In this document: positions 1-64,000 of the stretch, piece by piece | Position numbering within the stretch: position 1 is the first letter of the stretch | Layout: each line of letters starts with the position of its first letter | NCBI RefSeq assembly: GCF_902713615.1 | Contig: NC_052149.1 | Span: 198,582,059-198,646,058, forward strand | Direction: 5' to 3' | Length of the DNA stretch: 64,000 nt | DNA from: Scyliorhinus canicula | Lineage: Eukaryota | Notes under the pieces: generated by a model | The model's input: only the letters and a program-made list of their open reading frames with translations | The model's database searches: none | What the model was told of the DNA's origin: nothing | Position numbers and translations under genes: made by a program

Positions 1-300
1 AAGGTCTGGATTTTCCAGTAAAGGAAACATCCATTTTCAGGAGGCATTGAAGCACAAAATTAAGTTAAACAGAGTGTTATTATGCCACTCCAAAAATGTC
101 CAAGGAAAGAGGATCATCAGTCACAATGGGCATCTATCTGGGGTCTGACCTGTTGTACTTAACTGAAAGAGAATGAGCACAGTCAACGTTCCTGCATGAT
201 TCACTCTAACTTGCACTCCCAATCCAATCTCCCAAAGAATTAATATTTCTAAAAATATTGCATTCATCATGCAATAGTATCCCTGAAACAGATACTTTAT

Positions 301-624
301 CATAGAATCCCTCCAGTGCAGAAGGAGGCCATTCAGCCCGTTAAGTCTGCACCAGCTCTCTGAAAGATCACCCTATTTAGGGTCATGACCCCTCCCTATC
401 CTCGTAACCCCATAACTCCACCCAACCTTTAGATACTGAGGTGCAATTTAGCATGGCCAATCCATGTAACATGCACATCTTTGAACTGTGGGAGGAAACC
501 GGAGCACCCGGAGAAAACCCAGGCAGAGAAAGTGCAGACTCCACGTAGACAGTCTCCCATGGTCGGAATTGAACCCGGGTACCTGGTGCTGTGAGACAGC
601 AGTGCTAACCACTGTGCTGCCGTG
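301..624 (-). mobile_element. HE1-type tRNA-derived SINE with CR1/HER1-like 3' tail
   Basis: Reverse complement has a tRNA-like head (GCACAGTGGTTAGCACTGCT, B-box-like GGTTCAATTCC), the HE1-type core and the tail GGCCTCCTTCTGCACTG...ATTCTATG. Confidence 0.85.
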
Positions 625-2118
625 GAGGAGGACACATTAGTTCTCTTGATTCCAGCTTACAGAAACTTTGCCTCTGCTTTTTAGCTGATTCTGAGATTGG
701 CTCTGGATCTTGTATGAAGGTCAGAGTACTCAGGAAAGTGTATTTCTGAATTGGGATTGGAAAAATGGATTTCCCAGTCAGAATTTGCTGATCTATTTCT
801 GTGCAATGAAGAGGAAGAGGATCAGGCCATGAGTGGGCTAGTTTGCGGCTCTTAAAATGAGCACCACAGAAGAAAAGTGTGCCCTATATATCAATAATTA
901 CTCCAATGTTGGCAGAAGGTCCTATTTAAATGTTTGTATTCAGAATATAGGAAGACCTTATGGCACAGTCAGTAGAATTTCTGCCTCCAGGAATCTCCAG
1001 GTTTTCAGTCCCAATTTAGGACTTGATGGCCAAGGAAGTTGCTTTCGACAGGTCGCAAATCCTTCGATCAGATGGCAATGTCAGCCAGTAACAGTGGGGA
1101 CAGATTCCTGGTCAGCCATATGATGGAAAGAAAGTTGGAGCCTCGACCATCCAGGCTACAATATGTATATAAAAGTGTGCAATGCCATAACAACTCAGAC
1201 TCCCTGAATGAATTGTATTGCCAACACGACCACCCAGCAGTATCTCAGAAAGCTACATTTCTATCCAATATTTGATGACTCAGAACTCTGTGATAAGTTG
1301 ATAGATTGCTGATCAGATATCGGCCATCCCAACCGAACAGAACAAGCATAATGAGGCACAATATGTTACATAAATATTAATTGTCAAGCTTAAGTCTCAT
1401 TTGACAAAACTGGATAAATCTGCTGGAGCCCTGTGGTACAGAAATGATCATACCTTTCTGTATCCTACATTACAGAGACATGGCTGCAGAATGACATAGA
1501 TTGGGACCTGAATATTGAAGGGGTTTGTGAACCTTAGGAAAGACAAGAAGACGGAAACGTACAAGGGTGGCTCTGTTAATTAATGATTGTATTAGCACAC
1601 TAGAGAGAGACGTCCTAAGTTCAGAAAACCCGGATGTAGAAACGGGTTGGGTAGAGATGAGAAATGATACAGACAAGAAATCACTTGCGGAAGTGTTGTA
1701 CTGGCCGCCCAACAGTAATCACAGGATGTAAACAAATAAATAATGGGAGCTTATTAGAAAGGTAAGGCAATAATCATGTTGGCTTTTAATCTGCATATCG
1801 ATTGTGAAAAAGCGATAGGCAAAGAGAACCTAGATGAGGATTTCATAGAATATTTTTAGGATAGTTCCTTCGAACAGCATGTTCTGCCACCAACCAGAGA
1901 GCAGGATATACTGGAACTGGTATTGTGCAATGTGACAGGATTAATTAAAGATCTCAGTGAAGATGGCCCCTAGGTAACAGTAATCATAATATGAATTAAT
2001 TTTACATTCAGTTTGAAGGAGAGAAGAGTGAGTCCAAGACTAATATATCAAACTTTAAAAAGGGCCATTGTGAAGGAAAGAAAGCGCAGCTAGCTGAAGT
2101 AAACTATCAAACGAGTAA

Positions 2119-2461
2119 GGCACGTTGGGAGAGTGGTTAGCACTGCTGCCTCATAGCCTCAGGGACCCGGGTTCAATTCCTGCCTTGGGTGACTCTGTGT
2201 GGAGTTTGACTTTCTCTCTGTGTCTGTTTGGGTTTCCTCCGGGCGCCCCAGTTTCATCCAAAAATGTGCAGATTAAGTGGATTGGCCATGCTAGATTGCC
2301 CATTAGTGACCAAAGGTTGCAAAAATTGCCCAAAGTTTAGGTGGGGTTATGGGTTTACAGGAATAGAGCGGGGGTGTGGGCATAGGTAGGGTGATCTTTA
2401 CGATGTCCGTGCAGACTCGATGGGCTGAACGGCCTCCTTCTGCACTGTAGGGATTATATGA
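2119..2461 (+). mobile_element. HE1-type SINE
   Basis: Head GTGGTTAGCACTGCTGCCTCA...GGTTCAATTCC, core, and tail GGCCTCCTTCTGCACTGTAGGGATT. Confidence 0.85.
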
Positions 2462-2899
2462 AATTAGGTTAAGGGATAGGTCAGTAGGGATGTAGTGGTG
2501 GAGACTTATGGGGATTTTCAAAATACACAGAAGAGAAAAAAGGGTTCCAAGGGAAGTGCCCACCACCAAAAGTTAAAGGTATTGTCAAACATAAAGAAAA
2601 AAGACAAAGATGGGTGGCAGATCAGAAGCTTGGACAAAATATAAAAAACAGCCAAGAATGACTAAGAGATTGATAAGAAGGAAAATTAGAGTATGAGGGA
2701 AAGCAAGCCAAAAAACAAATTGTGAGAGTTTCTATAGATATTTTAAAAAGAAATGAGTTAACAAAATGAGTGTTCATCCAATACAATGTGAGTCTGGAGA
2801 ATTAATGATGGCATGTAAGGAGCTGACAGATAAGTTGAACAGGTATTTTGCATTGGTCTTCACTCTGGAGGACATAAATAAAATCCCAGAAATAGCTGC

Positions 2900-3268
2900 A
2901 TGTCAGAGACCCCTCCCACCCAGGCTTTGCCCTCTTCCAGACCCTTCAATCAGCCAGAAGATACAGAAGTCTGAGGACCCGCACATCCAGACATAGGAAC
3001 AGCTTCTTCCCCACAGTTACGAGACTCCTCAATGACTCTCCCTTGGACTGATCTGTTCCCTGTAAGAACACTATTCATGATGCCCTATACTGCTCTTGTT
3101 TGGCCCTTCACTATTTGTTGAAGCACCACTGTCAATGTACTCTGTCAATTATTCTTTTGTCTACTATGTACGTACTGTGTACGTTCCCTTGGCCGCAGAA
3201 AAATACTTTTCACTGTACTTCAGTACGTGCGACAATATATATCAATCAATCAATCAATCAAAATCAAA
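2900..3268 (+). mobile_element. 3' end of a Rex1/Babar-type LINE
   Basis: Encodes a DPSHPGFALFQTL..RRYRSLRTRTSRHRNSFFP..RLLN-like C-terminus and ends in an (ATCA)n/(AAATC)n tail; inserted into CR1. Confidence 0.7.
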
Positions 3269-4009
3269 TCAGGAAATTGAAGGGAAGGAAGAACTCATGA
3301 AAATTACAATCGCCAGGAAAGTTGCACTGAGGAAATTGTTGAAGCTCTCAGCTGACAGGTTCTCGGGTCCTGACGGACTTCATTCTCGGGTCATAAAGGA
3401 AGTGACCATAAATGGAAGTGAGATAGTCGATGCGTTGGTTTTAATTTTCTAAAATTCCCTACTTTCGGGGAAGTTTCCATTGGATTAGAAAATACCGAAT
3501 GTGCAGAGAATGTTTCTTCTTTCAGGAGTATCTAGCACGAGCGGCCACTGCTTAAAAACAAAGGGTCACCCATTTAGTACAGAGATGAGGAACACAGTTA
3601 TCTCTGAGGGTGATGAGTTTTTGGAACTCTCTTCCTCAAGCGGCGATGGAAGCGGACTCTTTGAATATTTTAAAGGCAGAGCTAGATAGATTCTTGATAA
3701 GCAAGGGAGTAAAAGGTTATCGGGAACAGGTGGGAATGTGGAGTTGAGGTTAAAATTAGTTCAGCCATGATCTCATTGAATTACGGAGAATGTTTGAAGA
3801 GCTGAGTGGCCTCCCCCTGTTTCTAATTCTTATGTTTGTGCATAAGATCACTGTGCAGAAAGGGGTGTTACCCTGCTGAAGCTGACGAGCAGGGGATTCT
3901 GAGGACCTCGCATCACTACAACTGATAGATGTTGAAAAGGATAAAGTGAAGGTGGAGCCAGATCCAGGGAAACGAGACTGCGATTTATAATTGGGTGCTT
4001 TCTTTTTTT

Positions 4010-4143
4010 CTATTTGTCCATTCACGGGATGTGGGGTCGCTGGCTAGACCAGCATTTATTGCCCATCCCTAATTGCCCTTGAGAAGGTAGTGGTGAGCCG
4101 CCTTCTTGAACCACTGCAGGCCATGTAGTATAGGTACACCCAC
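4010..4143 (-). mobile_element. 3' tail fragment of a CR1/L2-group LINE or its partner SINE
   Basis: Reverse complement reads GGTTCAAGAAGGCGGCTCACCACTACCTTCTCAAGGGCAATTAGGGATGGGCAATAAATGCTGG; a related tail lies on + at about 7240-7315. Confidence 0.65.
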
Positions 4144-4415
4144 AAAACTGCACTCCAAAGGCTTCTCTATCTGCCCATCATTATACCAAAGTTACAATTT
4201 CAAGTGTCATCATTGAAATCTAAAAGGCCAAACAGCCATATAAACAAACTCAGCATGTGCACACGGTGGCACAGTGGTTACCACTGCTGCCTCACAGTGC
4301 CCGGAACCAGATTCAATTTCGGAGGGGGTCGGAGAATCCCATTTCATAACTTTGAAATCCTTCACATTAGTTTCAGGTTGCTCAGAGCTAAAAGTATTGG
4401 GGGGGGGGGGGGGGG

Positions 4416-4750
4416 GTACGGTAGCACAGTGGTTAGCACAGTTGTTTCGTAGCTCCAGGGTCCCAGGCTTGATTCCCGGCTTGGGTCACTGTCTGCGCAG
4501 AGTCTGCACGTTCTCCCCGTGTCTGTGTGGGTTTCCTCCGGGTGCTCAGGTTTCCTCCCACAGTCCAAAGATGTGCAGGTTAGTTGGATTGGCCATGATC
4601 AATTGTCCTTAGTGTGCAAAAAAGTTGGGTGGGGTTACTCGGTTACGGGGATAGGCTGGAGGTGTGGGCTTGGGTAGGTTGCTTTTTCCAAGGGCTAGTG
4701 CAGATGGGCCAAATGGCCTCCTTCTGCACTGTAGGGATTCTATGATTCTA
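4416..4750 (+). mobile_element. HE1-type SINE
   Basis: Full head, core and ...GGGATTCTATGATTCTA tail. Confidence 0.85.
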
Positions 4751-4779
4751 TTGATTTGCCCCCAAAATGGCATCTGTGA

Positions 4780-5480
4780 CAGACGCTCATACCTCTGGTT
4801 CATACTTCATGGGAGCGATGTTCAAACCTTGAGGACCTCAGCTCTTGTCATCATCTACTAGACTGCAAAGTTCTGTGCATGAGTATGGTTCAACTTGTCC
4901 CACACCAGTCTTGCAGATACCCAGCTCAAAACAACAAAGTGCATCATCTTAGATCAACTCAACTCAGCTGGCTCCCCATCCTGAGCAACATCCCACTCCC
5001 TCACATAAGGAGGGATATTGCAACAAGAAAACTCCTGGAGAAAATTTAAGTCAACCTTGGCGTGCCACTACACTACACTATATTACCTGAACAATTCAGT
5101 TGCTGCTCACCTCCAATCACGCCAGCCTGTCTGGCTAAGACTACCGTCTCAAGGAATAATAATGATTGTCCTATGGTAGCAGTAATTGAACCAATGTGCT
5201 ACCATTCAAAACAAGTCCTCATACCAAAACCCACAGACCGTCCACCTGATTCAACCTGCCGCCTCAGCATTCACTCAACTGTTTCCGCACTGGCCAAAGT
5301 CTTTGTCAGCAAATTGACACAAGTGGGGTCTTGCAGGGACTGCAGCTGTGGAGCATCTTAATCAATGACTCACATCATTGAAGATGCTCCTGACAAAATT
5401 CAGCAGAGGGCTCAGAGAGTCGAATTTGCCATTGTGGAAGCTATTGCTGACTTAGTGATTACTGCACACGCTAAAAAATA
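4780..5480 (+). mobile_element. Vingi/Ingi-clade-like LINE, 3' part (decayed)
   Basis: Degenerate peptides resembling WGAD.QTLRTSAL.I.Y...E.CA.VW, WLPILSNIP.PHIRR and a C-terminal CSCG...THII.. knuckle. Confidence 0.55.
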
Positions 5481-5489
5481 ACTACTTGA

Positions 5490-5713
5490 GGTAGCTCGCT
5501 GGCACAGTGGTTAGCATTGCTGCCTACGGCACTGAGGACCCGGGTTCGAATCCCGGCCCTGGGTCACTGTCCGTGTGGAGTTTGCACATTTTCCCCATGT
5601 CTGTGTGGGTTTCACCCCCACAACCCAAAGATGTGCATGGTAGGTAGATTGGCCACTCTAAAATGCCCTTTAATTGGAAAAAATAATTGGGTATTCTAAA
5701 TTTTTAAAAAAAA
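5490..5713 (+). mobile_element. Short tRNA-head SINE with A-rich tail
   Basis: Same head as HE1; ends CCCTTTAATTGGAAAAAATAATTGGGTATTCTAAATTTTTAAAAAAAAA with no CR1 tail. Confidence 0.8.
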
Positions 5714-6859
5714 ACTACTTTTGATTCTGGAGGTGCTGGCCATAATTTGGTGGGGGCATTAGCATATGCAAAGGGATCATCCATCGAGCGTATTTAAAGT
5801 AGTCAGACCATGATGTCAATCAACTTGTAATGTAGATCTGAGGTCAGAGCTTCAGTTTTAGAATTCAGCATTCCACCTAGCACCATCTTTTAAATAGGTA
5901 AAACGGAAATAATCATTCAGCAGCAGGGAGGATCCTTCCTATTTAAAGGGACTGTCTATTTTCAAGTTGGTTACTGATTGATTTCTACTCATTCTTGCTA
6001 CAATTGTAGAAGTGTTTCGAGGCTTATATGTTATGCAAAGTTGCTACAGTCTGAAGTGTTGAAGAACTTTGTCCAGACTTCAAGAGTTTAGCAAACTGTT
6101 TGTTCCACGAATTGGGTTTAGTAATTTATATTCCCCTTAGGTTGGAGGCCAGCTACCGTCAACAGATTGGGAAAAAAATTTAAAAACATTGAGGAGCCAA
6201 GTGCTGGAGGGGAAATCCCTCCATGGAAATCACTGGGGCCAGTGGAGGATTGCCTTCTCTACCTGCAGCCCTTGTTTTGCCTCCCTTTTCCCTCACCCCT
6301 AACCTCCCATGGCTACAGCTGGGAGGCTGCCTCTATTTACCTAGTGGCCTCCTCATGAGGCCAGAGGCTCAATCTGCCCTTGGAAAAATATTGATGTCAC
6401 TGGGAAAATTGCCGCTAATAATGACTTTGTATTTGCAAATTGGCTGCTCACGTGCTTGGGACAGACAGCTTGCCCAATTCCGGCCCCACTGTTGGTAAAA
6501 TCCCCCGATGGTTAGGAAATGTTGGGGAGCAGATCTGGCATAGCTCCCTGCCCATGATTTTACCAGCACCCTCGCCTCCCTTCCCATCTCCATGGGTTGT
6601 CAAAATTCAGCCCTATGAATAACAACCCTTTACTCCCACTCTCTGCTTTCTGTCTTAACTTCAGTCCATTCTGCTACCTGTTAGGTGACTTTTCTATTTT
6701 GGGGCACCTTAATGAAGGCCTTTCAAAAGTCCATATAAATTACATCTACATTTTGAAAATGATCACAGGAGGGGCTGAGCAGTGCATTGAATTCGGAGTT
6801 AGGTTTTATACTTATTGGATCTGAGTTTGAAACCAACCCACAGTAATGAGGTGAAAGTC

Positions 6860-7318
6860 TCTTCTTCAGGGCTGCATACTCTCCACTTGCCTGGAAGAAT
6901 GGAGCTCCATCAATACTCGAGAGGCTTGACACCATCCGGCACAAAACACTCTGCTTGATTGGCCCCCCCAAAAAAGACTTTAAACATTCAGTCCCTCTAT
7001 TGCTGATGCACAGCGGCAACAGTGTGCGCCATCCACAAGATGCACTGCAGCAACCTGCCAAGGTTCCTTTGATAACACCTGGAAGACCAAGGCCAGGAGA
7101 CATGTGGAGCATCAATACTTTCCAGTTCACCTTCAACGCACACACCACCCTGTCACACACAATCTTCCCTTCATCCTTGCTGGGACACAATCCAGGGATT
7201 TTCCATCCATCAACATTGTGAGTATACCTACATCACACGGACTGCAGTGGTTTAAGAAGGCAGCTATCAGAAAATTCTCAAAGGCAGTTAGGAATGGAAG
7301 TAAATACTGGCCTTGCCT
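6860..7318 (+). mobile_element. 3' end of a CR1/L2-group LINE
   Basis: YSPLAW....S.LERLDTI..K..CLIG-like C-terminal ORF2 remnant, then the TTTAAGAAGGCAGCT...TAAATACTGGCCTTGCC tail. Confidence 0.6.
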
Positions 7319-7339
7319 TCAGGGGAAATGTCATTGTGT

Positions 7340-7690
7340 GCTCGGTTCAACAAGATCTTTTGAATCTCACAAAAGCTTTTTCAACCATGAAGGGTTATGG
7401 CGTATCCTCCTCAAATCTGGCTGCCCTCAGCAATTTGTCACAAATGTTCTCCTACTCCACAATGAAATGCAAGCTGTGATCCTCAGAACAGAACCACAAC
7501 AAACCCTATCTCAGTGAAGACCGTGGTGAAACAAGGCCTTTTCATCACGTTAAACTTCTTCACCACCCTCGCCACAGCAATACTGCACCTCCAGCAAAGT
7601 ACCCACATGCATAGCGATAATCTACAGAGCAGATGGGAAACTTAACATTTACGCTGCCTTCAATGCAGATGTTGCTTGTCTGTGTGCTCA
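7340..7690 (+). mobile_element. RTE-clade LINE reverse transcriptase fragment
   Basis: LTKAF / NHEGLWRILLKSGCPQQFV..LLHNEMQAVI / VKT.VKQG motifs. Confidence 0.7.
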
Positions 7691-8018
7691 CTCAGTGATG
7701 TGTCTCTATCAGAGGGGCAAGGGGCCAGGCAAACACCATGGGGTGCCTTCATGATACATTCCTTTAGCTGCAGCTCTATCTGTCTCAGCCCTTTAGGGAC
7801 TCACCAGCATTTGGCTGCTATCCAGGAGTGGGAGAATTTGCCGCTGCTGCAACTAATCATTGTCCTGGTGTATATGAGTCTCGATGAGGGTGGCCACCCT
7901 TTCAATAGGGCTACACATGCACTCAATCAACTGAGAAATTATGGCATTTGCGCCTTGAATGGAATCCTCCATATTCTGCCCAAGGTACACACTGCTTCAG
8001 GGAACTCTGCAAGGCACA

Positions 8019-8340
8019 GGAGCACAGTGGCCAGCACTGCTGCCTCATAGTGCCAGGGACCCGGGTTCAATTCTGACTTGGGTGACTGTGTGGAGTTTGT
8101 ATGTTCTCCCCATGTCTGCGTGCGTTTCCCCCGGTTTCCTCCCACAGACCAAAGATGTGAAGGTTAGGTGGATTGGCCGTGCCAAAATTGCCCCTTGGGG
8201 TCCAAAGATGTGCAGGTTAGATTACAGATATAGGCCAGGGTGGGCGGGGCAGTGGACCTGGGTTAGTGCTCTTTCGGATGATCGGCGCAGACTCGATGAG
8301 CTGATTGGCCTCCTTCTGCACTGCAGTGATTCTATGATTC
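8019..8340 (+). mobile_element. HE1-type SINE
   Basis: Head, core and ...GTGATTCTATGATTC tail. Confidence 0.8.
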
Positions 8341-8538
8341 AAGCATGCCCTGCTTCACATGTAGCAGAGTCTACAGATCTCTCTCTGGAATTATCAGCCA
8401 TCTCAGAATCTGTCGACCAGAGTGGAAGTGAATTATAATTAATCCCGAGTGACTGTATGAGAAGAAGAACGGTGTTTTCCATGTTTCACATCTTTGGAGT
8501 TACTTTGGAGGAAGAGACTGAAGATCACCAGGGAACTT

Positions 8539-8820
8539 TGTAAAAACTAAAACTCCAGGTGACCATAGTGAATGAAAACAACAACTGTTTATTTACAGGC
8601 AGAAAACTATTTACAAGTAACCATTTTCCAAACGTAACACAAGCAAAATAACAAGTCCTACCTTCCCCTTATCCAGGCCTTGACTGTGGGTTTTAAAGTT
8701 CCACTCTCCAGCTAGATCAGCGTGCGCTCTCATTTTATTGGCCTAGGAGTCACGCGGCCTCCAAGATTTGCCAAAACCTCGGATGAGAAAGTCTCATGGT
8801 CTCCAATGTTCACCGTGGCA
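8539..8820 (-). repeat. 3' LTR of the minus-strand Gypsy
   Basis: TG...CA bounded; polypurine tract immediately adjacent (TCCTTCCCCC on +, 8821-8830). Confidence 0.75.
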
Positions 8821-9642
8821 TCCTTCCCCCTTCAGGTCCCCCCGTACCTGAAAATCTCAATCTCAACATCCCAGTCTATCGGGGGACTTCAGTTTATGTT
8901 GAGAGCGACAAAGTATCACTGGTTGGGGCTTTTCCCCAGAGGGTTCTCTCACTCCATTTACTTCTCCTGGTACAGGTAGTCCCTCGCAGCTGCTTCTCCC
9001 ACCCTGGCGGGTTTTGTGTTTACAACGGTCTGTTGAGTCTCCTCAATTCTTTGATCAGCACTAACTAACAGTGGACATGCCTGGGATTGCTAATGCTACC
9101 AGCTCTTATGGAGGCTCTTTTTTCCTCAAATGGTCCAAATGTTTTCTCAGGATCTTATCCTGTGTTCTTACCGAATACGATACTAGCCCTATCTTAGCTA
9201 CAATGATCCCTGAGACCCAGCTAATATCACTTCCAAACTTTCTTCTGGAAATTGGGTCATTCTCTTCAAATGTTCTCTCTGCCTTTGCTGAGTCATGATT
9301 TCTTTTTTGAATATCTTTCCAAGACTCTGCCTTTCCTGATAAATTTGGGAAAATGAGGCTCAGTCTGGCATGCAATCAATGCCCCATCAGCAGTTCCACC
9401 AGGGCAATGCCTGTTCTTGAGTGTGGGGTGATTCTATATGATTGCAAATATTGCGTAATCTTGATATTAATGGAGGCTGGCGGCTGCTTCTTCCTCCCAG
9501 ACTTGAAGGTTTGTACAGCTCGTTCAGCCAAACCGTTGGACAACAGGTGACATGGCACTGTTTTCATGTGCCTGATATCATTGAAAACCAAAAAGTGTTG
9601 AAACTCCATGCTGGTAAAAGCAGTACCGTCATCTGAAACTTG

Positions 9643-10348
9643 GGGCGAAATTCTCCGACCCCCAGCAGGGTCGGAGAATCGCCTGGGGCCGCCATAAATC
9701 CTGCCCCCGCAGTGGCAGAGATTCTCCGCCACCCGGGAATTGGCGGGGGCGGGAATCTCGCCACTCCGATCGGCGAGGCCCCTGCGGCGATTCTCCGGCC
9801 CGCGATGTGCCGAAGTCCCGCCATTGGGAGGCCTCTCCCACTGCCGAGGTTTGAACCACCTCTGGTGGCGGCGGGACCAAGGTCCTGGGGGGGGGGGGGC
9901 ACCGGGCGATCGGACCCCGGGGGGGGTGCCTCCACGGTGGCCAGGCCCACGATCGGGGCCCCCTATCAGGGGGCGGGCCAGTGCCCTGGGGGCACTCTTT
10001 CTCCTCTGCCGCCGCCACGGCCTCCGCCATGGCGGAAGTGGAAGAGAAACCCATAGCGCGCATGCGCCGGTGGTGACGTCAGTGGCAGCTGGCCACTGAT
10101 GTCACCGCCGGCGCATGCGCGAACTGCCGAAAGTCTTTCGGCCAGCCCCGCTGCCGGGCGGAGGGCCTGAAAGGTCGCTGACGCCGGTTTTTGCGCCAGT
10201 CGGCGTGGTGCCAACGGCTCCGGCGCAGGCCTAGCCCCCAAAGGTGCGAAGAATTCTGCACCTTTGGGGAGGCCCGACCCCGGAGTGGATGGCGCCACTC
10301 CCCTATGCCGGAACCACCCATCCCGCCGGGTAGGGGAGAATCCCTCCC
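9643..10348. mobile_element. GC-rich PIF/Harbinger-type MITE inserted in the Gypsy integrase
   Basis: Terminal inverted repeats (TIRs) GGGCGAAATTCTCC / GGAGAATCCCTCCC; splits the integrase P..VSD motif; homologous to 31927-32558. Confidence 0.75.
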
Positions 10349-12905
10349 CAGGTCTGCGGGTACTGCATAAATGTAAAAACACTGACAGAATTTTCAACCT
10401 TTGCGTAAGAGGTAGTGGACATCATCGGGTTGGTGTCCATCCATTTTGACTGTGCATCCACCAATAAAAGGAACGTTGAGCCAAAAGTCAATGTGTACTC
10501 TCCCACGAGGCCTGCCAGGTTATTCCCATGGGTGCAGAGGGGCAGCAGTGGGCAGGTCCCATTGTCCTTGACGTTGGTCACATTACTGAACTATATTTGT
10601 TACATCGGCATCGATGACAGGTCACCATATTTAGCTCCTTGCCAGCATTTTTATTTTAGATATTAGCTGTCTGGGTCCCAGGTTGATGCTCCAATATATA
10701 CTCGTATGCTGAGAGCATTAGTGCCCAGCATTGTATCCGGGTAGAGGCAATGGGAGGGATTGGCTAATCTTCTTTGCATAACCCGAATAATGGTTCATGG
10801 TCTGTCACGATTGTGAAATGTTTTCCCTATTGGTGGAATTTTTTGATGCTGAACTGCTCACCCTTCTTTTTTGATTTGGGAGCAACACTTCTTCACCTCA
10901 GATAGGGTTCTGGACATATAAGTGACCGGCCTCTCTGTTCCATCTTTCAACCTATGGGAAAGCACAACTCCAATTCCATGTGAAGATGTGTCACAGATAA
11001 GGACAAGCTCCTTTTTGGGTCGAAATGGACCAGTGGACAAGTGAACTGAAATTGTTGTTTACCTGATTGAAAGCCTCATCTTCGGGCACCCTCCAAAACC
11101 ACTTTTAGTAAGATATGCAAAGGTGCTAACAAGGTGGCTATATTTGGGATGAATCTACAGTAATAGTTAATCATCCACAAGACAGTTTTTAATTTTGCTG
11201 TATATTTCAGGGCAGGTGCTTCTTTTATGGTTTTTACTTTTTCTTTCCAGGGAACCCAAATAGTTCACCTCACTGGCCTGAAACATACATCTGTAAGCAC
11301 ACACCAGTGATCAGAAGCTCTTTAGTACCTCTTCCAAATTGGACAAATGCTCTTCCCCTGTGGAACCAGTACATAGTGCATCATCTAAATAAACAGCTCT
11401 GGGCTGTAATAAATTTGCCATGGTGCATTGAAAAATCACTGATGATACTGCAAATGATAAACAGCTGTAGTCGTACAAGCTCTTGTGTGTTGATGATCGC
11501 ATATTCTCATGTTGATTCATCTAATTCCAATTGCAAGTAAGCTTGACTCATATCTAGTTTAATAAATGTTAAGCCATCTGCGAGTTTATCATAAAGATCC
11601 TTGATCTAGGGAATGGACTATCAGTCTAATTTGGCCACTTGATTGACAATCACTTTGTAATCCCTGCAAATGAGCACTGCCTTGTCCGGTTTGACGACAA
11701 GAACAATAGATGTCGCCCACTCTGCAAACTGCACTTGTCTAATGATGCCTAGATCTTCAAGGCACTTAAGTTCTACTTCCACTTTTTCCAACATGGAATA
11801 AAGGATTGGCCTTGTCAAATAAAACCACAGTATGGCTTCAGGGTCTGTGTATATCTTAGCTTGGAACCGCTTTATAATTTCTAGTTATTCTTGGAAGACC
11901 TCGGGATTTTCCGGATGACTTCATATAGGCCTCCCTCACCCAGTTTGAATATTTCTATTCTGTTTAATTTAATATGTTGGAGCCAGTCACGCCCCATTAA
12001 ACTTAGTCCTTGTCCTAACACGACAATAAGCGGGAGCCGAGCTGACTGTTGTCCGAACACTACTGGGGTTGTTGTGGACCCCCTGATTTTAAGCCCCTCT
12101 CTTGTACAAGTGGGTAGCCTGGCCATGGTGTTCCCCACCCTCAATTGTTGGAACCCCATTTTGCAATTAACAGTAAGTTTGTTCCACTATGACTGTCGCC
12201 AAAACATTGGTGTCCATTTCCATCTTCAAAGAGTATCCATTTATAGCAATACATGGTTATTGGAGCCACTTTGCCTGTGTCAATATGGTTCAACGCTAAC
12301 AAATTGCATTCAGATGACTGGTTCTCCTCCATACTGCGGACTGACACTGATTTCTGCCTCCTTCCTGGGCTAGGTAGGCTCTGCATGTTCCTACATCTAT
12401 TCCTTAGGTGACCTCTTCTGTTTCACCTGCAACACTCCTGAAACTTGCACCATTCCGGGCAGGGCCGGTTTTAAGCCTATTTGACCAATTTCATCAAATT
12501 GGGCCCCGCACCTTAAGGGGGCCCCGCGCCAGCGGCGACAGAGTTACCGTTTGAAGCCTTTTCTGTATTCTAAGAGGAACTATAGGGTAGTTTTTACTTT
12601 TAGGGAATGCACCGCATTACCGTCGACAAATCCTTCAGCCCTGCGCCGCCAAATCCTTCCGCCCGGGTAAGTAAGTTTCAAAATTTTAGTATATCAAGCA
12701 TTTAATGTTTTTTTTTGGTTAAAGACAAGCATACTACACGAAGTATAAACATACATAAATTTTTACTTTGTAGAGTAGGGGCCCCGCCATCACTTTTCTA
12801 ATTGGGCCCGCAATTTTTACGCAAAGAGTGGTGAGGCCGTGGAATGCCCTACCTGCAACAGTAGTGAACTCGCCAACATTGAGGGCATTTAAAAATTTAT
12901 TGGAC

Positions 12906-13842
12906 CTGTAGTGACATGTATGACCGACTGGTAGATAGGGACGACACCGTACTGGACGCAACAAGGAGGAAATGGGAGGACGACCTGGGGATGGAGATCG
13001 GGTGGGGACTCTGGAGCGAAGCACTGCATAGGGTCAACTCCACCTCCACGTGCGCAAGGCTCAGCCTGACGCAACTAAAAGTGGTACATAGAGCCCACTT
13101 AACAAGAACCCGTATGAGTAGGTTCTTCCCGGAGGTGGAAGACAGATGTGAACGGTGCCAAAGAGGCCCGGCCAACCACGCCCACATGTTCTGGTCCTGC
13201 CCCAGACTCGTGGAGTACTGGACAGCCTTCTTCGAGGTAATGTCCAAAGTGGTGGGAGTGAGGGTGGAGCCATGCCCGATAGTGGCGGTCTTCGGGGTTT
13301 CAGAACAGCCAGATCTATTCCTGGGGAGGAGGGCGGATGCCCTTGCCTTTGCCTCCCTGATCGCCCGCCGTAGAATCCTGTTTGGCTGGCGGTCAGCAGC
13401 ACCGCCCAGAGCTGCGGACTGGCTGTCCGACCTCTCGGAATCTCTCCAAATGGAGAAAATCAAATTTGCCATCCGAGGGTCGGACGACGGCTTCCACAGA
13501 ACGTGGGAGCCATTCATGCAACTGTTCCGGGACCTATTTGTGGCCAATGTACAAGAGGAAGAATAGTCGGGGGAAGGTAGCGGGGGGGGGGGGGGGGCTA
13601 CAGGTTCGTTACGGGGGTTCGATGGCTAGCTAAGGCCCAAAACCAAGCTAAATAAACATGTTGAGGGGGGGGGGGGGGGGGGGCGCAGTTACTACTACGA
13701 AGATGCTTACCTGTAAATATGTATGTTAATTTTTGCGTGTTTGTTTTTGTTTGTTTTTTTTTCTCTCTCCTAACAATTTGTAATTTGTTCAATATAAAAT
13801 ACGAAAACTGAATAAAAACATTTATAAAAAAAAAAAAAAAAA
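12906..13842 (+). mobile_element. 5'-truncated L1/Tx1-clade LINE with poly(A) tail
   Basis: 15-bp TSD AAAAATTTATTGGAC (12891-12905 and 13843-13857) at a TT/AAAA site; AATAAA followed by poly(A). Confidence 0.9.
12916..13566 (+). CDS. L1/Tx1 ORF2 C-terminal fragment (CCHC zinc-binding domain); open but 5'-truncated
   Basis: 216-aa uninterrupted ORF with CERCQRGPANHAHMFWSC and ARRRILFGW motifs. Confidence 0.8.
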   Translation: MYDRLVDRDDTVLDATRRKWEDDLGMEIGWGLWSEALHRVNSTSTCARLSLTQLKVVHRAHLTRTRMSRFFPEVEDRCERCQRGPANHAHMFWSCPRLVEYWTAFFEVMSKVVGVRVEPCPIVAVFGVSEQPDLFLGRRADALAFASLIARRRILFGWRSAAPPRAADWLSDLSESLQMEKIKFAIRGSDDGFHRTWEPFMQLFRDLFVANVQEEE

Positions 13843-14499
13843 AAAAATTTATTGGACAAGCATATGGATGATAAGGGCATAGTGTAGGTTAGATGGCCTT
13901 TAGTTTTTTTTTTCCATGTCGGTGCAACATCGAGGGCCGAAGGGCCTGTACTGCGCTGTATCGTTCTATGTTCTATGTTCTATGTTCTAATTCCTAGCAC
14001 CGGCCCTAATTCCGGGGCATGATTCCACCCCCCGCCCCCAATCTGAAACACTGAAATTCGAGCTTTGATCAAAATGGTGGGTTTAACCCCAGTTTCCCAC
14101 ATCAGTCATCCTTCCCCTGTTCAAACAGACATCCTCGACTCCGGTACTGCAGCTTGCTACCCCTCACTCCCAGGTACGCTTTGCAATTCTTGTGCACCTT
14201 TTTTGGCACCTTTCATTAATAAAATTATTTCCATCACCTTTTTAAAATCTAGCTCTGATTCAGTTTGTGATTTATTTAGGATAGATACATTATTTATTCT
14301 GCACACCAGTCTATCTCTTAACAGATCATTCAGAGATGTCCAAAAGTTACAATATTCTGCTGGTTTCCTTAATCTGGCCATGAAGACAATAGACTCTCGT
14401 ATTCCCACCCTCCCCCACCCACCCCCGCCCCCCTCCACTGTTGAATTGAGTTTAGGATGATAATGATTCCTAACCAACTCCACAAGTTCAGTAAATTAT

Positions 14500-14645
14500 T
14501 TGACCCCAGCTGCGGGTCATTGTCTAAGTGGAGTTTACACATTTTCCCCATGTCTGCGTGGGTTTCAACTGCACAACCCAAAGATGTGCAGGTAAATTGC
14601 CCTTTAGTTGTAAAAAATTATTGGCTACTCTAAGTTTTAAAAACA
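14500..14645 (+). mobile_element. Partial short SINE inside the Gypsy gag
   Basis: GGGTCATTGTCTAAGTGGAGTTTACACATTTTCCCC...CCCAAAGATGTGCAGG core. Confidence 0.65.
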
Positions 14646-14769
14646 AAGCTCAACCTTATCAAAATTAGCTTGATGGCACCTCTTCTGCAGTATACTGAAC
14701 ATGCTTTGAATCACACTGGAAGGTATTTCTTTCCTTATCCTTGAAATTGGAGTGCCAATTTCTTTTCTT

Positions 14770-14779
14770 CTCGTCGCCA
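14770..14779 (-). promoter_or_regulatory. Primer-binding site complementary to the 3' end of tRNA-Ser(GCT)
   Basis: + strand CTCGTCGCCA directly before the LTR terminus TGTAAT; matches the ...CTCGTCG-CCA end of tRNA-Ser(GCT). Confidence 0.7.
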
Positions 14780-14780
14780 A

Positions 14781-15050
14781 TGTAATGAACTCCAGGCGAC
14801 AACTAGCGGGTGAAAAGAACTATTTATCTAAGACAGAAAACTATTTACAAGTAACCATTTTCCAAACAGAACACAGCAAAACAACAAGTCCTACCCTCCT
14901 CTTGTCCAGTCTTTGACAGCGGGCCTTAAAGGCCCGCCTTCCAGCTAGATCTGCGCGCGCTCAAACTCCATTGTCCAGGGAGTCATGTGGCCTCTGGGAT
15001 TTGCTGAAATCTTGGACGAGGAGATTACATGGTCTCTGAGGTTTAACCAG
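14781..15050 (-). repeat. 5' LTR of the minus-strand Gypsy
   Basis: Shares CAGAAAACTATTTACAAGTAACCATTTTCCAAAC and further blocks with 8539-8820; strongly diverged. Confidence 0.7.
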
Positions 15051-16177
15051 CTAAGGGTGTCTGGAGGGCTGTCAATGAATGAAGAACAAAGCACAGTGAG
15101 AATGAGGGATTGGGAATGGAAATAGAGAATGTTGTTTCTCCTTCAAAGAGAGTACTAATCTCCATTGTCTGAAATGTCCAGGAACACAAGTTTTAGCTGT
15201 CAACTCCTCAATTTTTGTGGAGCATTCATTATGCTTGCAGACAGTCGAGACAGTTTAAATGCATATGGTTCAAAGGATGGACAAGTGGGAGGTGACCAGT
15301 ACGCTATTGCAAGACTTTGTTGGAAATTTCCCATTATGTGCAGGACTCCATGGACATACAGTGACAGCCTAGAAGTTACCTACAGCATCACAATGCCAGG
15401 AACAGCTTAGAAAGATATTGATGACTTCCATAGTGACTCCGAGCTCTGCAGATACCCTCAAAATCAACCGAAACACCAAGCTTGCACGGAGCTTCCAGAA
15501 GCTGATTGGTCACTTTCGTTGGCAGGTGATGACGCTAACCAACAGCACCTTTAATTCTGTGGCCAGCGCCAGTGGGTTGAAAGCAGTGAATGCAGCTGTT
15601 ACTGTCCCTCTGAGAAATAGCATTGAGCCTGGCGCCTTTGGTCCCACTAATGCATACAAATGAGGGAGCTTCAAACATGGAGCCAGTGCCATTTGCCTGA
15701 GGGACATCAGCTTCCCGATGAAATGAGTCACCTCAGGCCTCAAAAGGCACCAGAGGACCCAGCCACCCACTACTTCATTTTACAATTTCAATTAGTATTA
15801 TTTTTGTACAGAAACACTGTACGTTTACTCAATATCTTAATATTTCAAATTCGCCCATGATCAGAGGCTCACCGTATGGGTATCGTGGATGAACATTGGT
15901 GTCCTACCAATTGCTTTGGTTGCTAAGTGATACATCGCATCCAAGTCTCCCTATTCGGGATCAAAGAATTTCCAATGATGACCAAGAGTTTGTTCCCTGT
16001 GCCTATCTCTCTCTTTATTCTGCATGAGGTCTCTCCTATGTTGTTTAGAGATGCAGAAAATTCCTTCCCTCCCTCTGATTCCTACTCTACCACAGTAGAG
16101 AAGCCCATTCTGTCCCCTTTCCAACAGTGTGATATAAAGTTTGGAAGTCACCACATGAGAAACTATGGGGATTGAAC

Positions 16178-16756
16178 TGTCACATGAGTGACCCTTTAAG
16201 AAAGGTTTTTGTCTTATCACATGGCTTCAGTGATGCCATTTTGAGGATGGAGCTGGGCAGTGGCTGTGTGAGTTGTTTTAACTTTTTCTTTCAGTTTTGA
16301 CTGCTGTGGACGACAGACAGTAAAAATAAATGTTTTGGCCTGTCTCTCTATTTTCATTTTAAATATCTGTTCCAGAAGTAAACAGGTTGTGACTACCTGC
16401 TTCAGTAATTTAAAAGGTATAGTCAAGGAAAGCCAGTCTCATTCAAGTGAGAATACAGTGTGCTGGGTCAAGCCCTTGAATAGAGGTTTTTGGTTTATGA
16501 GATTTTGTTTTTTGAATTGGAACAGTTAAGGAGGAATTCATTTGTAATTGATAACAATTCTTGCTGTGTGTTTATATACATATATTAATTAAGTTCTTAG
16601 AATAAAGCTTGTTTTGATTGGGAAGCTTGGGAAGACTGCTGAATCACACCTCAAGTGAAGGCTCTTGTGCTCATCCAAGCTAAATTCAACATAAAAGTTA
16701 TAGGTCAGGTGGACTCCATAATACACTTTGGAGTTTCTAATCCCTGGCCCATAACA
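16178..16756 (+). repeat. Solo LTR (family A)
   Basis: TGTCA...TAACA termini; exact 4-bp TSD GAAC; AATAAA; homologous to 58584-59171 and 62554-63182. Confidence 0.85.
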
Positions 16757-17689
16757 GAACCAATGACTTTGTGGTGTGATTCACTGATCACAAAGATATT
16801 ACCATCACCATGCTGTGCAAATTTAATTAGTTTTTGTCATTGTGCAGTGAAGCATGCCTATCGTCGCAGCCAAGAGCACAGAGTTGCAATATTATTGAAA
16901 AAAGTAAGGAGCAAACAAAATTAGTATAAACTTAGGATAAATATGGAAGTTAATGTACAGTCGGTTTATGAGTATGTACATCCCAGTGACAAATTGTAGC
17001 CTGGGTTATGAGCAGATGCTGAGGCAATAAATGATCATCTTTGCAAAGAAGGATTCTCTGTGCGATGACAGGAATCTATTCCACATCAGCAGCTGCCAGC
17101 ATCTTAATCATGGGCTGCATGCTTTTCTAGCCATCGGTGCCATGTCAGTGTCAAGAAAAATTACCATGTTGTCACTTGTTTGATGGAATATTGTTTTCAA
17201 GATTTGTGGCTGAAAATTGCTCCTCCATTATTTCCATTAATAGCTTTTATTGTCTCAGTTCAGGCAGTCAATATGTATTTGCCGCTTGGCATGCAGGCAG
17301 CTGCTGGTGAATTTTAACTTGCAGCAGCGTGTGGAGGGGCAGGTTTTAAAAGTGTGGGAAAATGTTGGGAAAGCTGGTCCATGTTGCCGACTTCCACAGT
17401 TAACTGCAACGGGGCAGGAAGATTGTCAATGTCAGTGTGTTCGTCATTCAATTACAGCAATATTAACATGGCTTATGGAATTTAATTATAGGTGCACGAG
17501 TTTTCTGGAAGTCGCCAATCAAAAGACTCAGTAAGATGAACAATAATTGGCAGGTGGGGGGGGGGGGGGGGGGGGGCGAGGGGAGTGAGGAGGTTGTTTC
17601 TGACATAATGAGGAAATAACGTGATAAATACCGAAAATTAACAATTGATTTCTTGCCTGATTGCTGGAAAGGCTTTGTTCAGTCAAATA

Positions 17690-17820
17690 AAAGAAATGCT
17701 GGAAACATTCAGCAAGTCAGGCAGCATCTGTGGATCATCGACCTGAAATGTTGAGACTGTATTTCCCTCTCTACAGATACTGCCTGACCTCCCGAGCGTT
17801 TCCGGTATTTTCAGTTTTGG
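17690..17820. repeat. Short imperfect hairpin element of the type common in sharks, internally deleted
   Basis: AAATGCTGGAAACATTCAGCAAGTCAGGCAGCATCTGTGGA is an imperfect inverted repeat of CTACAGATACTGCCTGACCTCCCGAGCGTTTCCGGTATTT. Confidence 0.6.
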
Positions 17821-19112
17821 TGCCCCAACAATGGCTGGTCCACCTACACCTGTTTATGTGTAAAGTAGGCAATGGAACTGAGGGCTTAGTGGACGCAGGG
17901 AGCACGGTGGAGCAGTCATTGAGATGAGTGAGACTTTTAAGCACTTTGAATGGGGTCCCCACTTCTTTCCTTTCAACATCACTCCTCTCGTGGCTACCCA
18001 CACTTCCCTCATAACAATGAGCGAAAGAGCACTTTGTGCAAATCAGTAAGGTGATCAGCGACCATGGTAACGTTTCAAGAATGCTGTTGAAGGTGGCACT
18101 CAGTGTACAAGTCATTGATGAGGTTCTGCATGCCTTTGTATGAGCACTAAGGAGGTGACCACACTTTCCTTGGAGGAAGACATAATTGATGACGCCTGCA
18201 ACACCATGTCACTCATGATTGAGATTGACTCCTACATTACTCTCTAAAAGTGCACCTATTGGAGTTGGAAATGTGCCAGTAAAACATACATTCTTTGCTG
18301 CTGTTTCAGAAGTATACTACTTACCAATGGTTTTTCTTTTCAGCATCTGCATCCACTCGAACAGTGCCTGGAGCAACCTGTAACCTCCAACAAAGACCCT
18401 TCACTGCTATCCATATCATCACCCATCTGCTTTTCCAGCAGTTGTATTAGGTGAATCCACAGGTGAAAGCTCACTATTCTCTTTACTGGCCCTGCCAATG
18501 CTTAACCATTTGAACGACTGTGTGATCTGTATGGGTCTTGTCACAATGCATCTTCAGAGGGAGTGAGCACTGCTCAGGACTCATTGTCCAACTCCTGTGG
18601 GCATTTAAAAAACACTGTGGCAGATTGAGGACATGAAATAAAACTGCCAAGGAAAGACAGTTCTAAGCGACCATTCTGCACTAGGTTGCATTTTACTTAC
18701 TGCTGAAATCATTTGAATTCATATGCCCTTTAAGAATAATTGCAGTTCCGGCCATTTGCAGGTATTGACCCCACAATCACTGCAAAGTGTCATTGGTATG
18801 ATCTTTTGGGAAGTGGCTTCTTAATTGGCCACGTCAGCATCCACAATCCAATTCAGGACAGCGGAGGGGATTCTGAGGCTGCAGGACTAATCAGATGGCC
18901 AGAAGACTTGAACGAATGGTAGCCTCACAGGCAAGACTGGTGTTGCTGCAGCTGCTGCTGGATAGGGGCATGGATGTTATATATTTGCCAGGTTATTATA
19001 TATCTTACTTTTCATAGAGCAATGCAGAAATGTCTATATTAATAAATCAGCACCAGTTTCTTTACGGAACTTTAAAACATCTTGGAATTTACAGGATTTG
19101 TACAGACATGTG

Positions 19113-19759
19113 GGGCGGGATTCTCCGTTTCCCGACACTGATTTCGTAATCGGCGATTGGAGGGGAATTCCTTTTGCCACCGAAATCGGGGGCGGCGCCT
19201 GTTTGACGCAGGTTTTGTATGCTCCACCCCCTCCACAATGGTGCCATCGCGGCGACTGCCGCATGCCATTGGGAGGGCCTCAGCGGGTCACCTGAAGGCC
19301 CTCACCTGATGCTCTACCCCCGACGGGTCGAATTCCCGACCGTGTGGTTGATATGTGGTCTCAGTGGTCGGCAACTCAGTTTGGCAGCTGCGGACTGTGT
19401 CCAGCAGCGCCACAGTCATGAGGGAGCCTTGCTGCTAGCCAGGGGGGCTTCCGCGAGGGCTGGGGGACTGGTGGCTGATGGCCAGGGGGTGGCCAGGCGG
19501 GCGCTATCTGGCAGGTCAGGTCTGAGCAAGGCCGGCGGCATGTTTTATGGCGTGACCGCAGTAGGTCATCGCCGTGTGCATGCGCAGCCATGAACCTGGC
19601 CATTCTCCGTCCGTTTAATTCGTGGAGGCCAGGATTTTTATGCGGTGCGGGTGCTAGTCCCTCACCGGTCACAGGATCGGTGAGGGGACGGCGCTGGTGT
19701 TTTCCACATAAAAAGCCACAGTTACTCGCACTTAGCCTCAGAAACAGAGAATCTAGCCC
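19113..19759. mobile_element. PIF/Harbinger-type MITE
   Basis: TIRs GGGCGGGATTCTC / GAGAATCTAGCCC; reverse-orientation relative of 23018-23652. Confidence 0.8.
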
Positions 19760-20189
19760 ATGGTCTTTGCAAGGAGCCACTCCTTAAATAGGTACTTAAA
19801 TTTGTGTTGTTCAGGCCATAATATTTTAAGTGGCTATTGTGATAGGTTTTCCACTTTTTATTATAGACACATAAATTTCTTTATATACAGTATTTTAAAG
19901 AATGTTGAGACAATCTCCACTGTTTCACATTGGAATACTTCAGAAGTCCTGACCCACAAAGATGCACAATAATTGCCCAGAAGGTTTAAACTTCTGATGG
20001 GAATTTGCACAACCTGGACCCCTACGATGTCTCAACACTGACCTCAGTGTTGGAGACTTGGTCCTGTTTCATGATGCTCATCCAGATAATAAAATTAGTA
20101 TTGTCCTGCTGTTAATTTCTGGTGTAGGCCAGTGATTAACAACACAGACCACCCTAAAATTCCTGTCATGAAACTCTAAGTATCCACAC

Positions 20190-20430
20190 ACCCCTGACTA
20201 CCCACTCCCCAAACTGGCTGTCTACCCTCCCCACCTGATTATCCACTTTCCTAACGACCCACTCACTGACCTGGCTACCCACCTACTAACTCTCCCGCCC
20301 TCTGACTCCTCTACAGGCTCACCCACTTGTGCCCTACTCACTCACCACCCAACTCACTCACCCACCCACTGATCCATTACTTCAGCCACCCATTAATTTT
20401 CCAACTCACTCACTCCTTACCTAAATAATC
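20190..20430. repeat. Low-complexity (CACT/CACC)-rich tract
   Basis: Repeated CCCACTCAC/ACTCACC words. Confidence 0.6.
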
Positions 20431-20615
20431 AGCTCAACACCACTTTTTCAAGGGCATTTTCTGTGAATAAACATTGAAAAAAATACGAAACTCTGAAGAC
20501 CTTTAAATATTTACAGTCGTTTGGTAGTACAGAACTATGAATACAGAGGGGGAGCCTGCTTGTTTTCATGATCTCACTCCAATCAGGTTTACAGGAGAGG
20601 GCAATATGCACATCA

Positions 20616-20783
<168 letters not shown>

Positions 20784-20989
20784 TTAGTGTGTTTTAAATG
20801 TGCTGTCATAGGTCAGATACAGCAGCATAGTCTTTTCATTTGGAGTCAGTTGTCAGTTGATAACTGACACTGGGATCTCAACCTCAAAAGGAACTTTTCA
20901 TCCACCACTTCTCTTTCATAACCTAAAATTTCTACTCTCATTTGCCAGTACTTCCTTGCACATGACACACATGGGTTTTGCATCCTAAA

Positions 20990-22198
20990 GGAACATCCTA
21001 ATACTTATGAGGCAACTGGATAACAATCACATTCAGTTATGTTCTCCTGTCTATGCTGAAGCCCCCATGGCAGCAGGTTCTGATTCACAGTTATCATGTC
21101 ATTGAAATCCCAGGGCGATGTGGAGCTGCCATTTACTCTGTGCCATTTGCCATCTGCTAGCCAGGAATAAATATAGGCAGGGAGGAGGAATGCCTCCAAG
21201 GACACGGCTAGTGTACGGCAGCCAATTGTTAACTCCACATCTCCATCCTCCTGGGTGAATGGTCTAGGCCGGCAAGGGAAAATAGTCTTTGTATGCTGTC
21301 AAGGGCAATGGTCTGTCTATAGAGTTGTGAGGATAGTGGCGACAAGTGGAGACAAGTGGAATAGTGTCAGGAGGCAGCTTCTCAAGCATGGCTCTCATCA
21401 CCCTGGTCAAGGAATAGTATCATGTATAACCGAGGGAATATCTGTCCCTGGTCCTCCAGGATATTCTTTAACGGAAGGTGTTGGGTGGGTACACCATGTC
21501 TAAATGGAGGCCAGGTGAAGGGCTTATCACTGGCCTGCTGTCTTTGAGATGGAGGGAAATCTATAAAGGACATTCCCACTAAATGTGTCACTTCAATTCA
21601 TCCACTGAGGTGTCAATGATGCAGGCTGTGGGCAACCTGCCCTGGTATTGGCTCTAATCCAGATGAAGAGAAGGTGGGCGGATTACCGATTGGCACAGGC
21701 GAGGAGGAGAAAGGGACTGAGCAACAAGAGCCAGTAGGGCCTCTAGGAGGTCAGGATGTTGGAAAACATGGACCACTGCAGCAACGGGCTTTTACCCAAC
21801 AATGGGTGTATTGCAGGCATTGCTCTTTTTGATAAATGAGCGAGAGGCAATATCAGAGGTGTCCTCGTAAGTCCCAGGCTGTGGTTGTTTACATCTCTCC
21901 AGTACGAGCTGCATCTACATTGACTCTGGAAGAGTAAAGTGGAGCTCCTGGCCTGCAATGAGTGAATACCTGTCTGGGGGTTATTTAAATATGGTTCCAA
22001 GACATTCTGCTCTATGAGGTAATAAGGTCATGGCAGGGTGGGCCCTGCCACGGGATTCGCTGAACTCATTGGGGATCCATAATTATTTCGCTGAAAAGTG
22101 GAAGATTGTGCATGTTCAGCCACTCTGCTTCCCAGTGGGGATCATGCCGACTTTCCCACCAACCACCAGACTTGGACTGCAGAATGGAAAATTCTGCC
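20990..22198. mobile_element. Highly decayed Harbinger-derived sequence
   Basis: Ends in TIR-like GGAAAATTCTGCC; contains remnants resembling the Harbinger Myb/SANT and transposase N-termini. Left boundary uncertain. Confidence 0.4.
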
Positions 22199-22504
22199 TA
22201 GATTAATGATTAGCCATTCATCTAGAAATTTAATTATATGTTTTTCACAACTGACAATACGTTGGGTTTGACATAGAGCCAAATTTTTAACTGTATTTGT
22301 ATCATTAGAATGAAGTTTAAAATACACATCCCGAGTCAATCTCTGCACAAAAGCAATTACAATGGAACATTACTTGAACCCAAGTGATATGTGAATGCAC
22401 AACATTTGCTGACTATTATATACTGCAAATAACTTTTCAAAAAATTAGATAATTGCTTGGAAAAGATAAATGTTGAATGGCGTGGAGAGCGAGCAGGATT
22501 CAAT

Positions 22505-22920
22505 TAGAATCACAGAATCACTGAATAATATAGCACAGAACAGGCCCTTCAGCCCATCGGGTCTGCACCGAGGCATGAAAAACACCTGTCCTGCCTACCT
22601 CATCCCATTTGCTAGCACTTGGCCCACAGCCTTGAATGTGCCAATTGCTCATCCAAAGAAATCACCTGTGCACCCTCTCCAAAACATTGACTTGCTTCCT
22701 AAAGTATGATGCCCAACAATGAACACAATACTCCAACTGCTTTCTGCCTTGTGATTTTTATTTCTATTTTTTTTAAAGTGCCCAATTCATTTTTTTTTCC
22801 AATTAAGGGGCAGTTTAGCGTTGCCAATCCACCTTCCCTGTGCACCTTTGGATTGTGCGCAGTGATTTTTAAAGGTTTAACATAACTTCCTGACTTTTGT
22901 GGTCAATTTATAAAGGCAAT
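22505..22920 (-). mobile_element. CR1 3' end with a short SINE tail; resumes at 29479-29900
   Basis: AGAATCACAGAATC...GGCCCTTCAGCCCATC tail; the continuation encodes GGVVNSSEYQRKMQRDIDKMEEW on the - strand. Confidence 0.7.
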
Positions 22921-23017
22921 CAGCGGTATTCTCCGTGGGCGGGATCCTCCGCTTCGCCGACAGTGCACCCCACCCTCAAGTTTCCCGACGGCATAGGTGG
23001 CCACAATGGGAAACCCC

Positions 23018-23652
23018 GGGCTGGATTCTCCATTTGGGAGACTAAGTCTCCACGCCGGCGTGAAAACGGTAGTGTTTTACGCCAGGAAAACTGGCACAAA
23101 ATGGCCACCAATTTGCCGTTTTGCTCGGGGCTCGCAGGGAGGCAGCGTAGAGCTCCCGGCACTAGCTGCTGATTCACCCCTGAGCATTTCCGGGTCCGTG
23201 GCTGCGCATGCGCATGGCGGCGGCCTGCAGCAGCTGCGCCATGCTTCATGGTGGACTCAGCCCATGGACCTGGACCGCAAAAATAGTAACCCCCTGCGGC
23301 CACTTGCGAGCCACGGACCTCCTGTCCACAGTACCCCCAGCCCCGAATGAAGCCTCCCATGCCCGCGGATCAGCCCTCCCCCGACTGTGGCGGCGCCGGA
23401 TTGAGTCCGCAGCCGCCACGCTAAGTTCACGACATCTGAGACCATTGGAGTCCACGCCATCGGGAACTCGGCCGGTCGGGGACGGAAGATCGAGGGCGGG
23501 CCTCAGGCAATGGCCTGAGGCCTTGGATACGTGGTGCGGCGTACTCCGAGAGCATGGGGAGAACGGTGCCTCCACTGATTTTGGTGTCATCAGGGATTCT
23601 CCGCCCCCTTGCCGAACGCGATTTTGGCGTCGGGGAGCAGAGAATCCAGCCC
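23018..23652. mobile_element. PIF/Harbinger-type MITE
   Basis: Perfect 13-bp TIR GGGCTGGATTCTC / GAGAATCCAGCCC; 3-bp flanks CCC/TCC. Confidence 0.85.
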
Positions 23653-23720
23653 TCCATTTACCGGCTGCTGGAACAGAGAATCTTGATGTCAGCGGGAGTG
23701 CACCATGCCGGAAAACTGGC

Positions 23721-24008
23721 TGTGGTGAATGTATAAGTACTGTTAATTCACCAGTATACTGTGTTGCATTATACCATGCTATTAACCCTGTGGGCTCTAT
23801 GGGCCACTGTGTGGCTTCACCCACAGGGAGAGATGTGGAGTATGTACGGGCTCCACCTATGGCTCCGCCCCTTTCAGGAAGTATAAGAGCAGCTGACCTG
23901 CGGGACCGCCTTCAGTATTGTACTTGTTGCAGACAGGCAAAGTTGTAAGCTGATTAAAACCATTGTTTACTTCGACTGGAGTCGCCGAGTGAATTGATGG
24001 TCGCATCA
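23721..24008 (+). repeat. 5' LTR
   Basis: TG...CA; TATAAG at 23882; ATTAAA at 23953-23958. Confidence 0.9.
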
Positions 24009-24245
24009 ATTTAAGCAGCTTAGAGAATTACTATGGAGTCAGCCCTCAAACCTGACAGACTGTAACTCAATCCTCAGGCCGCGGAGACAAAATACATTTT
24101 TTCACATTGGCTTCAGTGTTTCACGGCCTACCTGGCCGCGTCGTTGACATCATCCGTCATGGACGAACAGAAATTGAGTCTTCTCCATGCACGGGTGAGC
24201 CATCGCATTTCTGCCCAACTCGACGAAGCCACCTCCTCTACTGAG

Positions 24246-24371
24246 GGGAATGGGAAAGTTCAGCGCCGACGTTTCAGCGCCGACGTTTCAGCGCCGCCGT
24301 TTCAGCGCCAGGACATTTCAGCGCCAAATATTTCAGCGCCAAATATTTCAGCGTCAGGACGTTTCAGCGCT
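24246..24371 (+). repeat. Left terminal array: 8 copies of a TTTCAGCGCC-type core, spaced 13-16 bp
   Basis: Cores start at about 24258, 24271, 24285, 24299, 24315, 24330, 24345 and 24361. Confidence 0.92.
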
Positions 24372-24587
24372 CATTCATTCAGAAATCATTCTTGAGTATG
24401 GTCACAGGTATGACACAGGTATACCAGCTTTTACACTTAGTTATTTGGTTGTCTTTAGATTTTGTTGGAGTTTTATTATGATTACTGTTTAGATAAAGTT
24501 AGAGTTTAGTTAAGAAGTTTTTATACTTACTTAGTTATTTGGTAAATTTCTTTTGGTAAATTTGCTAAGTTCCATATCTTTAAACCC

Positions 24588-25976
24588 ATGGCTGAATCAG
24601 TGAAAAGCAAGCGAGGCAGAGAGAAGTTCTGTCATGAAGGTTTTATATATCGTTTTGACAAAGAAAGCAAGAAACAAAAGCAAGTTAAGTTTTGGCGATG
24701 CCATGAGGATGGTAGGTGCAAGGCCCGCATTCACACGTTAGAAAGAGAGGTGATCGAAAAGATCAACGAACATACTCATCCCCCATCTGCAGTTGCTATC
24801 GAAGTGGAAAAGGTCATAACTGATGCGAGAGACCGGGCTGAAAAGACTTGTGAGCCTCCAAGTACGCTTATCAACAAGTGCATTGAAAAAATGTCCGTGG
24901 CAGGTATGGCACAGTTACCAAACAGGCAGGCAATGCGAAAAATTATTCGTAGAAAACGAGACAAAGTTAATCAGGTCCCCGATAATCCAAGATCGATTCA
25001 AGAGCTTCAGTTACCTCATGAATACATGATGTATAAACCCACCCCAGAAACCGAGGAAAATTTCTGTTTAAAGGATAGTGGTATGAACAACGAACGGATT
25101 ATTATATTTGGGAGAGAGAGTTGGTTAGAACACATGGCAACTTCCACGACTTGGTATGCTGACGGAACATTTGCGGTAGCACCGCACCTATTTTATCAAG
25201 TTTATATCATCATGGTTAGGAAAAATAACGGAGTTCACCCTGTATTGTACGCGCTTTTACAAAACAAACAGTATGCGACCTATATTATGTTATTTGCGAT
25301 GGTAAAAGAGATGATTACAAATGCAGGACATGCCATTATCAATTGTGATTTTGAACGCGCTGTTTTTACTGCCATGAAAGACTCCTTCCCCAATATAGAA
25401 GTAAGAGGCTGCCTTTTTCATCTGTCTCAAAATATACTGAGTCTGTATCCCGATTTTGCATTACATTCGAAAATGATAACTGCCCTATGTTTTGTGCCAG
25501 TTGACGACCTTGACAGTCACGTGGATTCTTTAGCAGGTAATTTACCGGAGGAGTTAATTCTGGTTTTAAACTATTTCGAAGACAATTATATCGGCCGTCC
25601 TAATCGCCGAGGAACAGGCAGACGAAGTCCTTTATTTCCTACCGAGATGTGGAATATGTATCAAAGAACATTAGATGGGGATGACAGAACAAATATCTAT
25701 GCTGAGGCGGCCAACAGGAGATTGAAAAGTGAACTGTTACTGTCACACCCAACTATCTGGAAATTCATTGATGTCCTTAAGCATGTTCAAAAGGGAAGAG
25801 ACGAGCACTTCGAGAAACTTTTAGCTGGCAATGAACCTCAATTAAAATTACTTAAATATAGAAAAGCTGATGAGAGAATATTGAAAATTGTTTCCGAATA
25901 TGGCAGCAGGAATGAAATTGACTTTATTTCCTACCGAGATGTGGAATATGTATCAAAGAACATTAGATGGGGATGA
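24588..25976 (+). CDS. FLYWCH zinc finger + MULE DDE transposase (462-aa ORF; native C-terminus displaced by an internal duplication)
   Basis: FLYWCH: GFIYRF..FWRC....CKARIHT...HTH. Catalytic motifs WYADGTF, INCDFE, GCLFH and RTN.YAE. Confidence 0.9.
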   Translation: MAESVKSKRGREKFCHEGFIYRFDKESKKQKQVKFWRCHEDGRCKARIHTLEREVIEKINEHTHPPSAVAIEVEKVITDARDRAEKTCEPPSTLINKCIEKMSVAGMAQLPNRQAMRKIIRRKRDKVNQVPDNPRSIQELQLPHEYMMYKPTPETEENFCLKDSGMNNERIIIFGRESWLEHMATSTTWYADGTFAVAPHLFYQVYIIMVRKNNGVHPVLYALLQNKQYATYIMLFAMVKEMITNAGHAIINCDFERAVFTAMKDSFPNIEVRGCLFHLSQNILSLYPDFALHSKMITALCFVPVDDLDSHVDSLAGNLPEELILVLNYFEDNYIGRPNRRGTGRRSPLFPTEMWNMYQRTLDGDDRTNIYAEAANRRLKSELLLSHPTIWKFIDVLKHVQKGRDEHFEKLLAGNEPQLKLLKYRKADERILKIVSEYGSRNEIDFISYRDVEYVSKNIRWG

Positions 25977-26213
25977 CAGAACAAATAACTATGCTGAGGC
26001 GGCCAACAGGAGATTGAAAAGTGAACTGTTAATGTCACACCCAACTATCTGGAAGTTCATTGATGTCCTTAAGCATGTTCAAAAGGGAAGAGACAAGCAC
26101 TTCGAGAAACTTTTAGCTGGCAATGAACCTCAATTAAAATTACTTAAATATAGAAAAGCTGATGAGAGGATATTGAAAATTGTTTCCGAATATGGCAGCA
26201 GGAATGAAATTGA
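25630..26213 (+). repeat. 292-bp tandem duplication inside the transposase 3' end
   Basis: Copies at 25630-25921 and 25922-26213; 5 substitutions counted; CT microhomology at the junction. Confidence 0.92.
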
Positions 26214-26506
26214 CTACCTTCGTTCAATAGGGCACAATTTAACAAACTAAATGCGTTTTTTCCAATGAATATCCAATGAATGTCCAATTAACTTTCCTTT
26301 TAATGATTGATTTTATGAACTTATAGATTTGTAAATTGTTTTAATGTACTGTTTTTGGATCTTTATAAGTGGATCTTTTACAATAAAAACATTTAGTTAA
26401 CACTTAAGTTTTATTTCATTTTATGCACTTACAGATTTGTAAATTGCTTAGTGCCAAAAAAATTCTGTCATAACTATATGACATCATTGGAGAATTTTTT
26501 TTTTCT

Positions 26507-26670
26507 GGCGCTGAAAAGTCCTGGCGCTGAAACGGCAGCGCTGAAACGGCGGCGCTGAAACGGCGGCGCTGAAACGGCGGCGCTGAAACGGCGGCGCTGA
26601 AACGGCGGCGCTGAAACGGCGGCGCTGAAACGACGGCGCTGAAACGGCGGCGCTGAAACGTCCCGCACCC
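26507..26670 (-). repeat. Right terminal array: 11 copies of a GGCGCTGAAA-type core, mostly 14-bp period
   Basis: (GGCGCTGAAACGGC)n, the inverse of the left array. Confidence 0.92.
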
Positions 26671-27307
26671 CTACTGAGGCCCTCACGATACTCAAACGCA
26701 TCTACGTGCGGCCCGTGAATGACGTCTACGCATGACATATCTTCACTACTTGCCGCCAGCGCCCCAGGGAGTCGCTAAATGACTATCTGCGCGACGTCAA
26801 AGCCCTCACGCGCGACTGTAACTATCAGGCCGTTACAGCCACACAGCACATGAACTGGCCGTCTGAGACGTTTACATTGCGGGGGTCTGATCGAACTATG
26901 TGAGGCAGCGCCTGCTCGAAAAAGGGGCCCTGGACCTGGTGGACACGGTAAAACTGGCGACCTCACAGGAGGTCGCTTTTCAGAGTCTCACTGCGTTCGC
27001 AGCTGATCACGCGACTCCCTCGTGGGCCCCTGACCAGTGACTACCCCAGGCCTGCGCCACGCAGTCGCCCGCCCACCACCGGGGGGGGGATATCTTGCCA
27101 TTTTTGCGGCCAGCCGTAACACTCCCGGCAACAATGCCCGGCCCGCAACGCGAACTGCAGCAGCTGCGGGCGAAAAAGACACTTCGCAAAGGTCTGCCTG
27201 GCCAAGCCTAAACACTCGAACTCGAACGCACAAACGCGATCCACTGACTCTCAGGCCCGCCGACCCCATAATGTGGCAGCGTTTCTGCCGACCCCGACTC
27301 CGCACAA

Positions 27308-27523
27308 CACGTGCGGCTCACGGGGGCCACCATCTTGGCCATCCTCCCCCACGCGGCCAGCCACGTGCGATCCATGGGGGCCGCCACCTTGGGCACCACC
27401 TTCCTCGTCACCCGCCACGTGCGATCCATGGGGGCTGCCATCTTGGGCGCCATCTCACTCGCCGCTCGCCACGTGCGATCGACGAGGGCCGCCATCTTGG
27501 CCATCACCTGCTACGCCGCTCGA
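27308..27523 (+). repeat. Four 54-bp tandem units between the gag knuckles and the protease
   Basis: CACGTG at 27308, 27362, 27416 and 27470; translate as (A/N)TCxxxG(P/L)PxW repeats. Confidence 0.85.
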
Positions 27524-28042
27524 CGCATGCAAGCTGCACGGACAGTCATCGCGGGGCTGCCCCAGCACCGCTGAACATGCCGCCAACTACCCTCAACTCA
27601 GTACAGTCACCTTGGACCAGTCAAGACCCAAGCACCTCAAGAGCTCCATGAAGGCCGTCCGGGTTGATGGATACGAGACACCTTGCCTGTTCGACTCCGG
27701 GAGCACCGAGAGCTTTGTCCACCCGGATCTGGTAAGACGCTGTTCACTCCCGATATTCCCGACGCAACAAACAATCTCCCTCGCCTCTGGGTCGTACTCA
27801 GTACAAATCCAAGGGCGCACTACTGCAACCTTAACGATACAGGGCACCGAGTATATTAATTTTCAATTGTACGTGCTCCCAGACCTCTGCGCCCTCTCCT
27901 TTTAGGACTCGATTTTCAGTGCAATCTCAGGAGCCTAACTCTTAGTTTTGGCTGACGCCTGCCCCCGCTCACTATATGCAGCCTCGCAACACTAAAAATT
28001 GACCCCCCTCTCCTCTTCGCTATACCTCACAGGAGGTATAGT

Positions 28043-28987
28043 ATGCAGGACAGGGCATTTATTAGGTCCGAGGTCCAGTGTCTCTTGCGGGAAGGAGTCA
28101 TAGAAGCCAGTAATAGCCCCTGGAGAGCTCAGATGGTGGTCGTCAAGACCGGGGAAAAGTTCCGGATGGTGGTTGATTACAGCCAGACCATTAACCGGTT
28201 TACTCATCTTGATGCGTACCCCCTTCCCCAGATTGCAGACATGGTAAATCAGATCGCGCACTACCGCATGGTCTCCACGGTGGATCTGAAGTCTGCATAC
28301 CACCAGCTCCCAATCTGCCCGGAGGACCGCCACTACACGGCGTTTGAGGCAGACGGCCGACTTTTTCATTTTCTCCAGGTCCCCTTTCACGTCACGAACG
28401 GGGTTTCGGTGTTCCAACGAGCGATGGACCGAATGGTGGACCAGTACGGGCTGCGGGTCACGTTTCTGTACTTGGACAACGTCACCATCTGCGGCCATGA
28501 TCAGCAGGACCACGACACCAACCTCCATCGATTTCTCCAAACCGCCCAAAAACTTAACCTCACTTACAACAAGGAGAAATGCGTTTTCCGCACTACCAGG
28601 CTAGCCATCCTCAGCTACGTCGTGGAAAACGGGGTCCTAGGACCTGACCCTGACCGTATGCGCCCCCTCCTACAACTCCCTCTCCCTCACTGTCCGAAGG
28701 CCCTCAAGAGGTGCCTTGGATGTTTTTCCTATTACGCGCAGTGGGTCCCCCAGTATGTGAGCAAAGCCCGCCCACTATTTAAAGCCACCCTTTTCCCACT
28801 GTCAGCCGAGGCTCGCCAGGCCTTCAACTGCATCAAGGCGGACATCGCCAAAGCCACCATGAGTGCGGTGGATGAGTCTGTCCCCTTCCAGGTGGAGAGC
28901 AACGCTTCAGAGGTCGCTCTCGCCGCCACCCTTAACCAAGCAGGCAGGCCAGTAGCGTTTTTTTTCACGCACCTTCTTCACCTCTGA
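28043..28987 (+). pseudogene. Gypsy reverse transcriptase / RNase H ORF fragment
   Basis: SNSPWRAQMVVVK, DAYPLP, STVDLKSAYHQ, YLDN, VESNASEVALAATL. Confidence 0.9.
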
Positions 28988-29158
28988 ACTTCGACACTCC
29001 TCGGTCAAAAAGGAAGCTCAAGCCATCATGGAAGCTGTGCGGCACTGGAGGCACGACCTCGCTGGTAGGAGGTTTACCCTCATCACCGACCAAAGATCGG
29101 TTGCCTTCATGTTTGATAATTCGCAGCGGGGCAAGATCACAAATGATAAGATCTTGAG

Positions 29159-29449
29159 GTGGTGAATGTATAAGTACTGTTAATTCACCAGTATACTGTG
29201 TTGCATTATACAATGCCATTAACCCTGTGGGCTCCATCTATGGGACACTGTGTGGCTTCACCCACAGGGGGAGATGTGGAGCATGTACGGGCTCTGCCCA
29301 TGGCTCCACCCCTTATAGGAAGTATAAGAGCAGAAGATCTGCGGGACTGCCTTCAGTATTGTACCGGTCGCAGGCAGGCAAAGTTGTAAGCTGATTAAAA
29401 CCACTGTTTACTTCGACTCGAGTCTCCGAGTGAATTGATGGTCGCATCA
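29159..29449 (+). repeat. 3' LTR (first base lost in the deletion)
   Basis: About 22 substitutions and one 3-bp indel versus the 5' LTR by manual count. Confidence 0.9.
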
Positions 29450-30612
29450 CTGGCCTAGCGGGCCGGAGAATCCTGCCCCATCTTAGTTGTTTTGTTTTAA
29501 AACAGCTGTATCAATTTGTCCTGCCACTTTCAAAGAGTTATCTATAGGAACCCAAGGTTTCTTTATTCTGGCACCCCTTTAAAATTAACTTATCTCTTTT
29601 TTTTCCTTTTTTTAATATATTTTTGCAATAAAGTCTCGAATCATAGCAACTTTTTAATGTCTTATCAGCTTGAAGTGCTTCCTTTCATTTTCTGTGAACC
29701 TGCAACCCCAAATCTCTCCGTTCTTGCACTGTAGTACCAATCCTTCTTCCATTCAGAGGATGATTACTGCCGTTATATTTTTAAGTCAAAATTCATGACT
29801 CCACAGTTCCTAACATTGGATTCCAATTGCCACTATTGTCCATTCCTCCATCTTATCGATATCCCTTTGCATTTTTCTTTGGTATTCTGAAGAATTAACT
29901 ACACCTCCTCTTTTGATATTATCAGAAAATCTCTTCTTTAACAAGGTCAGAAACCCCTTACTTCTCTGTCGTATACTGGACTCAGCTAAAATTTGAATGC
30001 CGTTCCATCTAGTCAGATAAGGTAAACCTTCTCCAATTATAATTCTTGATATTTCGACCCAGACATGGAAATGTGAAATGCAGGTATAATTTTTTTGATA
30101 TGACTTGTGCTCTGAACTGGCATTGATGTTGGGATTCACAAAGTTTACCAGAGTTCCATTACTCTGACTGGGCAAAGGAACATGCAAGTGATGGTTATCA
30201 TGGAGGAGTCCTGACTCATCAGCTAAGGAGGGTGGAGGTTTCCTCATCCATGTCTAACCATCAGCCATGGGATTTCATGGAATCCAGAGTCAATGTTTAT
30301 AAGACACAAAGCCACTCCCCAAGGTCTGTGTACCTCTCTTCCCCCATATCTGGCAGCTCAATGTTCACTTTTAGTAGCACCAGATTTTTAAGAACTGAAC
30401 TGTTTTACTGACAGGTGTTTGGAGAAATGTTTTGTCCATCAACAGAAATTACATGTTCAGTGACCACTCATGAATCAGTTTCCACCTTTTGAACAAAATA
30501 GACAAGTTGTATGATCCGCCATCATCATATGTTTTTCCACTAAAATCTGAACAAATGTGGCTTCTAATTGTGGCAGGAGGGCCTGACTACCTCTAGCTTA
30601 ATTAAACACCAG

Positions 30613-30800
30613 AGCGGCACGGTGGCACAGTGGTTAGCACTGCTGCCTTACTGCACCAAGTTTCCAGGTTCAATGCTGGCCCCAGGTCACTGTCCGTGTG
30701 GAGTTTGTACATTCCCCCTGTGGGTCTCACTCCCACACCCCAAAAGCTGTGCGGTGTAGATGGATTCACCACGCTAAATTGCCCCTTAACTGGAAAAAAA
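30613..30800 (+). mobile_element. Short tRNA-head SINE
   Basis: GGCACGGTGGCACAGTGGTTAGCACTGCTG head; CTAAATTGCCCCTTAACTGGAAAAAAAA end. Confidence 0.75.
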
Positions 30801-31229
30801 ACCCCCTAAAACTGATATTTGAATACAATGTTCACAGTTAGTCAAATAATGCATTTTTCTATGAGGAGAAATGCAGGATATCACATCATGCACAAAGGAT
30901 CATTTTGTTGCTCTAGCAGAAACATCTTTTTTAAGGCAAGGGAGTATAATTTTTATCAATTGAGGTTTATTAGCTATGCAGTGAAGGAACTGTACAGATT
31001 ATAAAATGCTTCTGTGAATTTTAGCTTGCAGTCTTAATAATTAATAATTGCATCATTTGTATAACACTTATTGAATGAAGAAATGCCTTTGGATGTTTTA
31101 TTATGTTACAAGTGGTATATAAGTATAGATTTGCAGTTTATTTTACTCAGTAATGGGATGTGGGCATCATTGGTAAGGTCAACATTTATTGCTCATCCCG
31201 AATTGCTCTTTTTAGAGGTGGCAATAAAA

Positions 31230-31760
31230 AAATATTAATGCTAAGCCAAAGAAGGAGAAGGGGTGTTTAAAAGCTTGACCAAAGAGAGTTTGAAAGAGAA
31301 TCCTAAGGGCGAGAGGAAGCTGTCAAGGCAGAGGGAAGAGGGAGGAAATTTTCGAAGTGTGAAACCTAGCTGGATGAAGGCACAATAACAATGGTAGCAT
31401 GAACTGGATTATGCACAAGAGGTCAAGGGATGAGAAACGAAGACTTCAGAGAAGTTGTATGATGGAGGAAGTTACAGAATTAGGAAGGTCAAGGCCAGTC
31501 CCATGTGCTTTTAAATGCAGGGATGAGAATGTTAAATTTGAAATGTTTGCAGACCTTGAGACAATGTAGGATATGAAGAAAAGAAGAAAAGGGTGAACAG
31601 GATTTGGTGCAGTATAAGATATGGGCAGCACAGTTTTAAAGACAGTTGAGTTGGAAGGTTGGTGAAGAAAATTTTGGAGGTGACAAGTTGTAGATGAGTT
31701 TTTCAGCCGCAGATGACGAAATGGAGCAGAGGTCGATTATATTGTGAAAGTAGGTGTAGT
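31230..31760 (-). mobile_element. Old L2-like LINE fragment
   Basis: Purine-rich + strand with AAATGCAGGGATGAGAATGTTAAATTTGA-type L2 3' ORF sequence. Confidence 0.5.
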
Positions 31761-31926
31761 TAGAGAGATCTACCATGCGGATTTAGTGAAGTCTTGCGAC
31801 ACTAAAACTCAGTAGAAATTTGAGTTAAACTTCTCGAATGCAACAAGAATCTTTAATTGCCTCTATTTGATTACAATTATGAGAAATTTAAATCTATTCT
31901 CAATAAAGTCCGGCTAGCAAAGGACT

Positions 31927-32558
31927 TAAATCCCGCCCCCACTGTGTCCCGAATTCTCCACCACCCGAGATTCGGTGGGGGTGGGAATCGTGCCCCGCCG
32001 GTCGGTGGGCCCCCCGCGGCGATTCTCCGGTCCGCGATGGGACGAAGTCCCGCCGCTGACAAGCCTCTCCCACCGGCGTGGATTAAACCACCTACCTGAC
32101 CGGCGGGAATGGCGGCGCGGGCGCTGGGGTCCTGGGGGGGGGGGGGGGGGGCGCGGGGCGATCTGACCCCGGGGGGGTGCGCCCATGATGGCCTGGCCCG
32201 CGATCGGGGCCCACCGATCAGCGGGCGAGCCTGTGCTGTGGGGGCACTCTTTTTCTTCCGCCTTCGCCATGGTCTTCACCATGGCGGAGGCGGAAGAGAC
32301 CCCCTCCCCTGCGCATGCGCCGGGATGACGTCAACAGCCACTGACTCTCGAGTGCATTCGCGGACTAGCGATGTCCTTTTGGCCCCAGCCAGCGGAGCGG
32401 GGACCACTCCGGCGTGGGCCTAGCCCCTCATGTGAGGGCTTGGCCCCTAACGGTGCGGAGACTTCCGCACCTTTGGGGTGGCCCGACGCCGGAGTGGGTC
32501 ATGCCACTCCAACACGCCGGGACACCCCGCCCCGCCGGGTAGGGGAGAATACCGGCCC
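31927..32558. mobile_element. Left-truncated Harbinger-type MITE (same family as 9643-10348)
   Basis: Collinear with about 9695-10348; right TIR GGAGAATACCGGCCC. Confidence 0.8.
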
Positions 32559-32789
32559 AGATCTATCAGGAAATAGTTGATTACTATCAGTACAGTATAA
32601 GATATGGGCTGCATAGTTTTAAAGACAGTTGAGTTGGAAGGTTGGTGAAGAAAATTTTGGAAAGTCCAAAGCCTGGAGGTGACAGGTTATAGCTGAGTTT
32701 TTCAGCCGCAGATGGCGAAATGGAGCAGAGGTCGAATATATTGTGGATGTAGGTGTCGTCTTTGATGGAGAGATTATGGGAACTGTATG

Positions 32790-34677
32790 TATGGCATGGT
32801 GCCTTTTCCTTGTTGGATAATGATTAATGTGATATGTGAACTGTTAAGTAGCTTGTTTTTTTAATCTCTTTTTTATGAAGCAATTGTTGACTGTTTAACA
32901 AACAAAATATTCTCAAGTGGCTGCAGGTTATGTTTGCTGATTCCTCCTGAGTGTTTGTTTGCTGCTGTCTCTTCTGCTTCTGTGGCCTGAAATAAGGCAA
33001 AAAGAAGATTTAAGCAGGTCTACTACCAGTTTGAAGAAGGGGAAGGGAAGCACTTTCATGCTTCTGCTGTGCTCCATGTTCGTGTGACTTTCTGGTGTGA
33101 CTATTCCTGCCTTCGAGAGTCTGCTGCTGGGAGCTGCCAGAGCGAGACAGAGAGGCAGAGTGACCCGAATGCTGTTGTGGCTGCCTGAAGCCGTGTGTCT
33201 ATTTGTTGCCACCTCTTTTGCTTCTGTGGCCAGGAATATGGAAAGGGAGGAAGTGAGGTGAAACTACTGCCAGTACTGACAAAGGGGAAGGGTAGCGGCC
33301 CGATTCAACTGAGTAACTTGTTGAAGGTATAAAGGCCTGCTTTTGTAGATTGCTGGTGCCTTTTCTTATACTGTTAACTGTTTAATGTTTAATGTCTGTA
33401 AACTGTGTGTTTGCTTGCTGCTGCCTCTTTTACTTCTGTGGCCTGGAACAAGGAAATGGAGGAAGTCAGATGGCCTGCTGCTGGTGCTGAACAAGGGGGT
33501 GGGTGGCGGCCCAATTAACTGAGCATTTGCTGAAGGTCTTGAAGAAATACGTTTGCAGACTGCTGGTGACTTTATTGTACTGTTGACTGCTTAATGTTTA
33601 ATGGCTGGAAACCGTGCAGATTGCTGGTGATTTTATTGTACTGTTTACTGTTCATGTTTAATGTCCAGAAGCGGTGTGTTTGCTATTGTACTTGTAATGA
33701 ACTCCAATTGGCTTTATTGGTTGGCCAATTGGAGTATGAGCTTCCTCAATGATAGCTCATTGAGGGGGCTCATATAATCACCTGTGTAGGCTTTGTAAGC
33801 CAGTCTTAAGTTGACTGGACTGCTAGCAGCACTGTTTGAAGCTGCCCCTGTAATATCGTTATTGTAAATAAATATTGGTGTGGTGACGGAACTCCTGCCT
33901 CCCGTGGATTACTAGTACTATTGCTATTTAATGGTTAATGCTGGGAAGTTATGTGCTTGTCTGATGTTGCCCCGCTTCTGTAGCTTTGAACAAGGGAAAG
34001 GGTGACCTACTACCAGTGCTAGTGAAGGTCCAGGAGTGCTCTTTGGCTCTTCTGTCATGCTCTGTGTCAGTGTGACTTTTCCGGTGTTCTGTTACGCTAC
34101 CTTTGAGAAACTTTCCACTGATGCGAGTCTACTGTTGGAGCTGTGGAAGGGGGAGGGGGGGGGGGGAGAGTTATTGTACTGTTGATTGTTTACTGTTTAA
34201 TGCATGGAGGCTGTGTGTTTATCTGCTGCAACCCCTTTTGCTTCTGTGGCCTGGAGTCCAGAACCTACTGCCAGTGTTGAAGAGGGGAAAGAGGTACTCT
34301 CAGTCTCCCACCATGCTCTGTGTCGGTGTGATTTTCCGGTGTATTGTTACGCTATCGCCCTAGCGACTTTCCACTGACGTGAGTCTGCTGCTGGGGGCTG
34401 TGGGAGGGGGAGGGAGTGGCGAGTTGATACAGATGCTGGTGACTTCATTGTACTGTTGACTGTAATGTTTAATGTATATTTGGTTTTCTTTGTATAAATA
34501 CACTGTTTTGTGTTTGTACCGATATTCAGTAGTGAGAAGGTGCCTGTGTATGGCACAGGGCCTTTTTCTTATTGATTAATGGGTCATGTGATATGTGGAT
34601 TGTTAAGTAGTTTGTTTTTGATTTCTTTTGTACAAAGATTTTGTTGGCCCTTTAATAAACAAAATATTCTCAGGTGG
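32790..34677 (+). repeat. Degenerate tandem array (units of roughly 200-260 bp) bracketed by ~130-bp direct repeats
   Basis: CTTCTGTGGCC...CTACT(A/G)CCAGT...AAGGGG-like units near 32950, 33195, 33405, 33955 and 34215; direct repeats at 32790-32920 and 34549-34677 end in AAACAAAATATTCTCA.GTGG. Confidence 0.7.
33693..33914. repeat. Solo LTR (family B, 222 bp)
   Basis: TGTAAT...ATTACTA termini; exact 5-bp TSD GTACT; TATA-like and AATAAA motifs. Confidence 0.8.
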
Positions 34678-34679
34678 AT

Positions 34680-37600
34680 TCCCATGGGTAGATGTGCCAT
34701 GTTGCTGTCTCGCATCCCAATCAGACTGTGAGGCAGAAACACCTTCCCTGAGCACTGGAGGTGTCAGCGCCGCAGAGGCAGCAGCCAACAAGCACACACC
34801 TAAAGCTGGGCTTCGGCATGGGGGATATCCGTGTGACCAGAGGGCGAGTGTGTGGAACATGTGGGGGGGGGGGGGGGGGGGAGCAGGAGCAGGAGGGTGG
34901 TGGTGGTGGGAACTGAGTCCGGTCCAAGTAATGTTCCCGACAGGGGTCTGGGGTCCTGGCTCTGGAGCCTGGGGTTTGGGGCCCGTTGCCCAGGGGTCTT
35001 GCTGTGGCCGGGGGTGTGTGTGTTGGGGTCTCCCAGCACAACCGTCTCGTTGGATGGCACCCTGAGAGATTGCAGGGAATGTGAGTGTGGGGGGGGCTTG
35101 GAAAACCCGAGAGACCCGGGGTGGAAGCTATAACAGGTTGTCAGTCTCTCACCCTCTATTTCCTTACAGATATCACAGTATGGATGTTATTGTGGGCCCC
35201 AATATGAGAGCACCTGCTCTCATGGTCCCGGTGGCAGGACACGGGGCCAGATGCCGGAGAAGGCGGCGGCAGCAGCATTGACGGAGGCTCGAGGTAGCAG
35301 TCCATATCCAGCGGCCTGTCCCACACTCTGAGGAACCGGATGCCCATCTGGCCGGGGGAACGGGGTGGGGGGGACGCAGAGGGGGAGGCCAGCAGCCCTG
35401 TCGCTGGTCGCTCAAGAAGATGTTGAACAGCATGTGCCGCAGGAGGTTCCGCCTCAACAAGTGTACGATGCAGCACCTGTGCCTTGTCCTTGCAGACTTG
35501 AAACCTCCTGGAGGAGGAGGATATCCACCTGCCTGGTCACCACAGCCCTGAAATTCTATGGTTTGGGATTATTCCAGGGTTCAAGCAGGGTTTTGTGTGG
35601 TATGATCTAATCTACAGCCATACAGCGTACAACGTATAGCGTGAAGTCATAGATGGCCTGTTTTTATCAGGCAGCTGACTATGTAAGCATTGTCTTGGAC
35701 CAAGCAAATCAAGATGACTGGGCAGCAGGGTTCATCACCATCGCCAGGATGCCCCAGGTCCAGGAGGTAAAAGATGGCTGCATGTCACCTTGCGCGCAAC
35801 GGGCTGTCCAGTGGTACCAAACAAACAAAGAACAAAAATAAGTACAGCACAGGAACAGGCCCTACGACCCTCCAAGCCGACCATGCTGCCTGTCTAAACT
35901 AAAATCTTCTACACTTCTGGGGTCGGTATCCCTCTATTCCCATCCTATTCATGTATTTGTCAAGATGCCCCTTAAACGTCACTATTGTCCCTCCTTCCAC
36001 CACCTCCCCCGGCAGCGAGTTCCAGGCACCCACTACCCTTCATTAACACTCCCTGAACATCCAGCTTGTGTGCAACCGTCACCTCTGGATCATGCACATT
36101 CCCCAGGGGGTGTGCATGGCAGCTACATCCTGGGGCAGCCGGAGATCCCCGGTGTCTTCGAGGGACACCCCATAATGACAGATTTGCTCTTGGGGACAAT
36201 GGGTAGCTTCTGAGATCCTGGCTAATGACGCCAGTACGAAGGCTAGAGCCCAATGCAAAGATCCGATATAACCAGGCCCATGTGGCCACCCGGGCTGTCA
36301 TTGAGCAGAGCATTGGACTGCTTAAATCCGGTTCTGTCGCCTCAACCACTCTGATGGCGCACTGCAGTACACTCCACAGCCTGGCACAGCAGGGGGCAAT
36401 GTGATGGAGATGGAGGAGAAGGGACATGTGGCCTAGTCTAAGGAGGAGGAGCTGGCCCAGGAGAGGCTAGAGGATGAGCCCAGGGAAGGCCCCGCAGGAG
36501 AAGCCAGAGGATGGAGGACAGGCAGTGACGGCAAGGGTCTGAAATGCCCGGAGAACTAAGGAGGCCCTCATCCTCACCCGCATTTCATAGCATGTGTCTT
36601 CATCCATCGTCTCATCCCCCCCCCCCCCCCCCTCCCCTTCCCACCATCCATCCTGCCCCCCCTCCGGACTCGCCTCTCTCCCCCCTATAGCCATTAACCT
36701 CCACCCATTCACTGCCTCCCGCAATTGCCCTGTCCACCCTCCCAAGGTCTGTGCAACACCACTCCAGGGTGATGGGCCAATGTCAGCACTGGCAGGGGTC
36801 AATACACAAAGCAGCATGGTGATGATAACCCGCTGTGAGGTGAGCTCTGGTGATCCTCAATCTATGCCATAGGCGGACACCTGCTTGTCAGCTCACACCC
36901 ATCACCTGCACGTAGATTGTCTTGGGGGAGGAGTTGCCAGATCTAGGAACACCGTGCTTGGGGGAGTAGGACTGGGGGAGGGTAGAGGCCGGCCTGTAGT
37001 GCAGAATAGCATGAGAGAGGCTTCACATGTCTTTGGTATAACCAGTTTTAATGGGGTACAATCGTGACCCTAACTATCCCTAGCCACCAAAGGTGCCACC
37101 ACCTCTCTCCCCCAGTGCCCTCTCAGTGATCCTCAAACTGCTTAGCCCTCCTTACTCTGCCTCTGGTAGGTCTGTCCACAGGATGCATATTAGAGGTGGA
37201 GGCATCCAGCTACTGACCACGCCATGCAGTCTTTGATGCCCCAGCGGGTGTCCTCTGGAAAACCTGGGGCGGGAGGGACCCGGCCGCTTTGTCAATGGCA
37301 CATGCCTCGCCGTGCCACCCTGTTTCGCACGCTGACCCTGAGATGCATTGTCGTCAGGAGGGGGGTACTCAGGAGAGCTGGTGACTGACGTTGTTGCCCT
37401 CTATGGACTGCTGGGTCAGTCTCTGATGCTCCCTCCTCCTGGGGTGGGCCCGTAGAGCTCTGGGGACTCACCTTGGGATGTAGGGTTGGCTGGAGTAAGC
37501 TCCAGTGGTCCTTGCTTCATATGGCTCTGCCAGCTCTGGCAGCTCCCCATTGTCTGCACCATGGTGTCAATGCCCTAAGTGGTGCCGCTCTGTGACCAGA

Positions 37601-38480
37601 CCACGCTCTGGAGTTCCTCGGCAATATCCCCATGTATCTGGGACACATTCGTCAGTGACTCGGATATGCTCTGGAGCATGCCAGCACTGCCCACCTGAGA
37701 CTGGGACATGCTCTGCAGCGCCTTGGCAATGCCCACCTAAGTCAGGAACTGGGACATGCTCCAGGACACCTTGGCAACGCCCATCTGAGACTGGAACATG
37801 TTCCGCTGTGCCTCGGCAATGCCATCTGAGACTGGAACATGTGCCGCAGCGCCTCGGCAATGCCCATCTCGGCAATGTCCATGGCTGGAAGGATCATTAT
37901 GTCTGGCATGAACAACTCACATGTGACAGGTCTGCTGTGCGGGGGTCGGTGCTCCTTCACATTAATGCCACAGGCCAAGCTCGCCATCAGTGACCACTCT
38001 GCCCTCATTCACACCTGCGACCACCGTAGGGCACGTTCCTCATAGGGGGTGAAGACTCTGATGTCCGGCACTCCGCTGCCCGTTGGGGCCCTTTCCCACT
38101 GATTGTGTGCCAACTTCTTCTGCGGGTACAAAAGGAGGGCATTGTGAGCCGCACACATTGGGTGCTATTGTCATGACAGGCATGGGAACCGCTGCTGGGC
38201 ATCGGTGGGGTGTGGTGATGGGTGCCAGGCTGTGCTGGGCAAGGCATAGTATTGTGCTGGGGGTGGTGTGGTGCCAACCAACGGGGGGGGGGAGGGGGAG
38301 GCTGGGGGGGTGACAGGTGGCACTGGTGCTAGGAGGCCGATGTCAACTTACCCGTGCAGCCCGGTGGAGGTCGTTGAGCTTCTTACAGCACTGGGTGGAA
38401 TTCCTCCTGGTGACAGGGTGGCAGGGCGGGGTGGGGGGCAGAGAGGGAGATGCAACATGGCAGGGTTGGAGAAGAAGCGT
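34680..38480. mobile_element. Relic of an autonomous PIF/Harbinger transposon (HARBI1-like transposase on +, Myb/SANT-like gene on -)
   Basis: + strand remnants ALKFYGLGLFQG, AAGFITIARMPQVQ..DG, L.SWLMTPVRR, RYNQAHVATRAVIEQSIGLLK; - strand RRNSTQCCKKLNDLHRAAR near 38345-38410. Confidence 0.75.
35170..36590 (+). pseudogene. HARBI1-like DDE transposase pseudogene
   Basis: Frameshifted motifs as above; interrupted by a small CR1 tail fragment at about 35820-36035. Confidence 0.7.
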
Positions 38481-38499
38481 GGTCAGGGGCAGAGAAGGT

Positions 38500-41400
38500 G
38501 ACCATCTTGGATGGGCCTGATACAGGGTGAAATCAGAAGGGGTGGAGCAGAAAGGGTAGGATGGCGGACAGTAGAGGGTAATGCCCAAATAAGGCTTATA
38601 ACATGTAATGTGGGAGGTCTCAATGGACCGGTGAAGAGATTGCGGGTTTTTGCACACCTTCAGGGTATAAAGGCAAAGGTGATCTTTCTGCAGACGACCC
38701 ACCTCCGTGTGAAGGACCAGGTTAGGTTGAGAAAGGGATGGGTGGGTCAGGTATTTCACTCGGGGTTTGACTAGAAGTCGCGGGGTGTGGCAATCCTGAT
38801 GAGCGAGAAGACAGGGTTTGTGACTGCAAAGGAAGTGAGGAACCCGGGTGGGAGATGTGTGATGGTGAGCAGGGTATTGGAGGGGTGACGGTGGTGTTGG
38901 TGAATGAGAATGCACCGAATTGGAATGATGTAGGTTTTATGAGGGAGCTGCTGAAGCAATCACAGACTTGGCCACGCATCAGTTGATCATGGGAGGAGGT
39001 TTTAATTGTGTTCTAGAGCCGAGGGTAGATAGGTCGAGCACCAGGTCAATGGGAAGGATACGAATGACAAAGAAGCTGGGAGTGTTCATGGAAAAGATGG
39101 ATATGGTGGACCCATGGTGCCTTAAGAACCCAGGGGAAGGGCGTAATTATTTTTCTCACATGTTAAAGAGTGTACTCCAGAATCAACATTTTTGTGGTGA
39201 GCCGGGAGGTGTTGGTCGGAGTGGAGGGGGTGGAGTACACAGGGATAGTAATTTCAACCATGAGCCCCACTGGCTGGAGATTCGGATTAGATCGGGACAG
39301 GAGCAGTGGCCGGAATGGAGGCTCAATTCAGGGTTGTTGGCAGATAGTGGGATCTGTGATAAAGTGTGGTCAGTGATTAAAGACTATGTGGAGTTGAACC
39401 AGATTGGGGAGACGTCGGCAGCCACATTTTGGGAGGCACTGAAGGAAGTAGTCCCACGGGAGATTATTTTGTTCAAGGCACATGAAGATAGGAAAAGGAG
39501 AGAGAAAAATGGGTGCTTAAAGAACGAGATAGTCGAGATAGATAGGGAGTATTCAAGGGCACCCACTGCAGAGGGATTGGCGAGGAGGAAAAAGTTGCAG
39601 GAGCAATTTGATAGGTTAACAATGGGAAGGGCGGTGGGCAGCTGCACAGGGGAAGGTGGGTGCACTACGAGTACAGGGAGAAGGCAAGCCGAATGCTAGC
39701 ACATCAATTACTGAGGCAGGCCACGTCCAGGGAAATATTGAGGATACGGACAGCAACAGGGGAGTGGTGACGAAGCCAAGGAGGATAAATGAGACGTTTA
39801 GGGAATACTATAAGGAGCTGTACAGGGCGGACCCAGGGGTTGAAGAAGGGGTCATGGGGAGGTTTTTGGATGGGCTGGAGTTCCCACAGCTAGAGGAAGA
39901 GAAGAGGCAGGCGCTTGAGGATCCTTAGGGTCTCAAGGAAGTATTGGACAGTATAAAGGGTATGAAGTCGGGAAACGTCCCGGGGCCAGATGGTTACCCA
40001 GCGGAATTTTATAAGGAGTTTGCGACGGACCTGGCACCACATCTACTGGGGGCGTTTAGTAAGGCGTTGACAAAGGGGGAGCTGCCAGAAACGATAATGC
40101 AGGCAATGACCACATTGATACTAAAGAAGGGGAACGACCTGTTAGAATGTGGGTCATGGAGGCCCATATGACTGTTAAATACAGATATAAAACTGCTGGC
40201 TGGCGGGAGGATGGAAGGCTGTGTCCCGGGGCGGGGGTAGTTGCGGAGGACCAGACAGGCTTTGTAAAGGGCAGACAGCTCTCTCATAATATAAGGAGAC
40301 TGTTAAAGGTGATCATGACTCCGTCAAGAGGTCGGGTATCGGAGGTAGTGGTGTCCATGGATGCGGAGAAGGCATTTGAGTGGGTGGAATGGCGGTATTT
40401 GTTTGAGATCCTGGGAAGGTTGGGGTTTGGGCTGAAATTTGTCGTATGGATGCGCTTGTTATATTTGGCACAGGTGGCGAATGTACGGACCAATGATATG
40501 GGCTCACAAAACCTTGGGTTACACAGGGGAACAAGGCAGGGGTGCCCGCTGTTGCCGCTACTGTTTACGTTGGCTGTAGAGCCTCTGGCAATGGCGCTTA
40601 GGGGGTTGGCAGAGTGGCAAGGGATTACGAGGGTGAGTAGGGAGCATCAGGTGTCGCTATATGCTGATGACCTGTTACTGTACGTGTCGAACCCGCTGGG
40701 GAGCATGGGAAGGAGTATGGGCCTATTAGGGAAGTTCCGGATGTTCTCAGGATACAAATTGAACACAGAGAATAGTGAAGTGTTCCCGCTGAACGAAATT
40801 GGTCAGAGAGCCAACCTAGGGGGGTTTACATTCAAAGTAGTCAGAGATAGGTTTAAATATCTAGGGATTCAGGGAAAGGGAGAGTGGTGGAGGAGGTTAG
40901 GGAGGATCTGAAGAGGTGGGACATGCTGCATCTGACTCTGGCAGGGAGAGTCCCAGTGGTGAAGATGAATGTCCTGCCAAGGTTTCTATTCATATTCGAG
41001 ATGCTTCCAATTTTTGCACCAAAGGCCTTTTTCTGGAAGCTGGATACGATTATCTCAGAGTTTGTGTGGGCAGGGAAGGTACCAAAGGTCAAGAGGACCC
41101 TGTCACAGAGGCAGAGGCATGTCACAGCACTAGTGAGGATAATGGGGGACAATCTTGAGCCAGACTCATGGGTGGCGATATTTTGGATATCGGAGAAGCC
41201 GGAGTTGATGGAGGGGAGGAAGGCCGATGTCGAGGCCTTTGCCTCTCTGGTTGCCGGGCAAAGGATCTTACTGGAATGGCAATCGGTAACGCCACCAGGG
41301 GTGGCTGCCTGGCTGGGAGACTTATACAACTCTCTCCGTCTGGAAAAGATCAAATATGAATTGACGGGTTTAGCAGAGTGCTTTGAGGCAAGGTGGGGGA

Positions 41401-41550
41401 TGTTCATGGCCATGTTTGAAGAGTTGTTCGTTGTGGGGGGAAGGGAAGCGGGAGGGAGCGGGGGTAAAATTGAGAACAAATTTGCATGTTCCACAGACTG
41501 TTTATGTTTTGTAACTGTTTGAATAAGCTTGGAATAAAATGCATTAAAAG
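38500..41550 (+). mobile_element. L1/Tx1-clade LINE ORF2 (endonuclease + RT), decayed, with an internal deletion and its 3' end
   Basis: ITCNVGGLNGPVKR, LIMGGGFNCVL, PGPDGYPAEFYK, DAEKAF, GTRQGCPL, YADD, VKMNVLPRFLF; AATAAA near 41533. Confidence 0.9.
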
Positions 41551-41554
41551 AAAA

Positions 41555-41710
41555 TGACCCATTTCCATCCTCCCACTGGCACCTTGATCCCAATACCAGC
41601 AGGGAACCACCGCATCGGAAATGACACGGATCCCAATTTTTTACCAGCACTGGATTATATGCCGCATCGGGAACTCCGCTACCGGTGGTGGGCGACGGAA
41701 AATCCAGCCC
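41555..41710. mobile_element. Harbinger terminal segment, probably the right end of the 34680-38480 element
   Basis: Ends GGAAAATCCAGCCC, matching the MITE TIR family. Confidence 0.55.
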
Positions 41711-41929
41711 AGTATTTCCACTAACCGATGAACTGGTAACCACAGGACACATATTTAAGTTAATTGGCAAAAGAACTAGAAAGAAGAGAGAAATAAATCT
41801 TTTAGGTAGTGAGTTACTATGATCTAAACAGCACTGCCTGAAAAGGGATTGGAAGCAGATTCAAGCGCAACTTTCCAAATTGAAATTGGATTTGTACTTG
41901 AAGAGGGAAAAATGCAGGCATTGGGAAAC

Positions 41930-43775
41930 AGATGGTCCTAAAAGCAGAATACCAGGAGTTAAGAAGAAAGTTGAGAAGTCAGACCTCAAAGGTAGTGATC
42001 TCAGGATTACTACCAGTGTCACCTCCTAGTCAGAGGAGAAATAGTAGAATGCATCTGATGAATACATGGCTGAAGAGATGGTCTGAGGGGGAGGGTTTTA
42101 GATTCCTAGGGCATTAGAACCGGTTCTGGAGGGAAGGTGGGAGCTGTACAAACTGGACGGGATATACCTGGGCAGGGCTGATTAAGGGGAAAATACAATA
42201 TGAAAGTAAGCTAGCGAGGAACATAAAAACGGACTGTAAATGTTTCTATAGGAATGTAGAGAAAAATATTGATGAAAACGAATGTAGGCCCCGTAAAGTC
42301 AGAAACGGGGGAATTCAAAACGGGGAACTAAGAAATGGCTGAGGAACTAAATTGGTACTTGCTTCTGTCTGCACAAAGGAAGAAATGAATAATGTACCAG
42401 GCGTTGTGAGAAATACAAGTTTCAGTGAGGAGCTGATGGAAATTAGTACTGGTAAATAAATGGTTTTGGGGAAATTAATGGTATTGAAGGCAGATAAATC
42501 TCCAGGGTCTGATAATCTTCATCCCAGAGTACTTAATGAAGTGGCCCAAGAAATAGCAGATCCATTGGTGATCATTTTCCAAAATTCTTTGGACTCTGGA
42601 ATGGAGATTAGAGGGTAGCTAATGGAATCCCGCTATTCCAAAGCAGAGAGGCAGAGAGAAAACAGAATCATAGGCCAGAGAGCATAATGTCGGTCGTCGG
42701 GAAGTTGCTAAAATCCATTATCAAGAATTTCATAGCTCAGCATTTGGTAAACAGTGCTATAATCAGACAAAATCAGCGTGGATTTATGAAAGAGAAATCA
42801 TGCTTGACAAATCTACCAGAATTCTTTGAAGATGTAACTAGTAGAGTAGACCAGGGAGAACCAGTGGATGTGATTTATTTAGACTTTCAGAAGGTCTCAT
42901 ATAGCAGATTATTATGTAAAGTTAAAGGACATGGGATTACGGGTAGTGTCGTGAGATGGGAGAAAGCTGGTTAAAAGATAGGAAGCAAAAAGTTGGAATA
43001 AATGAAACGTTTTCCTATTGGCAGGCAGTGACTAGTGGGTACAGCAAGGACCCCAAATATTCACATTATATATTAATGATTTGGACAAGGGAACTAAATG
43101 TATTATCTCCAAATTTGCAGCTGATACACAGTAAGTGTGGGGGGGGGAGTTGTGAGGAGGATGCAGAGATGCTTCAGCGAGATTTGGACAGGCTGAGTGA
43201 GATATTTAGGGTGTTGGCGATGCCACATCTGGAGTATTGTGTGTAGTTTTGGCGTCCTTATCTAGGAAAGATGTTCTTGCTATGGAGGGAGTGCAGCGAA
43301 CGTTGACCAGGCTGATTCCTGGGATGGCGGGACTTTCAGATGATGAGAGACTAAGTCGGTTAGGATTATATTGATTGGAGTTTAGAAGAGTGAGAGGGGA
43401 TCTCATAGAAACTTACAAAATTCTAACAGGATTAGACAGGGTAGATTCAGAAAGAATGTTCCCAAAGGTGGGGAGTCCAGAACTAAGGGTCATAGTCTGA
43501 GGAAAAGGGGTAAACCTTTTAGGACTGAGCTGAGGAGAAATTTCTTCACCCAGAGAGTGGTGAATCTGGAATTCACTACCACAGAAAGTAGTTGAGGCCA
43601 AAACGTTGTGCACTTTCGAGAAGGAATTAGATATAGCTCTTGGAGCTAAAGGATTCAAGCGATATGGGGGGAAGGCGGGATCAGGGTATTGAACTTGATG
43701 ATCAGTCATGATCAGAATGAATGGCAGAGCAGGCTCAAAGGGCTGAATGTTCCCTTCCTGCTTCTATTTTCTAAT
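41930..43775 (+). mobile_element. CR1/HER1 LINE with ORF1 esterase remnant and decayed ORF2
   Basis: SKVVISGLLPV..MNTWLKRW..EGFRFLGH (SGNH-type ORF1); SCLTNLPEFFEDVT..VDVIYLDFQK; PHLEYCV; CR1 3' UTR. Confidence 0.88.
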
Positions 43776-43819
43776 GTGCGTTTCTATGTAGGAGAGTAGT
43801 AGAACTAATTGGATCATGG

Positions 43820-44130
43820 ATGGCACAATAGCACAGTGGTTAGCACTGTTGCTCCACAACACCAGGGTCCCAGGTTCGATTCCCAGTTGGGTCACTGTCT
43901 GTGTGGGGTCTGCACGTTCTCCCTGTGTCCTCACGGGTTTCCTCCAGGTGCTCCGGTTTCCTCCCACAAGTCACGAAAAACGTGCTGTTAGGTAATTTGG
44001 ACATTCTAATTCTCCCTCTGTGTACCTGAACAGGTGGCAGAATGTGGCAACTAGGGACTTTTCACAGTAACTTCATTGTAGGGTTAATGTAAGCCTATTT
44101 GTGACAATAAAGATTATTATTATTATTATT
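43820..44130 (+). mobile_element. tRNA-head SINE with alternative tail ending (ATT)n
   Basis: HE1-like head; tail TTTTCACAGTAACTTCATTG...GTGACAATAAAGATTATTATT. Confidence 0.8.
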
Positions 44131-46794
44131 TCAAATTGCTGGCACAAGCATGATGAGCTGAATGGCCTCCTTCTGTCTATATCATTTTATAATTCTCATG
44201 ATGAGCCTGTATAATGCTATGATAAGTCTTCAGTTAGACTACTATGTGCTGGGTTCAACTGTATAGGAAGGATTTTCAGACTCTTGAGAGGTAAAGGTGG
44301 GATTAATATCCCTCCTCGATTTTTCCTCTAGGAAGGACAGATGAATTTCCTGGACACTGCTGCTAGTAAACCTGGTGGTGGTGGGGGAGGGTTGGGGAAG
44401 CACAGTTTGCACTTTGCATTTGCAGTTTGCACCAGTGGCTCGCACATCTGCTTTCTTTACCTGCCGACAAACAGCCTCTTGGTTCTCAGGTCTTCTTACT
44501 CAACAGCTTCCAGCATGAAACTGTGGGCAAACACACTCAACTACAAGAGAGCCAAACTTTATAAGATGAATGCAATAAAATTTTAAAATTGGGGGCAAGT
44601 TTTGTGTGATCAGATATCTCATGGTCAGATGGCACACGATCCAATATCACACTTTCAAACCCCCGGGAATACTTCCAACTTGAGTTGATAACTCTTTCTT
44701 GGTCCTGGATTTTTCTGAACCATTCCATTACACTCTGCTAGAGCCATAGCAGGGGTCCAACATAACAACTATCAAAATCTGGCCCTGATATGTTTAGCAT
44801 ATGCAGAGAAATCATCCACGATGAAAGGGATGGTTTGAACTGTTTCGGAGGAGGAAAGACATAGAAAACCTGGTATAATTCTTGGTGCAGTAACATCACT
44901 TGCTCGTAATGCAATGGCACTTCCAATACGTTTCATGTCACTGTGTTGCACATTCACTTACGAGTATAAAAAATAATTTTTCATTAAGGCAAATATAAAG
45001 CGAATCAGCACTCAATTCCGAATGGTTAAATACATTTCGGAACAAATTGCTATAATAACCTATGCTATTTGTCCTCTCTATTCTGAAAAAAAAATCTTTC
45101 TCATCCCCTTTGGGACTACATTATGTTTGTGTTCCCATTTTCTTCAGGTACAAAGATTCTATCTATTTCCTTGAATTGTTGCCACTCTACCTTCGGATCA
45201 TCACAGAGCGAAGCTGCTAAGGTGAAAGGTCATGCCAGGGCATCACTCACAGACAAAGTCCCTTCAGCTGCTAATGTAAGCTGCAGTAAGAACGTCCTGA
45301 AAGCACATCCACTTGAGACTAACTACAAGCTGCTCATGCCTCTCAGAGGACTTATAGTGTTGACTCTTCTGTCATCGGATCCAAGCTTACGTTAAGCCCT
45401 GGAGCTATAGAAGCTTATTCACATTCAGGCAACGAAATAAATCCTGTTGCTACAATTCTCTTCATGAGGATAAACATTTGAAAAATAGGAGAAAAACTAA
45501 ACACATAGTCCCTATTTCATAAGTATTAAATTATTTCAATATTCACCACATTCTTGTCAAAAAGATTTATAACTAAGAATGGGCCCAAATAAACAAATAG
45601 AAAGGCAATTCCACGTCCTTAAGTATACAACAAAAGGGAAGCATTCTGAGCTCAAGTTCATCAGGTTATCTCTTGTATTTTTTTCTTTTCAAGCTCACAT
45701 TGATTATTATCTTGTTTTTCTTTCAAAACGACCCATTTCCTTGAAAACTGCAACTGACCCTTAACTTTCATTTTAGTAATTATTTTGCTTTTAAAGGCTC
45801 CATGGCAGCTAATTTGATGAAAAAAAAGTCCAGAGACAACAGGATGCACTATAAAGAAAGGTGTAGCCTTGGGGCGGTGGGGGGCTTTTATTGCAACAGG
45901 CTGGTCGAAGAGGAAATAATAGGATTTTCCGGGATTCACGTTGATCTTCAAATGCGAAAATCTCCTGCTTACTGTTACCCAACACAAAAAGAGCCAAAGC
46001 CTTTTAAATCGGATGCACAATATACCTCTTAACAGAATCATTATCACAGGCTTAGTGGAATTCCAATACTGAAACTCTCTCATTTAGTTTTCAGTGAGCT
46101 ATGTACCTAAGTTGTAGTTCAGCCAGAGAGCTTGTTCTAGACAAAGAATCAATTTGAGAGATGCAAAATATTTTGTTTTGGCATGACATCTTCAATTGTT
46201 TAATTCTGTTTTCTTTGCCTGTTGGATAAGTCCCACATTCTGAGGGAAGCCACTCTTTATTTCTTACCCTCTCTTTTCTGAAAGTAGGTGATTCATGGTG
46301 ATTTTGATTCCATCGATCATGGCTGGAACCTTGCTCAAGAGGTGCTCAAGTGGCCATTCTTTACTAATGGACCTAGACAATGATTACTGGTAAGCTATTA
46401 AAGCTAATGAAGACAACATAGCTGAGCTGCACCTTGTCCTCACCAGACACCCACTTGAAGTAAAAATCATTGGAAAGCAACGAGGACCCCTAACTTTTCC
46501 ATTGGCACAGTTTGAAATGTCATTGACATTTTCAGCACAGGCGGAGGCCATTAAGCCATCATATCTGTGCCAGCTCTTTGCTGGAGAGGCACAAAATGAA
46601 ACCCAATTGCTTGTTCTCTCCAACACATTTGCCTTCCTCTGCAGCAAAGATAGTTTGTGCAAAGCTGATGGCAAGGGCGCAGCATAATGCTAGTGTGTCA
46701 CTGTCTTCAGAAGAGGAAAAGTAGGGGAAGGTAAAAGATAAAATATCACTGGGAAAGGCATATGCAGTAGTAACCATGAACTTTCAAAAAATGG

Positions 46795-48515
46795 TCACAG
46801 AATTGTTACGTTGCAGAAGGAGGCCATTTGGCCCATCGTGACAGCATTGCATCTCCGAATGAGCAACTGCCCGAGTTCCATTCTCCCGCCTTCTCACCAT
46901 TACCCTACACAATTTTTCTTTTCAAATAACAGTCTAACTTTTTAAATGCCTCAATTGAACCTGTCTCCACATTCTCAAGCAGAGCAATCCAAATCCGAAC
47001 CACTCACTGAGTGAAAAAGCTTTTCCTCATTTCACTATTGCTTTGTTTACTAATTACTTTAAATCTGTGTCCTTTTGTTCTCGATCCTTTCACGAGTTTC
47101 TCTCTATCTACTCTGTCCATACCCCTCATAATTTTGAATACCTCTATATAATCTCCTCTCAGCTTTCTATTTTCTCAGGAAAACAGTTTTAGGATCAGGA
47201 TCAGCCATGATCAATGGCTCGAATGGCCTACTCCTGCTCCTAGTTTCTATGTTTCTATCTTAACTTCTCCAAGATATCTTCACAACTGAAGTTCCCCATC
47301 TCTGGAACCATTCTCGTGAATCTTTTCTGCATCCTTTCCAATACGTCCACATCATTTTTAAAGTGCAGCACCTGGAGCTGGACACAATACTCCAACCAAG
47401 GTCTAACTAATGACATACAAGTTCAACATAACCTATTTGTTCTTGTACTCTATGCGCCTATTAATAATACTATATGCTTTATTAAATGTTTTCTCAACCT
47501 GTCCTGCCACTACCAATGACTTATGTACATATACACCCTGGTTCCTCTGCTCCTGAACCCCCTCAAGTGTTGAATCCCCTATTTTATGCTGTCTCTCCAT
47601 GTTCTTTCTACCAAAGTGAATGACTTCACATTTCTCTGCATTGAAATTCAAGTGCCCATTGTCTATGTCTTTTTGGAGTTCCGCACTATTTTTCTCACAG
47701 TTCAAAATGTTTGTGAGTTTTAAGTCATCCGTCAACTTTGAAATTTTGCCCTGTACACTGTGACCTCGGTCATTAGCAAATATCAGGAAAAGCAAGAGTC
47801 CCAACACTGACCTCTAGGCATTAGGGAACACCACAAACCTTCCGGCAGCCTGTAAAACATCTATGAACCAATATTCTGTTTCTTGCCACTCAGCCAATTC
47901 CTTATCCATGTTGCTATTGTCCCTTTTATGCCATGAGTTATAACTTTGTTCACAAAGTCTGTGGTGCAGCGTTGTATCAAAGACCTTTTGGAAGTCCACT
48001 TACACCACAGCAATAGCATTGCCCTCATCAACCCCCGATGTCAGCCCTTGAAATAGCTCCAAAAAATTAGTCAAACATTATTTTCCCTTAAGAAATCCAT
48101 GCTGTCTTTCCTTAATGAACCCATATTTGTCAGTGTGACTATTAGCTTTGTCCAGAATTATTGTTTCTTGAAGTTGCCCTATCACCAGAGTTAAACTGAC
48201 TAGCCTGTAGTTGCTGGACTTCTTCTTACACCTTTTTTGAACAAGGGTGTAACATTTGCAATTCTCCAATCCTCTGGAATCACCCCTGAGTCTAAGGAAG
48301 ACTGAAAAATTATGGTATGTGCAATTTACACTTACTTCTCACAATATCCTTGGGTGCATCTCCTGTCATCCCAGTGCTTTACCAGCTTTAAGTACAGATA
48401 AACTATCCAATGCCTCCTCCTTTTCTATTTTAAACCCTGCTAATGTCTAAATTATCTTTACTTTTGGTCTGGGTAGCACCTTATTCCTTGGTTCGGACAA
48501 ATGCAAAGTATTTGT
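46795..48515 (-). mobile_element. CR1/HER1 LINE 3' part
   Basis: NYRLVSLTLVIG, MDFQKVFD, ISKLTDDLKL, FNAEKCEVIHFGRKN on the - strand. Confidence 0.85.
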
Positions 48516-48518
48516 CTA

Positions 48519-49524
48519 GGGTGCAGTTTAATGGGACAAGTTCTAAGTGCCATAGCGAGTGTGCTCCTGACTGTTCTCTGACAGTACTTAGTACTTTTTT
48601 GGGCCCTGGGGTGTTTCTCTCCGGGCAAGACCACACTTCGAATTATTTTCATCACTGGGGAGTTGAGCTCGCTGGCCAGATTGGCCCCTTAGAGATCGGG
48701 CTGCCAGTTTGAAAGAGTGTCCTGATCTCTAAGTGAGCTTGTGAGTCCCCCATTCCCACCATCATTAGGCAATGTCACCAACCACACATACATGAGCAAT
48801 ACCCCCCCCCCCCCACCCCCGCTATGGGGTTGGCGAACCCCCTCTTTTCAGGCCGTCCCACCCCTATTCGGCCCCCCCTTTTCCAGGACCCCCACACTTC
48901 ACCCCCTCCCCCCCAACTTTCTGGAGGCCCCTCATACCCATGCTTCACCCCCCACCCTCCACACCCCCATCCCTTCTTTCATGGGCATCGTTCCCCTCAG
49001 GCCCTCACCTGTGGATGTCCACCCTGGCACCTGGGCCCACATACACTGCCACCCGGCACCCTGGAAGCCAAGGTGTCATTGCCAGCATGCCAGCCAGGCA
49101 GTGCCAAGGTGTCAGCCAGGCAGTGCCAAGGTTTTCAGATGCTGGGGGATAGCCAAAGTGCCACACTGCCCTGTCCCTAAATACCCAGAGTCTCCAAAGG
49201 CCTGGGAGACCCTTCAGGTGCTGTTCCGCCTGGTCCTCATTTGTGTCAACCAGTACTAATCGTCGCTCACAGGACCTCTTGTTGGCAAGCCAGTTAGTTC
49301 CCAGGAGGCTGTTAGATAGGTCAATGAGATGAAGATTGGCCTTGATTGGTGATTATTGGTTACTCGCTGTGCCAAGGCGTATTCCCGAATCCGCCAACGG
49401 GAGCGAGCCGGTTAGATCGCACACCGCTTGGCACCTGGTGAGATTCCCGATTTAGGCCACTCCCACGATCTAACTGGCTCGCACAGATTCTCACCAGGTA
49501 CAACAAGGCTGTTAAATCGCGCTC
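48519..49524. mobile_element. PIF/Harbinger-type non-autonomous element (second TIR family)
   Basis: Ends GGGTGCAGTTTAA / TTAAATCGCGCTC; 3-bp TSD CTA. Confidence 0.65.
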
Positions 49525-50751
49525 CTAATATAATTAATATAAGCATTATGACGTACGTTTTTGAGCCCATATTGAAAATTAAAATATTGCACTTTATTTA
49601 AAGAATAGTATCATAGGTTCATGATTCTGTTTCCTGTTCTTAAGCATACATTTTAATCTTACCTGCCCATTGGGAATGGGGCAGGTTCAGGCCAGCCACT
49701 AATCTCAATTCAATGGACATTAAAATAAAAGGGGTAAAAAGGGTTACTGATCCAAATGTCTATACTGTTGAAAACAGCAGAAGTCATCCATTATTCAAAC
49801 GTGACTTGAACAGCCAGGTAAATTCAGATTTGGAACATCAGTGTCCAGATTTCCAAGTGCTAAATTTCTGGACGTTAAATGGGTAAAACAAAAACAAATT
49901 TAGCAGTAACCATTTTGGGTAGCACTGAATTTGCCAGGGCTTTCTTTTACGTCGTGCCCATTCCCAAGTCAGCGAAGGAAAAATTTCAATCCTTAAATGA
50001 TGGTGTGCCCATTGCCAGGAAATTTGTTTAAACTAGTTGTCACTTGTGTTCCTGCCTCCACAATATTAATACGGGACGTTATTGGCACGCAATCCACCCC
50101 TCCTGTTTATGCACCCTCCCCACAGTTCACCTCCACCAAGCTAGTATTCAAAGAGCCTGGAGAAATTAGCCAATTTCAGAGGAACATAGACTCAATGGGC
50201 CGAATGGCCTAATTCTGCCATGTCTTATGGTCTTTAGGATGGTGCCTTTGGTACCTGATTCTAACATACCAACCCAGTGACCATTTTTGGGGACGGGGGA
50301 ATTCAGAATTACAGCTAATTGTTCTCTTTTCTAAACAATGATATGGCCCTTGGGCGCGATCTGTTCCCATATATTGTCTAAGATCAACACTGAGGTGATC
50401 AGAGTCAATGTGGAGAATTCACATTGCACATTAATTTAAAATTTTCATATGAATTCTGATAATACCTGCAGAGAACAATCACAAAATGCTTTCTTCAATG
50501 GAAGGCGTAGTACAGGAAATAGTACGGTGCTCAGCTGTCGCCTTCAATTGATTTGGCAAATTGTATTGCTTCAAACTTCTCACAATATCTGTTTGGCAAT
50601 TCCAATAAAGATATGATTGAGTTGCCTTGTATCAAACTTTTCAATAAATTACCATTTCACCCGGAACTGATGTAAAATCAGAATCACTATATAATATCTA
50701 GCTAGAAGGCAGCGTAAATGAAAAGCATGCATACATGTACTTCACATTCAT

Positions 50752-51099
50752 AGAACATAGAACATAGAACAGTACAGCACAGAACAGGCCCTTCGGCCCT
50801 CGATGTTGTGCCGAGCCATGATCACCCTACTCAAACCCACGTATCCACCCTATACCCGTAACCCAACAAACCCCCCCCATACCTTACTTTTTAGGACACT
50901 ACGGGCAATTTAGCATGGCCAATCCACCTAACCCGCACATCTTTGGACTGTGGGAGGAAACCGGAGCACCCGGAGGAAACCCACGCACACACGGGGAGGA
51001 CGTGCAGACTCCGCACAGACAGTGACCCAGCTGGGAATCAAACCTGGGACCCTGGAGCTGTGAAGCATTTATGCTAACCACCATGCTACCGTGCTGCCC
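50752..51099 (-). mobile_element. Young HE1-type SINE
   Basis: Well-preserved head and core; (GTTCTAT)n tail; flanking duplication CATTCAT at 50745-50751 and 51101-51107. Confidence 0.9.
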
Positions 51100-53602
51100 C
51101 CATTCATGGTAAGACACTCATTTGCAACATTTTAAGTGTTAGTAAAAGGATTTGTCATTTTAAAGTGCCATTTAATATAACATTATGAAATATTTAACTC
51201 ATCTTGCAACTTCTTGCAAGGTAAAATATGCTTACTTCCTTATTTTACTGAAGGTGACTGCAATTATAAAAGTCTGATTGCCCCTTTCAGCCAGAGAGCT
51301 GAGTTGAGCACAATGGGTCCTAACTCATATTTCTACAAAACACATTGATTTCTTCAAGACTATCAAGTGCAAATACTCTTGGTCACATTGGCCAACATCA
51401 TTATGTTACCCTTGTATACCCCAGGTATAAGTGAAAGAGGGGAGCAAAGTGATTATGATGGTTTTAATAGGTGGGAATTTCTTTAAAAGGCTGGAACCAC
51501 TAAGGAAAAGGTGGTAGAATGGTTGCTCTGTGGAGCACTCAACTGTAAGCCTAAGAGGTGATTGGAAACAAAAGATGAAAGCGCATTCGATCAGGCTGGC
51601 AACAAAGAGACAAGACCACATAATTTACTTGCGTATCGAGTAACTGCTAGAACAGAGGTCACAGAATAAAGCCCGCAATAATTTTAAATGTATTTACAGT
51701 TCAACTTTAATAATTGGAACCTTATTTTAAATGTGCAAAAATTTGTAGAGATTTCTAAAAACAAACTGCTTTCTGAACTGCTTTATAGTGCAATCTTGGG
51801 GAACTCTTAATTACGGTTATAAATAACACACTTTTAAAAGTCCACCTTGCCAATAATTATGCATGAAAGGTGTAAAAATTGACAACTATTTTATTAGAAA
51901 AGAAATGATCAGATTCCTCTGAAATGTGCTGCTGTCTGTTTTACACATATAGTGCACAAGGCAATAGATACATTTGCAATATTTACTTTTTTTAAATGTT
52001 TTACAGTATCGATGAATGTTTTTTCAATGTTTTCACTCAGTTTCATGATTGAGCACACCAAGGTCTATGACAAGTTAATTATAGACTAAAGCTCCCTGTG
52101 CACAAAACTTCTAAAACTTGTAGATCAGGTGTGGTAGAAGTTAAATGCAAGTGTAAGCCTCACTGATCAAACAAGCACTCCATGTCAGTTCTAGCATCTG
52201 TTAAATACAAATAGCTAAACTTCTAGATATTGCTGCAATACGTTTTCCCAGGTTAAAATCCAAAATAGTTAGATTTAGGGTCACACAGATATGTTTTAAT
52301 AAAGTTAAACAATGGATTAAGAGTCATCTGCACACTCAGGGAAGGTGTGGCAGAGTTTAGGTTCATGGTAGCCTTTCCTTCAAACCGCATCAGAAACGTG
52401 CCCCAATTCTCGAGGTCAACATTGTGGTTACTTTGAAATTCTCAGCTTGGGATCACAGGAAGTTACAATATGGGAAGAGGCTTTTTGTAGGGTTGACTAG
52501 CACCCCAGATTGTCCAGGAGTTATCCAGAATAGAGCTCGAGTTTCCCAGGTGCTGCAGCTCACAGCTCAGGAGGTCAAAGCACTTTCAGATTTCCCACAG
52601 CAGCACCACCATCCCCCACCCAATCCCTCCTCACCTCCGCTTCAAGATGTCACTGAGAACCCTACAGTCGAGCCACTGATGCACCGCAGCAGAGGTCGGG
52701 GACATGCTGCTGTACTGGCAGCGATCGGGAGTCATCAGGTGTCAGGATCCTGGAGATCATAGGCAGCTCAACCCTCCAGGATTGGCCTGCAGTCTACAGG
52801 AATTGAAGCTCAATCTCCAAGACACTTCTGTGTGCAAACCTGGAGGAAAATCTTTGGGACATGAATAAAGATGCTTTTTTTGTAATTTTCTTCAAACATT
52901 CCTTTCTACCAAATATAAAAACATTGAAAATGGGGAAAAGGCTGTTTGGCTGAAAGTCAATCATCATCTAATTGGTCATGATTTTTCTTGGCTTCCCAAT
53001 TGGTATAGGAAGCCAATGCATCACAAGGATGAATCAGTTGAGCATAGCGGCAAGTCATGTGATGGAACCTCAGCCACAGTTGGCAACCCGAGTCAGGAAT
53101 TTGAGGATCAGGTGTGGCTCAAGATTCATGACTCGAAGGGAGAAGTCAGAAGTGAAAATAGACAGGGGTTCAGGCATTAGGAATCGGAGTGAGGGGTCAG
53201 GGGTCAGGAATTGTGGGGTTTGGCCTCAGGATTTGAGAATCAAGGGGCAAGGCCTCATGAATTGGCGAAAAATAGAAACAGGAAGGAGGAGGAGAAACAG
53301 TCATTAAATCTTTAACCATTCAAGAAGTGCGATGCAGTGTAGGGAGAGCTTCAGTAACCTCATAAAGGCAGCCAAGGTGTGTCAAGTGGCTAGAATAAAT
53401 ACATATCCTCCACAACCCATGCAGCTACATTTGTTTTTTTTAGCTAGCATACTCTTGCTACACAAAGGGTAACCATTACAAACACTGCAGAACTTTCTTT
53501 ATTCAAAACTCTTCCCTCAATTCACTTTGCCTGCCACAAGGTCCTTTGCTCGTCTTCAATTACACTTCTATTCAAGAGACAAGGGACTTTCAAACTCATC
53601 AT

Positions 53603-53912
53603 GGGCATCACAGTAGCACAGTGGTTAGCACTGTTGCTTCACAGCTCCAGGGTCCCAGGTTTGATTCCTGGCTTGGGTCACTGTCTGTGTGGAGTCTGCA
53701 CATTCTCACCGTGTCTCGGTGGGTTTCCTCCGGGCGCTCCGGTTTCCTTCCACAAGTCCCGAAAGACGTGCTGTTAGGTAATTTGGGCATTCTGAATTAT
53801 CCCTCTGTGTATCCGAACAGACGGTGGAATGTGGTGACGAGGGGCTTTTCACAGTAACTTCATTGCTGTGTGATTGTAAGCCTGCTTGTGACAATAATAA
53901 AGATTATTATTA
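53603..53912 (+). mobile_element. tRNA-head SINE with (ATT)n tail
   Basis: Same structure as 43820-44130. Confidence 0.85.
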
Positions 53913-54195
53913 TAAAACATAGGCCATTGACGCTCACAACAATTTGAGGTATTCTGTGAATAGCAAAAATGTCCTTGGTATGTTTGATGACACACCTGGC
54001 TGACGAGTTGGCTAGCTGTACCACTTCCGGAAAGCTAGAGAAATAGTCGATCACTAACAGGTATTTTTTTCCTGATGGATAGAAAAGATCTATTCCCACT
54101 TTCTGCCATGGAATCGTTATTATTTTTCCCAGTTGCATTGGTTCTTTTCGTCATTTGTACTGACATTTCTGACAAGTTGCACAGTTCTCTATCAT

Positions 54196-54424
54196 TTTTT
54201 TTTTTTTTATAAATTTAGATTAGCCAATTATTTTTCCAATTAAGGGGCAATTTAGTGTGACCAATCCACCTACTCTGCACATTTTTGGGTTGTGGGGGCG
54301 AAACCCACGCAGACACGGGGAGAATGTGCAAACTCCACACGGACAGTGAACCAGAGCCGGGATCGAACCTGGGACCTCAGCGCCGTGAGGCAGCTGTGCT
54401 AACCACTAGGCCACCGTGCTGCCC
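54196..54424 (-). mobile_element. Short SINE with poly(A) tail and 16-bp TSD
   Basis: TSD CACAGTTCTCTATCAT at 54180-54195 and 54426-54441. Confidence 0.9.
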
Positions 54425-55088
54425 TCACAGTTCTCTATCATGATCTGAATGTCTTTATTGATGCCGGGCCAGTTTACTGTATCTCTAGCTCTTCGTTTGC
54501 ATTTTTCTATGCCAAAGTGCCCCTCATGAATTTTCTGTAGAATCGTCAATCTTAGAGATTGTGATATGACAACCCTGTTTTGCCTGAGCAAAAAATCATT
54601 GGCTGCACTTAGTTCCATTTGAATATTGTAATATTTGGAATTAGATCATTTTGGCAATCCCTCACTGAGATATTTGATGGGTCTTTGTAACATTTCATCC
54701 TTCTTCACTGCTTCTTTGATCAATTTTAATTTTGCATCGGACACTGGGAATGTTACTGTCACAAGATTCATGTCCACTTCCTCATCCATGCATTTTTCTT
54801 ATTCTTCAATATCTGTAGCTCGTGAGAGTGCATCAGTACCATGATATGTTTTCTTGGAGTATATAAGAGATTGAAGTCATATCTCTGTAACTTCATCATC
54901 ATATGTTGTATTCTTTGTGACATGTCATTTAGATTTTCTCTCTTTTATCGCTACAAGCGGTCTATGATCAGTTTCAACTAAGAATGTTGGTGGGCCATAT
55001 AAGTAATTGTGAAATTTTTCGAAGCCATTGATCAGACCTAAACATACTTTCTCATATCTATGCTCTGCGTCAGTTCTTGACTTTGAAT

Positions 55089-55434
55089 GGGCAGCACGGT
55101 AGCACAGTGGTTAGCACAATTGCTTCACAGCTTCAGGGCCCCAGGTTTGATTCCTGGCTGGGTCACTGTGCGGAGTCTGCACGTTCGCCCCGTGTCTGCG
55201 TGGGTTTCCTCCGGATGCTCCGGTTTCCTCCCACAGTCCAAAGATGTGTGGATTAGGTGGATTGGCCATGCTAAATTGCCCTTAATGTCCAAAACAAAAG
55301 GTTAAGTGAGGGTTACTGGGTTATGGGGATAGGGTAGATAGGTGGGCTTGAGCAGGGTGCTCTTTGTCAGGGCCGGTGCAGACTCAATGGGCCGAATGGC
55401 CTCCTTCTGCACTGTAAATTCTATGATTCTATGA
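55089..55434 (+). mobile_element. HE1-type SINE
   Basis: Full head, core and ATTCTATGATTCTATGA tail. Confidence 0.9.
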
Positions 55435-56887
55435 AGCATAAGAAATTGGAAGCCAATTTTCATCATTGTCTTGCTGCAATGACGCTGCTCCCAATCCATC
55501 TTTCAACGCATTTGTCGATATTTTTGTCTTTCTTGTAGGGTCAAAGAATATCAGCACTGGAGCTGTTGTCAATGCTTCCTTCGACACTCTTGCTTGTGTC
55601 TTTCAGACCATTGGAAACTAGTGTCCTTTTCATTTATTTCCCGAAAGCATGTCGTTTTTGCTTATAAATTAGGAATGAATTTACCTACGAAATCTATCAT
55701 ACCTAGCATCCATAGGACTCCTTTTTTGTCTGGTGGATGTGGCATGTTTAATATTGCCTTTATCATCTCTTGGTCTGATTGTATACCTCGAGCAGACAGT
55801 TTGTCTCCTGAGAATGTAATTTCTTCGACACCAAATTGGCATTTGGTTTTATTCAACTTCAGACCATACTTTTTTGCGCTTCTTAGCACTTGGATAAACC
55901 TTTTGTCATGCCATTCTTTTGTTGAACCGCAGACTACATGCACTCTGACACCTGGAATTCCTTCTGTGACATGTTCCATTGACCGATGGAAAATTTCAGA
56001 TGCTGAAATAATACCAAATACCATTCTGAGAAAACAGTATCGCCCGACTGGAGTGTTAAAGGTGCACGGCATTGAACTTTCCTCATCCAACTTGAGTTGC
56101 CAACAACCCCGCGATGCATCTAGTTTGCTAAAGCATGTTGCTCCTGACATCTCACATGTCATCTCTTCTCAATCAGAATGGGATAATGTTCTCGCTTTAT
56201 ATTTAAATTGAGGTCTTTGGTATCCATTCAGATTCTCAGATCATTATTTGTTTTTTTCACAAAAACTATGGCGTTCACCCAATCCATTGTTTCTTCAATT
56301 CATTTTATCACCCCTAGATTTGCCATTCTCTCCAGTTCCAGTTTTTAGTCGATCCTTTAATGGAGCTGGTACTCGCCTTGGTGCGTGTATGATTGGTTGC
56401 GCATTCTCCTTCAATTGGATCCGATATGTGAATGGCTAAACTACGAATCCTTGAAATATTTCTGGAAATGCTTCAAGGATTGAATCCACTTCTGTACTCC
56501 TTTTACCAATTTGATTGCTTCACATGTTTCCACTCCCAGAATTGATTCATGCTGAGCTTCTACAATGGAAAACTTCACTTTATGCATTCTTTCCATTGAC
56601 CTTTAATTCGCATACCCATAGCGTGTTAATTCTTTTGTTGTTATAATCCTTCAAAGTACCGTTTTATTCAAAACTTGCGGTTTAATTTTAATTTCTAGAA
56701 TATCCGATAAGCTTATAAGATTAGCTCTTGCGGCCATTTTGAGTTTAACATTGATCAATGTTTTATTAATCATTAGAGGAACTGTCCAGTAATCTCTTTG
56801 AACAAGTATTTGCATTGCTTTTACTGCAAATTTGCTTCGAGGACTGTTCAGCTTGCATCCCATTATAATGCTAATCTTAAAATGATA

Positions 56888-57396
56888 TCACGCGATTTTT
56901 GGAGTTGCGGTAGAGCCGGGAGTGCAGGAGGCGAAAGAGGTCGGTGTCCTGGCCTTTGCAACCCTAGTAGCCCGACAAAGGATTCTGTTACAATGGAAGG
57001 ATGCAAGGCCCCCAAGTGTGGAGACCTGGATCAGTGACATGGCGGGATTTATAAAATTGGAAAGGGTCAAATTTGCCCTGAGAGGATCAATACGAGGGTT
57101 ATATAAACGATGACAGCCTTTTCTGGACTTCCTGGCTCAAAGATAGGTATCTTGGTCAATAGCAGCAGCAACCCGGGGGGGGGGGGGGGGGGGGGGGGGG
57201 GGTTGTTCCATATTGTTGGGTCTATTCTGTAACTTTATATTGTGTTAATTTGTGTTGGTAAAATGCTGTGTTGTTCATGGAGGTGGGGCGAATGTTTATG
57301 ATTGTTAACATTATTGTTATTTTTTGGTATTTTACTATGGTGCGTTATTGTTGTATAAATTCAAAATTTTTCAATAAAAATTATTTCAAAAAAAAA
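56888..57396 (+). mobile_element. 5'-truncated L1/Tx1 3' end
   Basis: LAFATLVARQRILLQW..WISDMAGFIKLERVKFALRGS; G-run; AATAAA and A tail. Confidence 0.85.
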
Positions 57397-57469
57397 TGTC
57401 TTTGAGATTTATCTCTTCAACCACGTTGATAGATTTTTGTACTTCTGATTTTTTTATTTGATAACCATT

Positions 57470-58114
57470 GGCCGTGTTCTCCAAAAACGTGGCTAAGTGT
57501 TGACGCTGGCGTAAACACTAGAGTGTTTCACGCCGGCATCAATGGGCCTCTTGGCCCAGCGATTCCGTGGCCACAAAGGGCCAGCACAACGCCGGAGTGC
57601 TCCATGCTACTCCAGCTGCCATACGCTACCCTGCACAGCTGGCAGCGGGTTCGCGTATGCGCGCGGCGGCCGCTTCCGCGCCGGCGGCGCACAACATGGC
57701 ATATCCACACAGCGGGTCGGCGCAGAAGAAGGTAGGCCCCCTCCAGATTGTGCGCGCCCGACGATCGGTGGACCCCAAGCGCGGGCCTGGCCGTTGTGGA
57801 GGCCCCCCCTCGGAGACTGATCCCACGCCCCCCCACCAGGACGGCCACCGCAGCCGCAAAGCCGAGCTCTCACCAGGTGGAACCATAAGTGAACCATGCA
57901 GGCGGGAACTCTGCCGGGTGACAGAGAACCACAACGGGGGCCTCTTTCAACAGCCCCCGACCGACACCGTCGACTGCACGCATGCGACCGCCGCCAATTC
58001 TCCTGTCGCCGGAGAATCGTGTCCCAGCGTCGGACCCGATCACAGGTCTGAGGCCCCATTCTCTGTCCCTGCACAGAGCGCCATTTCGGCACAGAAGCTC
58101 GAAGAATCCCGGCC
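57470..58114. mobile_element. PIF/Harbinger-type MITE
   Basis: Ends GGCCGTGTTCT / AGAATCCCGGCC; 3-bp TSD ATT. Confidence 0.8.
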
Positions 58115-58583
58115 ATTGTTTTGCAAAGTAATTCTTGCTTTGCAGTTAGGACACACTTTTTTGAATGGTGGACATTGCCTCTGCAAATGCTTGTTGCCGC
58201 ATTGTTTGCACAAAATGATGGTATCTGTTACTCGTTTAAAATGGCTGCCGCTGCTGGAACCATGTTTTGTCTTAGGGTGTGTCACAACATTAATGGCGTC
58301 GACTGCATCACCAATTTTCACAGCAAAATTCTTTAAGTTTAGGGTGCTAATCTGCTGCACAGCTGGCATGGCAGATTTTAATGACATCATTGAGCTGGAG
58401 TTCATTCTCCCCCAACAATCTTTCACAAACTTTGTCATTGCTAATGCCAAATACAATCTGATCGCGGATCATGGATGCTTGCAAAGTTACATGTCTGAGC
58501 CTTTAACCTCAAGTCTGTTAAGGAGCTGTCGAACGATTCACCTGTCTGTTGTGCACGCAATTTTCTTTGAACGCTTTGAATAG

Positions 58584-59171
58584 TGTCATGGGAATGTCAC
58601 TTTAAGAAATGTTCTGTCTGCTCAAGTGGCTGCAGTGATGTCAGAGTGTGGGTGGAGCTGAGCCCTAGCTCTGCTCTTTAGTTTTGCTTTGAGGAAAAGC
58701 TTGGGTGTGTCTGTTGTTTTTTAGTTTTGTTTTAGTGTTGGAGCTGAAGCCAGCCAAAGAAGATGTAATTTTGATCTCTCTGCCATCTAAAAACTATCGC
58801 CAGATCATTTGGTGAATTCAGAGTGATAACTGTTCTCAGTAGAGAATTTAAACCTGATGTGTTTCTGTAAAAAGGGTTATTTTTGTCTTATCGATGTTGC
58901 AAGGAAAGACTAAGAGTTACTTAGAGAGTACTGTATTCTTTGGGGGATTTATTGGTGTTGATAGTTGTTAAGATGTGTACTGTGGGTTTATAAAGTGTTA
59001 ACTGGTTTCATAAATAAACATTGTTTTAATTTAAAAGTACTGTAGATTTCTGATGCATCACACCTGCAGAGTAGGCCCGTATGTTTCCCCATAACCATAA
59101 TCTATTTAAAGTTGTGGATCAGGTGAACCTCATGATACACTTTGGGGCTCTCTCAACCCTGGCCCATAACA
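58584..59171 (+). repeat. Solo LTR (family A)
   Basis: TGTCA...TAACA termini; exact 4-bp TSD ATAG. Confidence 0.88.
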
Positions 59172-59539
59172 ATAGAACATGATTCCTGGAAATGTTTCTA
59201 CCCGTGGGAAGCCAGCGATCTTTTGGAATTGGATAACCCTCTCTCTACGTACCAGTGGGAAGGAAATTAATTGTGCAAGCATCCTGAAAGTGAACATTCA
59301 CGACACCTTTAATGCAGCAATGAGCCTCTGTCAGGCTAATGCACAAAATAGTCCCATAAAGAGTGCCAGCCAGGAGAAATTCATGTCACTCAAATAACCA
59401 ACATGTTGTCCACATGCAGCACTCTCGATTCCAGGCCCCACTGATGTCTGATTCGCTGAGGGCAGATTTGTGTTCAGAGCGTGACAAATTGGTGCAGCTT
59501 TTAACGCTCCGCTCAGCACAGACTGTTATTCCAGCCACA

Positions 59540-60400
59540 AAGATGTTCGACAAAGATCAGAACCAAGGTTCCAGGAGTCACAGATCGACTGAATGCTGGA
59601 CACCATTGAGGAGAAGAGTGACACTATCTCCCCCAAGATAGGGGGGAGACTCAAGCCTGCTCTACTGAATAAGGCCTGGGATGGGGTGGCAGATGCTTCG
59701 AGTGTTGTCAACCTCACCCAGGGGACCAGCATGCAACACCGTAAGAAGGTGAACAACTTTCTTAGAGCAGCTCTAATGAGCAACCACCTCTTTTCCCTTG
59801 GCATCACTCCCGTACCTCACTCCTCACATTTGCTCAAATCCCCTAAACACCCCACCTGCCTGTGTCGCCTTTACATCCTATCCTCCACAAACCCTCAACA
59901 CATGTATTGTGCTCTTTGGCCTGGAGCCTTACACACACATCCCACCAGCTACAAACCCAACATAAAACTCACAGCCCAGCATCTCACCATGTCCTTTCTG
60001 TGTCCCCAAGGATAAAGCAGGCCATAATCACCAGGAGTGACAGAGGACAGGAGGGGGGAATCCCAGATATTCAGGTCCACATTAAGGAAATGATCCTGCA
60101 ACTCACGGGGAGGCTGTGGAGAGGGCAGTGGCTGCAACTGAGTTTGGCATGCACCAAATAAGTGAGAGTTCAATGTAACGCAAATGCCCCTGCAGAAAGT
60201 GAGTCACCTCTCTCCCACAGACCAGTCCTTCCCAATTTCTCATGTCTCTTGTCTTGCAGGGTCACCATCAGACAAGGCCGAGCCTTCCGGAGTCACTTCC
60301 TCCATCCGGACCCTCAGAAAACCCTGCAGGCACTTCGGGGAAGACATCAATATCTCACCACTACTTTCACCTGCACCATCGTAGAGATTATCTACTCTGC
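59540..60400 (+). pseudogene. Harbinger Myb/SANT-like (NAIF1-type) gene remnant
   Basis: MLDTIEEK...KAWDGVA..S.VNL..TSMQHRKKVNNFLRAA; downstream splice-acceptor-like sites at about 60010 and 60260. Confidence 0.65.
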
Positions 60401-60804
60401 AACCATCTCTGGTATGCAGTTCTCCAGTCTCTTGGTCAGCACTTTCGTGAATATTTTTGCATCCACATTGAGCAGCTAAATGGGTCTGTATGATCCACAT
60501 TCCATTGGATTTTCGTCTTTTTTGGGCATCAGCGATATAGTGGCCTGTGTTAGCGTTGGAGGCGGGTACTCCTCGCTAGCCAGTCTGTGAACATCTTCAG
60601 CTGATGAGGGGCAAGAGTCGGTGCAAATAATTTTTAGTAGTCCTCCAGGGGCCTATCGGGTCCCGGCACCTTCCCCACCTGCATGGAGTTGGCGGTCTCC
60701 ATTACCTCTCCCTGTTCTATTGGTGCTCCAGCTCCCCCCGTCTGTCATCCCCCACAACTGGCATGTCCAGTCCATTGAAGAACAGTTTCATCCTCGAAAA
60801 ATTT

Positions 60805-61555
60805 GAATGCGGATTACAGGGTCAACGCCAGGGTTCTGAGGAATGTGGAGGAACAGAGAGATCTTGGGGTTCATGTCCACGGATCTCTGAAAGTTGTCAC
60901 TCAAATGGATAGAGCTGTGAAGAAGGCCTATAGTGTGTTAGCGTTTATTAACAGGAGGCTTGATGTTTAAGAGCCGTGGGGTTATGCTGCAACTGTACAT
61001 GACCCTGGTGAGACCACATTTGGAGTATTGTGTGCAGTTCTGGTCACCTCATTATAGGAAGGATGTGGAAGCATTGGAAAGGGTGCAAAGGAGCTTTACC
61101 AGGATGCTGCCTGGTTTGCAGGATAGGTCTTATGAGGAAAGGTTGAGGGAGCTAAGGCTTTTCTCTTTGGAGCGGAGGAGGATGAGAGGCGACTTAATAG
61201 AAGTTTATAAGATGATGAGGGGGATAGATAGAGTAGACGTTCAGAGACTATTTCCTCAGGTGGATGTAGCTGTTACAAGGGGGCATAACTATAAGGTTCA
61301 GGGTGGGAGATATAGCAGGGATGTCCGAGGTAGGTTCTTTACTCAGAGTGGTTAGGGTGTGGAATGGACTGCCTGCTGTGATAGTGGAGTCGGACACTTT
61401 AGGAACTTTCAAGCGGTTATTGGATAGGCACATGGAGCACACCAGAATGACAGGGAGTGGGATAGCTTGATCTTGGTTTCGGGCAAGGCTCGGCACAACA
61501 TCGAGGGCCGAAGGGCCTCTACTGTGCTGTACTTTCTATGTTCTGTGTTCTATGA
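60805..61555 (+). mobile_element. 5'-truncated CR1/HER1 3' end
   Basis: LYMTLVRPHLEYCVQFWSPHY...LERRRMRGDLIEVYK; (TTCTATG)n tail. Confidence 0.92.
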
Positions 61556-62553
61556 GTCCCCATCTGGAGGCTTCAGAGGTGTACAGTTGAAGACCTTGAA
61601 CGCTTCAGAAGCGCTTTGTTGACCGTTTTTAGTTCAGCTACCAGTCTGCCTCTGCTGTCCCTTCACCTGTGCTATTTCCATCGTGGCTGCCTGTTTTTTC
61701 TGCTGGTGAGCCAGCAAGCCTTCTCTCCGTGTTCACAAAAGGTTCCCCATGCCTGGCGGAGTTGGTGCACTGCCTTCCTGGTGGATAGCACGTTAAATTC
61801 TATTTGTAACGTTTTCCTCTCCGCCAGAAGCTCTACAGTCAGGGCCTTGGAGTATCTCCTGTCGACTTCCAGGTTGGAGTCGATCAGTTGTTGCCGAGTC
61901 GCCCTTCTTCCCTATCTCTATGAGCCTTGGAGGCTATAATTTCTACCCTAATCACCGCCTTCAGTGCCTCCCAGAACATGGAAGGTGAGACTTCCCCATT
62001 CCAGTTGTTCGTAACGTACTCGCCTGGCCTGTGATGTTTTCTGACAGAAGACCTTGTCAACCAAGAGGGTCATGTCCAACCTCTATGGGGGGGGGGGGGG
62101 GGCGTTGGGCATGGCCTGTCTCCAAACTCACATCTGTGTAATGTGGAACGTAGTAAGAGATTCTAATCGTGGAATATTCCGCACAGCTATTTCTGGAAGC
62201 ACTGATTTCCCCACAACAAAGAAGTCGATGCGGGTGTAGATCTTATGTACTGGTGAGAGGAAGGAATATTCCTTCTAACCTGGGAGCAAGAACCGTCATG
62301 GGTCCACTGCCCCCATCTGCTCCACAAATATTCCCCGTTCCCGATCCATGCCTGTTAACTTCCCCATTCTGGGGTTTGATCTGCCGCCAGTGGGTCCTGT
62401 ACACGGTCAAAGTCCTCTTCCGTGATCAGTCAATGCATATCTATAGCGGGAATTTCCACATGGTCTTTTTAACGAACTTCGCGTCATCCCAGTGGACGCA
62501 CACATGTTTACCAGGACTACCGGCACCCCATCCAGGACACCGCTGATCATGAC

Positions 62554-63182
62554 TGTTATGGGCCAGGGTTTAGAGAACCCCAAAGTGTATCATGGAGTTC
62601 ACCTGACCCACAACTCTTAAGTTGTGGAGCACACGGCCCACTCTACAGGTGTGGCACAGCAGAAATCGAAAAGTATTTTTTTAAAGCAAAACAATGTTTA
62701 TTCTGTGAACTCAAGTTAACCTTTTTAAAACATACAGTGAACATCTTAGCAACCATCAATTCAAATACAACCGCCAAAGAATACAACACCAAGTAATCCT
62801 TAACAAATTCCCGAACAACATCCAGAAGACAAAAGATCCTTTTAACATAGAGATCAGGTTTAACTAATGAGAGCAGTTATCTCTTTTGAAATCACCCAAA
62901 TGAACACTCTTTAGCTTGCTTTCACTGCTGGCTGTCACTGCAGCTCTTCTCTCTTAAAACGAAACTAAAAACTCACTCTGTAGCAACCTGCTCAGAAACG
63001 AAAGTAAAGCAGACAGACAGCCCAGATTCACCCGCTCTCTGACATCATTGAGGAATAAACACCCATTTCTTTAAGGTAGACCCACTACAGTTATTCGATA
63101 AAAAACACTAATTTCTTAAAGGTACACCCACTGCAGTTATTCTATAAAAACACCCATTTCTTAAAGGTACTTAAACATGACA
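62554..63182 (-). repeat. Solo LTR (family A, reverse) with an internal ~45-bp tandem repeat
   Basis: TGTTATGGGCCAGGG...CATGACA; about 2.5 copies of an AAACACCCATTTCTTAAAGGTA...-type unit at about 63058-63172; no clean TSD. Confidence 0.8.
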
Positions 63183-63294
63183 TACCATCCTCCTTGGTCC
63201 ACAACTATCTTTGTCGCCGTGAATCCATCCTCTTACTTATCAGTATGGCTACTCCCCTAACTCTCGGCCCAGGTCAAGCCACACAGATAGAGCA

Positions 63295-63432
63295 GGGGCG
63301 AGATTCTCCGTCCGTTCAGAGCAGCGGGATTCTCCAATCCCCCTTCAGTGAATAGAAGATTTGGCTGAACGGCAAACTCTCCATTCTCGCTAGCAGCTGT
63401 AGCAGGGCCGATTCGCCATGGAGAATCCCAGC
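63295..63432. mobile_element. Short Harbinger-type MITE inside a minus-strand SINE remnant
   Basis: GGGCGAGATTCTCC / GGAGAATCCCAGC ends; the SINE head resumes at 63433-63525. Confidence 0.6.
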
Positions 63433-64000
63433 AGGGGAGAACGTACAAACTCCACACAGAAACTCACGCAAGGCCAGAATCAAACCTGGGCCCCTGGTGA
63501 TGTGAGGCACTGTGTCACCATGCCGCCTTTTCTCGATCGCTTAATCAGTCTGGGAGGCCATGCTGTCTATGCGTTTCACACCATAAAATCTGACATAAAA
63601 GGATTGGTTGATCCTCAAAATGTCAGACAGAGCCGTATTCTTCCTTCAGGCTGTTGATGATAGAACTCTCTGTGTGTACCATTTGGAAGAAAAACATGAG
63701 CACATCTCATCCTGCTCCACAGAGCAAACTCTGAGCTCGAAGGTGATCTTGAAGGCCTCCAAGTCAAAGAGCACGGCTTGCTCTTCACCTTTTCACCTTT
63801 CGGAGATCATTCTTGGCATCGACCTCCATCAACTGCAGCCAAAGAGGATTCTTCGTATTTTTCTGGAGTTTGGATATTTCTCTATTTCCTTTTAGCCTTT
63901 GTCTTGTTTTTATGATGCACATTGACCAACATCATTGCTGTTGAAATAACTTTATTGATAATACATTTTCCAAACATGAACACACATCTGCAATGCATCT

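What the first reader, a model, noticed from the sequence alone, without database searches (positions are those of the whole stretch)
24238..26678. Structurally complete FLYWCH-MULE (Phantom-like) transposon in a shark-like vertebrate genome
Seen: a 2425-bp element with GGG...CCC ends and an exact TSD (CTACTGAG, or 9 bp with a one-base ambiguity). Removing it restores the host gag frame (…ATSSTE|ALTILKR…). A single intronless ORF carries FLYWCH, D(GTF), D(FE), CxFH and E motifs and stays open for 462 codons, while surrounding TE ORFs are mostly broken. Knowledge: FLYWCH + MULE transposases with foldback-like repeat ends define Phantom-type Mutator elements, described mainly from invertebrates and insect viruses; coding Mutator elements are uncommon in vertebrates. 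Inference: a recently active, possibly undescribed chondrichthyan MULE family.
Basis: partly seen in the sequence, partly recalled or inferred. Interest (0 to 1): 0.8.

Follow-up and report, generated by a model that had tools for sequence, protein, structure and literature searches.

The report
Prawn-like Mutator transposon in a shark
This is a real but damaged copy of a multi-copy, transcribed Mutator-type (FLYWCH-MULE, Phantom/Tm1-like) jumping gene in a shark genome. A prawn carries the same element with the same ends, which points to horizontal transfer into a vertebrate, a group where such elements were thought to be doubtful.

Summary
A 2425-bp element (24246-26670) lies between an exact 8-bp duplication (a 9th base also matches) inside the gag region of a Gypsy retrotransposon. 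Its ends begin GGG and finish CCC and carry inverted arrays of a 14-bp unit. Its ORF has significant FLYWCH and MULE Pfam domains, an intact DDE triad and a CxxH motif.

"Structurally complete" is overstated. This copy has a 292-bp internal tandem duplication that frameshifts the C-terminus. It has also lost a net 36 bp (12 aa) after CxxH and carries substitutions at two near-invariant residues (P248H, N370I).

Contigs from several DNA and RNA runs of the same organism show the dominant family form lacks both indel lesions. That form is high-copy (probably about 10^2 copies) and is transcribed. This copy differs from it by about 1%.

A Macrobrachium rosenbergii (prawn) element has the same terminal motif, the same 14-bp unit and a 9-bp TSD. 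Its transposase is 79% identical (dS 0.45-0.75, dN/dS about 0.13-0.2). In the tree the shark protein sits in a clade of crustacean and unlabelled marine-sample sequences, so cross-phylum horizontal transfer is the best reading.

It is a new member of a known kind. Other first readers of this scan have noted further copies elsewhere in this genome.

The parts
24238..24245 (.). Left copy of the target-site duplication CTACTGAG. A 9th base, G at 24246, is ambiguous between TSD and element.
   Evidence: family D11
24246..26670 (+). The whole MULE element, 2425 bp
24246..24255 (+). Left terminal motif GGGAATGGGA. It is identical over GGGAATGGG to the prawn element's left end and to another shark copy seen in an RNA-run contig.
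   Evidence: loose end at 24287
24259..24370 (+). Left subterminal array, about 7.6-8 units of 14-15 bp with core TTTCAGCGCC. The inner units are degenerate.
24371..24587 (+). 5' leader with short internal repeats. The dominant contig of DNA run X5 carries 17 extra bases after 24449.
24588..25976 (+). Open reading frame as it stands (462 codons). The last 18 codons are frameshifted read-through into the second copy of the duplication.
24600..24779 (+). FLYWCH zinc-finger domain (aa 5-64). C38, C44 and H62 are invariant and H64 is near-invariant.
   Evidence: 2RPR, TM 0.68
25152..25433 (+). MULE catalytic-core domain (aa 189-282), with D192 (25161-25163), D254 (25347-25349) and C275xxH278
25438..25447 (+). 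Site of a net 36-bp (12-aa) loss private to this copy. The dominant genomic and RNA contigs carry 44 letters where this copy has 8.
25630..25921 (+). First copy of the 292-bp tandem duplication. It holds the catalytic E373 (25704-25706) and the private N370I change (25696).
25922..26213 (+). Second copy of the 292-bp tandem duplication, 5 differences from the first. Dominant family contigs skip one copy.
26214..26250 (+). Native C-terminal coding end (...YLRSIGHNLTN and stop), now out of frame with the ORF because of the duplication
26382..26387 (+). AATAAA, the likely polyadenylation signal. RNA-run depth falls from about 35-38 to about 6 just after it, while DNA depth stays high.
26507..26660 (-). 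Right subterminal array, about 11 units of the same 14-bp repeat, inverted relative to the left array
26661..26670 (-). Right terminal motif (reverse complement GGGTGCGGGA). It differs from the left motif at 3 of 10 bases. The prawn element shows a similar asymmetry (GGGTACAG...).
26671..26678 (.). Right copy of the target-site duplication CTACTGAG
24144..24245 (+). Host Gypsy gag-region reading frame up to the insertion (...DEATSSTE)
26679..26735 (+). Host Gypsy gag-region frame resuming after the insertion (ALTILKR...). A stop follows after 18 codons, and the next piece has a weak Retrotrans_gag hit (E = 0.14).
27273..28987 (+). Host Gypsy aspartyl protease (27273-27905) and reverse transcriptase/RNase H (28043-28987) downstream. 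The best named relatives are in Scyliorhinus torazame.

Best explanation
The stretch is one copy of a cut-and-paste DNA transposon of the Mutator superfamily, of the FLYWCH-MULE (Phantom) type. Its ends are built like those of Tm1 from root-knot nematodes.

Likely mechanism (inferred by analogy with Muta1):
- The N-terminal FLYWCH zinc finger of the transposase probably recognises the 14-bp units (core TTTCAGCGCC) repeated in inverted orientation under both ends.
- The DDE catalytic domain (D192, D254, E373, with CxxH and a conserved W), which has an IS256/MULE-type RNase H-like fold, would cut the element out through hairpins on the flanking DNA. It would then join the 3'-OH ends into a staggered target cut, producing the 8-9-bp duplication.

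This copy inserted into the gag region of a Gypsy retrotransposon. It has since decayed or was damaged at insertion. It has a 292-bp tandem duplication that frameshifts the C-terminus, a net 36-bp loss behind CxxH, and about 1% substitutions, several of them CpG-to-TpG. It is most likely no longer autonomous, but it keeps both ends and could still be moved in trans.

The family it belongs to is multi-copy in this shark. Its dominant sequence lacks the two indel lesions and is transcribed, so the family was active recently and may still be.

The same family, with the same termini and repeat unit, occurs in a decapod crustacean. The shark's closest relatives otherwise come from crustaceans and marine samples of unknown source. 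The family therefore most likely reached the shark lineage by horizontal transfer.
For: Shown:
- TSD, termini and inverted 14-bp arrays.
- FLYWCH and MULE Pfam domains above their curated cut-offs.
- DDE, CxxH and W conserved in a 50-sequence alignment.
- AlphaFold model with pLDDT 90.4. Its best solved-structure matches are the IS256-family ISCth4 transposase (E 7e-6, probability 1.0), then integrases and Hermes. The N-terminus matches the FLYWCH1 domain 2RPR.
- The lesions of this copy.
- In DNA runs X1 and X5 and RNA run X11 of the same organism, the contigs that carry all the depth skip the 292 bp and hold 44 letters instead of 8 at 25438-25447.
- Depth is about 200-345 on the element, against 2-8 for low-copy contigs in the same runs.
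- In X11 the element has depth 30-47, while the Gypsy flanks have 0-14. In DNA those flanks are 5-50 times deeper than the element. This argues against DNA carry-over in the RNA run.
- Another copy's 5' end with a different flank, and an empty-site contig.
- The prawn element L007:2424-4681 has GGGAATGGG.../...GTACCC ends, the TTTCAGCGCC unit in inverted arrays and the 9-bp TSD CTCTGTAGG.
- Shark versus prawn: 79% protein identity, 81-83% CDS identity, 84% over the first ~104 bp of the end, dS 0.45-0.75, dN/dS 0.13-0.20.
- In the tree, shark + P0001 (98) lies inside a 5-row clade (100) with Palaemon carinicauda and marine-sample sequences.

From the literature:
- Muta1 mechanism (PMC5499845).
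- Tm1 architecture: FLYWCH-MULE transposase, ~14-bp repeats in composite TIRs, asymmetric terminal motifs, 9-bp TSD (PMC3169594).
Against: - No transposition event was observed directly. 'Recently active' rests on contig depth, low divergence and transcripts.
- Copy number is a rough reading of assembler word depth without a single-copy control.
- I could not read the dominant contigs themselves. That the family's main form encodes a fully open ORF is inferred from its listed differences: none makes a stop and the indels restore frame.
- X11 is only guessed to be an RNA library ('RNA?'). The one certain RNA run with raw reads (X24) laid very few reads on the element.
- FLYWCH binding to the 14-bp unit is an inference.
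- The shark-prawn dS of 0.45-0.75 is not small, so the prawn is not the direct or recent donor.
- The organisms behind the closer relatives (L002 at 94% in aligned codons; L001) are unknown and could themselves be fishes.
Confidence: 0.8

Rival explanations
1. This copy is itself an intact, autonomous master element.
For: The ORF is open for 462 codons with all catalytic residues, and both ends and the TSD are present.
Against: - The 292-bp duplication replaces the conserved C-terminal ...EYLRxIAHN motif with an out-of-frame tail.
- Twelve residues present in all 49 homologues are missing after CxxH.
- P248H and N370I hit near-invariant positions.
- The dominant family form differs at all of these points.
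Confidence: 0.1
2. The family is an old, vertically inherited vertebrate or chondrichthyan Mutator lineage, and the likeness to crustacean elements reflects slow evolution, not transfer.
For: - Sharks evolve slowly (general knowledge).
- A lizard (Hemicordylus capensis) also carries a FLYWCH-MULE ORF, 50% identical.
- dS to the prawn copy is 0.45-0.75, which is not tiny.
Against: - Vertebrates and arthropods split over 500 Myr ago, so neutral sites and non-coding termini should be saturated. Yet the terminal ~100 bp are 84% identical and the 14-bp unit is the same.
- The shark sequence nests inside a clade of crustacean and unlabelled marine-sample sequences and is only 50% identical to the lizard protein.
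- No annotated shark or other fish protein appeared among 98 hits.
- Copies within the shark are only about 1% from their common form.
Confidence: 0.12
3. The element is invertebrate (prey or parasite) DNA wrongly joined into the shark assembly.
For: The closest named relatives are crustacean.
Against: - It is flanked on both sides, with a precise TSD, by one Gypsy gag frame whose RT is most like catshark proteins.
- It is held at high depth in DNA runs of several samples and studies of the same organism from 2019, 2021 and 2024.
- It differs from the prawn copy by 17-19%.
- Its private changes include CpG-to-TpG decay typical of a methylated vertebrate genome.
Confidence: 0.02
4. It is a domesticated host gene (a FLYWCH transcription factor derived from a transposase), not a transposon.
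For: FLYWCH proteins and MULE-derived genes have been domesticated in animals (PMC10027918). Transposase comparisons give dN/dS of 0.13-0.2.
Against: - It has TIRs with repeat arrays and a TSD, is multi-copy, sits inside a retrotransposon, and this copy's coding sequence is damaged.
- Purifying selection between species is also expected of an active transposase lineage.
Confidence: 0.02

Closest known systems
The element around XP_066961229.1 in Macrobrachium rosenbergii (GCA_040412425.1, CM080476.1; locus L007:2424-4681), an unnamed genomic copy
   Same: - Same left terminus (GGGAATGGG) and CCC at the right end.
- Same TTTCAGCGCC-based 14-bp unit in inverted subterminal arrays.
- 9-bp TSD and similar size (about 2.26 kb).
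- Single intronless FLYWCH-MULE ORF, 79% identical protein, 81-83% identical CDS.
   Different: - The host is an arthropod.
- It has fewer repeat units per end and a different 5' leader with 104-bp tandem repeats.
- It lacks the 292-bp duplication and keeps the 12 residues missing here.
- Its CxxH histidine is replaced (CLFR).
- dS to the shark copy is 0.45-0.75, so it is a relative and not the donor.
Tm1 / Tm1-A, the Mutator/Foldback family of Meloidogyne (Gross and Williamson 2011, PMC3169594)
   Same: - Transposase with an N-terminal FLYWCH and a MULE domain at the same positions.
- Composite TIRs holding variable numbers of a ~14-bp motif.
- Short asymmetric terminal motifs and 9-bp TSD.
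- A Meloidogyne hapla protein is 41% identical to the shark ORF.
   Different: - Nematode host and only about 41% protein identity.
- The sequences of its repeat motif and terminal motifs were not compared here.
- Tm1 is described as senescent, with one transposase-coding copy and many MITE-like derivatives.
Phantom subclass of Mutator (Marquez and Pritham 2010), group 20 of Dupeyron et al. 2019 (PMC6446971); includes Muta1 of Aedes aegypti
   Same: - FLYWCH plus MULE transposase, 8-10-bp TSD, variable and often long TIRs, animal hosts.
- The Muta1 mechanism (flank hairpin, DDE and W) is the working model.
   Different: - Described from flatworms, crustaceans, arthropods, a tunicate and an ichnovirus, not from vertebrates. 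Dupeyron et al. found no credible vertebrate MULE.
- No reference Phantom sequence was placed in my tree, so clade membership is inferred from domain architecture and aphid or nematode relatives.
ISCth4 transposase (IS256 family, PDB 6XGX/6XG8)
   Same: It is the best structural match of the predicted catalytic region (Foldseek E 7e-6, probability 1.0). IS256 is the bacterial relative of Mutator transposases (PMC3169594).
   Different: About 11% identity and TM only about 0.4. It is bacterial and has no FLYWCH domain.

Membership tests
Mutator superfamily (MULE) | Transposase with the MULE domain (PF10551) | tested here: met
   48.9 bits against a cut-off of 27.6, E 9.2e-13, aa 189-282
Mutator superfamily (MULE) | DDE catalytic triad plus (C/D)xxH motif and a conserved W | tested here: met
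   D192, D254, E373 and C275 are invariant, and H278 and W355 near-invariant, in 50 sequences. D-D spacing is 62. D-E spacing is 119 here, or 131 with the 12 lost residues, within the 120-135 reported for most arthropod MULEs.
Mutator superfamily (MULE) | Target-site duplication of 8-10 bp | tested here: met
   8 bp exact, 9 bp possible. The prawn relative has 9 bp.
Mutator superfamily (MULE) | Terminal inverted repeats | tested here: met
   Arms of 66-68 nt are 88-94% complementary and built of 14-bp units. The terminal 10 bp match at 7 of 10.
Mutator superfamily (MULE) | IS256/MULE-type RNase H-like catalytic fold | tested here: met
   Model pLDDT 90.4. The top PDB matches are ISCth4 (IS256 family), then integrases and Hermes.
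Phantom subclass | N-terminal FLYWCH zinc finger on the MULE transposase | tested here: met
   PF04500, 47.3 bits against a cut-off of 23.6, aa 5-64. Zinc ligands are conserved. Fold match to 2RPR with TM 0.68.
Phantom subclass | Phylogenetic placement with reference Phantom transposases (group 20 of Dupeyron et al.) | tested here: inconclusive
   The tree holds aphid, beetle, crustacean, mite and nematode FLYWCH-MULE proteins but no labelled reference Phantom or Muta sequence. The Marquez and Pritham paper was not held.
Tm1-like Mutator/Foldback architecture | Composite TIRs with variable numbers of a ~14-bp tandem motif and short asymmetric terminal motifs | tested here: met
   About 8 units on the left against about 11 on the right. 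The end motifs are GGGAATGGGA and GGGTGCGGGA.
Autonomous (self-mobilising) element | Uninterrupted transposase ORF colinear with functional relatives | tested here: not met
   A 292-bp frameshifting duplication, a 12-aa loss, and P248H and N370I
Currently active family | Insertion polymorphism or new insertions, intact copies, transcripts | tested here: inconclusive
   The dominant form lacks the indel lesions, has high depth and is present in RNA runs. Polymorphism and de novo insertions could not be tested.

The most novel reading that the evidence does not exclude
This shark carries an autonomous Mutator (Phantom/Tm1-like) family that is still active in the germline. It would be the first well-supported vertebrate MULE. 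It was acquired by horizontal transfer from decapod crustaceans or a shared marine vector, and its intact copies would transpose in vertebrate cells.
Probability: 0.35. Interest if true: 0.7.

Novelty: new member of a known kind. Interest (0 to 1): 0.55.

Why it matters
A 2019 survey of Mutator elements across eukaryotes found no credible vertebrate MULE. [quoted passage not shown] This family bears directly on that question. It has a TSD, TIRs, a dominant form without this copy's lesions, a high copy number and transcripts in a shark.

It also gives a concrete case of cross-phylum transfer. The same termini and binding-site-like repeats occur in a prawn and a shark, which are linked ecologically as prey and predator. 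The case can be dated and traced by surveying more marine genomes.

Intact copies could be tested as a vertebrate-compatible Mutator tool, as was done for Muta1. The limit on interest is that the element type, its end architecture (Tm1) and horizontal transfer of DNA transposons among aquatic animals are all known. Automated repeat libraries may also already list the family.

Tried and rejected
- **IMG/VR viral contigs**: scanned with the transposase to look for a viral vector, because Phantom was first seen in ichnoviruses. No relative was found.
- **Rfam on the whole window**: no match.
- **Bacterial promoter/terminator scan of the 5' leader**: not meaningful for a eukaryotic element, so ignored.
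- **PDB sequence search**: only a weak FLYWCH1 hit. The fold search was needed to reach ISCth4.
- **Pfam on the gag pieces either side of the insertion**: not significant (Retrotrans_gag E = 0.14). 'Gag' rests mainly on its position upstream of the protease and RT. I searched the pieces apart and did not join them.
- **Gypsy LTR dating**: I tried to bound the insertion age this way. The only long repeat (23722-24008 versus 29159-29449, 91%) includes leader sequence and lies just after the RT, so it is not a clean LTR pair. I dropped the idea.
- **Literature searches** for shark, cartilaginous-fish or vertebrate MULE/MuDR: no description of such a family. The Phantom paper itself is not held.
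- **Family consensus**: I only listed codon by codon how the dominant contigs differ.
Full report
**1. What is in the sequence**

Reading 24100-26800 shows the host sequence ...CCTCTACTGAG followed by GGGAATGGGAAAG... On the far side...GTCCCGCACCC is followed by CTACTGAGGCCC. CTACTGAG is therefore duplicated exactly at 24238-24245 and 26671-26678 (family D11). The next base (G) also matches, so the duplication is 8 or 9 bp.

The element between the copies is 24246-26670, 2425 bp. Its two ends are inverted repeats built from a 14-bp unit:
- About 7.6-8 units lie at 24259-24370, with the inner ones degenerate.
- About 11 units lie at 26507-26660.
- The core CGTTTCAGCGCCG (up to 1 mismatch) occurs 13 times in the 64-kb window, all at these two ends and in opposite orientation. 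Shuffles give 0.03.
- The outermost 10 bases are GGGAATGGGA on the left and GGGTGCGGGA on the reverse-complemented right, matching at 7 of 10.

**2. The coding region**

The ORF 24588-25976 (462 codons) is the longest ORF in the window. Pfam gives FLYWCH (aa 5-64, E 2.3e-12) and MULE (aa 189-282, E 9.2e-13), both above their curated cut-offs.

In a 50-sequence alignment the following are conserved:
- Invariant: the zinc ligands C38, C44 and H62, the triad D192, D254 and E373, and C275.
- Near-invariant: H64, H278 and W355.

An AlphaFold model built on that alignment has mean pLDDT 90.4. Its best solved-structure matches are the IS256-family transposase ISCth4 (E 7e-6, probability 1.0), followed by retroviral integrases and Hermes. 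The N-terminus matches the FLYWCH1 domain 2RPR with TM 0.68.

**3.

- Bases 25630-25921 are repeated in tandem at 25922-26213 (292 bp, 98%). 292 is not a multiple of three. The ORF therefore runs out of frame into the second copy and ends after 18 foreign codons. The native end (...YLRSIGHNLTN, stop at 26248-26250) is conserved in all relatives and is now displaced.
- Twelve residues present in every homologue are absent after CLFHLSQNIL.
- Near-invariant P248 and N370 (next to the catalytic E) are H and I in this copy.
- The two copies of the duplication differ at 5 sites. Four of these are private to the first copy. The duplication is therefore about as old as the insertion.

**4. The family in the same organism**

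The look-up of sequencing runs found about 0.53-0.58 of the element's 31-mers in at least 20 runs of one organism, both DNA and RNA, from several samples and studies.

Laying contigs of two DNA runs (X1, X5), one presumed RNA run (X11) and raw reads of one RNA run (X24) on 23746-27170 showed the following.
- The contigs that carry all the depth skip exactly one 292-bp copy (joint 25629 to 25922). They hold 44 letters where this copy has 8 at 25438-25447, a net gain of 36 bp or 12 codons. The dominant family form therefore lacks both indel lesions.
- This copy differs from those contigs at about 21 positions in about 1.9 kb, roughly 1%. In the ORF, 7 differences change the residue, each time towards what relatives have at that position, and none makes a stop. 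Several are CpG-to-TpG changes in this copy.
- Word depth on the element is about 200-345, against 2-8 for low-copy contigs in the same runs. That suggests a copy number of order 10^2, but there was no single-copy control, so the figure is rough.
- In X11 the element has depth 30-47 while the Gypsy flanks have 0-14. In DNA the flanks are 5-50 times deeper than the element, so the RNA signal is not DNA carry-over.
- RNA depth drops after about 26390, just past an AATAAA at 26382-26387, while DNA depth does not.
- X24 (oligo-dT raw reads) laid only a few reads on the element, so expression is low or restricted to some tissues.
- A 255-letter loose end in X11 shows another copy's 5' end (...GGGAATGGGACAG) behind a different flank.
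- An X1 contig joins the two flanks with a single copy of the target, with one mismatch. This is an empty site in a paralogous Gypsy copy or in the other allele.

Notes of other first readers report several more copies of 2.0-2.3 kb described as intact, plus deleted ones, elsewhere in this genome. I did not check those notes directly, but they agree.

**5. Context**

Both flanks translate in one frame. An aspartyl protease (27273-27905) and RT/RNase H (28043-28987) lie downstream. The target was therefore the gag region of a Gypsy element, and that frame has a stop 18 codons after the insertion. The RT's best named hits are two Scyliorhinus torazame proteins at 78-80%, which supports a shark host. 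The element's coding region is 40% GC against 46% for the window.

**6. Relatives elsewhere**

The protein search returned 98 hits.
- The best is P0001 at 83%, from a Logan assembly of run ERR1726620.
- P0012 (85%, partial) comes from an ENA metagenome assembly. Its DNA is 91% identical over 986 bp by BLASTN and 94% in aligned codons, with dS 0.16.
- P0006 (67%) comes from a run labelled as a PRJEB4352 marine metagenome.
- Named hits near 50% are from crustaceans, beetles, mites, nematodes and one lizard.
- No shark or other fish protein appeared.

P0001's 90% cluster contains XP_066961229.1 of the prawn Macrobrachium rosenbergii. Its genomic locus (L007) shows a complete element of about 2.26 kb. 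It has the same left terminus (GGGAATGGG), CCC at the right end, the same TTTCAGCGCC unit in inverted arrays and a 9-bp TSD, CTCTGTAGG.

Shark versus prawn:

| Measure | Value |
|---|---|
| Protein identity | 79% |
| CDS identity | 81-83% |
| Identity over the terminal ~104 bp | 84% |
| dS | 0.45-0.75 |
| dN/dS | 0.13-0.20 |

A maximum-likelihood tree puts shark + P0001 together (SH-aLRT 98). They lie inside a 5-row clade (100) with Palaemon carinicauda and two sequences from metagenome assemblies (P0005 and P0006, one labelled a marine metagenome). The lizard protein lies in the neighbouring clade. ESM-Atlas neighbours are clusters whose commonest phyla are Arthropoda and Rotifera.

Non-coding ends that can still be aligned, and unsaturated synonymous sites, between a vertebrate and an arthropod cannot be explained by vertical descent. 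Horizontal transfer is the best reading, possibly through intermediates. The prawn is a relative, not the donor.

**7. Mechanism**

By homology with Muta1, which Dupeyron et al. place in the Phantom group, the following steps are inferred (PMC5499845):
- The transposase binds the ends.
- It makes double-strand breaks through hairpins on the flanking DNA, using the DDE triad and the conserved W.
- It joins the 3'-OH ends to a staggered target cut, and repair of that cut gives the 8-10-bp TSD.

That the FLYWCH finger reads the reiterated 14-bp unit is my inference from the architecture. This copy probably cannot supply transposase, but it keeps both ends, so it could be moved in trans.

**8. Comparison with what is known**

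The closest described architecture is Tm1 of Meloidogyne. It has a FLYWCH-MULE transposase, composite TIRs with variable numbers of a ~14-bp motif, asymmetric terminal motifs and a 9-bp TSD (PMC3169594).

The element meets every MULE criterion I could test, and it has the FLYWCH criterion of Phantom. Placement next to reference Phantom sequences was not tested.

Dupeyron et al. (PMC6446971) found no credible vertebrate MULE and posed their absence as an open question. My literature searches found no report of a shark MULE. Dfam and Repbase could not be queried.

**9. Verdict**

- The claim of structural completeness is wrong for this copy but plausibly right for the family.
- The main added result is the crustacean counterpart with identical ends.
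- It is a new member of a known kind and of moderate interest.

Noticed in passing
window 23722-24008 and 29159-29449: A 291-bp direct repeat (91%) covers the end of the Gypsy LTR and its leader and recurs just after the RT/RNase H ORF. The host Gypsy therefore seems truncated or followed by a second partial copy, not bounded by a clean LTR pair.
   Followed up: partly
L008:14088-15527 (Hemicordylus capensis, GCA_027244095.1 CM050091.1): A lizard gene model (isoform X2) splices SCAN and KRAB exons of a zinc-finger gene onto an intronless FLYWCH-MULE ORF that is 50% identical to the shark protein. The ORF is flanked by 55-nt inverted repeats (14014-14068 and 15839-15893). This looks like a second vertebrate with a MULE copy, possibly exonised.
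   Followed up: partly
window 24577-25385 (joint seen in run X11): One contig of the presumed RNA run skips 807 bases, removing the FLYWCH domain and part of the catalytic core. The ends are CT..TC, so this is not a canonical intron. It is probably an internally deleted family member.
   Followed up: no
window 24449: The dominant contig of DNA run X5 carries 17 extra bases (CGTTTCATCGTTCTAAC) after 24449 in the 5' leader. A similar motif (1-2 mismatches) is present in the related metagenome contig L002. This copy therefore also has a small leader deletion.
   Followed up: no
L007:3001-4407 (Macrobrachium rosenbergii): The annotated prawn copy reads CLFR instead of CLFH, so the CxxH histidine is lost. 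Its 5' leader holds three 104-bp tandem repeats (2590-2904). This particular prawn copy may be inactive too.
   Followed up: no
protein P0023: A FLYWCH-MULE protein 42% identical to the query is deposited as a hypothetical protein of a Macrococcoides caseolyticum MAG. This is almost certainly eukaryotic contamination in a bacterial bin.
   Followed up: no
window 24238-26678: Element plus one TSD copy is 2433 bases = 3 x 811, so the insertion keeps the host gag frame in phase by chance. The MULE ORF lies in the same orientation as the Gypsy genes.
   Followed up: yes
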